IMG/VR virus record: IMGVR_UViG_3300044569_000072
Location: 1-41,855 of that record
From: a virus
Length of the DNA stretch: 41,855 nt
Reading direction: 5' to 3' (one strand)
The notes below the pieces were generated by a model. It saw only the letters and a program-made list of their open reading frames with translations, was not told the origin of the DNA and ran no database searches. The translations under genes were made by a program, and so were the position numbers. Of this stretch, positions 1 to 41,855 are shown one piece after another (the first letter of the stretch is position 1; every line of letters starts with the position of its first letter).

Positions 1-106
1 ACTCAGAGTCGATGAGCATCCACTCGGTGTAGAGGTCGTCTCCGACTCCGTTGCTGGTGGGCACGAAGTAGAGCTTGCCGACCTGGCCCTCCACGGTGGG
101 CTCGCC
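1..106. repeat. Terminal direct repeat copy 1 (1-106 identical to 41750-41855)
   Basis: Read directly: both window ends carry the same 106 nt (actcagagtcgatgagcatccactcgg...cacggtgggctcgcc). The spacing gives a 41749-bp unit. Confidence 0.95.
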
Positions 107-598
107 GGAGGTCGGGTCGTACTGGCCGTCGGTGAGCTTGACCACCTGCAGGCCCTGCGCCGCCGCGTTGTTCAGGGCCTGGTCGCCGTTGTTCTTGGCC
201 TGGTCGCTCGCGCGCCCCGCCTCCGCCGTCTGGCGCGCGGACTCGGCGGACTGACGGTCGGTCTCCGTCTGCGCGCGCTCCCGCTCGGCGGCCTCGCGCG
301 CGGCCTCGGCGGTGGCGCGCAGGGCCTCGGCGGAGCGCACGCTCTCGTCCGTAGCCTTGACCGCCGCCGTGAGCGCGTCCACAATCTGCCGCTGCCCGTC
401 GTTGATCGCCGACACGACCGACTCGACCATGTCCTCGTAGGTGGCCATGCGCTTGACGAGGCCCGCGGCGAAGCACATGTAGAGGGTCCTGCCGTCCCGC
501 GCGCCGGGGTCGCCGTCCTGCACCACGGCCCACTCCCCCGGCAGCATGCGAGACGGGTCGAACTTGCCGAACTTGCCGCGTCGCATCTGAATCGCCAT
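1..598 (-). CDS. Tail fibre, 5' part of the gene (constant N-terminal region). The frame runs off nt 1 and continues in frame at 41749.
   Basis: The ATG at 598-596 overlaps the TAA of the upstream gene (TAATG). Translation: MAIQMRRGKFGKFDPSRMLPGEWAVVQDGD..., then an Ala/Glu/Arg-rich coiled stalk, then ...TVEGQVGKLYFVPTSNGVGDDLYTEWMLIDSE. The MxIQxxRG-type start is typical of phage fibres. Absent from the ORF track because there is no stop inside the window. Confidence 0.8.
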   Translation of the reverse strand, partial: MAIQMRRGKFGKFDPSRMLPGEWAVVQDGDPGARDGRTLYMCFAAGLVKRMATYEDMVESVVSAINDGQRQIVDALTAAVKATDESVRSAEALRATAEAAREAAERERAQTETDRQSAESARQTAEAGRASDQAKNNGDQALNNAAAQGLQVVKLTDGQYDPTSGEPTVEGQVGKLYFVPTSNGVGDDLYTEWMLIDSE

Positions 599-2898
599 TA
601 GTTACGACCCTTCTCAAGTTCTGCGACACGGGCTTCTAGATCCAGTACGCGTTCGTCCATTTCTTGTAGGGCCTTAGACAAAATCGGAATGATTGCTGTT
701 TCATCTATCTGCATCCTTCCGCCATCATTCATGTCGCCTGCTACAAAAGCAAACGCTGGATTTATTTCCTTAACTTCTTGGGCGATATATCCGCATTCGA
801 TAGACTGACCGTTAAGGATTCTCCCTTTATCATCTTTTTTATTTTTAAATTTAAAAGAGCGATGTTGTATTTTTCTTATGATTTCAGTCGCGTTAGTATG
901 TGAATTATGAATATTCTCTTTGTCTCGTCTGTCCGATGTCCAACCAGTAATTGCATAAGTTCCAAGATGCGTATCTATTTTAAGATACATTTTAAGTGTA
1001 TCGCTATCCATATCAAATGAATAGCCATTGGTGTTAGGAGACATAATAGCATAGGCGCCACGTTTATTTGTATCGCGTGGTGAAAACATAATAGGAGCCT
1101 GCAATTTGGGTAATGCGTTTGTTTCTTTTTGCTTATAGCCAATAAATAAAAAACCAGGTTCATTTTGATATAAGACATTGTTAGCACCTGATTGAACTCT
1201 AAAGCCAAATGAATCCATCGAAACGCCGTAGCCTACTGCAGGATCTGTCATAGTTACGCCGTAGTTAGAAAATAATATTTCACTTGTCGGAGATGGCTTT
1301 AAAGAAATATTAACTCCTTTTATTTCTCCACCGTTTATCATATTTGCATTTATGGTTCCAGCATTTATATAATCAGCATTTATCCCGACGGCATATATCC
1401 TGCTGAGTAGCGCATCTCCGGTCGCGCTCAGCGCGGTCGCATAAGTCTTCCCGCCGTCCGTGGACACGCCCATCGCGTCGGAGGTCGCCTTCCAGACTAT
1501 CTTGGATGCGTCAAGGGTCGGCTTGTCGTGCATGTAATAGATATACGAACCGTCTGACTGGCTCTGTTTGGTGGAGAAAAGGCCCGATGACTGAGAGAGC
1601 TGCTCGTTGAGCGCGTCCATAGCGAGCTGACGGGCGTTGCGCTCGCGGACGACCTCGTTTCGCGCCCTCACTATGGCGCTGGTGCGAGCGCTCGCCGACG
1701 ATGCCGAGTTCCTGCTCGCGCTCTCAGCCGAGCACGTCATTGACATGGAGCCCGTGGCGCTGAGCCGCACCGTGGTCGCCCACGCGCGGTACGAGTTCGA
1801 CTTGGCGTCCGTCACGAGAACGGGGTCGCCCGGCTCGACGGCGGGGTCGCACGTGGCGGTCACCGACAGCGGACGAAACCTCATGCCCACCACGCGAGCG
1901 CCTATGCGAGACGCCGCCTCCGCCGCGTGCCCGTACTGGACGAGCGGGTTGTCCGACACGTCGAGCACGTAGCCCTCCGAGCCGAACAGCACGACCTCGC
2001 CGTCCGCGCCCCTGCTGCCGTCTGCGGTGACCTCACCCTGCGCCGTCACGCGAATGCCCGTGACGACCACGTCGTCGGTGTTGACCGCGAGTTGCGAGAC
2101 GGCCCACACGTGCGCGACGCCCGCGGCGGTCTCGAAGCTCCCCCCGTCGGCCACCGACCCGGTGGAGTAGTCGTCGAGCGTGCCGCCGTCTGCGGAGTCG
2201 CCGGACGCGTACGGCGTGGAGTCGTCGAGCGACTGCCCGTCGAGCCACGCCTCTCCCTCGTAGGCGGACGTTTCGTACCACCTCACGACCACGCGGCCCC
2301 ACTCGTCGGCGCGCACAAAGCAGCCCATCGCCTGCGCGGCGTAGGCGACCACGTCGAGGCACGTGTGGTCGCCGTCCGGGCGTGACTCCACCACGGGGGG
2401 GGCGGAGCCGTCGAGCTCTTGCAGCGTCAGGCCGCAGGCCTCGCACGCCTCGCGCACGATGCGCTCCAGCGTGGCCGGGTACGTGGTCGTGACCTCCGCG
2501 TACGGACGCTCGAGCAGCGAGAGCCCGTCGAGCGCCGTGAGCGCGATGGTGCCCGCGTACGCGTCGGGCTGGTCCACGAGGTAGGTTCCCATTCGCAGCC
2601 ACTCGGTGGTGCCGTCGGCGAGCGTCGCGCCCATGTAGGCGATTACCTCCGCCCCGGTGAAGTCGTACTCGTCGAACCTGCCGTCGTGGTTGTTGAGCGT
2701 CAGGTCGAGCTTGCCGATCACCGCGGCGCCCACGTCGAACGAGCCGTCAGACGAGGTGGAGCCCTCTGCGCTCATGGACACGAGGTCGTCGCCCGAGAGC
2801 TGCCTCACGGACCCGTTGGCGAGCGTCAGCGTCGCCCTTGCGAGCATGGTGGAGTTCTGCGCGAGTCTCCTTCTGAATGCGTCGCTCGTGGCCCTCAT
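598..2898 (-). CDS. Tail-associated protein (Tal / minor structural protein) with a C-terminal Peptidase_S74 intramolecular-chaperone domain
   Basis: 766-aa ORF directly after the Dit-like gene. The C-terminus reads TSDRRDKENIHNS...ECGYIAQEVKEINP...IPILSKALQEMDERVLDLEARVAELEK, matching the SDxRxKxNI autoproteolytic chaperone signature. The 3' third is visibly AT-rich. Confidence 0.8.
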   Translation of the reverse strand: MRATSDAFRRRLAQNSTMLARATLTLANGSVRQLSGDDLVSMSAEGSTSSDGSFDVGAAVIGKLDLTLNNHDGRFDEYDFTGAEVIAYMGATLADGTTEWLRMGTYLVDQPDAYAGTIALTALDGLSLLERPYAEVTTTYPATLERIVREACEACGLTLQELDGSAPPVVESRPDGDHTCLDVVAYAAQAMGCFVRADEWGRVVVRWYETSAYEGEAWLDGQSLDDSTPYASGDSADGGTLDDYSTGSVADGGSFETAAGVAHVWAVSQLAVNTDDVVVTGIRVTAQGEVTADGSRGADGEVVLFGSEGYVLDVSDNPLVQYGHAAEAASRIGARVVGMRFRPLSVTATCDPAVEPGDPVLVTDAKSNSYRAWATTVRLSATGSMSMTCSAESASRNSASSASARTSAIVRARNEVVRERNARQLAMDALNEQLSQSSGLFSTKQSQSDGSYIYYMHDKPTLDASKIVWKATSDAMGVSTDGGKTYATALSATGDALLSRIYAVGINADYINAGTINANMINGGEIKGVNISLKPSPTSEILFSNYGVTMTDPAVGYGVSMDSFGFRVQSGANNVLYQNEPGFLFIGYKQKETNALPKLQAPIMFSPRDTNKRGAYAIMSPNTNGYSFDMDSDTLKMYLKIDTHLGTYAITGWTSDRRDKENIHNSHTNATEIIRKIQHRSFKFKNKKDDKGRILNGQSIECGYIAQEVKEINPAFAFVAGDMNDGGRMQIDETAIIPILSKALQEMDERVLDLEARVAELEKGRN

Positions 2899-2905
2899 GC
2901 GCAGC

Positions 2906-3277
2906 CTACCTCTCTATGATGTCGAACGACAGCTCGCTGTAGCGCGTGCCGTCAAGCGTCTCGAACCAGCGCATGGGGGCGCTGCGGTCGCCCACGTAGA
3001 ACTCTCGCGTCTCCATGCGGGCGTCCATGGCGTCCCAGTAGCGCGCCGTGAAGTACTCGGGGTTCACCGCTCTGAGGATGCGGCCCGTGGACGCCGCGTC
3101 GGGATTCCGCCACGCGAGGGAGAGCTTGCGCTTCTGCGCGAGGCGCTGCTTGTACATCCTCGCGTCGGCGTCCATGGAGCGGCCCGCGTCGTCGGCGGAC
3201 ACGTCCATGAGGCCCCAGTCGAGCTTGTACGGGTTCGGGGACATCTCCACCCCGTCTATGGCTATGACAGCGGACAA
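2906..3277 (-). CDS. Distal tail protein (Dit)-like small tail component
   Basis: 123-aa ORF between the tape measure and Tal genes, with high GC3. The call rests on position. Confidence 0.5.
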   Translation of the reverse strand: MSAVIAIDGVEMSPNPYKLDWGLMDVSADDAGRSMDADARMYKQRLAQKRKLSLAWRNPDAASTGRILRAVNPEYFTARYWDAMDARMETREFYVGDRSAPMRWFETLDGTRYSELSFDIIER

Positions 3278-3286
3278 GCGAGCCCC

Positions 3287-6200
3287 CTATATCTCTAGCG
3301 TGACGCCGCGCCTGAGCAGTGACGCCCTTCCCTTTGCGACCTCGCGCGCCAGCTCCTCGTTGCCGACCCTCAGCACGATGGTGGCGTCGCCTCCCCCTGA
3401 GGCGGAGGGGCCCTGCGCGTTGACGATGCCGAGCGTGACGGCGGACGCAATGGCCCGCGCCACGGACCCATCGTCACCCGAGCCGCCCGTCGCGTCGTGC
3501 GGCTGCCCCGCCACGGGGGAGGCGGAGGGCCTCGCGTCGAGGGCGTATCCCGCGCTCACCCTCGCGGACAGCTCGACCGCGTCCATGGACGAGGAGACGC
3601 CGTCGCCGAACGCCCCTCCCGCCGCGCTCCCCGCCTTCGTGGCGGCGTCCACGACGTCGAAGGCGTTCTCGGCCATGGCCCGCGCCACGTTCGTCACGTC
3701 GCTCGCGTAGCCCTTGATTCCCTCCGCCACGCCGAGGTCGAAGTACTTGCCCGTCTCCATCATCAGGCGCGATGGCGAGTGGATGCGCAGGTAGCTGTTC
3801 ATGGCCTGCGCGGCGTTGCTCGCGATCGTACGGGCGTTGCTATAGATGGTGGACTGCACGCTCGTCATGCCGTTGTTAAAGCCCCACGCGAAGTTCGAAC
3901 CAGCGGAGTACGCCCCCCAGTAGTTCGATCCCGCGCCGCTCTGGGCCTGCTGGGCCGCCGACGAGCCAGCGGAGTACGCTCCGCCGGACGCCTCTCGGAG
4001 CCCGTCCGTGAACCCGCCCATCTCGTTGCGGCCCGCGCTGTTCGCGCCCCAGTGGTTGCTGCCGAGCCCGTCCTGCGCGTACCTGGCTGCGTTCTGCCCC
4101 TCGGTGCGCGCGACGTTCGCGACCTCCCTGAGGCCGTCCGTGAAGCCACCCATCATGTTTCGGCCCGCGGACTTGGCCTCCGAGTACCCCTTGCCACCGT
4201 TGAGGGCGGTCACCACGGCGGCGCTCGTCTGCTCGGCGGGCCTCGTGGCGTCAGCGCTCGCCTCCGCGACGCCGTCGCCGAAGCCGCCCGCGAGGTTGCG
4301 GCCCGCGTCCTTGGCCTCGCCGTAGTGGCTCCCGAACCTCTGCACGGTGGCCTCGTCCACGTCGGACGCCGCCTGCTCCACGTCCCCGCCGCCCTCGGTG
4401 ACGGCCCCCTCGACGCTGTCCATGGTCTCGCCCGTGGCCGTCGCCGCGTCGCCCTGCGACGAGCGGATGCCCTCGGCCACGGACGGGTCGAGCGTCGCGC
4501 CGGACTGCTCGGCCAGCTCCTTGAGCTCCTCCAGCTTCTGGCCGGTGGGGTCGTTTATCGCCTCGTGGACGGCCTCGGCCATCTTCTCCGGGCCAGCCGA
4601 GAGCAGCCCCTGGATGAGCGCGTTGTTCGAGTCCATGCCCGTCCGCTCCATGAGCGACTGCATGTCGTCGGACCACTGCCGCTGCGTGGCGATGTTGCTG
4701 CGCAGGTTCTCGGCGAGGGTGTCGAACGTTATCTGCTGCGAGGTGTCTATCTTGTCGAACCCGTTGATGGTGGAGTCCACGAACGACTCCTGCGCCTGCT
4801 TCACCTCGTCGAAGGTCTGGCCGGTGTCCTCGAGGTGCTGCGCGTACTGCTCGATGGAGACCCCGGACGTCGCGAGCGCGTCGGCTAGGTTGTCGTGGCT
4901 CCGCTCGTACTCGTTGATCGAATCCACGTTGTCCTGGACGCGCTGCTGCTCCTCGGTGAGGACCTGGTTGGCCTCCTCCGTGGTGTCCGTCACGTCGCCG
5001 GTGGCGTCGTTCAGCCCGAGCAGCCCGCCGATGAAGCCTCCCACCGCGTCTATGACGGGCTGTATGGCCTGCATGATGAGGCCCAGCGCCAGTGCCATGG
5101 CCATGCCGGGGAACGCGGCCACCACCGCGTTCAGGAGGCCCTGCGCGACCGTGAGTGCCCCGGACGCTATAGTCATTGCACCCTCGGTCGCCGTTGCAGC
5201 CACCTTCTTTACGGTGGAGCCTGCGACGGCCTTGCCAGCTTGCGCCTCTGCTATCGCAAGCTGAGCCTTGACCCCGATAGACTTTTCGTCCTGCGCGGCG
5301 TACTCCTGTGTCGCGAGCTTCGCCTGCGCGAGGCTGAGCTTGTTGTTCGCCAGCTCACTGTTGGCCTCAGCGATTTTGACCTTTTGGTTCTGCTGCGAGA
5401 CGGAGAGCCTGTCGCTCCAGCTAGTGGAGTCCTTGAGCTTATTGCTTACGCGTTCCAGTGCGTCCTGCTCGGTCTGGAGCTTCGAGGCCGCGTCCTTCGA
5501 CGCCGCACCCGCTGACACCACGGCGGACTCGGCCTTCTTGTGCGCAAGCTCGTTCAGCGTGGCTTTCTTGGAGGTCCCGTCGTGAACGTCCCCGAGCGCC
5601 CTGACCTTGTCGACGGCGTCATGCACTGCGGAGTTGCTATCGTAGATGTGGCTCATGAGCGTCTTCACGGCGCTGCCGAGGTTGTCCGCCCCGGCCTTGG
5701 CGTTCGCCATGCCGCCGGTCAGACCTCCCGAGAGAGCCCCCGACAGGTCGTCGGACGCCCCCTTCGCAGGAAGCGCGGCCTTCTCTATCATCGCACCCAT
5801 CAGCGTAAAAGCGTTGCCGATGCCCGTAAGCGCCGCGTCGAGGCCCTTTCCGATGGCCCAGACGGTGAGCGCCGCGCCGAGCAGCCCCGCAGCCACGCGC
5901 GCGGCCTCGGAGTTGACGAGCACGCCGAGCAGCCACTGCACCGCGCCGCTGAGCGCCGTGAAGGCCCCGGCGGCAATGTCGAACGCCCGGTCCGCGACCG
6001 CCCTGGCGAGCGCGAGGACGAGCGCCGCGCCGGTGCCCGCCGCCTGGCCGAGGTCGTTGATGGCCCCGGTGTTCTGGATGAACCACGTCTGCCAGCTCGA
6101 CAGGACGTCTATGCAGACCCTGATGGCCCCGCGCAGCTTATCGCCCACCCACGAGACGAGCGGCACCACGGCGCGGTCGGTGAACCCCTTGACGCCGCTC

Positions 6201-8326
6201 GCCGCCGCGCTCGCCATCGACGCGAGCGCGAGCATGCCCTGCGCCGCGAGGTCGAACCCCAGCGCGACCGTCTCGGGTATGTTCAGGGCCACCATCATCG
6301 GGCCCACGACCTCCACCACGCCGCGCGCCACGTTCGACACGAGGTTCAGGAAGGCCATGAACGCGTTCTCGGCGGCCCCGGCTATGTCCAGCCCCTCGAA
6401 CTGGCTCGCGATGGCCGCTATGACGGGCTTGACCGCGTCCACGAGCGGCTTGAAGGCGTCGCCCGCGCGCTTCACCATGTCCATGATGGCGTTGTAGAGG
6501 TCGTCGGAGATGGAGCTGGCGTCACCGAGGAAGTCGTAGGTCTGGAGGGGCATGTCGGACGCGCTGCCGCCGCCACCGCCGCCATTGCCCTTGCCACCCT
6601 TGCCGCCATTGCCGCCGGAGCCGCCCCCTCCACCACTGGGGGACGCCTGGGCGCTCATGACGTTCAGCTCGTCGAAGCCCATGACCTGGCGCTTCAGCTC
6701 CTTGACGCTGTCGGCGGCTCCGTCGGCGGAGTCCCCCACGCCGTCGTAGGCGTCGGCGAGGTCGTCAGCGGCGGCGGTGTCGTCGTCGGAGCCGAAGTCT
6801 CCCGTGTCGCCGCCCCCGCCGTACTCGACCGACGCTATCTGCGTGCCGCCCGTGAGGTCCGCGATCATGTTCGCGAGCGTGGCCACGACGCGCGCCGCCG
6901 CGATGGCGACCGGCAGTATCGCCTTTATCATCGGCAGGAAGATGTTGCCTATCGAGCGGGCGGCGCTCGTGAGCGAGCCCTGCAGCACGCGCAGCATGTT
7001 CGACGGGGACTCGAGGGTGCGCGCCATGTCGCCCTGGGCCCAGCTGACCTGGCTCATGATGGCGTGGTAGCGCAGCATGGCCTTCTCGTCCTGGGTCATC
7101 TCCGAGACCTTCTTGGTGATCCCCATCGAGAAGGCGTCCTGCTGCAGGCGTGCCACCGACAGGTCGTAGCCGAGGGCTCGCAGCGGCTCGAGCTCGCCGG
7201 CCATGCCCGCGCGAATCTTCTCGAAGGCGTCCTGGTCGGAGATGTTGTAGAAGCTCGCGAGGTCGTAGCCGAGCTGCGTCAGGTTCTGCGACATGGTCGC
7301 GGCGCTGTCGGAGGCGACGCCCATGCCCTTTGTCATGGTGGCGAGCGTGCCCTGGTTCCTGAGCCACTCCTGGATGTTGACGCCCGTAATGGACGAGACC
7401 TGCTCGGCGTACTGCTGCGCGCTGCTCGCGTACTCGCCCAGCGAGACGTTGAACAGGTTCATGTCCTCGATGTACTTGTTTGATGCGTCCACGCAGGTCG
7501 CGATGGCGTTCGAGAGCCCCTTGAAGGCCATGGCGACGATAGTCACGTTCCTGATGTCGTACGCCATGGACTTGAGGTGGCCGCGCAGGGTGTCGGCCTC
7601 GTCGGACGCCGAGCGCATCCAGCCGCCGCCCGACCCGGTCATGGTGCCACCGGCCTGCCTGGACGCGGCGGCTATCGACTTGTAGGCGCTCGTGACGCCG
7701 TTGGCGCTCGAGGGCATGGAGCCGAGCGCGGAGGACAGCTCGCGCGCCTTGGTCGCGAGGCCGCCCATGTCCACCGAGTCCAGCGACTCGATGGCCCTCG
7801 GCAGCTTGAGCATGGCGTTGACGGTTGAGGACAGCGCGTTCTTGGGGACGTTCGAGAGCGACGTGAGCGCCGTGGAAAGCTCGCGGAACTTGCCCACGTC
7901 CACCGTGACGCCGCCCATCCCCTGCAGGGCCTTGGTGATGGACGTTATCTGCCTGCCGACGCTCGACGAGACCTTCTTCCCGTCGAGGGACGACACCGCC
8001 GCCGCGACCTGCATGAGCGGCGCGGCGGAGGGCACGGACCCCATGGACGCCGCGATGGCTGAGACCTGCTTGGCTATGTTGGGCGAGACCTTCTTGCCGT
8101 CCAGCGCCGTGAGCGCCGCGGACACCTCTCGCATGGTCGAGACGGCCCCGCCCGCCCCGGAGAGGGTGGAGAGGGCCTGCGCGAGCGTCGTCACGCCCGG
8201 TGCGGCGGAGCGGGCCGAGCGCCCCGCAGACGTCATGTCGTCAGCGAGGGCGCTCAGCTGGCCCCGGGCGTCGGACGCCTTGGCCTCTATCGATATGCGG
8301 AGCTCGTCTATCGTGGCTTCCGACAT
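3287..8326 (-). CDS. Tape measure protein
   Basis: About 1680 aa, Ala/Gly-rich with hydrophobic segments, a Gly run and repeated GxxYxEAKxAGRNxxGGFxDG motifs. Sits between the chaperones and Dit. Preferred start is the ATG at 8326, preceded by GAAGGGGG; the ORF track start is 8356. Confidence 0.9.
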   Translation of the reverse strand: MSEATIDELRISIEAKASDARGQLSALADDMTSAGRSARSAAPGVTTLAQALSTLSGAGGAVSTMREVSAALTALDGKKVSPNIAKQVSAIAASMGSVPSAAPLMQVAAAVSSLDGKKVSSSVGRQITSITKALQGMGGVTVDVGKFRELSTALTSLSNVPKNALSSTVNAMLKLPRAIESLDSVDMGGLATKARELSSALGSMPSSANGVTSAYKSIAAASRQAGGTMTGSGGGWMRSASDEADTLRGHLKSMAYDIRNVTIVAMAFKGLSNAIATCVDASNKYIEDMNLFNVSLGEYASSAQQYAEQVSSITGVNIQEWLRNQGTLATMTKGMGVASDSAATMSQNLTQLGYDLASFYNISDQDAFEKIRAGMAGELEPLRALGYDLSVARLQQDAFSMGITKKVSEMTQDEKAMLRYHAIMSQVSWAQGDMARTLESPSNMLRVLQGSLTSAARSIGNIFLPMIKAILPVAIAAARVVATLANMIADLTGGTQIASVEYGGGGDTGDFGSDDDTAAADDLADAYDGVGDSADGAADSVKELKRQVMGFDELNVMSAQASPSGGGGGSGGNGGKGGKGNGGGGGGSASDMPLQTYDFLGDASSISDDLYNAIMDMVKRAGDAFKPLVDAVKPVIAAIASQFEGLDIAGAAENAFMAFLNLVSNVARGVVEVVGPMMVALNIPETVALGFDLAAQGMLALASMASAAASGVKGFTDRAVVPLVSWVGDKLRGAIRVCIDVLSSWQTWFIQNTGAINDLGQAAGTGAALVLALARAVADRAFDIAAGAFTALSGAVQWLLGVLVNSEAARVAAGLLGAALTVWAIGKGLDAALTGIGNAFTLMGAMIEKAALPAKGASDDLSGALSGGLTGGMANAKAGADNLGSAVKTLMSHIYDSNSAVHDAVDKVRALGDVHDGTSKKATLNELAHKKAESAVVSAGAASKDAASKLQTEQDALERVSNKLKDSTSWSDRLSVSQQNQKVKIAEANSELANNKLSLAQAKLATQEYAAQDEKSIGVKAQLAIAEAQAGKAVAGSTVKKVAATATEGAMTIASGALTVAQGLLNAVVAAFPGMAMALALGLIMQAIQPVIDAVGGFIGGLLGLNDATGDVTDTTEEANQVLTEEQQRVQDNVDSINEYERSHDNLADALATSGVSIEQYAQHLEDTGQTFDEVKQAQESFVDSTINGFDKIDTSQQITFDTLAENLRSNIATQRQWSDDMQSLMERTGMDSNNALIQGLLSAGPEKMAEAVHEAINDPTGQKLEELKELAEQSGATLDPSVAEGIRSSQGDAATATGETMDSVEGAVTEGGGDVEQAASDVDEATVQRFGSHYGEAKDAGRNLAGGFGDGVAEASADATRPAEQTSAAVVTALNGGKGYSEAKSAGRNMMGGFTDGLREVANVARTEGQNAARYAQDGLGSNHWGANSAGRNEMGGFTDGLREASGGAYSAGSSAAQQAQSGAGSNYWGAYSAGSNFAWGFNNGMTSVQSTIYSNARTIASNAAQAMNSYLRIHSPSRLMMETGKYFDLGVAEGIKGYASDVTNVARAMAENAFDVVDAATKAGSAAGGAFGDGVSSSMDAVELSARVSAGYALDARPSASPVAGQPHDATGGSGDDGSVARAIASAVTLGIVNAQGPSASGGGDATIVLRVGNEELAREVAKGRASLLRRGVTLEI

Positions 8327-8379
8327 GCAAAACCCCCTTCTGGAAGGGGGGTGCAATCCCGCATGTCAGCTCGCGTCAG

Positions 8380-8682
8380 TCACTTCGAGGGGCCGTGGGA
8401 GAGCATCCACTCCCTCATGCGCTCGTGGGCCGCGCGCTCGCGCTCCTGCGGCGTCTCCTCGCGCTCCTGCTCTGGCAGGTCGTACGGTCTCTCGGGCCAC
8501 GACCTCGCCCGGTGGGACTTTGACATGGCGTTCAGGGCCGGGGCGGCGCGCAGCAGGGCATCGTAGACGTACATCCCCGCGAGCCACCTGTCCCAGCTCT
8601 CACGCTCCCCCGTGCGCCTCTGGGCCTCCCGGTACGCGGCGAACAGCCACGCGTCCCCGTCCCAGAACTGCTCGGGAGACAT
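8380..8682 (-). CDS. Tail assembly chaperone, downstream (T-like) reading frame
   Basis: 100-aa ORF between the chaperone G-like gene and the tape measure. Its frame is -1 relative to the G-like gene and stays open upstream to at least 8820, overlapping the G stop at 8772. Confidence 0.6.
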   Translation of the reverse strand: MSPEQFWDGDAWLFAAYREAQRRTGERESWDRWLAGMYVYDALLRAAPALNAMSKSHRARSWPERPYDLPEQEREETPQERERAAHERMREWMLSHGPSK

Positions 8683-8771
8683 GCCGAGCGCGATCGCAGT
8701 GGGCAGGGACCGGTCGTACAGGTACCCGTAGGGGCATGACCCGGCATACCCGTCCTCCCCCCTCGTGTCGG

Positions 8772-9200
8772 CTACACCAGCCGGAACTGCATCCGGCTCT
8801 TGGTAGGGTCCGTCGTGATGGCGAGCGTCGGCTGCATGTACAGGCCGATGAGGTACGCGATCGCGTGCTGCTTGTCGGGAAGGCGCTCCCAGATGCCGAT
8901 GACTTCGTCCAGCGTGGTGTCCGGCTGGTCGACCTTGAATGCTGGCAGGACGAAGCGGTCCAGCATGTCCTCGGCACCGGTGAGGGTTCCGTCGGACAGC
9001 ATCTCGGCGACCCTCTGGCTGGTGACGCCCTTGGCCTCCATCGACTTGATGAGGCGGCGCGTGTAGCGCAGCGTGTACTCGGTGCCGTCCTCGTCCTCGA
9101 TGACGATGTGGTCGTGCCCGCGCACCGACTCGACGATGCCCTGGGACTCGTCCTCGACGGGCTGCTTCTCCTCTGCTTCCTTGGTCTTCCTCGTTGTCAT
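8772..9200 (-). CDS. Tail assembly chaperone (G-like)
   Basis: Acidic 142-aa ORF directly after the major tail protein. The ATG at 9200 is preceded by GGGGAGGA; the ORF track start is 9227. Confidence 0.65.
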   Translation of the reverse strand: MTTRKTKEAEEKQPVEDESQGIVESVRGHDHIVIEDEDGTEYTLRYTRRLIKSMEAKGVTSQRVAEMLSDGTLTGAEDMLDRFVLPAFKVDQPDTTLDEVIGIWERLPDKQHAIAYLIGLYMQPTLAITTDPTKSRMQFRLV

Positions 9201-9258
9201 GTGGGGTCCTCCCCGCTCGGGTTCCATGTGAACTAATTGATATGATTAATTATGCGAC

Positions 9259-9744
9259 TTAGCTCTCGAGAGTATCGAGGAAGTCGGGGGCGGTCTGCAT
9301 CGAGAAGACGATGTTCATGCCGCGCGCTCCGTTGACCTCGCCGCTCGTCGGGTAGGCGGTGACGCCGCCCTGCCAGAACACGACGCCGTCATGGCCGTCG
9401 GGCACCTTGGAGCCGTCCTCGCCGAACATCACGGCCCACCACTCGTTCTCGCCCTTTGCCTCAAGGGCGCGCAGGTCCTTCAGGTCCTTTGCGGTGTAGT
9501 TGGACCCGAACTCGAAGGTGTCGAGCTGCTGGACCCCCTTGACGAATCGCTGGGCCTTGTCGGTGAGGGTCGTGACCTCCACCTGCTCGGGCGCGCCGCC
9601 GAAGTCGGGGTAGCTCGTGATGTCCACGACCTTCTCCGACGCCTTGATCTCGGCTGCGGTCGGGACGGCTCCCGCGACCGTGACGACGTGCATGAGGAAC
9701 GTGCTGATGGTGCTCGTAGGGTTCGCTGTGGCGGTTCCTGCCAT
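9259..9744 (-). CDS. Major tail protein
   Basis: 161-aa ORF in the conserved position between the neck genes and the chaperones, with high GC3. Confidence 0.65.
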   Translation of the reverse strand: MAGTATANPTSTISTFLMHVVTVAGAVPTAAEIKASEKVVDITSYPDFGGAPEQVEVTTLTDKAQRFVKGVQQLDTFEFGSNYTAKDLKDLRALEAKGENEWWAVMFGEDGSKVPDGHDGVVFWQGGVTAYPTSGEVNGARGMNIVFSMQTAPDFLDTLES

Positions 9745-9758
9745 GTCCTACTTCCCTT

Positions 9759-10151
9759 CTACCACGCGGCCACCTGACCGCTCATTCCGACCTTCGCCCT
9801 CCACTTGGCCTGGACGCGCCTGATGGTCGCGTCGGCGTTCGGGACCTCGTCCCAAGCGCTTCGTCGAAAGCCCATCCGACGCATCTCCGCGTCCATGGTT
9901 GATATGATTGCTTTGGCGGCTTGCATGCTCGTGCCGGAATACGCGTCGGCGACGCAGGTCGTGAGGGTGAAGACCTCCTCGCCCGAGCTGTCGGCGGTCT
10001 GCTCGTCCATGCCCGGGAACGCGAAGCGGACGTAGAGCGCTGGCAGGCTCACGTCCGACGAGAACGGGGCCGTGGAGCAGGTGCACCCCCTGTGCCTCGC
10101 CTCCACCGCGCTCGCCACCCGCGTGAACATGGCGTTCGAGTAGTCGTTCAT
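9759..10151 (-). CDS. Tail terminator / neck protein
   Basis: 130 aa from the ATG at 10151 (MNDYSNAMFTRV...), with a 4-nt overlap onto the upstream gene. The call rests on position. Confidence 0.5.
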   Translation of the reverse strand: MNDYSNAMFTRVASAVEARHRGCTCSTAPFSSDVSLPALYVRFAFPGMDEQTADSSGEEVFTLTTCVADAYSGTSMQAAKAIISTMDAEMRRMGFRRSAWDEVPNADATIRRVQAKWRAKVGMSGQVAAW

Positions 10152-10630
10152 CGCGCGAACTCCTCCCTGGCCCGTCTGGGCAGCTCCATGCGGGCGCGGT
10201 CGGCGGCGTGGCCCATGAAGCCCGCGCCGTCCTGCCCGTGGGTGGTCTTCCACGTGCCGTCGGAGGCGAGGAACGCCCACCCGTCGGCCCCCCTGCCGCT
10301 CGCGTCGCGCGCCCATCCGGCGGCGGCTGCGGCCCTGTTCGAGGCGGGGCTGTCGGGGGGCGCGCCCAGGCCGGTGCCGAACTCCACGAACGCCGCGTGG
10401 TCCCCGGAGGCGGTCACGTCGGCCCCGGAGGCCGTCTCGGAGACGGCTATCGACGACGCGAGCGAGCCCGCGTCCACGGGGCAGCCCATCCGGGCGTCGT
10501 CCGCCGCGTCAGCCGCGAGGCCGACCGCGAGCGCGTGGGCCCTCGCTTCCAGCTCGTTCGCGTACGCGCGCACCTGCTTTGCCGCGGCGTCGAGGGAGCT
10601 GCCGGATAGCTGGGCCGTGACGCCTCTCAT
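10148..10630 (-). CDS. HK97 gp10-family head-tail joining protein
   Basis: 160 aa containing ...DHAAFVEFGTG..., typical of the gp10 family. Position fits. Confidence 0.6.
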   Translation of the reverse strand: MRGVTAQLSGSSLDAAAKQVRAYANELEARAHALAVGLAADAADDARMGCPVDAGSLASSIAVSETASGADVTASGDHAAFVEFGTGLGAPPDSPASNRAAAAAGWARDASGRGADGWAFLASDGTWKTTHGQDGAGFMGHAADRARMELPRRAREEFAR

Positions 10631-11007
10631 CTGCCGTCAGCGCCCGTGAGCGCAAGTGCGACCGAGTTCACGGACGAGGAGACGCGCACGACGACGTATG
10701 ACCCCTTCGTGTCGGGGACTCCACCGTCGGGGGCGGACGGGGCCGCGTCAGAGACCCACACGCGGTCGCCCTCGGTCACACCCGCCGCGTTGTCGGCCAT
10801 GACCACCGTCATGTCATATGAGGTGGAGGTCCCGAAGGGAGACGATGACGAGTCACCGGTGGGCGCTGACACGTTGGCGCGCAGCATGATCGGGGCCGTG
10901 AACGACGGGACCCGCTCGCCCGTCCTGTTGCCGTCCTCGTCCGTCAGCTCCACCGTCGTGAGGTGCGAGAGCCACATCGTCCGCATGTTGCGCGCAAGGC
11001 ACCTCAT
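10627..11007 (-). CDS. Head closure / head-tail adaptor protein
   Basis: 126 aa from the ATG at 11007 (MRCLARNMRTMWLSHLTT...), overlapping both neighbours by 4 nt. The call rests on position. Confidence 0.5.
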   Translation of the reverse strand: MRCLARNMRTMWLSHLTTVELTDEDGNRTGERVPSFTAPIMLRANVSAPTGDSSSSPFGTSTSYDMTVVMADNAAGVTEGDRVWVSDAAPSAPDGGVPDTKGSYVVVRVSSSVNSVALALTGADGR

Positions 11008-11345
11008 CGGATGATCCCGGCCCTCGGAACGATGCGCGCGAGCAGCGACTTCGAGACGCCGCCCGTCTCCCACGCCCTGCTGATGCCGTTCTCGTTGTGA
11101 GAGCGCTCCCCCTCCGCGCCGCGCCGCGAGAACATGTCCACGGCAACCTCGCACTGCAGGTGGTCGTAGCGCGCCTCCCACTCCTCGCCCTCGGGGTCGT
11201 CGGAGAAGGGGTTCCGCTCCCTCAGCACGACGCCCATGGCGAGCGGGAGGTAGGTCTCGGAGAGCAGGGTCGCGTCGGCCCCGCCCGCCGGGACCCCGGC
11301 GAGGGAGCACGCGAGACTCGTCTTGTCAGCGTCGGCCATCGCCAT
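11004..11345 (-). CDS. Head-tail connector (gp6-like)
   Basis: 113-aa ORF directly after the capsid gene. The call rests on position. Confidence 0.5.
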   Translation of the reverse strand: MAMADADKTSLACSLAGVPAGGADATLLSETYLPLAMGVVLRERNPFSDDPEGEEWEARYDHLQCEVAVDMFSRRGAEGERSHNENGISRAWETGGVSKSLLARIVPRAGIIR

Positions 11346-11360
11346 GCCCCCTCGCCTCCC

Positions 11361-12350
11361 CTAGGCCTGGGTCGTGACCGCGACGAGCGCGATGGACTTC
11401 GGGTCGAACGCGAGCGACCAGTTGGCCTTGGCGAACAGCTGCGCGTCGGTCGGCGACGCGTTGTAGCCGGTATTGGGCTTCGCGAAGGAGAAGCCGTTGG
11501 GGTGGATGGTCTCGCGGGTGCGGGTCCACAGGGTGTTCTGCCCGCCGTTGGTCTTGGGGTCGCGCGTGACCTCGGCCGGCACCTCGCACTTCGCCGTGGC
11601 GTGGCGGATGGTGCCCGCGCCGAGCAGGTAGGTCGTGTAGGTGGCCTTGGTCTCGCCGGAGGCGGCGGTCGTGGGCGCGGAGTCGTCGATGATGGTGAGC
11701 ATGCCGTTCACGTAGGCGACGTTTCGGATCTGTCGCTCGATGCCCTCGGGGTCGGTGTACTTGGCGTACTCCACCAGCTGCTTCTGGGCGAGCTGGTTCG
11801 CGACCTTGGAGTGCATGAAGGCGAGCGTGATGGCCTGCGCGTTGTCGCCCAGGGCGTCCACGGCGGCGTCTCCGAGCGTGGTCTCGTCGACGGGGGCGGC
11901 GGCGTCGATGACGTGGGACTTCATCTCGGCGACCTGCATGACCGCGCCGATGATGCCGAGCGTGGTCGCCTGGCGGCGGTGGTTCCAGAACGGCGCGACC
12001 TGCGAGGCGATGACCTGCATGGGGTTCGCGCCGGAGTTGAAGTCGCGGACGAACTGGGCCTCGGACCAGGCCTGCGTGCGACCGAACACGACGCCGGAGG
12101 TGGAGCCGCCCTCGGTCCCCACGACGGGGATGTCGGTCTGCCCGTCATAGTTCGCGGGCTCCCCGGCGAGCGTCTTGTAGAAGGGCGCGGTGTAGGTGTC
12201 GGAGCCGTTGTTGACGAGCGCGGCGATGGCCGGGTCCTCCACCATGGCCCCGGAGGTCAGGAGGGCGTCTCGGACGAGGTCGGGCTCCTGCGCCCAGTAG
12301 TAGTTGAAGATGTCTGCGTCGAACGGAAAGCCTAGGTACGTGTCTTCCAT
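11361..12350 (-). CDS. Major capsid protein (HK97-fold type)
   Basis: 329-aa ORF after the scaffold gene, with very high GC3. Size and position are typical. Confidence 0.8.
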   Translation of the reverse strand: MEDTYLGFPFDADIFNYYWAQEPDLVRDALLTSGAMVEDPAIAALVNNGSDTYTAPFYKTLAGEPANYDGQTDIPVVGTEGGSTSGVVFGRTQAWSEAQFVRDFNSGANPMQVIASQVAPFWNHRRQATTLGIIGAVMQVAEMKSHVIDAAAPVDETTLGDAAVDALGDNAQAITLAFMHSKVANQLAQKQLVEYAKYTDPEGIERQIRNVAYVNGMLTIIDDSAPTTAASGETKATYTTYLLGAGTIRHATAKCEVPAEVTRDPKTNGGQNTLWTRTRETIHPNGFSFAKPNTGYNASPTDAQLFAKANWSLAFDPKSIALVAVTTQA

Positions 12351-12369
12351 TTCTGGTTCCCTTCTCTGG

Positions 12370-12942
12370 TTACTTGAGGCGGCTCAGGATGGTGGGGTCG
12401 GCGTTCTTCATCTCCACCTGCTTCTCGTAGGGCAGCGCCATGAACTCCTTGGCGGTGGAGACGTCGCCCTGCTTGCCGGCCTGCGGGCCCTTCATGCCCG
12501 CGAGCTTGCGGTCCTCGGAGGCCTTGCCAGCGGCGCTCACGCGCGCGCTCACGAGGTCAGCGATGGCCTTGGCGGATGCCGTGGTGGCGTCGCGGTCGTC
12601 TGAGACCACGCCGGCGAGCAGCGGCTCGTACTCCTCGGCGGAGATTCCCGCCTCGGCGAACACGGAGACGGCGGACATGCGGTTGAGGTCGCGCACGGCC
12701 TCGTCACGAGCCTTGGTCGCGTCGTCGATCTGCGCCTGCCACTTCTCGTCGGAGGTGAGCCCCCTCTTCGCGGCCTCCTCCAGCTCGCCCACGCGCCCGA
12801 CAAGCTTCTCCGCCTTCTCGCGCTCCCTGTCGGTCGCTGCCTTCGCGGCGTTCACGTCGGTGCCGTTCTGCGTCATGATGGCGTCCACGACCTCGTCGGT
12901 GACCTCGTCGCCGAGCTGCTTCCTGAGCCAGTCCCTCTTCAT
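12370..12942 (-). CDS. Capsid scaffolding protein
   Basis: 190 aa, charged and alpha-helical (KAATDREREKAEKLVGRVGELEEAAKR...), between the portal and capsid genes. Confidence 0.7.
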   Translation of the reverse strand: MKRDWLRKQLGDEVTDEVVDAIMTQNGTDVNAAKAATDREREKAEKLVGRVGELEEAAKRGLTSDEKWQAQIDDATKARDEAVRDLNRMSAVSVFAEAGISAEEYEPLLAGVVSDDRDATTASAKAIADLVSARVSAAGKASEDRKLAGMKGPQAGKQGDVSTAKEFMALPYEKQVEMKNADPTILSRLK

Positions 12943-12966
12943 GCGGTTCCTCTCCTCGTGCGTTGG

Positions 12967-14547
12967 CTACGCTTTGGTGACGCGGGTCGCTTCCGCCTGC
13001 TTCGCCCCAGTGACGCCGGGGCCCGCGCTCGTATCTCCACCGGCGGGGGGCGCGCCGCGCTCCTCGTCGGGTTGTGCCTGGTCGTCCGCTCCGCCCGCGA
13101 TCCTCTCCGCCTGCTTGCCGCGCTCGTCCACGTAGCCCTGCGAGAGGTCGTAGGCGGCCTCGGGGTCCGAGAACATCCCGCAGTGCTCGAACGCGAGCCT
13201 CGGGTGGACCTTGTCGGAGCCGAGCATCGTGGTGAGCACCTGCGCCTTGGACTGGATGGCCTCGTAGTTGCGTCGCGTGAACTTGACCTCGACGTCCCCC
13301 GGGCGCAGGCCCAGGCCGCCGTGGCGGTCGCATATCGACAGCGCCGCCGCGAGGAACCTGCGCTCGGCGCGCCGGAACATGGCCTCGGTCTCCTTGCAGC
13401 GGTTCTCCGAGTTCGACCAGCCGTCGCGCATGGTGACCGCCGCGCCGGTGTCCGAGGTGGAGGCCCCGCCGCCCAGGTTTATGGGCATGCCGCAGATGGA
13501 GCAGGCCGTCCGGTAGAGGTGGTCCACGAGCGTCTGGACCTGGTCCTGGTTCAGCTCGGCGTTGATGAAGTAGAGCTTGGAGGGCTTGTCGCCGGTGGAG
13601 GAGACCTTCACCGCGCCCATCCTCTGCATCTCCCTGAACTCCTCGGAGTCCATGTCGACGTTCTCCAGGACCATGAGCGCCTGGATGAACTGCTCCACGC
13701 CGTCCACGCGGTCGGACTCCACCTCGTTGATGGCGTCGAACATGGACAGCACGGCCTCGAAGACGCCCATGCGCTCGGGGTTGGCGTCGTACTCCACCAC
13801 GGGCAGCATCCCCATGGGGTTCTCCTCTGAGGACTCCAGGGCGGCGTTTCTCACCACGAAGCGCGACCCGTCGGTGTAGACGGTGTCCACGACGTCGCCG
13901 GTCTCCTCGTCGGTGACCTCCACCACGGCGAACAGCGGCTCGCGCATGACGTCGTTCCGATGCACGACGAACGTGTACCTGGGGTCGAGTGAGCGCATCA
14001 CGAACGGGGACTCGTCGTCCACGCCGCCGTCCGCGCCCATGCGGGGCAGCACGAGCCGGTATCCCACGCCAACCTCGCACATCCACTGGACCAGCTCGAG
14101 GTCGCAGGCGTGCTTCTCGGCGGCGTCGCAGAAGTCGTTGAGCCGCTGCACCTTGGTGGATAGCTCGTCGGACGCCGACCTCGTCTCCTCGGGGGTGCCG
14201 CCGCGCGCCCTGCCCGACGCGTGCGCCGAGTAGGTGATGGGCTCGCCCGCGAGCGAGTCCGCGCGGTCCTTGGCCATCTGATAGGCGCGATTCTCGGTGA
14301 CGCGGTTGTTTATCTCGGGGCGCACCGCCTTCTCGCGACCGGTCACGGGCTGGCGACCGAGGAAGTAGCCGTGGAGGTAGCTGATCTCGGCGGAGTTCAC
14401 GCAGTGCGTGAGCCTCGCGCGCTCCACCAGCCCCGCGACGTTCTCGGCGGTGACCTCGGTGGCCGAGCAGACCAGCTGCCTGCGGCCCGCGTACGTCGAC
14501 CTGGGCGCGACCTGCGCCTGCGTCTGCTCCGTGCCATCTTCCGCCAA
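12967..14547 (-). CDS. Portal protein
   Basis: More than 520 aa, directly after terL. Preferred start is the TTG at 14547, 8 nt after AAAAGGAGG; the ORF track start is 14640. Confidence 0.8.
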   Translation of the reverse strand: MAEDGTEQTQAQVAPRSTYAGRRQLVCSATEVTAENVAGLVERARLTHCVNSAEISYLHGYFLGRQPVTGREKAVRPEINNRVTENRAYQMAKDRADSLAGEPITYSAHASGRARGGTPEETRSASDELSTKVQRLNDFCDAAEKHACDLELVQWMCEVGVGYRLVLPRMGADGGVDDESPFVMRSLDPRYTFVVHRNDVMREPLFAVVEVTDEETGDVVDTVYTDGSRFVVRNAALESSEENPMGMLPVVEYDANPERMGVFEAVLSMFDAINEVESDRVDGVEQFIQALMVLENVDMDSEEFREMQRMGAVKVSSTGDKPSKLYFINAELNQDQVQTLVDHLYRTACSICGMPINLGGGASTSDTGAAVTMRDGWSNSENRCKETEAMFRRAERRFLAAALSICDRHGGLGLRPGDVEVKFTRRNYEAIQSKAQVLTTMLGSDKVHPRLAFEHCGMFSDPEAAYDLSQGYVDERGKQAERIAGGADDQAQPDEERGAPPAGGDTSAGPGVTGAKQAEATRVTKA

Positions 14548-14687
14548 GGCCGCGCCTCCTTTTCGCTCGTCGTCGCCGTCGGAGTCGCGGGGAGGACGAC
14601 ACGGCCCCGGCGGCATGGCGATGGGGATTGCACCCCGCAAGAGAGCATCGCCCCTATGCGCATGGCGCTCGTGCCGGTTTTGATGGC

Positions 14688-16340
14688 CTAGAACGGTCTC
14701 CTCATGGGCTTGGCCACGTTCCTGTGCGAGGAGGAGAGCAGGTCGGCGAGCATGCTCATGGCGTCGGGCGCGTCGTCGTGGCGGTTCTTGCCGTCGAGGA
14801 CGTACTCGCTCATCTGCTGCATGAAGGTGGAGTAGTCGTCACCCGGGCGGTACAGCGACGGGTCGCGGAACACGCAGTTCTCAAGCACCCACGGCGAGCT
14901 CGCGAGTATCCTCGTCTCCTTGTTCGAGCCGGTGTACTTCTTCTGCACCGCACAGACGCAGCCGTCCTCGGCGAGCATCGCCCCGACGTCGTCGGCGACC
15001 TTGCCACCAGCCGCGTTCGACTCGAAGCGCACCTGCATGACGGCGTTGGCCTCTATGACGCTCGCGAGCCTTCGGTTCACGACGGACGGGGACGAGTGGT
15101 CGCACACGGCGTCGATGACGAACCACCTGGGGGTGGAGTCCCACTTGGCCGCAACGGGCATGGCGCAGTAGTCCTCGCCCGTCCCCTTGGTGTCCACCAC
15201 GCCAACGACGCGGGCGGGGGGGCCGCTGGGCAGCGTCAGGTAGCGCTCCATGGCGTCGGGCGGGTACAGCTGGCCCTGCCTCACGTGGGGCGCGCCGTCG
15301 TACTTCGCGGCGTAGGTCGCCTCGTCGGTCGTCCTGCGCATGTCGAGGTAGTAGCTGCGGTCGAAGCCCACGCCGTAGAGGTAGTCGAAGTTTGACTCTC
15401 CCGTCTCGGGGTCGAGCGCCGGTATCGAGAGCTCGTGGAAGCCCGGCTCGCCCTCGTGCAGCTCCACCATCCTGCCGATGGGGTCTGCCACGTCCCACCT
15501 CGTGCCGACCATGAGCTGCTTCGCGCCGCGCTTGCGGCGATCGTAGCACTGGTTGACGTACGCCTCCCACTTCGACTGGAGGCGTCGGGGGCTCATGGCC
15601 TCCTCGAGGTCCTTCACGAGGTCGTCGGCGTAGAGCCACCCACCCTCCCCCACCTCCACCGCGCCGGTGAGCGTGCCCTCGACCGAGCGGCACGTGACGG
15701 TGGGGTACGACGTGTGCTTCCTGAGGGAGAAGGCCTCGTCCTCGCTCGACTGCCACACGAGGGGCGACTCGGGGAATATCTCGTCGAACCTGTACGCCGA
15801 GTCGGACGCGTACTGAAGCTCCTGCACGTAGAAGTGCTTGGTGAGCTTGTCGGAGTGCGCGGTCATGAGGTTCGAGTGCCTGGGGTCTCGGCCCGCGTGC
15901 CATGCCATCGCCATGCCGCAGACGCTCGACTTGCCAGATCTGGGCGGCAGCGACACCGACAGGAACTCCGCGCCGACGCCCGTCTCCAGCCACTGCAGCT
16001 CTCGGCACAGTCGCATGAGCCTCGCGCGCCTGGGGAGCCACAGCCTAGACTCGGGCGCGCGGTCGAACTCCATCGCCTGCATGAACGCGTCGAGGTCGAG
16101 CGGGGCGTCGAGCGTCAGCGCCTCGCGCAGCCACCCGCCAAGCGACTCGAGCCCGCGCGCGTCGGCCCACCCGCTGCGTATGGCGTCGGACAGCGCCCGC
16201 CTCGCCCCCATGAGGTCGGCGTGCGAGGACTCGCCGTCATCTGCCATCTGCCGGAGCAGCGACATGAGGTCGGCATAAGCGCCGAGGTCACGCGGGCTCG
16301 CGGATATGTAGCTAAGTATGTTGTCGCAGGCGTCTCCCAT
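14688..16340 (-). CDS. terL: Terminase large subunit
   Basis: About 550 aa with a Walker A-like motif (SLPPRSGKSS) followed by a nuclease-type C-terminal half. Start is uncertain: ATG at 16340 or GTG at 16373. Confidence 0.85.
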   Translation of the reverse strand: MGDACDNILSYISASPRDLGAYADLMSLLRQMADDGESSHADLMGARRALSDAIRSGWADARGLESLGGWLREALTLDAPLDLDAFMQAMEFDRAPESRLWLPRRARLMRLCRELQWLETGVGAEFLSVSLPPRSGKSSVCGMAMAWHAGRDPRHSNLMTAHSDKLTKHFYVQELQYASDSAYRFDEIFPESPLVWQSSEDEAFSLRKHTSYPTVTCRSVEGTLTGAVEVGEGGWLYADDLVKDLEEAMSPRRLQSKWEAYVNQCYDRRKRGAKQLMVGTRWDVADPIGRMVELHEGEPGFHELSIPALDPETGESNFDYLYGVGFDRSYYLDMRRTTDEATYAAKYDGAPHVRQGQLYPPDAMERYLTLPSGPPARVVGVVDTKGTGEDYCAMPVAAKWDSTPRWFVIDAVCDHSSPSVVNRRLASVIEANAVMQVRFESNAAGGKVADDVGAMLAEDGCVCAVQKKYTGSNKETRILASSPWVLENCVFRDPSLYRPGDDYSTFMQQMSEYVLDGKNRHDDAPDAMSMLADLLSSSHRNVAKPMRRPF

Positions 16341-16455
16341 GCCCGCCGACGCTACCAGCGGGCGGGGACGCACTCGTGCCGCGAGCGGTCGCGGGGCGCA
16401 TCGTGCGGGGACTCCACCCTATTAGGGGCGCAGCCCGAAGACCGCATGGGCGTGC

Positions 16456-17034
16456 CTAGGCTGCGCTCCTCAGCTCGTACCACTTCGTGCGGCCCACGCC
16501 CACGGCCCGGCACGCCTCGGCCACGGACTCCTCGCGCGCGCCCACACGCCTCTGGTGCTCGGCGAGCAGCGCCGGGTCGACCTCCTTCGGCGGCCTGCCG
16601 TCGCGGTAGCCGGGCCTCGTGCGCGCCAGCTCCCTGCCCTCGCGCGTGCGCTCCACGATCATGTCGCGCTCGAACTCGGCCATGGCGAACATGACGCTCA
16701 CGACCATCCTGCCCATCGGCGTGTCGTCTATGACCCCGCCCATGTTGAGCACCCGCACGCTCACGCCCCGGTCTATGAGACCCCTCACGAGCGAGCATCC
16801 CTGCACCGTCGACCTCGCTATGCGGTCGAGCTTGGTCACCACGAGCGAGTCACCCGCGCGCATCCTCGCGAGCAGGCGGTCCAGCTCGGGGCGGTCAGTG
16901 GTCGTGCCGGTGTAGGTCTCCTCCACGACCTCGTCGCAGCCGTCGCCCGCGAGCGCCTTCCTCTGCACCTCGAGCGAGTTGCCGTCCCTCGCCTGGCCCC
17001 GCGTGGACACCCGAGCGTACCCGTACGCGGTCAT
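16456..17034 (-). CDS. Small serine recombinase (resolvase/invertase family)
   Basis: 192 aa: MTAYGYARVSTRGQ...TDRPELDRLL...GDSLVVTKLDRIARS...MAEFERDMIVERTREG..., plus a C-terminal HTH. The architecture matches Hin/Gin/resolvase. The ATGA overlap with the upstream HTH gene suggests translational coupling. Confidence 0.85.
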   Translation of the reverse strand: MTAYGYARVSTRGQARDGNSLEVQRKALAGDGCDEVVEETYTGTTTDRPELDRLLARMRAGDSLVVTKLDRIARSTVQGCSLVRGLIDRGVSVRVLNMGGVIDDTPMGRMVVSVMFAMAEFERDMIVERTREGRELARTRPGYRDGRPPKEVDPALLAEHQRRVGAREESVAEACRAVGVGRTKWYELRSAA

Positions 17035-17285
17035 CGCGCGTCGCCCCCCTCCCCCATGACGTAGCTGCCCTCGGGGAGCTTCTTGCCCCTCTGGACGAGC
17101 GCGACCTCGTATCCCAGCTCGGACAGGTACCTCATGGCTACGGCGAGGGACGGGTTGTCCTTCGCGACGACCGACGCGACCGCAGGCTGCGACACGCCGA
17201 CCCTTCTCGACAGGTCTGCCCTCGTTATCCCCGCCGCGTCGCAGGCGTCAGTGAGCGCCCTTCCGAACCCAGTCTTCTCCGCCAT
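17031..17285 (-). CDS. XRE-type HTH DNA-binding protein
   Basis: 84 aa from the ATG at 17285 (RBS GAGGGAGGA). The motif ITRADLSRRVGVSQPAVASVV looks like a helix-turn-helix. Confidence 0.65.
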   Translation of the reverse strand: MAEKTGFGRALTDACDAAGITRADLSRRVGVSQPAVASVVAKDNPSLAVAMRYLSELGYEVALVQRGKKLPEGSYVMGEGGDAR

Positions 17286-17499
17286 ATGCGTCCTCCCTCT
17301 CGTAATGTTGCGCATGATGGTATAGCTATTGCTTCATTATCGCAAGGGCCTTTTTGTTTTCGTGGGCCGTCGCGGGGCTAAGCAGGGGCTAAAAGTGCCT
17401 CCCGAATCCCTGTCCGGTACCCCTCGCCGCGATCTACCGCGCGCATAACCGCAGGTAAACGATATCGATAAGTTCACACATACTGATATACACGACGAC

Positions 17500-17604
17500 T
17501 TAAACAATCACTTATGAATAATCTATGGAGGGCCGAACGTGACGTTAAGTAATCGCTTATGAATAGGGTAGAGTCACAACCAGTTAAGCAATGGCTTATC
17601 AATC
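17500..17604. promoter_or_regulatory. Three 21-bp direct repeats with internal dyads (operator-like or res-like array)
   Basis: ttaaacaatcacttatgaata (17500-17520), ttaagtaatcgcttatgaata (17545-17565) and ttaagcaatggcttatcaatc (17584-17604). Each contains TAAG-N6-CTTA. They lie in an AT-rich divergent intergenic region. Confidence 0.6.
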
Positions 17605-17623
17605 ACGACGGAAGGGGCACCAG

Positions 17624-18028
17624 ATGCTAGCCGACATGACCCAGGAGGAGACCGACCTACACAACCGCGAGCAGTGCCGAAGGATGGCCGAGGAGGTGGA
17701 GGCCTACGCGGAGGGCCGCGTCTACAGGGACGAGGACGGGGACACGCACGTCATAGACAGCGACGAGGAGCCGGGCGAGGACTGGGAGCAGCTGGGCGTA
17801 AGCGACTACCTAGACGACGTGCTCGACATCACATACATGGTAAGCCGCGACCGCGACTACCAGAGCGCGCTCCTATACGTGGCCGTGGGCGGCCCCACGA
17901 TATGGATAGACACGGACACCAGCTACGTACGCCTCACGTGGGGCGGCGACACGGCGTCATACGCGCTCGCCTACAGCGCACGCGACGCCCTGGACGAGGA
18001 GCTAAGCGAGCTCTGGAGGTGCGAGTGA
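17624..18028 (+). CDS. Acidic hypothetical protein (P1)
   Basis: 134 aa from the ATG at 17624 (RBS GGAAGGGG); the ORF track start is 17591. Asp/Glu-rich. No family recognised. Confidence 0.6.
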   Translation: MLADMTQEETDLHNREQCRRMAEEVEAYAEGRVYRDEDGDTHVIDSDEEPGEDWEQLGVSDYLDDVLDITYMVSRDRDYQSALLYVAVGGPTIWIDTDTSYVRLTWGGDTASYALAYSARDALDEELSELWRCE

Positions 18029-18114
18029 TGGCCGCCGTCACGCTCGCCTACCTTGTGGGCGCGGTGGTCGGCGCGGTGCTGACTGAACTATCTGGCTACC
18101 TATTTAACCGATAG
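18028..18114 (+). CDS. 28-aa hydrophobic micro-peptide (pep1)
   Basis: MAAVTLAYLVGAVVGAVLTELSGYLFNR. ATGA overlap with P1. Its C-terminal motif is shared with pep2, and the differences are mostly synonymous. Confidence 0.55.
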   Translation: MAAVTLAYLVGAVVGAVLTELSGYLFNR

Positions 18115-18129
18115 ACAAAAGGAGACGAA

Positions 18130-18432
18130 ATGTTTTACGCATTCGAGCATTACTACGGAGTCGGCACCACAGACGAAAACGGTAGCCGCATCGGGCACAT
18201 TAAATTCTTTGATACCAAGCACGCCCGGGACGCATGGGTGGACGCTGACGTGTGGGACGGCAACTACGACCGCGAGCCCATGACGCGACCTGAGGCGCTC
18301 AGAGTCATGCGAGCCGATGGCGAGTACATGGACGAGGTCCGCAGCGCGCCGTACGGCGGCTACCACTCGGATCTGGCCGAGCTGTCGGACTACCGCGCAT
18401 GGTGCGAAAATCGTGAGAGGCAGTGCTACTGA
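18130..18432 (+). CDS. Hypothetical protein (P2)
   Basis: 100-aa ORF with RBS AAGGAGA 6 nt upstream. No family recognised. Confidence 0.6.
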   Translation: MFYAFEHYYGVGTTDENGSRIGHIKFFDTKHARDAWVDADVWDGNYDREPMTRPEALRVMRADGEYMDEVRSAPYGGYHSDLAELSDYRAWCENRERQCY

Positions 18433-18500
18433 TGACGCGCGGGAAGCACATTACGGCCGCCGTGCTGACCGAGCTATCCGATTACATCTTTAATCGATAA
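18432..18500 (+). CDS. 22-aa micro-peptide (pep2), paralogue of pep1
   Basis: MTRGKHITAAVLTELSDYIFNR. ATGA overlap with P2. Confidence 0.5.
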   Translation: MTRGKHITAAVLTELSDYIFNR

Positions 18501-18510
18501 GAGGCAGATT

Positions 18511-18822
18511 ATGAAAAAGGAAAGCGGAAAGACCCTCCACGGCGAGACGCTTACGAGAGTAAGCAAGACGACGGCCTACAAGCACTACAGAGCCGGCGAA
18601 GCGGTCTATGTGCTCGGGTGCGACCTGGTCGCATACGCGACCCAGCAAAAATACGTGATCGAAATGCTTGACCCCGCGTACCGCCTGGGCTGGACGGAAT
18701 CTGATATCAAATCATATTTTGAATATGACGTCGGGCTTTGCACGGCCGAGGTGTGCGGCGGCATCTGCGGGCGGTACCTGTCGTACTACGTCCGCGAGGA
18801 GGTGGCCGACCATGACGCATAG
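18511..18822 (+). CDS. Hypothetical protein (P3)
   Basis: 103-aa ORF, Cys-containing (CTAEVCGGICGRY). No family recognised. Confidence 0.6.
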   Translation: MKKESGKTLHGETLTRVSKTTAYKHYRAGEAVYVLGCDLVAYATQQKYVIEMLDPAYRLGWTESDIKSYFEYDVGLCTAEVCGGICGRYLSYYVREEVADHDA

Positions 18823-18928
18823 TAGACGCATCGCGGCGGGCGTCGCCGTGGCCCTAGCCGTCGGCATCGTAACATACTGCGCCTACTGGGGCGGGCCCAC
18901 GCGCGCCCTGTGTTCGCATGGGACCTGA
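18812..18928 (+). CDS. 38-aa membrane micro-peptide (pep3)
   Basis: MTHSRRIAAGVAVALAVGIVTYCAYWGGPTRALCSHGT. Overlaps the P3 3' end by 11 nt. Confidence 0.4.
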   Translation: MTHSRRIAAGVAVALAVGIVTYCAYWGGPTRALCSHGT

Positions 18929-18942
18929 TACCACAATGGACC

Positions 18943-19074
18943 ATGGACACGCTGACGTCCGTGTTCTGGCGGCGCTATCTTATCTGCGCCTTCGGGTCCG
19001 ATTACGCACGCACTCTGGACACGCGCATCACAGGGCCGGAGGGGGTGACCGAATGCGCGGGCACAGCTGCCTAG
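18943..19074 (+). CDS. Small hypothetical protein (P4)
   Basis: 43 aa from the ATG (MDTLTSVFWRRYLICAFGSDYARTLDTRITGPEGVTECAGTAA). This frame has the best GC3 here. An upstream GTG at 18910 is also possible. Confidence 0.35.
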   Translation: MDTLTSVFWRRYLICAFGSDYARTLDTRITGPEGVTECAGTAA

Positions 19075-19151
19075 CGGCGCTGCTAGCCGTGATACTAGCG
19101 CCGGTGCTCGTACCTATACTGATACTAAGGGCACTACTACGCATGATCTAA
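19053..19151 (+). CDS. 32-aa membrane micro-peptide (pep4)
   Basis: MRGHSCLAALLAVILAPVLVPILILRALLRMI. RBS GGAGGGGG lies 7 nt upstream. Overlaps the P4 3' end. Confidence 0.5.
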   Translation: MRGHSCLAALLAVILAPVLVPILILRALLRMI

Positions 19152-19153
19152 CC

Positions 19154-19186
19154 AGGCCCTCGCCCGGACTATCCGAGCGGGGGCCT
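19154..19186 (+). terminator. Hairpin after the plus-strand small-gene cluster
   Basis: aggccctcgcccgg-actat-ccgagcgggggcct forms a 14-bp stem with one mismatch and one G-U pair. No T-run follows, so the call is weak. Confidence 0.35.
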
Positions 19187-19509
19187 ACTCATGCGCATCG
19201 CCCCCGCGCGCCCTGCGACGCCTCCACCACTCGGGGGGGGGACGCGGGGCGCGACCCTTCTCGCGCGGCACGGCCCCGAGCGCTCCCAGTCGCATCTGCG
19301 AATGAGCCATTCTAAGGCGTTCTAAGACTTCGGACTATTCAATATGGACACTTATAGCCATAACCGCGCGCACGCACGCTAGCGTCGTTCCTGACTCTTC
19401 ATGGATGCATCCGCGCACGTCTCGTAGTGCTACGCACGGCTCCGCATGAGCGCCGCGCGCGGCCTGAGAGGTGGAGGCCCGGGCGCTCTGTCGCTCCGCG
19501 TCTCGACAC

Positions 19510-19546
19510 AAAAAAAGGCCCCCGCCAGGTCTCCCCGGCGAGGGCC
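19510..19546 (-). terminator. Rho-independent terminator for the terS operon
   Basis: The minus strand reads GGCCCTCGCCGG-GGAGACCT-GGCGGGGGCC followed by TTTTTTT. Confidence 0.75.
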
Positions 19547-19622
19547 GTGTGTGCGCGCTGGTCGCGCGCCCGATTCCGTACAAATTTGCGCGCAAATGTT
19601 ACTAACTCACTCTCTTATAGGC

Positions 19623-19840
19623 GTGTACCCTGCGCGAAAGTCGCTGCGGCTCCGCACGGCGCGAAAAAAAGTCGCAACCTTCGTCGTGTAGCCCGCGTGA
19701 AAGTCGCTGACCGCGTGTAGGGCGCGCGAAAGTCGCCGCGTAGCCGCCGCGAGAGTCGCGAAAGCCCCCGCAGCTCCACTATTCGGGCGGAGGGGGCGTG
19801 TAGCCCCTCCGAAAGTCGGTGTAGGCCTCGCGAAAGTCGC
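19623..19840. repeat. Array of six 22-bp direct repeats plus one degenerate copy, consensus GTGTAGsCCnnCGCGAAAGTCGC
   Basis: Units at 19623, 19686, 19715, 19738, 19798 and 19819, with a degenerate copy at 19650-19675. Gaps range from 0 to 41 bp. The last unit overlaps the terS stop codon. Confidence 0.85.
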
Positions 19841-20427
19841 TAATCCTTCGGCGGGTCGCGCTCCTCGTCGTCTCCCGGCGGCTCGACGCGCACGTCCTCG
19901 GCCTCCTGCGGGAGCGCCTTCGAGTACTTCTCCTCGAGCTGCTTCCTTGACGGCCCGCGCTCGTCGTCCTCGTGCTTCACGACCGTCTGCGACTCGTCCT
20001 TGTAGTTGAAGTTGTTCTTGCCGAGGAAGATGCCGGTGACGGGGTTGCGGTAGCCGTCGTTCTGGAACGCGAACTCCCACGAAAGCTCTAAAGTTTTAAT
20101 TAATTTTTGCAAAACAGATGCGCTTTCGGGACTTAGCCTGTCTTCTAGCAGGTGACTCCTGCCCTTGGACCAGTCCAACAGGTCCTCTCGTGTGAATCCG
20201 AGGGCCATGCACAGACCGCTGATGAGCACCTTGGAGTGGTGCCGGTCGCACAGATCGAAGTACTCGACGGCGCGCTCGCGCATCGCGTCGGGGTCCGAGA
20301 TGTCGATGGCGGGCATGTCCAGCAGCTCCAGCGAGAACAGGATGGACTCGTGGTTGTTCGCGGGGACCTGCGAGTTCGGCGCGGTGCTGCCGCTGTGCGG
20401 GCGCGGCCCGCTACCCTTGCCGCCCAT
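19840..20427 (-). CDS. terS: Terminase small subunit
   Basis: 195 aa. The segment ...AVEYFDLCDRHHSKVLISGLCMALGFTREDLLDW...TGIFLGKNNFNYKDES matches the YFxxC...GLAxALGF...IFxLKNNFGxKD pattern of Gram-positive phage TerS proteins. RBS AGGAGG. Confidence 0.75.
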   Translation of the reverse strand: MGGKGSGPRPHSGSTAPNSQVPANNHESILFSLELLDMPAIDISDPDAMRERAVEYFDLCDRHHSKVLISGLCMALGFTREDLLDWSKGRSHLLEDRLSPESASVLQKLIKTLELSWEFAFQNDGYRNPVTGIFLGKNNFNYKDESQTVVKHEDDERGPSRKQLEEKYSKALPQEAEDVRVEPPGDDEERDPPKD

Positions 20428-20635
20428 GCATCCTCCTTCGAATGCACCGGCGCTGCGTCGGGACCAGCTGCGCGTACATGCGCTCCGAGACGTCGTTGGT
20501 GGCGTACGAGCCGGAGGGGAGCACGTCGAGCGCGCCCTTGGACGCCAGCGAGGCGCACGCGGAGAGTATGCGGCCGGCGGGCATGTCCTTCACGCCGTTC
20601 CGCGTCGAGTCGTGCAGGTCGGACACCGGGTCCAT
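20411..20635 (-). CDS. Hypothetical protein
   Basis: Very high GC3 in this frame. Start is uncertain: ATG at 20635 or GTG at 20677. The ORF track extension to 20809 overlaps the upstream gene. Confidence 0.35.
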   Translation of the reverse strand: MDPVSDLHDSTRNGVKDMPAGRILSACASLASKGALDVLPSGSYATNDVSERMYAQLVPTQRRCIRRRMHGRQG

Positions 20636-20720
20636 CGGCTCGCCGGGGACGTGGCGCGAGACGACGTTGCGCAGCACGACGGCCTCCGAGACGGTGATTC
20701 CGACGGGCGTCGTGCCGGAC

Positions 20721-21095
20721 CTAGGCGCGCGGCTCCCCCTCGCCGAAGGCGCGGACCCACCCGTCGAGCCACGCGAGGGCGCTGTATGCGAGCTTCTTGG
20801 TCTTGTCATATGGGATTCCCTCCGATGCCGAGATGTCGTGCCAGTCCTCGCCGTAAAGGTAGTGCGCGGAGAGGATTCGCGCGTGCAGCGTGCCGTACCA
20901 AGTCGAGACGACCGAGGCCTCCGCGAACGCGCGGTCGAGGGCGCGCTCGTGGTCGCGTTCGATGCGCGAGCGTCGCGCCATGGGGCCGGGTGAGCGGGCG
21001 GGGGGCCACGACTTCATCGCCTCCAGCTCGTCGGCGTGGGCGCGGTACGAGCGGAAGCGCGCGAGGGATGGCAGGATGTCGCCGACTCGCTGCAT
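20721..21095 (-). CDS. ArpU/RinA-like late transcriptional activator (sigma region-4-like HTH)
   Basis: 124 aa. The segment ...LSAHYLYGEDWHDISASEGIPYDKTKKLAYSALAWLD resembles DUF1492/ArpU regulators. The position just upstream of terS is classic for this family. Confidence 0.55.
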   Translation of the reverse strand: MQRVGDILPSLARFRSYRAHADELEAMKSWPPARSPGPMARRSRIERDHERALDRAFAEASVVSTWYGTLHARILSAHYLYGEDWHDISASEGIPYDKTKKLAYSALAWLDGWVRAFGEGEPRA

Positions 21096-21098
21096 GGG

Positions 21099-21587
21099 TC
21101 ACTCCACCTCCTCGTAGAAGGTCGGGCCGTGGCAGTCGCGCCATAAGCCGTCGGGCATGGCGTCCCCTGCTGGTCTCTTCGCGTCCGTCTCCATGGACCG
21201 GATGACGTTGTCGAGGCACTCGCGAGCCTTCCTGACGTCCTGCAGGCCGCTCTTGCCGGGGAAGCGCCATATGTACTTAAATGCCATCGCGGCCCATGCG
21301 ACCTGCTCGTACGGGAGCGCGGGCGCGGCGCGCTCGTAGCCGACGAGCATCGACCTCAGGGCGCGCTTGGCCTCCACCTCCCCGTCGCCCGCGTAGTGCG
21401 CGGGGCACGTCACGGGGTCGCCCTCGGCGCGACCGTGGATTCTGGGGAGCCGGTTGTGATCCAGCGTCTCCTTGGGCGACCCCACATGAGGCGCGCCATC
21501 ATCATCGGGGGCGTCAGGCGCGCCCGTGCGATTCGTGTACGAGAGCTTCCTGTCCTCGTAGAGGCTGGGCATCTTGAACCGCCTCAT
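21099..21587 (-). CDS. DUF3310-like protein
   Basis: From the ATG at 21587 (RBS GGAAGGGTGG). Contains CPAHYAGDGEVEAKRALRSML...AFKYIWRFPGKSGLQDVRKARECLDNVI, which fits the DUF3310 pattern. Confidence 0.55.
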   Translation of the reverse strand: MRRFKMPSLYEDRKLSYTNRTGAPDAPDDDGAPHVGSPKETLDHNRLPRIHGRAEGDPVTCPAHYAGDGEVEAKRALRSMLVGYERAAPALPYEQVAWAAMAFKYIWRFPGKSGLQDVRKARECLDNVIRSMETDAKRPAGDAMPDGLWRDCHGPTFYEEVE

Positions 21588-21793
21588 TCGTACCACCCTT
21601 CCCTTCTGTTCCAGTCGTCGGGCAGCGTGACCGTCTCGACGCGGTCGACGCCGCTCCTGCGCCCGTCCGAGTCGACCATCGTGCAGCTGTCCTCGCGGGT
21701 CACGTCCGAGTCCGTGCGGGAGCACCTCCACCTCTCGGGGGCGAAGCCGCACGCGTGTCACGCGACGCACGACGAGCAGGACGAGCACGGCAT
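21584..21793 (-). pseudogene. Cys-rich small ORF interrupted by an in-frame TGA at 21758-21760
   Basis: MPCSSCSSCVA-TGA-HACGFAPERWRCSRTDSDVTREDSCTMVDSDGRRSGVDRVETVTLPDDWNRREGWYE. GC3 is high on both sides of the TGA. The ATG at 21793 follows GTGAGG, and the 3' end overlaps the next gene with ATGA. Confidence 0.4.
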
Positions 21794-21801
21794 CGTGGGC
21801 C

Positions 21802-22164
21802 TCACTTCCGCATCTCCCTCGTCTCCTCTCGGTACATCCTCACGTAGCGGCCCATTGTGTTGGGGTGCACGTAGGCCATCCGCGCCGCCTCGGCCCGCGA
21901 GAGCCTGCCCGCCGCGCACCTGCGCACGATGCCCAGCTCCCTCTCGCTCAGGTCGCGGGTGACGGACATGCGCCCGCGCCCGGAGCGGCCCATGGACACG
22001 TGCTCGACCTGGACCGCGCGGCGCTGCCACCTGACGCGCATGCTCGGCGTGGCGTAGGCGCGCACCGTGTCGGCACCTATGCCCAGCGCCCGGCCCACCT
22101 CGGCGGCGGTGCCACGCGCGACCTCTCGCCCGTCGCGGTAGGCGGCGTAGGTGCCGGCGCTCAC
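21802..22164 (-). CDS. HTH DNA-binding protein (two HTH-like segments)
   Basis: About 120 aa from the GTG at 22164 (GTGA overlap with the upstream stop). Contains AAEVGRALGIGADTVRAY and LSRAEAARMAYVHPNTMGRYV. Confidence 0.5.
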   Translation of the reverse strand: MSAGTYAAYRDGREVARGTAAEVGRALGIGADTVRAYATPSMRVRWQRRAVQVEHVSMGRSGRGRMSVTRDLSERELGIVRRCAAGRLSRAEAARMAYVHPNTMGRYVRMYREETREMRK

Positions 22165-22775
22165 GAGGACTCGCCCCCCTTGAAGAACAGCAGCCAGTGC
22201 GTGCCCGACGCCCTCGGCCTGCGGTTGCCCAGCAGCGGAGGCGCTGGGAACAGCGGGCGCAGCTCGGCCAGCCCGACCTGGACGTCGGACCACTTGAAGA
22301 CCAGCGTCCTCTGCGGCCTGAGCACGCGCCAGCACTCGGAGAAGCCGCGCCCCAGCTCGTCTTTCCAGTCGTGGTCGAGGACGCCGTACTTGGTCGCCTG
22401 CCAGCCCGCCCCGCGCGTGAGGTGCGGCGGGTCGAACACCACGAGGGAAAACGTCTCGTCGTCGAACGGCAGGTCGGTAAAGTCGCACACCACGTCCGGG
22501 GCGCACTCGAAGGCGCGCCCGTCGCACAGCGTGGCCACGCGAGGCTCGAGGTCGCACGTCAGGACCTCGGGGTGCTCGCGGAAGTAGAAGCTCTCGCCCC
22601 CGCAGCACGCGTCGAGGACGGGCCTGTCGGCGCTCACGGCTCCACCACCCTCGCGCCGCAGTGGGGGCAGAACCTCGTGTCGGGGTCCCACCTCCATGGG
22701 TCGGCGGCGGTCTTTCTCCCTCTCGTACTCCTCCTTGATTCTGAGCATGTAGCGCTCCGCGCCATCTGGCGTCAT
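22161..22775 (-). CDS. Putative SAM-dependent DNA methyltransferase (N6A/N4C type, DPPH motif)
   Basis: Contains VLDACCGGESFYF (motif I-like) and LVVFDPPHL (motif IV). The 5' end is uncertain: ATG at 22775 or GTG near 22637. See the frame-switch finding. Confidence 0.5.
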   Translation of the reverse strand: MTPDGAERYMLRIKEEYEREKDRRRPMEVGPRHEVLPPLRREGGGAVSADRPVLDACCGGESFYFREHPEVLTCDLEPRVATLCDGRAFECAPDVVCDFTDLPFDDETFSLVVFDPPHLTRGAGWQATKYGVLDHDWKDELGRGFSECWRVLRPQRTLVFKWSDVQVGLAELRPLFPAPPLLGNRRPRASGTHWLLFFKGGESS

Positions 22776-23110
22776 CGGTCCTCGCCCCCCGGCAGAGTCG
22801 CGGCGGCGGTCCACACGAGCACGCAGGGCACCCACTCGATGCCCTCGTACTCGCGGCGGGCGCGCCACTCGTCCTCGGGCTCCTCGCCGTCGTAGGCGAC
22901 GTCCAGGAACTCGACGTAGTCGAAGCCGTCGCGCTCGACGATGTGCTCGCTGACCTCGGCGACCTCCGCTACCTGGGCGCGGCGGACCTCCTGGAACGTG
23001 TATGCGTACTCGTACGGGTCGCACAGGTCGTTGTCCACCATGGCCAGCACCGGCAGCCCCGGGTTGTCCCGGCACAGCTCGGCAAGCTCGTCCGACGTCA
23101 TCGCGCTCAC
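22772..23110 (-). CDS. Acidic hypothetical protein
   Basis: 112-aa ORF with high GC3. GTG start inside GAGTGA. Confidence 0.5.
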   Translation of the reverse strand: MSAMTSDELAELCRDNPGLPVLAMVDNDLCDPYEYAYTFQEVRRAQVAEVAEVSEHIVERDGFDYVEFLDVAYDGEEPEDEWRARREYEGIEWVPCVLVWTAAATLPGGEDR

Positions 23111-23124
23111 TCGGCATCACCTGC
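23107..23124. repeat. 18-bp direct repeat, copy 1 (tcactcggcatcacctgc)
   Basis: Identical to 23820-23837. Contains the stop codon, an RBS-like AGGTGA and the next GTG start. Confidence 0.9.
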
Positions 23125-23823
23125 ATCGACAGCCATGCACGCGAAAGAGCATTCCGGCATGATTTCGGATTCCATATTCCCTCGGCAGGGGTCAAGCTCG
23201 TCGAGATAAACACCGCGTATACAGCTATGGCCGACTTGACGCTCCTGCTTTGCTCGACGGGCGAAAACTTCTGGAAAGTCCTTTCTAATTCTATTCCAGT
23301 AACCCATTCCGCCCTTGACGCAGCCGATGCAGTTGTTGTTTGCATAGCCAAGCTCATACATTTTCGGTCTCTTCAACCCGATCTTATCGGCAATGGCGTG
23401 ATAGTCTGCTTTCGTAAGGCCTCGGTCGATTAGCGGGAACTCGGAGCCAAACTCAGTCGCTTCCGTGATGCGTTTAGCCCTGCGTGCCTCAGTAGCGTCA
23501 TAACCCCAGACATAGGTCAGACCCGGCTGTGCGTTATGTGTCTCCCACGCCTGCCGCACGCGCTTTTTAAGCATTAGCGTACACCGAGCACCATAGGGTC
23601 CATTGATATACTTATCTTTATCAATCACGTTATCTACAGACTGGCCATACTCAAGCGAGCTAACTATTTCGATTTTAAATCCGAGAATCTGCTCGCAATC
23701 AGATAAAAATCGTAAAGAATCAGGATGCTGGTTAATAACATTTATATAGACGCATCGCTCTGGTTTGCTTATATACGCAGCGATTGCAGAAGATACACCT
23801 GCACTAATCCATGCGACTTTCAC
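23107..23823 (-). CDS. PAPS-reductase-like / PP-loop ATPase family protein
   Basis: 238 aa: MKVAWISAGVSSAIAAY (PP-loop-like), ...GARCTLMLKKRV..., ...NNCIGCVKGGMGYW.... Visibly lower GC than its neighbours. Confidence 0.6.
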   Translation of the reverse strand: MKVAWISAGVSSAIAAYISKPERCVYINVINQHPDSLRFLSDCEQILGFKIEIVSSLEYGQSVDNVIDKDKYINGPYGARCTLMLKKRVRQAWETHNAQPGLTYVWGYDATEARRAKRITEATEFGSEFPLIDRGLTKADYHAIADKIGLKRPKMYELGYANNNCIGCVKGGMGYWNRIRKDFPEVFARRAKQERQVGHSCIRGVYLDELDPCRGNMESEIMPECSFACMAVDAGDAE

Positions 23824-23837
23824 TCGGCATCACCTGC
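23820..23837. repeat. 18-bp direct repeat, copy 2
   Basis: Identical to 23107-23124. Confidence 0.9.
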
Positions 23838-24279
23838 CAGGGCCTTGGCGCGGCTGCCCGTCGCGGTAGAAGCTGATGGCCTGTGCCACCTTGCCGATGG
23901 CGTGCGCCCGGCTTATCTCCTGCGCGAGGTCGTCGCCCCTGAGCCCCTCGTCGTCGAGCCGCTCAATCTCGGCGAAGAGGTAGTTGTTAAGGTCGCCCAG
24001 CGTGTTGTTCATGACTTTGTCTCCTCTAGTTCGATTTCCGTTGCCACTCGTGCCGTCGCGCTCGGCCTGCCACGCGTCGATTGCGCGCTTGAGCTGCGGA
24101 ACGAGCAGCTCGATGGCATCGTTCGCCTGGCACGACTCGAAGCCATCCGCGTGCCCGCCGAGCGCGCGGATGAACCCCGAGCCGCTCACGCCTTCGCCGC
24201 GCGCCATGTCCAGCCTCGTCTTAAGCTCGCGCAGCCTCCGCAGCGCGTCGGTCTCGGTGGTGGTGTCTGTGTCGGTCAT
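23830..24279 (-). CDS. Hypothetical protein
   Basis: About 149 aa from the ATG at 24279 (ATGA overlap with the Dcm stop): MTDTDTTTETDALRRLRELKTRL.... Confidence 0.5.
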   Translation of the reverse strand: MTDTDTTTETDALRRLRELKTRLDMARGEGVSGSGFIRALGGHADGFESCQANDAIELLVPQLKRAIDAWQAERDGTSGNGNRTRGDKVMNNTLGDLNNYLFAEIERLDDEGLRGDDLAQEISRAHAIGKVAQAISFYRDGQPRQGPGR

Positions 24280-25460
24280 CTCTCGTCCTCCTCGTGCATC
24301 GTTGACATGATTCGCTCGCCGATCCATCTCATCACGGGCACGGCCATTGAGTTGCCCGTCGCCTTGTATCGCGGAGCGTCGGGGCACTCCTCGGGCGGCT
24401 TCCCGCGCCACGCGATGCGGGTCCAGTCGTCGGGGAAGCCCTGGAGCCGCTCGCACTCCATCGGCGTGAGCCTTCTCACCTGCCACCGCCGCCCTGCATA
24501 GAGCACGTTCGTCGTGCCGTCCGGCGCGTGACAGATGATCGTCCGGTCGTTGCCCGTGGCAAGGGTCTCGGATACGTCAGTCTGCACCAGCGGCCCCTTG
24601 CCGCCGCCGGCCTTGCCCGAGCGCATGCGCAGGGCGTAGGCGGCTATCGGCGGATCCTTGTACTGCCGTGCCATCAGGGTAGGGCACATGTCATCGCACG
24701 TCTCGGCATGGGCCTGACCGCTTGCCATGCAGACGACGCTTTGACCACTGTCCGCGCGCGGCGATGAGCCGAAGCGCGCCGTCAACGTCCCCGCGACCTC
24801 GGGGCCGTACTGGGGCAACGACTGCAAATCCCGGGGCGTCAGGCATCTGCTATCGCTGACAGCACCGGCCCCAGCGGCTCGGGCAAGCTCCTGCCTCTTC
24901 TCTCGGCTCGTTGGATGATCCCGGCACAGGCTCTCTTGCTCAAAAAGTATTTCGGCGGCACGTCCCGCGTCTCCAAGGAATCCGACAAGAAAGAGACGGC
25001 GGCGCCGCTGGGCCACTCCGAAGAACTGCGCGTCCAGAACTCTCCACGCCAGACCGTACCCGAGATCATCCATGCTGCGGAGCAAGCATCCGAAGTCCTC
25101 CCCGTGCGAGCTGCTGAGCGCTCCCGGGACGTTTTCCCAGATAAAGACGCGCGGCATAATCTCACGAACTGCTCGGGCATACTCCCACATGAGTCCGCTT
25201 GCCCCTGCCAAACCCTCCCGCTTTCCGGCGACGCTGAATGACTGACAGGGGCTTCCTCCCACAACGATGTCTGCTGCTCCACGGTATGCGCTCCATTCGA
25301 CTTGAGTGACGTCCCCCAGGTTGGGGACGTCGGGGTAACGTGCGGCGAGGACGGCGCTCGGAAATGGGTCGATCTCGGAGAGGGCAACCGCCTCCCACCC
25401 GAGAGGGCGCCACGCGACGGACGCGGCCTCGATGCCCGAGAAGACGCTGATATATCTCAC
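24276..25460 (-). CDS. dcm: DNA (cytosine-5)-methyltransferase
   Basis: 394 aa with FSGIEA (motif I), GGSPCQSFSVAG (motif IV), ENVPGA (motif VI), QRRRRLFLVG (motif VIII) and TGNSMAVPV (motif X). Confidence 0.9.
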   Translation of the reverse strand: MRYISVFSGIEAASVAWRPLGWEAVALSEIDPFPSAVLAARYPDVPNLGDVTQVEWSAYRGAADIVVGGSPCQSFSVAGKREGLAGASGLMWEYARAVREIMPRVFIWENVPGALSSSHGEDFGCLLRSMDDLGYGLAWRVLDAQFFGVAQRRRRLFLVGFLGDAGRAAEILFEQESLCRDHPTSREKRQELARAAGAGAVSDSRCLTPRDLQSLPQYGPEVAGTLTARFGSSPRADSGQSVVCMASGQAHAETCDDMCPTLMARQYKDPPIAAYALRMRSGKAGGGKGPLVQTDVSETLATGNDRTIICHAPDGTTNVLYAGRRWQVRRLTPMECERLQGFPDDWTRIAWRGKPPEECPDAPRYKATGNSMAVPVMRWIGERIMSTMHEEDER

Positions 25461-25657
25461 TGCGCGTCCTCCTCGTGCATGTCGTGCGTCGCGTCGTCAA
25501 TCATGTCGGCGAGGGCTCGCCACTTGCCCGCCTCGTCCTCGCCCCCCGCGCCGATGACGCACGCCACCGCATGGTCCGAGAAGTAGAAGCCCCTGTCCGC
25601 GAGCTCCCGGCACAGCCTCGCCGCGTCCCTGCGTCGGTCCTCTTCCTGAGACGTCAT
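25457..25657 (-). CDS. Small hypothetical protein
   Basis: 66 aa from the ATG at 25657. ATGA overlaps at both ends. Confidence 0.45.
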   Translation of the reverse strand: MTSQEEDRRRDAARLCRELADRGFYFSDHAVACVIGAGGEDEAGKWRALADMIDDATHDMHEEDAQ

Positions 25658-26166
25658 GCGTCCTCCCTCTCTCGTCTCGCCCTGTTGACCCAGTCGCGCG
25701 CGGTCGCGTCGCACACGCCGAGCCGCCTTGCTATCTCCTTGTTTGGCATCCCCTGCTCGCGCATCGACAGGGCAGCCTGCCTGAGGCTCCTCCTCCGTCG
25801 ACTCCACGCGTCACTCACGAGCGCCGCGAGTTGGCAGGACGTCTCGGCGACGGTGTGACCGGTCGCCCGCGCCACGAGGTCGGCTGCGCGCAGCAGCTCC
25901 GCGCTGTTGGCGTCCGCCCACTCGCCCGCCCCGGCGCGCACGCTGGGGTTGACGTCTATGGGCATCGCGCGCCGCAGGCACGAGCCCGCCTCCCCGCGCC
26001 GCAGCCCGAGGTGGTTCGCATGGGCCACTATCCGGTGCTGCTCCACGTGCTCCGGCTGTAGGAGCGCGGCCCAGCCCTCCCACCCGCTCCCTCGCGACTC
26101 GTAGTGCTCCACGAGCGCCGCGTCCTCGCGGTCTGTCCAATGGCAGCGCGTCACCCGGCGCGCCAT
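25654..26166 (-). CDS. DNA-binding protein with a C-terminal LuxR/sigma-region-4-like HTH
   Basis: About 170 aa from the ATG at 26166: MARRVTRCHWTDREDAALVEHY (Myb/SANT-like), then ...GMPNKEIARRLGVCDATARDWVNRA. Confidence 0.5.
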   Translation of the reverse strand: MARRVTRCHWTDREDAALVEHYESRGSGWEGWAALLQPEHVEQHRIVAHANHLGLRRGEAGSCLRRAMPIDVNPSVRAGAGEWADANSAELLRAADLVARATGHTVAETSCQLAALVSDAWSRRRRSLRQAALSMREQGMPNKEIARRLGVCDATARDWVNRARREREDA

Positions 26167-26450
26167 CAGTCGCCCGCCCACTCAGAGCGCTCGAAGCACG
26201 CCCACCGCGCGTCCGGGAGGCCGTCGCGCGATCGCGTGAGCCTCACGTCGCCCGCGCACGGGCCGAGCCTCCCGACGGGGACGCAGACGCCCCACTCGCC
26301 GTCTCGCGAGAGCTCCGCCCCGTCGACAAACTCGAGCGGGTCGTCCCCCGGGTTGAGCGGGTGCCACCACCTGCAGTTCCTGCACACGTGCCTTGGCTCC
26401 GGCGCGACGTAATCCCCGTCTCGCTCGAAGTTGTGGAACGGTTCTCCCAT
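26166..26450 (-). CDS. Hypothetical Cys-containing protein
   Basis: 94 aa from the ATG at 26450 (RBS GGGAGG 7 nt upstream): MGEPFHNFERDGDYVAPEPRHVCRNCRWWHP.... Confidence 0.5.
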   Translation of the reverse strand: MGEPFHNFERDGDYVAPEPRHVCRNCRWWHPLNPGDDPLEFVDGAELSRDGEWGVCVPVGRLGPCAGDVRLTRSRDGLPDARWACFERSEWAGD

Positions 26451-26539
26451 GACCGTGCCTCCCGTCATTAACTTGCATGCGCGGCGACCCTCGCGGAGCG
26501 TCCGTGGCATGCGCCGTATTTGGTTGTCTTGTTGATATG

Positions 26540-26800
26540 AGTGCGATTTGTTGCCGTGATTTTGCGGCAACATCGTTCGGCAACATGCTTTGCCTGCGAA
26601 AACGTCAAATGTTGCCGTGTTGCCGTGCTGCAAACATTTTTTTCGTCCTCTATACCTTCTGTATGCTCTATTACTATTATTTATAAATAGAAAGAGTCAG
26701 AGAAAAGAGGGCAACAGGGCAACAAGAATCCAATTTGAATATATCTACAAGCTTGTTTTCTTGTTGCCGATGTTGTTGCCATTCTTGTTGCCGTTGCCGT
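26540..26800. promoter_or_regulatory. Candidate replication origin: GTTGCC(G) iterons flanking an AT-rich core
   Basis: Eleven copies in total. Forward copies start at 26550, 26611, 26619, 26763, 26775, 26787 and 26793; reverse copies (GGCAAC) at 26566, 26579, 26710 and 26718. The AT-rich stretch is 26636-26700. The region lies directly downstream of the primase-helicase gene. Confidence 0.6.
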
Positions 26801-26817
26801 TATTTGTTTCGTTCATG

Positions 26818-28962
26818 TTAAACGAAACGTTCCCAGGCCTTCGAGATGCCATATCCGGGCACTCGCTGCTTGGATGATGTTTCCTTCCATCCGGGGCACC
26901 GGCCTATCGCGTTCGCGACGTTGTTGACGAAGAATCGCTTCTCGTTGGTGAACGCCCGCTTGTCGTAGCCCATGGCCTCGAACATCACCATCTTAACGTT
27001 CACGTACCTGTTCTCGGGACCGAGCTCGCCCAGGTAGTCGCTCACGACCTCCTGCACGTGGTCCTCCTGCGTGAACCTCTCCTGCATCTCCACGGATTCC
27101 GCGAGGACGCGCCTCGGAAGCGTCAGCGACCGCAGGAAGGCGTCCTTGCCGACCTCCCCGGCCTCGGCCACCCCCTCCCCCCACCACTGCGCCGCGTCGT
27201 GGTCCAGGGTGCCGTCGAACAGGCCCGGGTCGGCGTCGTTCATGTCGCGCCCGCACTCTATCGGGAGGAACCTGCGGTTGCCCGTCGAGTCCGTCAGGAA
27301 GGCGGAGTCGTTCGTGGTGCCGAAGAAGATCGCGGTGCGCGGGTGGCTCAGCGGGCTTCGGGCGTACGCCTCGCGGTACGTGTCCACCTGGCGCGTTATG
27401 ACCGACTTGATGAGGTTCATGTCCTTCTTCGAGAAGGAGTCGAGCTCGGGTATCTCCACCGCGAGCCTGCCGACGATTCTCTTGATGTCCTCGTCGCCGA
27501 AGGTGGAGAACCCCTCCAGGAAGAAGTCGCGGTCGAGCGCGAGCGCGGCCACGAACGTGGACTTCCCTATCCCCTGCGGCCCGACGAGGATGGGCATGAC
27601 GTCCGCCTTGCAGCCCGGCCACAGGGCGCGGGCCACCAGCTGGCGGTTGGTCAGCATCTCGGCCTCGTGCACGTACTCGGTGAGCTCGCAGCCCATGTAG
27701 TAGGGCAGGAGCCTCCCCCGCGCCGACTCGCGGCGCTCCCACGTGCGGCCCCCGTCCTCGGAGACCTCCACCTTCGCGGGGCCGTCCGCCATCGACTGGC
27801 CGTCCACCGGCCTCACCGTGGGGAGGGCCCTCAGGGCCTCGGCGATGGGGTCGTACTGCTGGCTGCGCGTCCCCGCGAAGGCGAGCAGTGCCGTCTGGAA
27901 CCGGGCGTACGAGCGCACTCCGAAGTCGTGCTCCAGGTACGTAAACATCTTCGCGGTCTCGGCGTCCGTCAGGACGTGCGGGCCGTCGAAGCCGGTCTCG
28001 GGTATGCAGTCCGTCAGAACGTGCAGCTTGCCGTCCAGCCGGTTGCACTTGATGCCCTCGCGCAGCGTCTCGTGGGCGAGCAGGACGTTCTGGATCTTCT
28101 CGGTGGTCTCGTCGGCCATCTTCTTGGCCGGGCGCTCGCCCGACACCTGCGGCGGCTCGGCCTCGCCGCCCCCTGAAATGGTGGAGAGGGCGTTTCCCGG
28201 CTCGTAGCGGCACACGCTCGCCGCTATCTTCTCCACCTCCGTGGGGGCCAACGGTGGCCGGCACCTGGTCTCGTTCGCGGCGGAGAGCATCGCGCGTATC
28301 TCCGCGTCGCTTCGGTTCGCGCTCCTGAGCGAGGAGCCGTACCTGAATAGGGTGTCGTTCCTGTTCTCGGCCACGTCGCTCGGCAGGTCGAACCTCTCTC
28401 GCGACGCCGTGTCGTGGCGTGGCCTCGCGTACTCTATGAAGGCGTACACCTGGTCGTTCGCGTCGGCCACGTCCATGTCGTTGGGGCTGACGCTCCACTC
28501 GTAGGTCTCCCCGCACGGGTGGAGGCTCGGGGGCAGCACCACGTAGCCGCCGTCGCCCCGTATGTCCACGCCCAGCGCGCCGTTGGCTGAGTTCCTGACC
28601 TCGCGGCTGGCGCGGTAGAACATCTGCCTGCCGCCGCTCCCGGTCACCTGCATCCACGTCTCGGGGAGCTCGCCGTGCTCGACCTCCCACGCCCTGAGCG
28701 CCCTGATGCCGTCCGACTCGTCGGAGTGCACGTCGAGGTCTATGGCGATGATGCCGCCGGAGACCTGCCCGAGCACCCCGCCGACGTTGTACCTCCTCCC
28801 CCTCCCCCACCACACGCCCACCTGGTCGGGGTTGTCCGACCAGTCGTTCAGGCCGTGCTTGGTGACGGGCTCCTTCTTGCCCTCGCCGAGTGGTATGACG
28901 GCGATGCCGCGCGCGATGTAGTCCCTCGCCGCCCTCGCGAGCGGCGACTCGTCAGCCGCCAT
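26818..28962 (-). CDS. Bifunctional primase-polymerase / D5-type helicase
   Basis: 714 aa. The N-terminus has IAVIPL...GGIIAIDLDVH...VDIRGDGGYVVLPPS (prim-pol), the middle has NDTLFRYGSSLRS (PriCT-like), and the C-terminal half has Walker A (VGPQGIGKST). Confidence 0.85.
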   Translation of the reverse strand: MAADESPLARAARDYIARGIAVIPLGEGKKEPVTKHGLNDWSDNPDQVGVWWGRGRRYNVGGVLGQVSGGIIAIDLDVHSDESDGIRALRAWEVEHGELPETWMQVTGSGGRQMFYRASREVRNSANGALGVDIRGDGGYVVLPPSLHPCGETYEWSVSPNDMDVADANDQVYAFIEYARPRHDTASRERFDLPSDVAENRNDTLFRYGSSLRSANRSDAEIRAMLSAANETRCRPPLAPTEVEKIAASVCRYEPGNALSTISGGGEAEPPQVSGERPAKKMADETTEKIQNVLLAHETLREGIKCNRLDGKLHVLTDCIPETGFDGPHVLTDAETAKMFTYLEHDFGVRSYARFQTALLAFAGTRSQQYDPIAEALRALPTVRPVDGQSMADGPAKVEVSEDGGRTWERRESARGRLLPYYMGCELTEYVHEAEMLTNRQLVARALWPGCKADVMPILVGPQGIGKSTFVAALALDRDFFLEGFSTFGDEDIKRIVGRLAVEIPELDSFSKKDMNLIKSVITRQVDTYREAYARSPLSHPRTAIFFGTTNDSAFLTDSTGNRRFLPIECGRDMNDADPGLFDGTLDHDAAQWWGEGVAEAGEVGKDAFLRSLTLPRRVLAESVEMQERFTQEDHVQEVVSDYLGELGPENRYVNVKMVMFEAMGYDKRAFTNEKRFFVNNVANAIGRCPGWKETSSKQRVPGYGISKAWERFV

Positions 28963-29473
28963 CCTCGTACGTCACCCCCAAAAGGTCGCATATGGTCCTT
29001 GCCGTGTCCCTCTTCGAGCAGAACGCGAAGCGGACGCCGTGCCTTCGCTCGAGGGTCGCCATAATCTTCACCATGGACGAGCCCTGCATCGGCCGGCACC
29101 TGTACCGCCTGCACCCGTCGTCGACGAGCGGGTCGCACATCCGGCACCGCTTGCATGGGTACGGGACCCACCCCTCTATGAGAGAGCGGTCCTCGTACCT
29201 CTCCCCCGCCTCCACCAGCACGACGAGCCGGAAGCCCGCCGCAGAAGCGCGGTCGAGCTCCCGGACGAACCTCGCGTGCTCGCGGCCCAGGTTGCCGGAC
29301 AGCTCCACGAGGCCCTGCTTCGTGTCTATCGAGACGTTCGAGCCCGTGCGCTGGTAGTCCCCGTAGTCGAGCTTCTTATACTCGTAGGGGACCCCGTGCG
29401 CTCCGAGCCATGTGTCGATGTTTCTGTGCTTCCCTGCCTGTTGACGTGTATCGCATAAGATTTTGATACACAT
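28952..29473 (-). CDS. ERCC4-type nuclease-like protein
   Basis: 173 aa with KLDYGDY...VSIDTK...RFVRELDR, resembling the GDY...ERK nuclease core. Confidence 0.45.
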   Translation of the reverse strand: MCIKILCDTRQQAGKHRNIDTWLGAHGVPYEYKKLDYGDYQRTGSNVSIDTKQGLVELSGNLGREHARFVRELDRASAAGFRLVVLVEAGERYEDRSLIEGWVPYPCKRCRMCDPLVDDGCRRYRCRPMQGSSMVKIMATLERRHGVRFAFCSKRDTARTICDLLGVTYEDGG

Positions 29474-29479
29474 TAGACG

Positions 29480-30088
29480 TTAGATGAACGGGATGTCGTC
29501 GTATGTCTCTGTGTGCTTTTCCGTGTTCTCCTTGCGACGCTGCGCGTAGCCCTTGGCGCGGGCGGCGTCCTGCTCGGCCTCCTCGAGCGAGAGGTACTTT
29601 CCGTCGAGCGTCTTGTGGCGGGCCGGCTTGGCGCTCCCGTCGCGGATCTCGGCGATGCGGACGAAGTGGTCGGGGCGGACGCTCGTGCGAACGTCGCCCT
29701 CCTTGTTCTCGTACTCCTCCTCGCCGAAGCAGACTCCCACGGCCTTGCCGAGGAACAGTGACAGGCCAGACTCGTCGCCGTTGAACGCGGCCTCGGCGTC
29801 GAAGCCTGGGTTGCAGTCGGTAACGACGTGGAGGCGTCCCTTGAGGAAGTTGAGCGCCGCCTCCTTGTATGACAGGATGATGTTGTGCGTGTAGGGCTTG
29901 TCGGCGTAGTACTTGTCCTCGAAGAAGCCCCTCTTGTCGCCCTCCGCCACGTCGACGAGCACGCGCACGTACTCCTTGTCGGCGACGTCCTCGGCACCGG
30001 TGATGCGGCAGACGTAGTTGCCCGCAGGCAGCGTGTCGAAGCCGCCCTCGACGGCCTCGTCGATGCTCTCGAAGTTTATCTTACGCAT
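29480..30088 (-). CDS. DUF669-type single-strand DNA-binding / annealing-associated protein
   Basis: 202 aa adjacent to the Sak4-like ATPase. The acidic C-terminal tail ...TYDDIPFI resembles the SSB DDDIPF tip. Confidence 0.55.
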   Translation of the reverse strand: MRKINFESIDEAVEGGFDTLPAGNYVCRITGAEDVADKEYVRVLVDVAEGDKRGFFEDKYYADKPYTHNIILSYKEAALNFLKGRLHVVTDCNPGFDAEAAFNGDESGLSLFLGKAVGVCFGEEEYENKEGDVRTSVRPDHFVRIAEIRDGSAKPARHKTLDGKYLSLEEAEQDAARAKGYAQRRKENTEKHTETYDDIPFI

Positions 30089-30740
30089 TCTTGGTTCCCT
30101 TCTTCTGTTCCTCCACGAGGGGCGCGAGCCCCATGTACTCGCGGATTGCCGTGTCGACCGCGCAGAGGTCGTTGTCGATGTACTGCGCCTGGAACATCCC
30201 CATCGGCGTCTTCGCCGGAAGCTCGTCGTTGGTGACGAACACGTGCTCGCCGCCTTGTAGCTTCGCGAGCAGGACGATGGCGAACATGCCGACGAGGTTG
30301 ACCTTCTCGTTCAGGAGCTTGCCGACCGTGGCGGGGACGACGTTTCCGCTCGCGTCCACGTCGGTGTGCATCATCAGGTAAACTATCCTGTCCCCCGGCG
30401 TGTCGGAGACTATCGAGTTCACGAACCCGTACACGTCGTGGCCTATCTTCTTGTAGACGTCGAACTGGTCGCGCATCTTCTCGTCGCCGTAGCTGTATCG
30501 CATGTACGTGTCGGTGATGAGGTAGCCGAAGTCGTCGACCACGACCGAGCGCGACTTGGCCTTCATCGTCGCGGCGAGCGCGCTCTGGGCCTCCCGCGTG
30601 ACGTATCCCGTGGGCGCGCCGCGAAACGGCAGCGGCTTGCCAAGGACGTTCACGAGACCGAACGAGCCCTCGGGGAAGCCCCTCATCGAGGTCGACTTGC
30701 CCGTGCCGCTCGGCCCCATGACGAGAACCGGTACTCCCAT
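30081..30740 (-). CDS. Sak4-like / AAA_24 RecA-fold ATPase
   Basis: 219 aa with Walker A (VMGPSGTGKST) and Walker B-like (SVVVDDFG) motifs. Confidence 0.65.
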   Translation of the reverse strand: MGVPVLVMGPSGTGKSTSMRGFPEGSFGLVNVLGKPLPFRGAPTGYVTREAQSALAATMKAKSRSVVVDDFGYLITDTYMRYSYGDEKMRDQFDVYKKIGHDVYGFVNSIVSDTPGDRIVYLMMHTDVDASGNVVPATVGKLLNEKVNLVGMFAIVLLAKLQGGEHVFVTNDELPAKTPMGMFQAQYIDNDLCAVDTAIREYMGLAPLVEEQKKGTKNA

Positions 30741-30743
30741 TGA

Positions 30744-30980
30744 TCATTCCTCCCTGTACTCGCGCATCACCCCGGTGATGCCGTTGTGTCGTAGATACTC
30801 GGCGAACTCGACCGCCCGCTCGTGCGTCTCCGCCCCGTCGAGCCGTATGACCAGATCCACGCGGCCACGCGCGGACGAGACCCCCTCCACGTCCGCGCGG
30901 GACGGCAGGAGGCACGTCGAGGTCTTTCCTATGAGCGGGACGAGAGTGGAGGGCGCGCTGACGCGCAGCTCGCGCCTCAC
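30744..30980 (-). CDS. Hypothetical protein
   Basis: 78-aa ORF in an operon of overlapping genes. Confidence 0.4.
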   Translation of the reverse strand: MRRELRVSAPSTLVPLIGKTSTCLLPSRADVEGVSSARGRVDLVIRLDGAETHERAVEFAEYLRHNGITGVMREYREE

Positions 30981-31153
30981 TCCTCCCCCTCCCCCTCGTA
31001 CGGGTGGACCTCCACCTCGTAGACGGTCCCGAAGTCGGGCTCCTCGCCCTGTGCGCCGTCAACGTACATGCGGAGGTAGTCGCCCTGGTGGATTCCGTCG
31101 AACTCGTAGAAGAGCCGGTCCTCGCCCACGCGCTTGACGCCCGCGAGCGTCAT
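30977..31153 (-). CDS. Hypothetical protein
   Basis: 58 aa from the ATG at 31153 (MTLAGVKRVGEDRLFYEF...). Confidence 0.4.
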   Translation of the reverse strand: MTLAGVKRVGEDRLFYEFDGIHQGDYLRMYVDGAQGEEPDFGTVYEVEVHPYEGEGEE

Positions 31154-31161
31154 CTGGCATT

Positions 31162-31380
31162 TCACTTCTGCTCGTCGCCTCCCATCCACTCGTCCACCCA
31201 CTCGGGGCGGACCCTCCACCCGCGCTTGGCCCCGTTCGGCCTCAGCGAGCGCAGGTGTCCCGCGTTGACCTCGTCGAGCAGGCTGCGGTACCTGACGCCT
31301 GTGTACCTGGCCGTCTCGGCGAGCGAGTACGTCATCATGGGCGGCAGACCGCAGGCCTCCGCCATCTCCGCCGCCCTCAT
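31162..31380 (-). CDS. Excisionase-family / MerR-like HTH protein
   Basis: 72 aa. ...YSLAETARYTGVRYRSLLDEVNAGHLRS...RVRPEWVDEWM matches the Xis/HTH_17 style. Confidence 0.5.
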   Translation of the reverse strand: MRAAEMAEACGLPPMMTYSLAETARYTGVRYRSLLDEVNAGHLRSLRPNGAKRGWRVRPEWVDEWMGGDEQK

Positions 31381-31526
31381 CGGACGTCCACTATCGACGC
31401 CGCGACCATGCAGACGGCGGCGAAGAGCAGCGCCGCCCACGTGTGGGACTCGATGTAGGCCGCGAACGCGTCTGCGGAGCGGTCGATCGCCCGCCACGCC
31501 GTGCGACCGATGTGGGCTATGCTCAT
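31377..31526 (-). CDS. Small membrane protein
   Basis: 49 aa from the ATG at 31526 (RBS GGGAGG), with a hydrophobic C-terminal half. Confidence 0.45.
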   Translation of the reverse strand: MSIAHIGRTAWRAIDRSADAFAAYIESHTWAALLFAAVCMVAASIVDVR

Positions 31527-31598
31527 GTGCGACCTCCCTAGGTCACGGGTCCCGCCTTGCTTGCAGGCGTGCGGGGCCCTCTTCTTATATGTGTGAGT

Positions 31599-31673
31599 TG
31601 GTGGACGCGGCGGGTGTCGGACCCGCGTCTGCCGCTTAGGGGGCGGGCGCTCTGTCCACTGAGCTACGTGGCG
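31599..31673 (-). pseudogene. tRNA-Arg(CCT)-like relic (degenerate, probably non-functional)
   Basis: The minus strand reads CGCCACG-TA-GCTCAGTGGACAGAGC-G-CCCGC-CCCCTAA-GCGGC-AGAC-GCGGG-TCCGACA-CCCGC-CGCGTCC-A-CCA. The D-arm, T-stem and CCA are intact. Only 4 of 7 acceptor pairs form, and both C33 and C55 replace the conserved U. Confidence 0.5.
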
Positions 31674-31971
31674 CATTTATGCCGCACGCATGCGGCTCGT
31701 GCTCGCGCACCCGCCACGGCGACGCCCGGTACGGACGGCCATCATGCTGTGGCCGGCGGGACCGTATGGCAGGCCCCGCACCCGTTACGCCGGAGTGGCG
31801 CACTCTTCTGGTGCGCGGCACGCCGGGCGGCACCGTGGCAGGTGCGCGATTGGTGCGATTTGGTTCTGATGGTTCCGCATTTGAGGGAGCCGACAACCCT
31901 TGATTTCGTGGATGCCACCAACCAGCGGGGCGTTTTTCAAGGTACGGGGTGGTGCGGGGTACGGGTTGGCT

Positions 31972-32187
31972 CTACTTCGGCCAGCCCATGAGGTAGTTCG
32001 GGGTAACGCCCAGGGCATCCGCAAGCCGAACGACCTTGTCCGCCCCGGGAACTTGAGCCTCGTCCTCGTACTGGAAGATGGCCGACTGCGAGAGGTTCGC
32101 CTGCTTTGCCAGCTCTATCTGCGTCATGTCAAGCTCGGCACGACGCGCTCGCAGGTTCTTGGCGAACACGCTCTTGTTGAATCCCAT
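31972..32187 (-). CDS. Cro-like XRE-family HTH regulator
   Basis: 71 aa, with MTQIELAKQANLSQSAIFQYE. Divergent from the CI-like gene. Confidence 0.75.
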   Translation of the reverse strand: MGFNKSVFAKNLRARRAELDMTQIELAKQANLSQSAIFQYEDEAQVPGADKVVRLADALGVTPNYLMGWPK

Positions 32188-32357
32188 TCCTCTGTCACCC
32201 CCTTGATTCCCCTCACTTGGTCAGACACTTTTCTGTCTGTCAATATTCAGAATAGACGTTTATATGTCTGTGTCAAGTGAATTAGCAACATTTTTTTGCG
32301 TTGACGCAAATTTTTGTCTACAATACGAATGAACGCGAACAGCGGAACGGAGCAGAG
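32188..32357. promoter_or_regulatory. Immunity switch region (divergent promoters and operators)
   Basis: Plus strand: TTGCGT (32297-32302), a 16-nt spacer, then TACAAT (32319-32324). Minus strand: TTGACA followed by TATTCT. Also a CAGACA-N6-TGTCTG dyad and repeated TGTCTGT(G)TCAA boxes. Confidence 0.55.
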
Positions 32358-32744
32358 ATGAACATCAGGCTCAGGGAGTATCGAGAGGCGCTCGGCATGA
32401 CCCAGCCCGAGCTTGCCCGCGAGATAGGCAAGTCTTTCAGGACCATACAGTCATGGGAGCGCGGCGAGTCGTTTCCGAACGCGGCCAACGTGTGGGATCT
32501 GTGCAAGTGCTTCCACGTCGACCCGAACACGCTCCTCGGCTGGTACGAGGAGCACCCGCGAGAGCTTCCGTCTCCGCCAGCCTATGCAGACCCCCGCCAG
32601 GCGCGCATGAACGCCGCCTACGAGAAGATGGGCGAGGACTCCAAGGACGGGGCGTCGGCCTCCGTCACGGCCATGTGGGAGGCCGAGAGAGCGCGCGCGA
32701 AGGCGACGGTTCAAGACGATGTGAACAACCGAGAGGCTATGTAG
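32358..32744 (+). CDS. CI-like repressor (XRE HTH)
   Basis: 128 aa from the ATG at 32358: MNIRLREYREALGMTQPELAREIGKSFRTIQSWERGES.... Confidence 0.75.
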   Translation: MNIRLREYREALGMTQPELAREIGKSFRTIQSWERGESFPNAANVWDLCKCFHVDPNTLLGWYEEHPRELPSPPAYADPRQARMNAAYEKMGEDSKDGASASVTAMWEAERARAKATVQDDVNNREAM

Positions 32745-32815
32745 AAGGCAATCGCGCCCTCTGGCACTGCCTGCCCCAGATGGTGGAGCACCCAGCGTGA
32801 CGAGACGCGCAGACG

Positions 32816-33373
32816 ATGGGAGATGCGAGATACATGGCAAGTCACTTCAAGGAGCAACCGGCGTGGGACGAGGACGAGCCCGAGGGGCAGGAAGCGGCCT
32901 TCCGTCCCCAAGTAGTGGAGAAGCCCGAAGATGACCTCGCTCCATCTCCTCAAGACGAGAGTGCAGCCATGGTTGCCGCGTATTTTGGTACTGCGACTCC
33001 CGAGCAGAGAAAGATTCTCGATAGGGCGCAGGCGCGTAAGGAAGCTCATAACGACTCTAATTTAGAGGTTACCTCGTGGTCAGCGCCCGTCGAGCCAGAG
33101 CCCGAGCATGAGGAGGTGATGGTTATGGCACACGCACATCGTGACTCATCGAAGGTGTCGAAGCAGAAACGAAAGAGCGGGCTCGTATGCCCTCACTGCG
33201 GAAGCGAGGACGTGATTCTCGCGGGCTCCACCAGAAGCCCCCTGTCGGCGGGCAAGATGGTCGCAGGCGGGCTCGTGGCGGGCCCCGGGGGCGCGGTGGT
33301 CGGGGCGCTCATGGGCAAGAAGGGCAAGAACGAGTTCATCTGTCGCAGCTGCGGCAGGAAGTACCGCAAGTAG
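32816..33373 (+). CDS. Zinc-ribbon / glycine-zipper protein (candidate lysogen-expressed gene)
   Basis: 185 aa. The N-terminal half is acidic. The C-terminus reads CPHCGS...GKMVAGGLVAGPGGAVVGALMG...CRSCGRKY. Sits between the repressor and integrase genes. Confidence 0.5.
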   Translation: MGDARYMASHFKEQPAWDEDEPEGQEAAFRPQVVEKPEDDLAPSPQDESAAMVAAYFGTATPEQRKILDRAQARKEAHNDSNLEVTSWSAPVEPEPEHEEVMVMAHAHRDSSKVSKQKRKSGLVCPHCGSEDVILAGSTRSPLSAGKMVAGGLVAGPGGAVVGALMGKKGKNEFICRSCGRKYRK

Positions 33374-33454
33374 GCACAGCAAGGGCCCCGTGCGTCCGCC
33401 AAGACATAACACGGGGCCTGCGCCAACCACCCATCGAATGGAGGCATGTGCATT

Positions 33455-34636
33455 ATGACACGTCGGAGGAGCACGTGGGGCACGAACGAGGCCGCAGGTC
33501 CCGGCAGGAGGCGTCTTAGGTACCTAGCGGACGAGCACGACGGCAGGGGCTACGCCCGCCACAGCAAGACCATCGACGGCACGAGGCGCGACGGTGACGA
33601 GGAGCTTGCGAGGCTGCGCCTCTCCCACTCCTCCGACGCCCCAGTCCCCACCGTCGCGGAGTGCTGGGGGACGTGGTTCCTCCCCGACCGTCAGAGGCGC
33701 GCGAGGGCCGGCGAGATGTCCGAGAGCACGGTGATGCAGTACCGCTCGCTCTGGCGATGTCACATCGAGCCGACGTGGGGCGACGTCCCCGTCTCCGACG
33801 TCCGGCCCCTCGCGGTGCAGCAGTGGCTCTCCACGCTTCGCTCCTCAGCCGCCATGCCGTGCGTCCACCTCATGCGCGGGATAATCGGCTATGCCGTCAG
33901 GTACGAGACAATAGCCTCGAATCCCATGGACATGGACTACGTCATGCCACCTCGCTCCACTTCCCGCAGGCAGGATGACGGGATATGGTCGCTCGACGAC
34001 CTCGGCAGGATATGGTCAGCCATCTGGGGGTCGTGGTACGAGGCGGCGTTCATCCTCTCTGCGTTCGGATCCTGCCGCGTGGGCGAGGCCCTGGGACCGA
34101 TGGCCTCCGAGGTCGAGTCGCGTGCGATCGAGGCCTACGGCCTCTCCGTGCCCGTCGCGGTCGTCCCCCTGCGACGGCAGATACGCAACGACGAGATGCC
34201 GAGCGAACGACTCAAGAACAGATGGAGCAGGAGACCCGTGGTGGTGGCCGGGAGGGCCGCAGAGCGCCTGTGCGCCATCGCGTCCGCCCGTGGGGACGAC
34301 TGGCTGTCTGGTGACGGGACGGGCCTCTCGCCGCGTCAGGACAGGCTCAGGGCGGCATGGTCGGGCGACCTCGCCGAGGCGGGAATCGACGTGCACCCAT
34401 TCAAGAACCTGCGCCCGTCGTGGGAGACGTACATGCGCTGGACCCTACACGTCGAGCCGTGGGTCATAGAGAAGATGATGGGTCACGTGGGCGAGGGCGT
34501 CACGGGCAGGCACTACGACAAGCCCGCCGCCGACGAGTTCTCGTCGACCATGGCAAGCGCCTACGCCGAGACCCCCTATGATGTCGACTGGGTGCTCCCA
34601 GAGCAGCAACGCTTAGGACAAATTAGGACAAATTAG
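33455..34636 (+). CDS. int: Tyrosine integrase
   Basis: About 393 aa with GSCRVGEA (Arg I), NLRPSWETY and MGHVGEGVTGRHY (His...Tyr). Start is either the ATG at 33455 or at 33446. Confidence 0.85.
   Translation: MTRRRSTWGTNEAAGPGRRRLRYLADEHDGRGYARHSKTIDGTRRDGDEELARLRLSHSSDAPVPTVAECWGTWFLPDRQRRARAGEMSESTVMQYRSLWRCHIEPTWGDVPVSDVRPLAVQQWLSTLRSSAAMPCVHLMRGIIGYAVRYETIASNPMDMDYVMPPRSTSRRQDDGIWSLDDLGRIWSAIWGSWYEAAFILSAFGSCRVGEALGPMASEVESRAIEAYGLSVPVAVVPLRRQIRNDEMPSERLKNRWSRRPVVVAGRAAERLCAIASARGDDWLSGDGTGLSPRQDRLRAAWSGDLAEAGIDVHPFKNLRPSWETYMRWTLHVEPWVIEKMMGHVGEGVTGRHYDKPAADEFSSTMASAYAETPYDVDWVLPEQQRLGQIRTN
34613..34636. repeat. Tandem 10-bp repeat TTAGGACAAA, 2.4 copies, at the 3' end of int
   Basis: Read directly: ttaggacaaattaggacaaattag. 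Confidence 0.85.
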
Positions 34637-34809
34637 TTTTATGCAAGACGTCTACCTGCGGAAACTCTAATACCGCTAGATGTAGAGGTAGGACATAATA
34701 AGGTTCTGCGGTGCAGACTATATGCTTTACGTGCCGTTACTCGCAACAAGCGTCATGTGATATCGCTAATTCCGCATGTTTAGGTCGCTTGTGGGACGCG
34801 GGAGTCGCA

Positions 34810-35061
34810 TCATATATACAATCTCATTGCATACTCCACCGCTGGGGGCGGAGGGCCGATAAGAGCATGGCGCACCGCGCCGGGCATCTCGCGCACCGAG
34901 CGGACGAGCCGGACGCGCCACGACCTGGACCCGGCCGCCGTCGTGAGGCTCAGCCCGACGGGGTCCTCGTGGCCGAGCGCGTCCACGTTCAGCGTGACGC
35001 TCACGTAGGCGCGCGCCTCGCGCGGGGGCACGACATAATCCGGCATGTCCCTGGGCCTCAT
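34810..35061 (-). CDS. Hypothetical protein
   Basis: 83 aa from the ATG at 35061 (GGAGG 5 nt upstream), with high GC3. Confidence 0.4.
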   Translation of the reverse strand: MRPRDMPDYVVPPREARAYVSVTLNVDALGHEDPVGLSLTTAAGSRSWRVRLVRSVREMPGAVRHALIGPPPPAVEYAMRLYI

Positions 35062-35226
35062 GGTCACCTCCCCCCGCCGACACGAACACGTGTGCGCATC
35101 ATAGCAGAACGCAGAACGCTTCCATCGTCGAGGGGAAAGCGACAGTTGGCTTTAGTGTGTAGCCCAGCTTCACGTTCGAGGGGTCATCGCCTTGTGATGG
35201 ATGAGGCCACGAATCGGCATAAGGAA

Positions 35227-35261
35227 AGCCCCTCTCCTCGTACAGCGCGAAGAGAGGGGCT
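35227..35261 (-). terminator. Hairpin terminator after the DUF2335-like gene
   Basis: agcccctctc ... gagaggggct forms a 10-bp perfect stem. A T-rich tail follows on the minus strand. Confidence 0.55.
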
Positions 35262-35285
35262 GGTGTCTAGCTCACGCACAACCCG

Positions 35286-35939
35286 CTATGAATCTTTAGA
35301 GCCCTCACCGCCGCGAGCGTTCTTCTGACTCGTCTTCTCTGAGGTTTTCTGGACCCCTTTTGGCTGGGTGCTCACATACATGCTCATGGCATTAATCACA
35401 GTAAGTCCACCAATCAAGGCTATACAAGCTCCTACCTGTCCGAAACAGGCCGCGATAGCGGCACCCGCTATCAGCAATACATTGAGTATGAGGCTATACC
35501 GTTGCGCCCGTGGAATCTGCTCCTCGTCAACTGCGGCGAGCCTGTCGAGCCTGTCAGACTGCCTCCTGTCCATCTCTATGGAGTGCTCGATCAGCTTGCG
35601 CTCGTTCTCGACGCCCTCGGACTCCCATCTGACCATATCTTGCTGTACGCTATCGGGATACTTGAGGAACTCGCCTGGAGACGGAAGCCTCCCGCTCCAA
35701 AACCTCTGGGCCACGAGCGCCCTCTTGGCACCGTCCTGCCTGGCCTCTCTTACTGGTGTTTCGGCCTTGCTGAGTCCAGACCCGGACGCTTGATCCTCTT
35801 GTCCGCAATCTCCCTGCCCATCTTCGCGGCGGGCATCGAGTTCGTACTGCGGATCATCTTCTCCCTTGTGCTCCTCGTCTTGAAAGTCATGTCCAGGGCC
35901 GGCCACGTCATCGTTGCTCCCATTGCGGTCATCTGTCAC
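35286..35939 (-). CDS. DUF2335-like membrane protein
   Basis: 217 aa: an acidic N-terminus, then LPSPGEFLKYPDSVQQDMVRWESEGVENERKLIEHSIEMDRRQ, then two TM-like segments. Lower GC than the phage core. Confidence 0.5.
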   Translation of the reverse strand: MTDDRNGSNDDVAGPGHDFQDEEHKGEDDPQYELDARREDGQGDCGQEDQASGSGLSKAETPVREARQDGAKRALVAQRFWSGRLPSPGEFLKYPDSVQQDMVRWESEGVENERKLIEHSIEMDRRQSDRLDRLAAVDEEQIPRAQRYSLILNVLLIAGAAIAACFGQVGACIALIGGLTVINAMSMYVSTQPKGVQKTSEKTSQKNARGGEGSKDS

Positions 35940-36148
35940 AACCTCCTCCTTCTAGTGGTGGCACAAATGCAACTAGTGAACATATGCCCAAGATTGAATC
36001 GCTTTTGGTGCACGTTTTTGCGCTGCTCTAATAATATGCAAAACATGTTCACTTGGACGCCCAAAAAGTATCTTTGTCATAGACACGAGACAGTTAAGCA
36101 GAAAGCCAGTGTATATGCGCGCGTCAAAAACAGGCTACCAGTAAATAC

Positions 36149-36181
36149 GAAAAATCCCCTCCCCGCCTGAGCGGAAAGGGG
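36149..36181 (-). terminator. Rho-independent terminator after the lysis cassette
   Basis: The minus strand reads CCCCTTTCCGC-TCAG-GCGGGGAGGGG followed by ATTTTTCG. Confidence 0.6.
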
Positions 36182-36212
36182 CGCGTCCGAACTAATTAGT
36201 CTGTTGGATAGT

Positions 36213-37175
36213 CTACCGCCAGAGCCCCTTGTTGAGCGAGTCCTGGAGGTTGTAGGCCGTGGCGGGGCCGAAGTCGTCGTCCACGACCATGTGGTAGCCC
36301 CACGTGTCGTTCATGTACGTGTGCAGCTGGCGGGAGTCAGCCGCCCCCCAGACGCCGTCGACGTGGGCACAGCCGATGCGCTCCTGGATGGCTCTGACCG
36401 TGGGGGAGCCGCTCGTCCCCTGGAACCAGTTGTAGATTGCCGAGGAGACGTTGCGCATGTACGCCTTGTTGCCTGAGTACTGGTACGAAATGTACCCGTC
36501 GGCATCGCTGCCCGACAGCCCGAGCTGCGTTGCCCACAGGGCAAAGGTCTTCACGCCCGCGTCACAGTCCATGAGCAGCGCGCCACCAGCCGCAGCCGGG
36601 GCAGAGTCTCCGCCGCCGGTGCCCGCGTCCGTGCCGCTGGGTGCGTCAGGGACCGCCGTGCCATTGGTCATGGAGTCGTAGTAGGCCTGTGCTCGCGCCA
36701 TGTAGGCTTCCCGCTGCGAGCCGTCCTCACCGAGCGAGCCGGGGCAGTCTGTGGACGAGAAGTGCCTGTGGGGGTAGACGTTGGAGCCGTACTCGGGGCG
36801 CCCGAGTCCGTACCTGACGCACAGCGCGGCCACGAGGTGAGCGCCCGCGTCGAGCGTGGCTTCCGATATGCTGTAGGGGTCGATGCTGTCGTTGGCGTGC
36901 TCGATTCCGATTGAGAGCTGGTTGGCGTTCCAGCTACCAGCATGATATGCCGTGTCGGCGTCGTAGACGTACTGCCCGACCCGCCCTGACTGGTCGACCT
37001 GGTAGTGGGCCGAGACGCCGCGCGAGTTGAAGGTGCCCACGATGTTGTCGAGCGTGTTGAAGCCGCCGTTGTGGTGCAGCACGACATATTGGATGGAGTT
37101 CCCGCCGCGCCCAGAGGTGTAGTGCGTCACCTTTCCAAAATAGGTCTCGTCTGCAATTACGTTGTCGTAGTCCAT
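36213..37175 (-). CDS. Endolysin: N-acetylmuramoyl-L-alanine amidase (Amidase_2/PGRP) with a C-terminal wall-binding region
   Basis: 320 aa. ...IQYVVLHHNGG...VSAHYQVDQSGRVGQYV...AYHAGSWNANQLSIGIEHAN...HRHFSSTDCPG. Follows the holin gene. Confidence 0.85.
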   Translation of the reverse strand: MDYDNVIADETYFGKVTHYTSGRGGNSIQYVVLHHNGGFNTLDNIVGTFNSRGVSAHYQVDQSGRVGQYVYDADTAYHAGSWNANQLSIGIEHANDSIDPYSISEATLDAGAHLVAALCVRYGLGRPEYGSNVYPHRHFSSTDCPGSLGEDGSQREAYMARAQAYYDSMTNGTAVPDAPSGTDAGTGGGDSAPAAAGGALLMDCDAGVKTFALWATQLGLSGSDADGYISYQYSGNKAYMRNVSSAIYNWFQGTSGSPTVRAIQERIGCAHVDGVWGAADSRQLHTYMNDTWGYHMVVDDDFGPATAYNLQDSLNKGLWR

Positions 37176-37177
37176 GC

Positions 37178-37414
37178 CTACTCACCACCCTTCTTGAGCG
37201 CAGCCACGCTCGCGCCCTCGCCGACCTCCGGCACGCCCGCCACGCTCATGAGCAGCGAGAGCACCGCCGCGAGCGCCGCCGTCGAGAGCACCACCCGCCA
37301 GTCAACGTCGCCCACGAGCGTGGTGGAGCCTATCGCCGCCACCGCGGCCTGCGCCGCCGTCTTGCCCGCGCGCACCAGGGCCGCCGTGGCCCACTGCCTG
37401 AGTTCCGTCTTCAT
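37178..37414 (-). CDS. Holin
   Basis: 78 aa with two hydrophobic helices and a charged tail, directly upstream of the endolysin. Confidence 0.7.
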   Translation of the reverse strand: MKTELRQWATAALVRAGKTAAQAAVAAIGSTTLVGDVDWRVVLSTAALAAVLSLLMSVAGVPEVGEGASVAALKKGGE

Positions 37415-37451
37415 CCTCTTGTCCCTTCCATCCGTATGTTCTTCCGCCTGC

Positions 37452-37790
37452 CTACATCGGCCTGGTGAGCGCGTCGAGCACCGCCCTGAGCGCGAAGCCG
37501 ATGAGCAGGTACACCACCGCCCACACGGCCTTGTCCCACAGCGCCGCCGCCTTGCCCTGCGTCTGCGCGAGCAGGTCCTGCCTCTGCGCGTCGACCTTGC
37601 CGTCGAGCCGGCTGATGGAGTCGCTTATCTCGGTGAGCTTCTCCTCGCGCAGGTCTGCCCGCACGGACATGCGCGTCAGGACCTCGTGCATCTGGTCTAT
37701 CTGCCTGCCGTGCGTCGTGACGCGATCGTCGAGCGTGCCCACGTGCGACTCGAGCTCGTGTATGCGCCCCTCGTGGTCCGGCTGGTCCAT
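37452..37790 (-). CDS. XhlA-like coiled-coil membrane protein (lysis-associated)
   Basis: 112 aa from the ATG at 37790 (RBS GAAGGGAGG). Coiled-coil N-terminus and a C-terminal TM segment (AVWAVVYLLIGFALRAVL). Confidence 0.5.
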   Translation of the reverse strand: MDQPDHEGRIHELESHVGTLDDRVTTHGRQIDQMHEVLTRMSVRADLREEKLTEISDSISRLDGKVDAQRQDLLAQTQGKAAALWDKAVWAVVYLLIGFALRAVLDALTRPM

Positions 37791-37963
37791 GGCACCGCCT
37801 CCCTTCAATGGATTGTCGCGTGCGCGTGAGACCTCCCCAGCCCATGCTCGCCCCCTCGTCCCCCGCGCCCGTGCGGCGAGAAAATCCCGGACCGGCACGC
37901 TGCGAATAGGGCGCACGATGCTCTGGGATTTGTCCCGCGAAAAGCCGAAGATTGGAGCCCGGA

Positions 37964-38833
37964 ATGAACATCGCAGAGGCCGCCGAAGAGTACATGGCCG
38001 ACAAGGAGAGGAGGCTCAGCCCCGAGACGATAGAGGGCTACCGCTCGGCCCTCAGGTGCCACGTCCTGCCGCGCTGGGGGGAGGTCGACGTGGCCGAGGT
38101 GACCTGCGAGGGCGTCCAGTCGTGGGTGGACTCCGTACCCACCCCGGGGGCGGCGGAGAAGGCGTACAAGACGCTCCGGCAGGTCGTGCGCTGGACGCTG
38201 CGCCGACACCAGCTGAGGCTCTGGGACCCCACGCAGGGGGTGGAGCTGCCCCGCCGCGAGAGCCCCGAGAGGCGCACGCTCACCGCCGCCCAGGAGCGCG
38301 AGACGCTCAGGGGCATCGCCGGCCAGCCGTGGGAGGCGGCGGTCCTGCTGGGTGCGGCCCTGGGCCTCAGGCGCTGCGAGGCGTGCGGCGTGAGGTGGGA
38401 GGACGTGGACTGGCGCACGGGCGACGTCCGCGTGAGGAGGGGGCTGCACTGGGTCGGCGGCGAGGAGCGCGAGCTTCCGTGCAAGACCAGGCTGTCGAGG
38501 CGCACGCTGCGCCTGCCGCGCTTCGCCCTCGCGCGCCTGCGCCAGATTCGCGGGAGTCGCAGGAGCGGGCGGGTCTGCTCGCTCGCGCCCCACCGGGTGT
38601 CCTCCCGCTTCCGCCGCTTCTGCCGCGCCCACGGCCTGCCGTGGGTGTCCATGACGGAGCTGAGGCACTCGTGGGCCACCATCTCCCTGGACGCGGGCTG
38701 CGCCATAGAGGACATCTCCGTGGCGCTGGGCCACACCACCATCGACACCGCCAGGAGGCACTACCTCATGGGGTTCGGCACCGTGGTGAGGCGGGCGACG
38801 AGGGCCTACGAGGGGGCCATGACGGCGTCGTAG
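37964..38833 (+). CDS. Small tyrosine recombinase, candidate shufflon invertase (Rci/Xer-like; no arm-binding domain apparent)
   Basis: About 289 aa with GLRRCEA (Arg I), ELRHSWAT and LGHTTIDTARRHY (His...Tyr). The ATG at 37964 follows GGAG. The stop codon is 2 nt from recombination site S4. Confidence 0.85.
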   Translation: MNIAEAAEEYMADKERRLSPETIEGYRSALRCHVLPRWGEVDVAEVTCEGVQSWVDSVPTPGAAEKAYKTLRQVVRWTLRRHQLRLWDPTQGVELPRRESPERRTLTAAQERETLRGIAGQPWEAAVLLGAALGLRRCEACGVRWEDVDWRTGDVRVRRGLHWVGGEERELPCKTRLSRRTLRLPRFALARLRQIRGSRRSGRVCSLAPHRVSSRFRRFCRAHGLPWVSMTELRHSWATISLDAGCAIEDISVALGHTTIDTARRHYLMGFGTVVRRATRAYEGAMTAS

Positions 38834-38834
38834 G

Positions 38835-38852
38835 GCATTCCGTATCCCGGGC
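38835..38852 (+). other. Shufflon recombination site S4 (inverted relative to S1-S3)
   Basis: GCATTCCGTATCCCGGGC. The core ATTCCGTATCCC is at 38837-38848. Confidence 0.8.
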
Positions 38853-39114
38853 GACTCTCGTCAACGGCCCGATCCTCAAGATAGGCAGGTCCGGGGACGT
38901 CGTGACCGTGAGCCTGGCCAACTACACAACTGACACCATCAACAGGACGACCATATACACCCTCCCCGCCGGGTGGCGCCCGCTGGGCTTCGTCTCGAAC
39001 ACCACCGGGGACTCCGACGGAAAGCGGCGACTTCTGGTCGGCTCCGGCGGCAACGTCGAGGTCGAGGGCGGCACCGCATACTACGGCGGCATCACCTTCG
39101 TCACGGCTGGCTAG
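38836..39114 (+). other. Silent tail-fibre C-terminal cassette D (no start codon)
   Basis: HSVSRATLVNGPILKIGRSGDVVTVSLANYTTDTINRTTIYTLPAGWRPLGFVSNTTGDSDGKRRLLVGSGGNVEVEGGTAYYGGITFVTAG*. High GC3. Begins at the recombination site. Confidence 0.75.
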
Positions 39115-39125
39115 GACAGCGTGAG

Positions 39126-40604
39126 GATCGTGTCGCGAAAGTTGGTGTAGGCACGTTTCCCAGATAGGTACTTCGGGCTAAGGGGAACGGCCATCGCCCT
39201 AGAATCTCAAACAGCGACGTATTGAGACTAGGAGAGGCGATGACCGCTATGGCAATCATAGGCGATGCGCAGGATGGGACGACACCGGAGCTGCCCCGGT
39301 TCGACGACGGGATGGTGAACGTCGGCGAGCTGGCCAGGACGCTCGCCGAGTCGATCGTCAACGAGGTGATGGACGTCGAGGCCGACCTCGAGTGCGAGGG
39401 AGGCAACCAGAGGAACGGCTACCGAGAGCGCCCGCTGCTGACGAGCGTGGGGGCGATAACCCTGCGCATACCCAAGCTCAGGCGCGGGTCCTTCTTCCCC
39501 GAGGACGTGGTGGAGCGCTACTCCAGGACGGACCGCGCGATCGTGGCGGCCGTGGCCGAGATGGTCACCTGCGGGGTCTCGACGAGGAAGGTCGAGCGCG
39601 TGGCCGCCAAGCTCGGCGTCGACCGGCTCGGCAAGGACGCCGTCTCCCGCATGTGCGCCACGCTCGACGAGACGGTCGCCGACCTGCAGGGCCGCGTCTT
39701 CCGCGACCTGCGGTTCCCGTACCTGTGGCTCGACGCCACCTACGTCAAGGCCAGGGAGGGCGGGCACGTCAGCTCGGTCGCGGTGGTGACGGCGATAGCG
39801 GCCGCCGACGACGGGCACCGATACCTCGTGGGCGTCGACGCCGTCGACACGGAGTCGTACGCGTCATGGCTGCTCTTCCTGCGGGGGCTGCGCGACCGCG
39901 GCGTCACGGACACGCTCTGCGTGACCTCCGACGCGCACGAGGGCCTGAGACGCGCCATCGAGGAGACGTTCCCAGGCGCCGCCTGGCAGCGCTGCATCGT
40001 CCACCTCGAGCGGAACTGCTGCTCGCTCGCCAGGACGAGGCACCAGCGCGCCCTCGTGGGGCAGCTCCTGTCCGCCGTCTTCGCGGAGCGGGACCCAGCG
40101 CTGGTCCGCGAGCTCTACCACCTGGCGGCCGACGAGGTCGGTGCCATCTGCCCCGCGGCAGGCGAGCTCCTGGAGGAGGCCGAGCCCGATGCCCTCGCCT
40201 ACCTCGACTTCCCCTACGAGCATCACATACGCCTCAGGACGAACAACATCCAGGAGCGCACCAACCGTGAGATCAAGCGCAGGAGCCGCGTCGTGCAGGT
40301 GTTCCCGTCGAGGAGGAGCCTCCTCAGGTACGTCGGTGCCGCCCTTGCCGAGATGGACGAGGCCTGGCAGTCCAGGCGCTGGTTCTCCGCGGGGTCCATC
40401 CAGGAGGCCTTCGAGCGGGGGAAGCAGAGGAGACCTGCACCGGCACCGACCTACGAGGGGACGGCGGCCGAACACGCGGCTGCCATCATCCGGCTGGTGA
40501 AGGCCGACGGCGTTGACTCGAGAAGAAGGGCGGCATAGGATGCGTTAGTAGCAAGCGGGTTTACGGGCGAAGGCACCGCTTACACCAACTTTCAAGACAC
40601 TACC
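39126..40604 (+). mobile_element. IS256-family insertion sequence (1479 bp)
   Basis: 26-bp imperfect terminal inverted repeats: GATCGTGTCGCGAAAGTTGGTGTAGG, and the reverse complement of the right end, GGTAGTGTCTTGAAAGTTGGTGTAAG (21/26 match). The flanking 7-bp direct repeat GCGTGAG is at 39119-39125 and 40605-40611. Confidence 0.85.
39240..40538 (+). CDS. IS256-family (mutator-type) transposase
   Basis: About 432 aa. ...YLWLDATYVKAR...CVTSDAHEGLRRAI...LRTNNIQERTNREIKRR... fits the Transposase_mut DDE pattern. Confidence 0.85.
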   Translation: MTAMAIIGDAQDGTTPELPRFDDGMVNVGELARTLAESIVNEVMDVEADLECEGGNQRNGYRERPLLTSVGAITLRIPKLRRGSFFPEDVVERYSRTDRAIVAAVAEMVTCGVSTRKVERVAAKLGVDRLGKDAVSRMCATLDETVADLQGRVFRDLRFPYLWLDATYVKAREGGHVSSVAVVTAIAAADDGHRYLVGVDAVDTESYASWLLFLRGLRDRGVTDTLCVTSDAHEGLRRAIEETFPGAAWQRCIVHLERNCCSLARTRHQRALVGQLLSAVFAERDPALVRELYHLAADEVGAICPAAGELLEEAEPDALAYLDFPYEHHIRLRTNNIQERTNREIKRRSRVVQVFPSRRSLLRYVGAALAEMDEAWQSRRWFSAGSIQEAFERGKQRRPAPAPTYEGTAAEHAAAIIRLVKADGVDSRRRAA

Positions 40605-40679
40605 GCGTGAGCGCGCCCATGAGAGGGGAGGCGGCAGGCACGTGCCAGTGGCTCGCCATGGGGCGCTGAGGCGGCGGGC

Positions 40680-40946
40680 CTAGACGAGCGCCACCCAGCT
40701 GGTCCACTCCCAGCCGACATCCCTGCGGACGCACGAGCGCACGTACGCGCGCTTGCCGTTCTCCGTGTAGGTGTAGTTGGACACCGCGAGCTGGGCGAGG
40801 TAGTCGCCCGACCTTATCACGAGGACGACGCCCCAGGTGGGGATTGGGGCGTTCGCGGTGTCGCCGTAATACTCGTAGCAGCCGAAGTCCTTGCAGTCAT
40901 TGAGGTCCGGGAGATATTTCCCGAGCGATGCCCGGGATACGGAATG
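40680..40946 (-). other. Silent tail-fibre C-terminal cassette C (no start codon)
   Basis: HSVSRASLGKYLPDLNDCKDFGCYEYYGDTANAPIPTWGVVLVIRSGDYLAQLAVSNYTYTENGKRAYVRSCVRRDVGWEWTSWVALV*. Absent from the ORF track because it has no Met. High GC3. Confidence 0.75.
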
Positions 40947-40947
40947 C
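40930..40947 (-). other. Shufflon recombination site S3
   Basis: The minus strand reads GCATTCCGTATCCCGGGC, identical to S4. It directly follows the TAG stop of cassette B. Confidence 0.8.
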
Positions 40948-41267
40948 TACTGCGCCACGTAGTAGTAGGACCCGGCCAGCCTCGACCCCGCCGTGACGGC
41001 GTACTTCGTCCTCATGGTGCCGTCGGAGGCCACGTACAGAACGACGACATTGTTGTCCGCCGTGTAGAGCCCCACGTCTCCGGAGGCAACCTCCGCCGGG
41101 GCCGGAAGGCCCGACAGGACGGCCTCGTTCGCCGCGAGCGCCGACGAGATGATGAATCCCACGTGGACGGTCACCGCGTCGCCGACGCGCATGCAGTAGC
41201 TCGCGCCGAACGCCGAGACGTGCGCGCTCGCGAGGGCGAGCATTGTTATGGTCGGGGATACGGAATG
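40947..41267 (-). other. Silent tail-fibre C-terminal cassette B
   Basis: HSVSPTITMLALASAHVSAFGASYCMRVGDAVTVHVGF...TKYAVTAGSRLAGSYYYVAQ*. The frame is continuous with site S2. The ORF track shows only the Met-initiated part (40947-41243). Confidence 0.75.
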
Positions 41268-41268
41268 C
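41255..41268 (-). other. Shufflon recombination site S2
   Basis: The minus strand reads GCATTCCGTATCCC, directly after the TAG stop of the expressed fibre gene. Confidence 0.8.
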
Positions 41269-41855
41269 TACTTCTTCCAGATGATGGTTCCCTTGTTGTC
41301 CAGATAGCGTGTGTAGGCGATGCCGTTCGGCGTTATCTCCAGCCGGTACTCGTCGGTGTCGCTGACGAAGAACCTGACCATCAGGAAGTCGCCCGACACA
41401 GCGTCGAGATACGCCTTGGGGAGCCTCGCGGGCGGGAGGACGCGGGATACGGAATCCCGGAGCGTCTGCACCTCCGCGCTCGAGGCCGCGCCCAGCGCCG
41501 CCCTCGCCGCCGTCGCGTCGCCCGAGCCGGTGCCGCCGCGCGCGACCGCGAGCGTGCCTGAGGCGACGTCGGAGGCGGAGTGCTTGTGCCCCGCCGCCGA
41601 GAACGCAGCCCTCAGCTTCGACCACAGGTAGCTCAGGCCCGTGAGGCTGAGCACCTGCTCGCCCACGGGCTGCTGGTCTAGCGCCACGGCGTCCACCTGG
41701 TCGGTGGTGACGGGGTCGATGCTCGCCATGGTGGAGCCGACCTTCTCCCACTCAGAGTCGATGAGCATCCACTCGGTGTAGAGGTCGTCTCCGACTCCGT
41801 TGCTGGTGGGCACGAAGTAGAGCTTGCCGACCTGGCCCTCCACGGTGGGCTCGCC
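41268..41855 (-). CDS. Tail fibre, 3' part of the gene, including the currently expressed C-terminal cassette A
   Basis: In frame with 1-598 across the junction, giving 359 aa in total. ...HKHSASDVASGTLAVARGGTGSGDATAARAALGA... is a common fibre motif. The sequence continues ...LRDSVSR and then cassette A: VLPPARLPKAYLDAVSGDFLMVRFFVSDTDEYRLEITPNGIAYTRYLDNKGTIIWKK*. Confidence 0.85.
   Translation of the reverse strand, partial: GEPTVEGQVGKLYFVPTSNGVGDDLYTEWMLIDSEWEKVGSTMASIDPVTTDQVDAVALDQQPVGEQVLSLTGLSYLWSKLRAAFSAAGHKHSASDVASGTLAVARGGTGSGDATAARAALGAASSAEVQTLRDSVSRVLPPARLPKAYLDAVSGDFLMVRFFVSDTDEYRLEITPNGIAYTRYLDNKGTIIWKK
41441..41460 (-). other. Shufflon recombination site S1 (inside the expressed fibre gene)
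   Basis: The minus strand reads CCGGGATTCCGTATCCCGCG. The core is at 41444-41455. This copy shows the dyad GGGAT-TCCGT-ATCCC. Confidence 0.8.
41750..41855. repeat. Terminal direct repeat copy 2
   Basis: Identical to 1-106. Confidence 0.95.

Follow-up and report, generated by a model that had tools for sequence, protein, structure and literature searches.

We analyzed a 41,855-nucleotide stretch of viral DNA (positions 1 to 41,855 of IMG/VR record IMGVR_UViG_3300044569_000072, hereafter the window) in which an island of small genes is flanked by terS (PF16677) and terL. Within this slot an antisense operon of eight short ORFs, P1 to P4 and pep1 to pep4, runs divergently from a regulator gene and a recombinase gene. 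The features of the island are as follows.

16456-17034, minus strand: small serine recombinase, 192 aa (PF00239, 3e-37)
17031-17315, minus strand: HTH_3 (XRE-type) regulator (PF01381, 9e-6; phrog_1373, 5.5e-8)
17500-17603, plus strand: three operator-like direct repeats of about 20 nt (TTAAGYAATNRCTTATSAAT), 3 matches against 0 expected
17624-18028, plus strand: P1, 134 aa, the gene that opens the operon; GC3 0.88
18028-18114, plus strand: pep1, 28 aa, one hydrophobic span plus a tail; GC3 0.72
18130-18432, plus strand: P2, 100 aa, ORFan between repeat copies A and C
18432-18500, plus strand: pep2, 22 aa, a duplicated tail behind eight new codons
18511-18822, plus strand: P3, 103 aa, ORFan; GC3 0.75
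18812-18928, plus strand: pep3, 38 aa, membrane-like with a single span, overlapping the end of P3 by 11 nt
18943-19074, plus strand: P4, 43 aa, doubtful gene
19053-19151, plus strand: pep4, 32 aa, single-pass micro-protein and last ORF of the operon
19154-19186, plus strand: operon-end hairpin, terminator-like, without a U tract (-27 kcal/mol)

The sequence-only reading had placed the operon between divergent regulatory repeats and a hairpin, and both boundaries are present. The operator-like repeats (repeat family D3) occupy the divergent control region. The stop of the HTH regulator overlaps the start of the recombinase. The hairpin begins 2 nt past the pep4 stop and folds better than all 200 shuffled controls (z -4.3). 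In 34 IMG/VR loci a relative of the recombinase (58-72% identity) occupies this position, and at least 20 related loci carry an HTH homologue upstream of it; the small serine recombinase belongs to the fixed scaffold of the terS-terL slot. The layout terS, cargo, HTH-recombinase, terL recurs in the low-GC loci L001-L007 and in the high-GC loci L024-L039 and L054, and the cargo between terS and HTH-recombinase differs among them. In the annotated phage collection the island had no DNA match and only distant relatives of the recombinase were found. We consider it likely, jointly with the overall explanation set out below, that the operon is one tightly packed accessory operon of the moron type in a conserved cargo slot.

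All eight ORFs named by the sequence-only reading were found in the sequence with small corrections, including the pattern that a short ORF starts at or before the stop of every larger one. The starts of pep1 and pep2, described there as lying in ATGA, are in fact in TGATG, a one-base stop/start overlap. GGAGG-type Shine-Dalgarno motifs stand 7-9 nt 5' of the starts of pep1 (GGAGG, 8 nt), pep3 (GAGGAGG, 9 nt) and pep4; pep2 has GAGAGG 11 nt upstream of its start, and no such motif or ribosome-binding site (RBS) was found upstream of the start of P4. With the micro-ORFs counted, the gaps from ORF to ORF are 10-15 nt. If they are left out, the gaps widen to 78-331 nt; in the genome, spacings range from -11 to 89 nt. 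Elsewhere in this genome nearly every ATG ORF of at least 20 aa that starts at a gene's stop is the next real gene, and a stop/start overlap is the usual gene spacing.

The strong hydrophobicity claimed for pep1, pep3 and pep4 was borne out. Their best 17-residue hydropathy values (2.27, 2.25 and 3.01, respectively) each exceed those of all 112 control ORFs, which comprise ATG ORFs of 20-45 aa from the same high-GC window, and the three look like membrane peptides. The value of 0.54 for pep2 is unremarkable against the same controls, and pep2 has no hydrophobic span. The short ORFs between the small genes of the operon are, in our judgment and as part of the same overall explanation, probably for the most part real tiny membrane proteins. 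P2, P3, P4 and pep3, which have no relatives, are putative coding ORFs by composition, RBSs and packing; GC by codon position is 0.60/0.44/0.76 in P2, and GC3 is 0.80 in the P4 frame but 0.56 and 0.54 in its two alternatives. A holin, a membrane protein encoded beside an endolysin and usually 60 aa or longer, was considered and rejected, as the peptides measure 28-38 aa and the island neighbours contain no lysin domain.

Conservation of the peptides in related phages, to which the sequence-only reading had looked, is found for pep4. A hidden Markov model built from 13 relatives, with the window's own peptide left out, retrieved pep4 from 1015 six-frame segments at an E-value of 2.6e-6 (23.6 bits), the next best segment scoring 1.9. 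At least 16 related loci have a member of the family, in every case immediately ahead of a hairpin, as the last ORF of the antisense cargo operon adjoining terS. They are 26-32 aa long with a single hydrophobic span and a conserved APVxxP core, and the invariant columns of their alignment (A4) are M1, P17, P21, L25 and L28, with two prolines four residues apart. Among 10 close relatives the differences distribute over the three codon positions as 206/73/539 and comprise 469 synonymous and 160 non-synonymous codon differences; by these counts the family is under clear purifying selection. Five of six low-GC slots hold similar proline-centred hydrophobic ORFs of 22-34 aa. The genes upstream of the pep4 relatives encode either a peptide of 36-38 aa or proteins of 63 or 204 aa, and in no case a homologue of P4. 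The 14 members of A4 gave a single Pfam match, to Oleosin at 0.057, which is not relevant, and PHROG matches of 0.09 or weaker; the ESM Atlas returned no usable match for pep4. A pattern scan of viral contigs with A4 gave 74 sites, none of which tblastn could confirm, given a query of this small size. It is fairly probable, again jointly with the explanation as a whole, that pep4 belongs to an unannotated family of single-pass membrane micro-proteins that forms the near-constant last gene of the slot.

A second family, A6, occupies the penultimate position in 10 loci. Its 280 synonymous versus 41 non-synonymous differences show, at the level of the codons, that it is under selection. With hhalign, pep1 aligned to A6 across 23 columns that reach the terminal Arg (probability 57%, P 1e-4), and a shuffle test gave p 0.003, compared with 0.54-0.99 for the controls pep3, pep4 and a peptide of locus L025. 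A six-frame scan with the A6 HMM did not retrieve pep1. The alignments suggest that pep1 is probably a distant, diverged member of the A6 family. For pep3 (hhalign probability 5%, shuffle p 0.54) there was no family match, and no homologue was found in related loci or anywhere else searched. In relatives the place that it occupies, upstream of the terminal peptide, belongs to a small membrane peptide, and from its sequence pep3 appears to be a lineage-specific, membrane-like ORFan in the position that is usually that of A6.

That no family could be recognized for the eight products holds for P2, P3, P4 and the peptides, none of which matched Pfam, PHROG, NCBIfam or PADLOC. P1 shares 31-44% identity with proteins of loci L001-L007 and with two Logan proteins, and matches full-length a family profile with a GGP..I.IDT core and a C-terminal helix (alignments A2 and A5); at E<=1e-3 the profile collects 1539 cluster representatives, all of which have the domain at their C-terminus. 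By this similarity P1 is a member of a large unnamed protein family. Its structure was modeled with a pLDDT of 97. Comparison of the fold with the PDB gave no clear match (Foldseek best E 0.098); VIA-align gave a best Z of 5.9 to pilin-like chains, within the tool's stated noise range, and in a search of the PDB with the P1-family sequence profile only a zinc-ribbon insert, which P1 itself does not have, was matched. Searches for P2 and P3 found no homologue among 5.8 billion proteins, among viral contigs or in a sample of 401 Coriobacteriales genomes, and P4 had no homologue in the related slots. Lacking a membrane span, pep2 is probably a by-product; it may nonetheless pass translation on to P3.

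The sequence-only reading drew attention to a VLTELSxYxFNR tail shared by pep1 and pep2. We found that this tail is part of a 45-57 nt direct repeat, made up of a gene end, a stop and an RBS, that brackets the P2 cassette. The repeat is present in three copies.

18069-18125, plus strand: copy A, pep1 from its last 15 codons through its stop, plus the P2 RBS region
18373-18423, plus strand: copy B, from LAELSDY through the RBS-like GAGAGGCAG, in frame as the P2 C-terminus
18454-18508, plus strand: copy C, the pep2 tail, its stop and the P3 RBS

Copies A and C (18069-18125 versus 18454-18508) align with a score above all 1000 shuffles and share 79% identity over 42 nt (repeat family D2); the alignment of B and C, running from the motif through to the RBS, likewise exceeds 1000 of 1000 shuffles. 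The third copy of the motif, LAELSDY at 18373-18393 in frame within P2, is absent from the earlier reading. Between the tails of pep1 and pep2 there are 10 base differences, eight of them at codon position 3 and one each at positions 1 and 2; the binomial chance of at least eight of ten falling at one named codon position is about 0.003. The 21-nt core of copy B differs from C at four positions, three of which are codon position 3, and the third-position bias is seen in all three pairwise comparisons of A, B and C. On recounting, six of the 14 tail codons, stop codon included, differ only synonymously, one fewer than the seven previously given. The argument that selection acted on the peptide rather than on the DNA gains from these data, as third-position differences dominate among all three motif copies and the repeat shows neither an RNA structure nor a promoter, nor a match to an Rfam family. 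The pattern was possibly inherited from two diverged alleles that still functioned before recombination, and it is thus no proof of present selection on pep1 or pep2. The rare codons CTA, TTT and CGA are kept in both tails, which could mean constraint at the nucleotide level.

Searches with degenerate DNA patterns for VLTELSxYxFNR gave zero matches in viral contigs and metagenome contigs and, in species-representative genomes, two chance matches only, in Enorma and Nostoc; the Enorma match is an internal VLTEFTGYSFNR within a 538 aa chromosomal protein. The same phage genome has a perfect 18-bp direct repeat at 23107 and 23820, whose exactness we verified. The repeat around P2 differs from it in being 45-57 nt long and 21% diverged, and in encoding a peptide tail in frame with start codons on both sides. 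Several other origins of the tails were rejected. A programmed -1 frameshift of P1 or P2 into the tail frame does not fit, as the last 30 nt of either gene contain no X XXY YYZ heptamer and the -1 frame behind P2 is shut by a TGA at 18414-18416. A diversity-generating retroelement was dismissed because the tail differences involve all four bases and the island has no reverse transcriptase. Two profile scans gave no support to an origin as fossil C-termini of the P1 family: the tails were absent from the best 40 matches of the first scan, and in the second P1-family scan they ranked 115 and 190 of a pool of 1043 stop-anchored peptides. Post hoc, the C-terminus of the lone Coriobacteriales P1 homologue (IFNCR) gave the tail of pep2 rank 2 and that of pep1 rank 5 in this pool. 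That the tails were the old ends of P1-type genes is an unproven lead, suggested by this resemblance.

The sequence-only reading saw four tandem pairs in the operon and suggested effectors with partner proteins, in roles such as exclusion, toxin-antitoxin-like activity or anti-defence. As a model this means four bicistronic modules, each small protein having its own micro-peptide in a toxin-antitoxin-like or effector-partner arrangement, with the tail as the interaction motif. The order of ORFs, each larger one followed by a short one beginning at or before its stop, agrees with such a design, as do the conservation of the tail at the peptide level and the presence of the motif in P2 itself, which might make it an interaction module. 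The genes, however, do not stay together. Homologues of P1 in 11 loci, including L001-L007, L022, L032 and L054, are directly followed by ordinary genes with no pep1, and the pep4 relatives follow unrelated genes; the four-pair architecture therefore fails. In addition P4 has no RBS, the eight products have no match to a toxin-antitoxin or defence model, and the stop/start overlaps are ordinary for this genome. The shared tail is better explained by a gene-end junction duplicated around the P2 cassette than as a mark of partnership, and we regard four modules as quite improbable. A type II toxin-antitoxin pair in particular finds no support in the lack of Pfam, NCBIfam and PADLOC matches for all eight products and in the separation of the genes in relatives, as seen for the P1 homologues and the pep4 relatives. 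The repeat might instead act as DNA or RNA: as a cassette-boundary site of the recombinase, as an internal promoter that drives P2 and P3, or as an element for processing, such as a ribozyme. Direct repeats do flank P2 with a serine recombinase 1 kb away, rare codons are kept in both copies, and ATYGATAAG occurs at the end of copy C and twice in the operator region (3 matches versus 0.1 expected). Against these stand differences that are three-periodic in the peptide frame in three copies and two genomic frames, a fold no better than that of shuffled controls (z 0.15, -0.37 and 0.10), the failure to find a sigma-70-type promoter, and a repeat sequence that, read by eye, has no dyad symmetry of the serine-recombinase type; the related slots have only RBS-type repeats in common at their junctions. 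An Rfam search found nothing relevant at E-values up to 5 in 17250-19900, and over the window as a whole a tRNA alone reached the gathering score. A role of the repeat as nucleic acid is, on balance, very improbable.

Another possibility is that only pep4 functions and that pep1 and pep2, with pep3 as a possible third, are remnants of gene 3' ends that cargo swaps left behind as scars, either untranslated or neutral. The codon-like substitutions would then have been inherited, as proposed, from intact genes in different phages. Repeats A and C bracketing the cassette, the chimeric look of pep2, which has no hydrophobic span, the confinement of the tail motif to this locus across viral, genome and metagenome collections, and the high ranks of both tails against the IFNCR end are all consistent with this account. 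It has more difficulty with pep1, which has a good RBS, a GC3 of 0.72, a hydrophobic span above that of every control ORF and an alignment to the conserved A6 family, and with the identical TGATG starts of pep1 and pep2, which fill gaps that would otherwise be unusually long. The whole P1-family profile, moreover, gives the tails none of the high ranks obtained with the single homologue. We think scars an unlikely explanation for the peptides other than pep4. One could go further and regard the terS-terL slot as a recombinase-driven, integron-like cassette system. In it, A and C would be boundary sites for the nearby serine recombinase, and the terminal proline-kinked micro-protein, which high-GC and low-GC gut phages alike retain, would be a core part and not cargo; we would give this the slimmest of chances.

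The explanation we favor, and hold to be reasonably probable as a whole, is a cargo operon with micro-proteins and a duplicated gene-end junction. P1, from a large family, the ORFans P2 and P3 and perhaps P4 would form a variable cargo set and not four pairs, and single-pass membrane micro-proteins, translated through stop/start coupling, would be interleaved with this cargo. The VLTELSxYxFNR tail would be the natural C-terminus of a pep1-type gene. We infer that the P2 cassette entered at the junction of such a gene, and that about 15 codons, the stop and the RBS were duplicated in the process to give copies A and C. On this history pep2 would be a chimeric leftover of the duplication through which the end of P2 translation remains coupled to the start of P3, and copy B may be an older third copy that lost its stop codon and became the C-terminus of P2 itself.

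An arrangement of this kind has a precedent in phage JBD26, where an antisense moron between terS and terL is a defence expressed from the prophage (PMC10884400); the JBD26 protein Tab has 83 residues (PMC10884400). Common to both are accessory genes for small proteins, on the opposite strand between terS and terL, with their own promoter, and a promoter of their own on the opposite strand means that accessory genes can be expressed from the prophage. The two are unrelated in sequence, and the island described here differs in also containing an HTH regulator, a serine recombinase and several genes, membrane micro-proteins among them. The peptides can also be compared with Fst and Hok, which are type I toxins. 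Like these and other small membrane proteins they have 22-38 aa, one hydrophobic span and a short charged end, and are easily overlooked in annotation. Unlike them, they match no model in Pfam, PHROG, NCBIfam or PADLOC and, in contrast to type I toxins, have no evident antisense RNA partner; the island has no Rfam match. The double-proline APVxxP core of the pep4 family may be a further difference. Small membrane proteins of fewer than 50 aa in bacteria and phages have been reviewed (PMC12648545). The micro-proteins of the operon would be expected to act at the host membrane, and by analogy with further inter-terminase antisense morons we would guess that they could provide exclusion or defence from the prophage.

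Proteins this small escape gene callers, and half of the translated units of this operon would be missed. The locus also illustrates a trap, in that a duplicated gene-end junction can mimic a conserved functional motif of partner peptides, an example that is useful when reading other claims about small ORFs. The terS-terL slot is widespread in gut phages and nearly always contains a tiny proline-kinked membrane peptide, often with a second one, beside swappable cargo. The pep4 and A6 families would be new micro-protein families, two in number and open to testing, from phages whose gut hosts are Eggerthella-like or Firmicutes bacteria, for which phage-host biology is poorly known. Should the peptides prove to act in exclusion or defence, the few functions known for inter-terminase morons would be extended.

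The virus record is complete, at 41,855 bp and about 68% GC, and most of its genes lie on the minus strand. Genomes of this type have been placed with the Eggerthella lenta clade-1 prophages, which carry a tyrosine integrase and integrate at tRNA-Leu (PMC8778435). The phage itself carries a tRNA gene at 31602-31673 on the minus strand (Rfam RF00005, 39.4 bits). The four small genes P1-P4 and the short ORFs overlapping their ends, pep1-pep4, form the plus-strand portion of a lower-GC island (16456-19840, about 60% GC), which sits between a terS-like gene on one side and terL and the portal gene on the other:

14688-16373, terL
16456-17034, minus strand, small serine recombinase of 192 aa
17031-17315, minus strand, XRE-type HTH gene, whose stop overlaps the recombinase start
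19154-19186, strong hairpin closing the plus-strand operon (z -4.3)
19840-20427, terS-like gene (PF16677)

A strong terminator (a 13-pair stem with a T run behind it) is present on the minus strand at 19517-19546, downstream of terS; it is therefore likely that late transcription starts again at the promoter of the HTH-recombinase pair and so reaches terL.

All eight ORFs were found where the sequence-only reading had placed them, and its description of pep1, pep3 and pep4 as strongly hydrophobic was borne out, as their hydrophobic windows beat all 112 size-matched control ATG ORFs in the window. Two details required correction. The starts of pep1 and pep2, described as ATGA overlaps, share one base with the preceding stop (TGATG) rather than four, and 6 rather than 7 of the 14 codons in the VLTELSxYxFNR tail common to these two peptides differ in a purely synonymous manner. 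The two 42-nt tails have 10 base differences, eight at codon position 3 and one each at positions 1 and 2. GGAGG-type motifs are located 7-9 nt upstream of the pep1, pep3 and pep4 starts, and pep2 has GAGAGG 11 nt upstream; no ribosome-binding site was found upstream of P4. In the rest of the genome, ATG ORFs that open at the stop of a gene are nearly always the real gene that follows, and including the micro-ORFs reduces the inter-ORF gaps from 78-331 nt to 10-15 nt, the normal spacing here. A high GC content does not produce these ORF and repeat features by chance.

The tail repeat outscored 1000 of 1000 shuffles. An ELSx[YFW] motif occurs three times in the six frames of the whole window, with all three copies within 400 bp. 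The third, LAELSDY (18373-18393), is in frame close to where P2 ends. When this copy (B, 18373-18423) is aligned with the pep2 copy (C, 18454-18508), the match continues through Asn-Arg into the RBS-like GAGAGGCAG and also beats 1000 shuffles. Copy B lacks the stop codon, so P2 is extended by five codons, to a stop within the TGATG from which pep2 starts. Copy C and the pep1 copy (A, 18069-18125) constitute direct repeats of 45-57 nt flanking P2. The three copies occupy two different genomic frames, and 11 of the 15 pairwise differences among their 21-nt cores fall at third codon positions; at each of the three sites, therefore, the motif has been read as protein. That the repeat is instead a DNA or RNA element is a weak explanation, as neither a fold nor a promoter, an Rfam family or dyad symmetry was found in it and its substitutions are three-periodic. 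It is also conceivable that pep1 and pep2 are untranslated and simply a scar, because the synonymous pattern could be older than the recombination, but we consider this improbable.

Seven IMG/VR loci match P1, as do two Logan proteins. The P1 family (17624-18028 in the window) has no Pfam model; its profile finds 1539 cluster representatives, the domain being C-terminal in every case, and a zinc-ribbon insert frequent in the family is missing from P1. The AlphaFold model of P1 is very confident (pLDDT 97), and a search of solved structures returned no convincing relative. Searches for relatives of P2 and P3 found none. In the seven loci (L001-L007) the P1 homologue is the first gene of a plus-strand operon whose other small genes are unrelated, with a serine recombinase and terL at one end and terS at the other. 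Using the recombinase as query revealed 34 further loci, 17 of which are high-GC phages with the same layout and a TerL 69-75% identical to that of the window.

The pep4 relatives were reached through weak tblastn matches. With the window sequence left out, the family profile recovered pep4 at an E value of 2.6e-6, the next best being 1.9. In every high-GC relative a pep4-type ORF of 26-32 aa is the final ORF ahead of the terminator hairpin. The family alignment has two invariant prolines, and among ten close relatives the differences by codon position are 206/73/539, with 469 synonymous and 160 non-synonymous codon differences. Immediately upstream of the pep4 relative, ten loci encode a second micro-protein family (A6, 36-38 aa), whose constraint exceeds that of the pep4 family (280 synonymous versus 41 non-synonymous). 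Five of six low-GC slots contain hydrophobic ORFs of 22-34 aa that carry a proline at their centre and are Lys-rich at one end, and L001 has two small hydrophobic ORFs followed by a hairpin. Judged from sequence, pep1 may be a relative of family A6: their alignment begins at a conserved AY..G..VG segment and extends as far as the terminal Arg (hhalign 57%, P 1e-4), with a shuffle p of 0.003 against 0.54-0.99 for the controls pep3, pep4 and the L025 peptide. This is suggestive rather than proven. Homologue searches with pep3 found none. Two 70%-GC relatives have, right after the first cargo gene, a hydrophobic ORF of 30 aa preceded by a strong RBS, the two copies differing at a single base:

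L025 3693-3782 and L026 3703-3792, minus strand, 30 aa hydrophobic ORF at a position corresponding to that of pep1

These comparisons do not sustain the proposal of four repeating modules of a protein and its partner peptide. Ordinary genes directly follow the P1 homologues, and pep4 relatives never follow a P4 homologue; the gene ahead of them encodes the A6 peptide or else a protein of 63 or 204 aa. None of the eight operon products matched toxin, antitoxin or defence models. The repeating appearance is the result of tight packing with stop/start coupling together with a duplicated junction.

Other short repeats are present in the slot. The divergent control region contains three 20-nt operator-like repeats (3 matches versus 0 expected). 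Three matches to the 9-mer ATYGATAAG are present in the window (0.1 expected), and the 9-mer may be a further half-site bound by the HTH protein or by the recombinase:

17464-17472, 36 nt upstream of operator-like repeat 1
17595-17603, minus strand, right half of operator-like repeat 3
18493-18501, end of tail copy C, taking in the pep2 stop codon

Just downstream of terS, distant members of the slot family included, is a short-repeat array with an AGTCG core, which could provide TerS or pac recognition sites, or recombinase sites:

window 19621-19770, AGTCG-core array (GAAAGTCGC)
L002 3738-3960 and L004 7975-8066, AGTCG-core arrays in relatives (AAAGTCGT and TATAGTCG)

We propose that the tail is the C-terminus of a pep1-type gene, and that insertion of a P2 cassette at the junction of such a gene would have duplicated the end of the gene along with the stop and the RBS. 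The product of this duplication would be pep2, a chimera of 22 aa that has no membrane span and may persist by handing ribosomes on from P2 to P3. An exact 18-bp direct repeat elsewhere in the genome, verified at 23107-23124 and 23820-23837, would be a younger parallel, in which a junction would have been duplicated as in the P2 case. On sequence grounds, the operon is best read as a moron-type accessory unit in which the small membrane proteins would be constant and the cargo swapped. By analogy with small membrane proteins generally and with phage JBD26, where an antisense tab moron lies between the terminase genes (PMC10884400), we infer that its role would be membrane-level exclusion or defence, expressed from the prophage.
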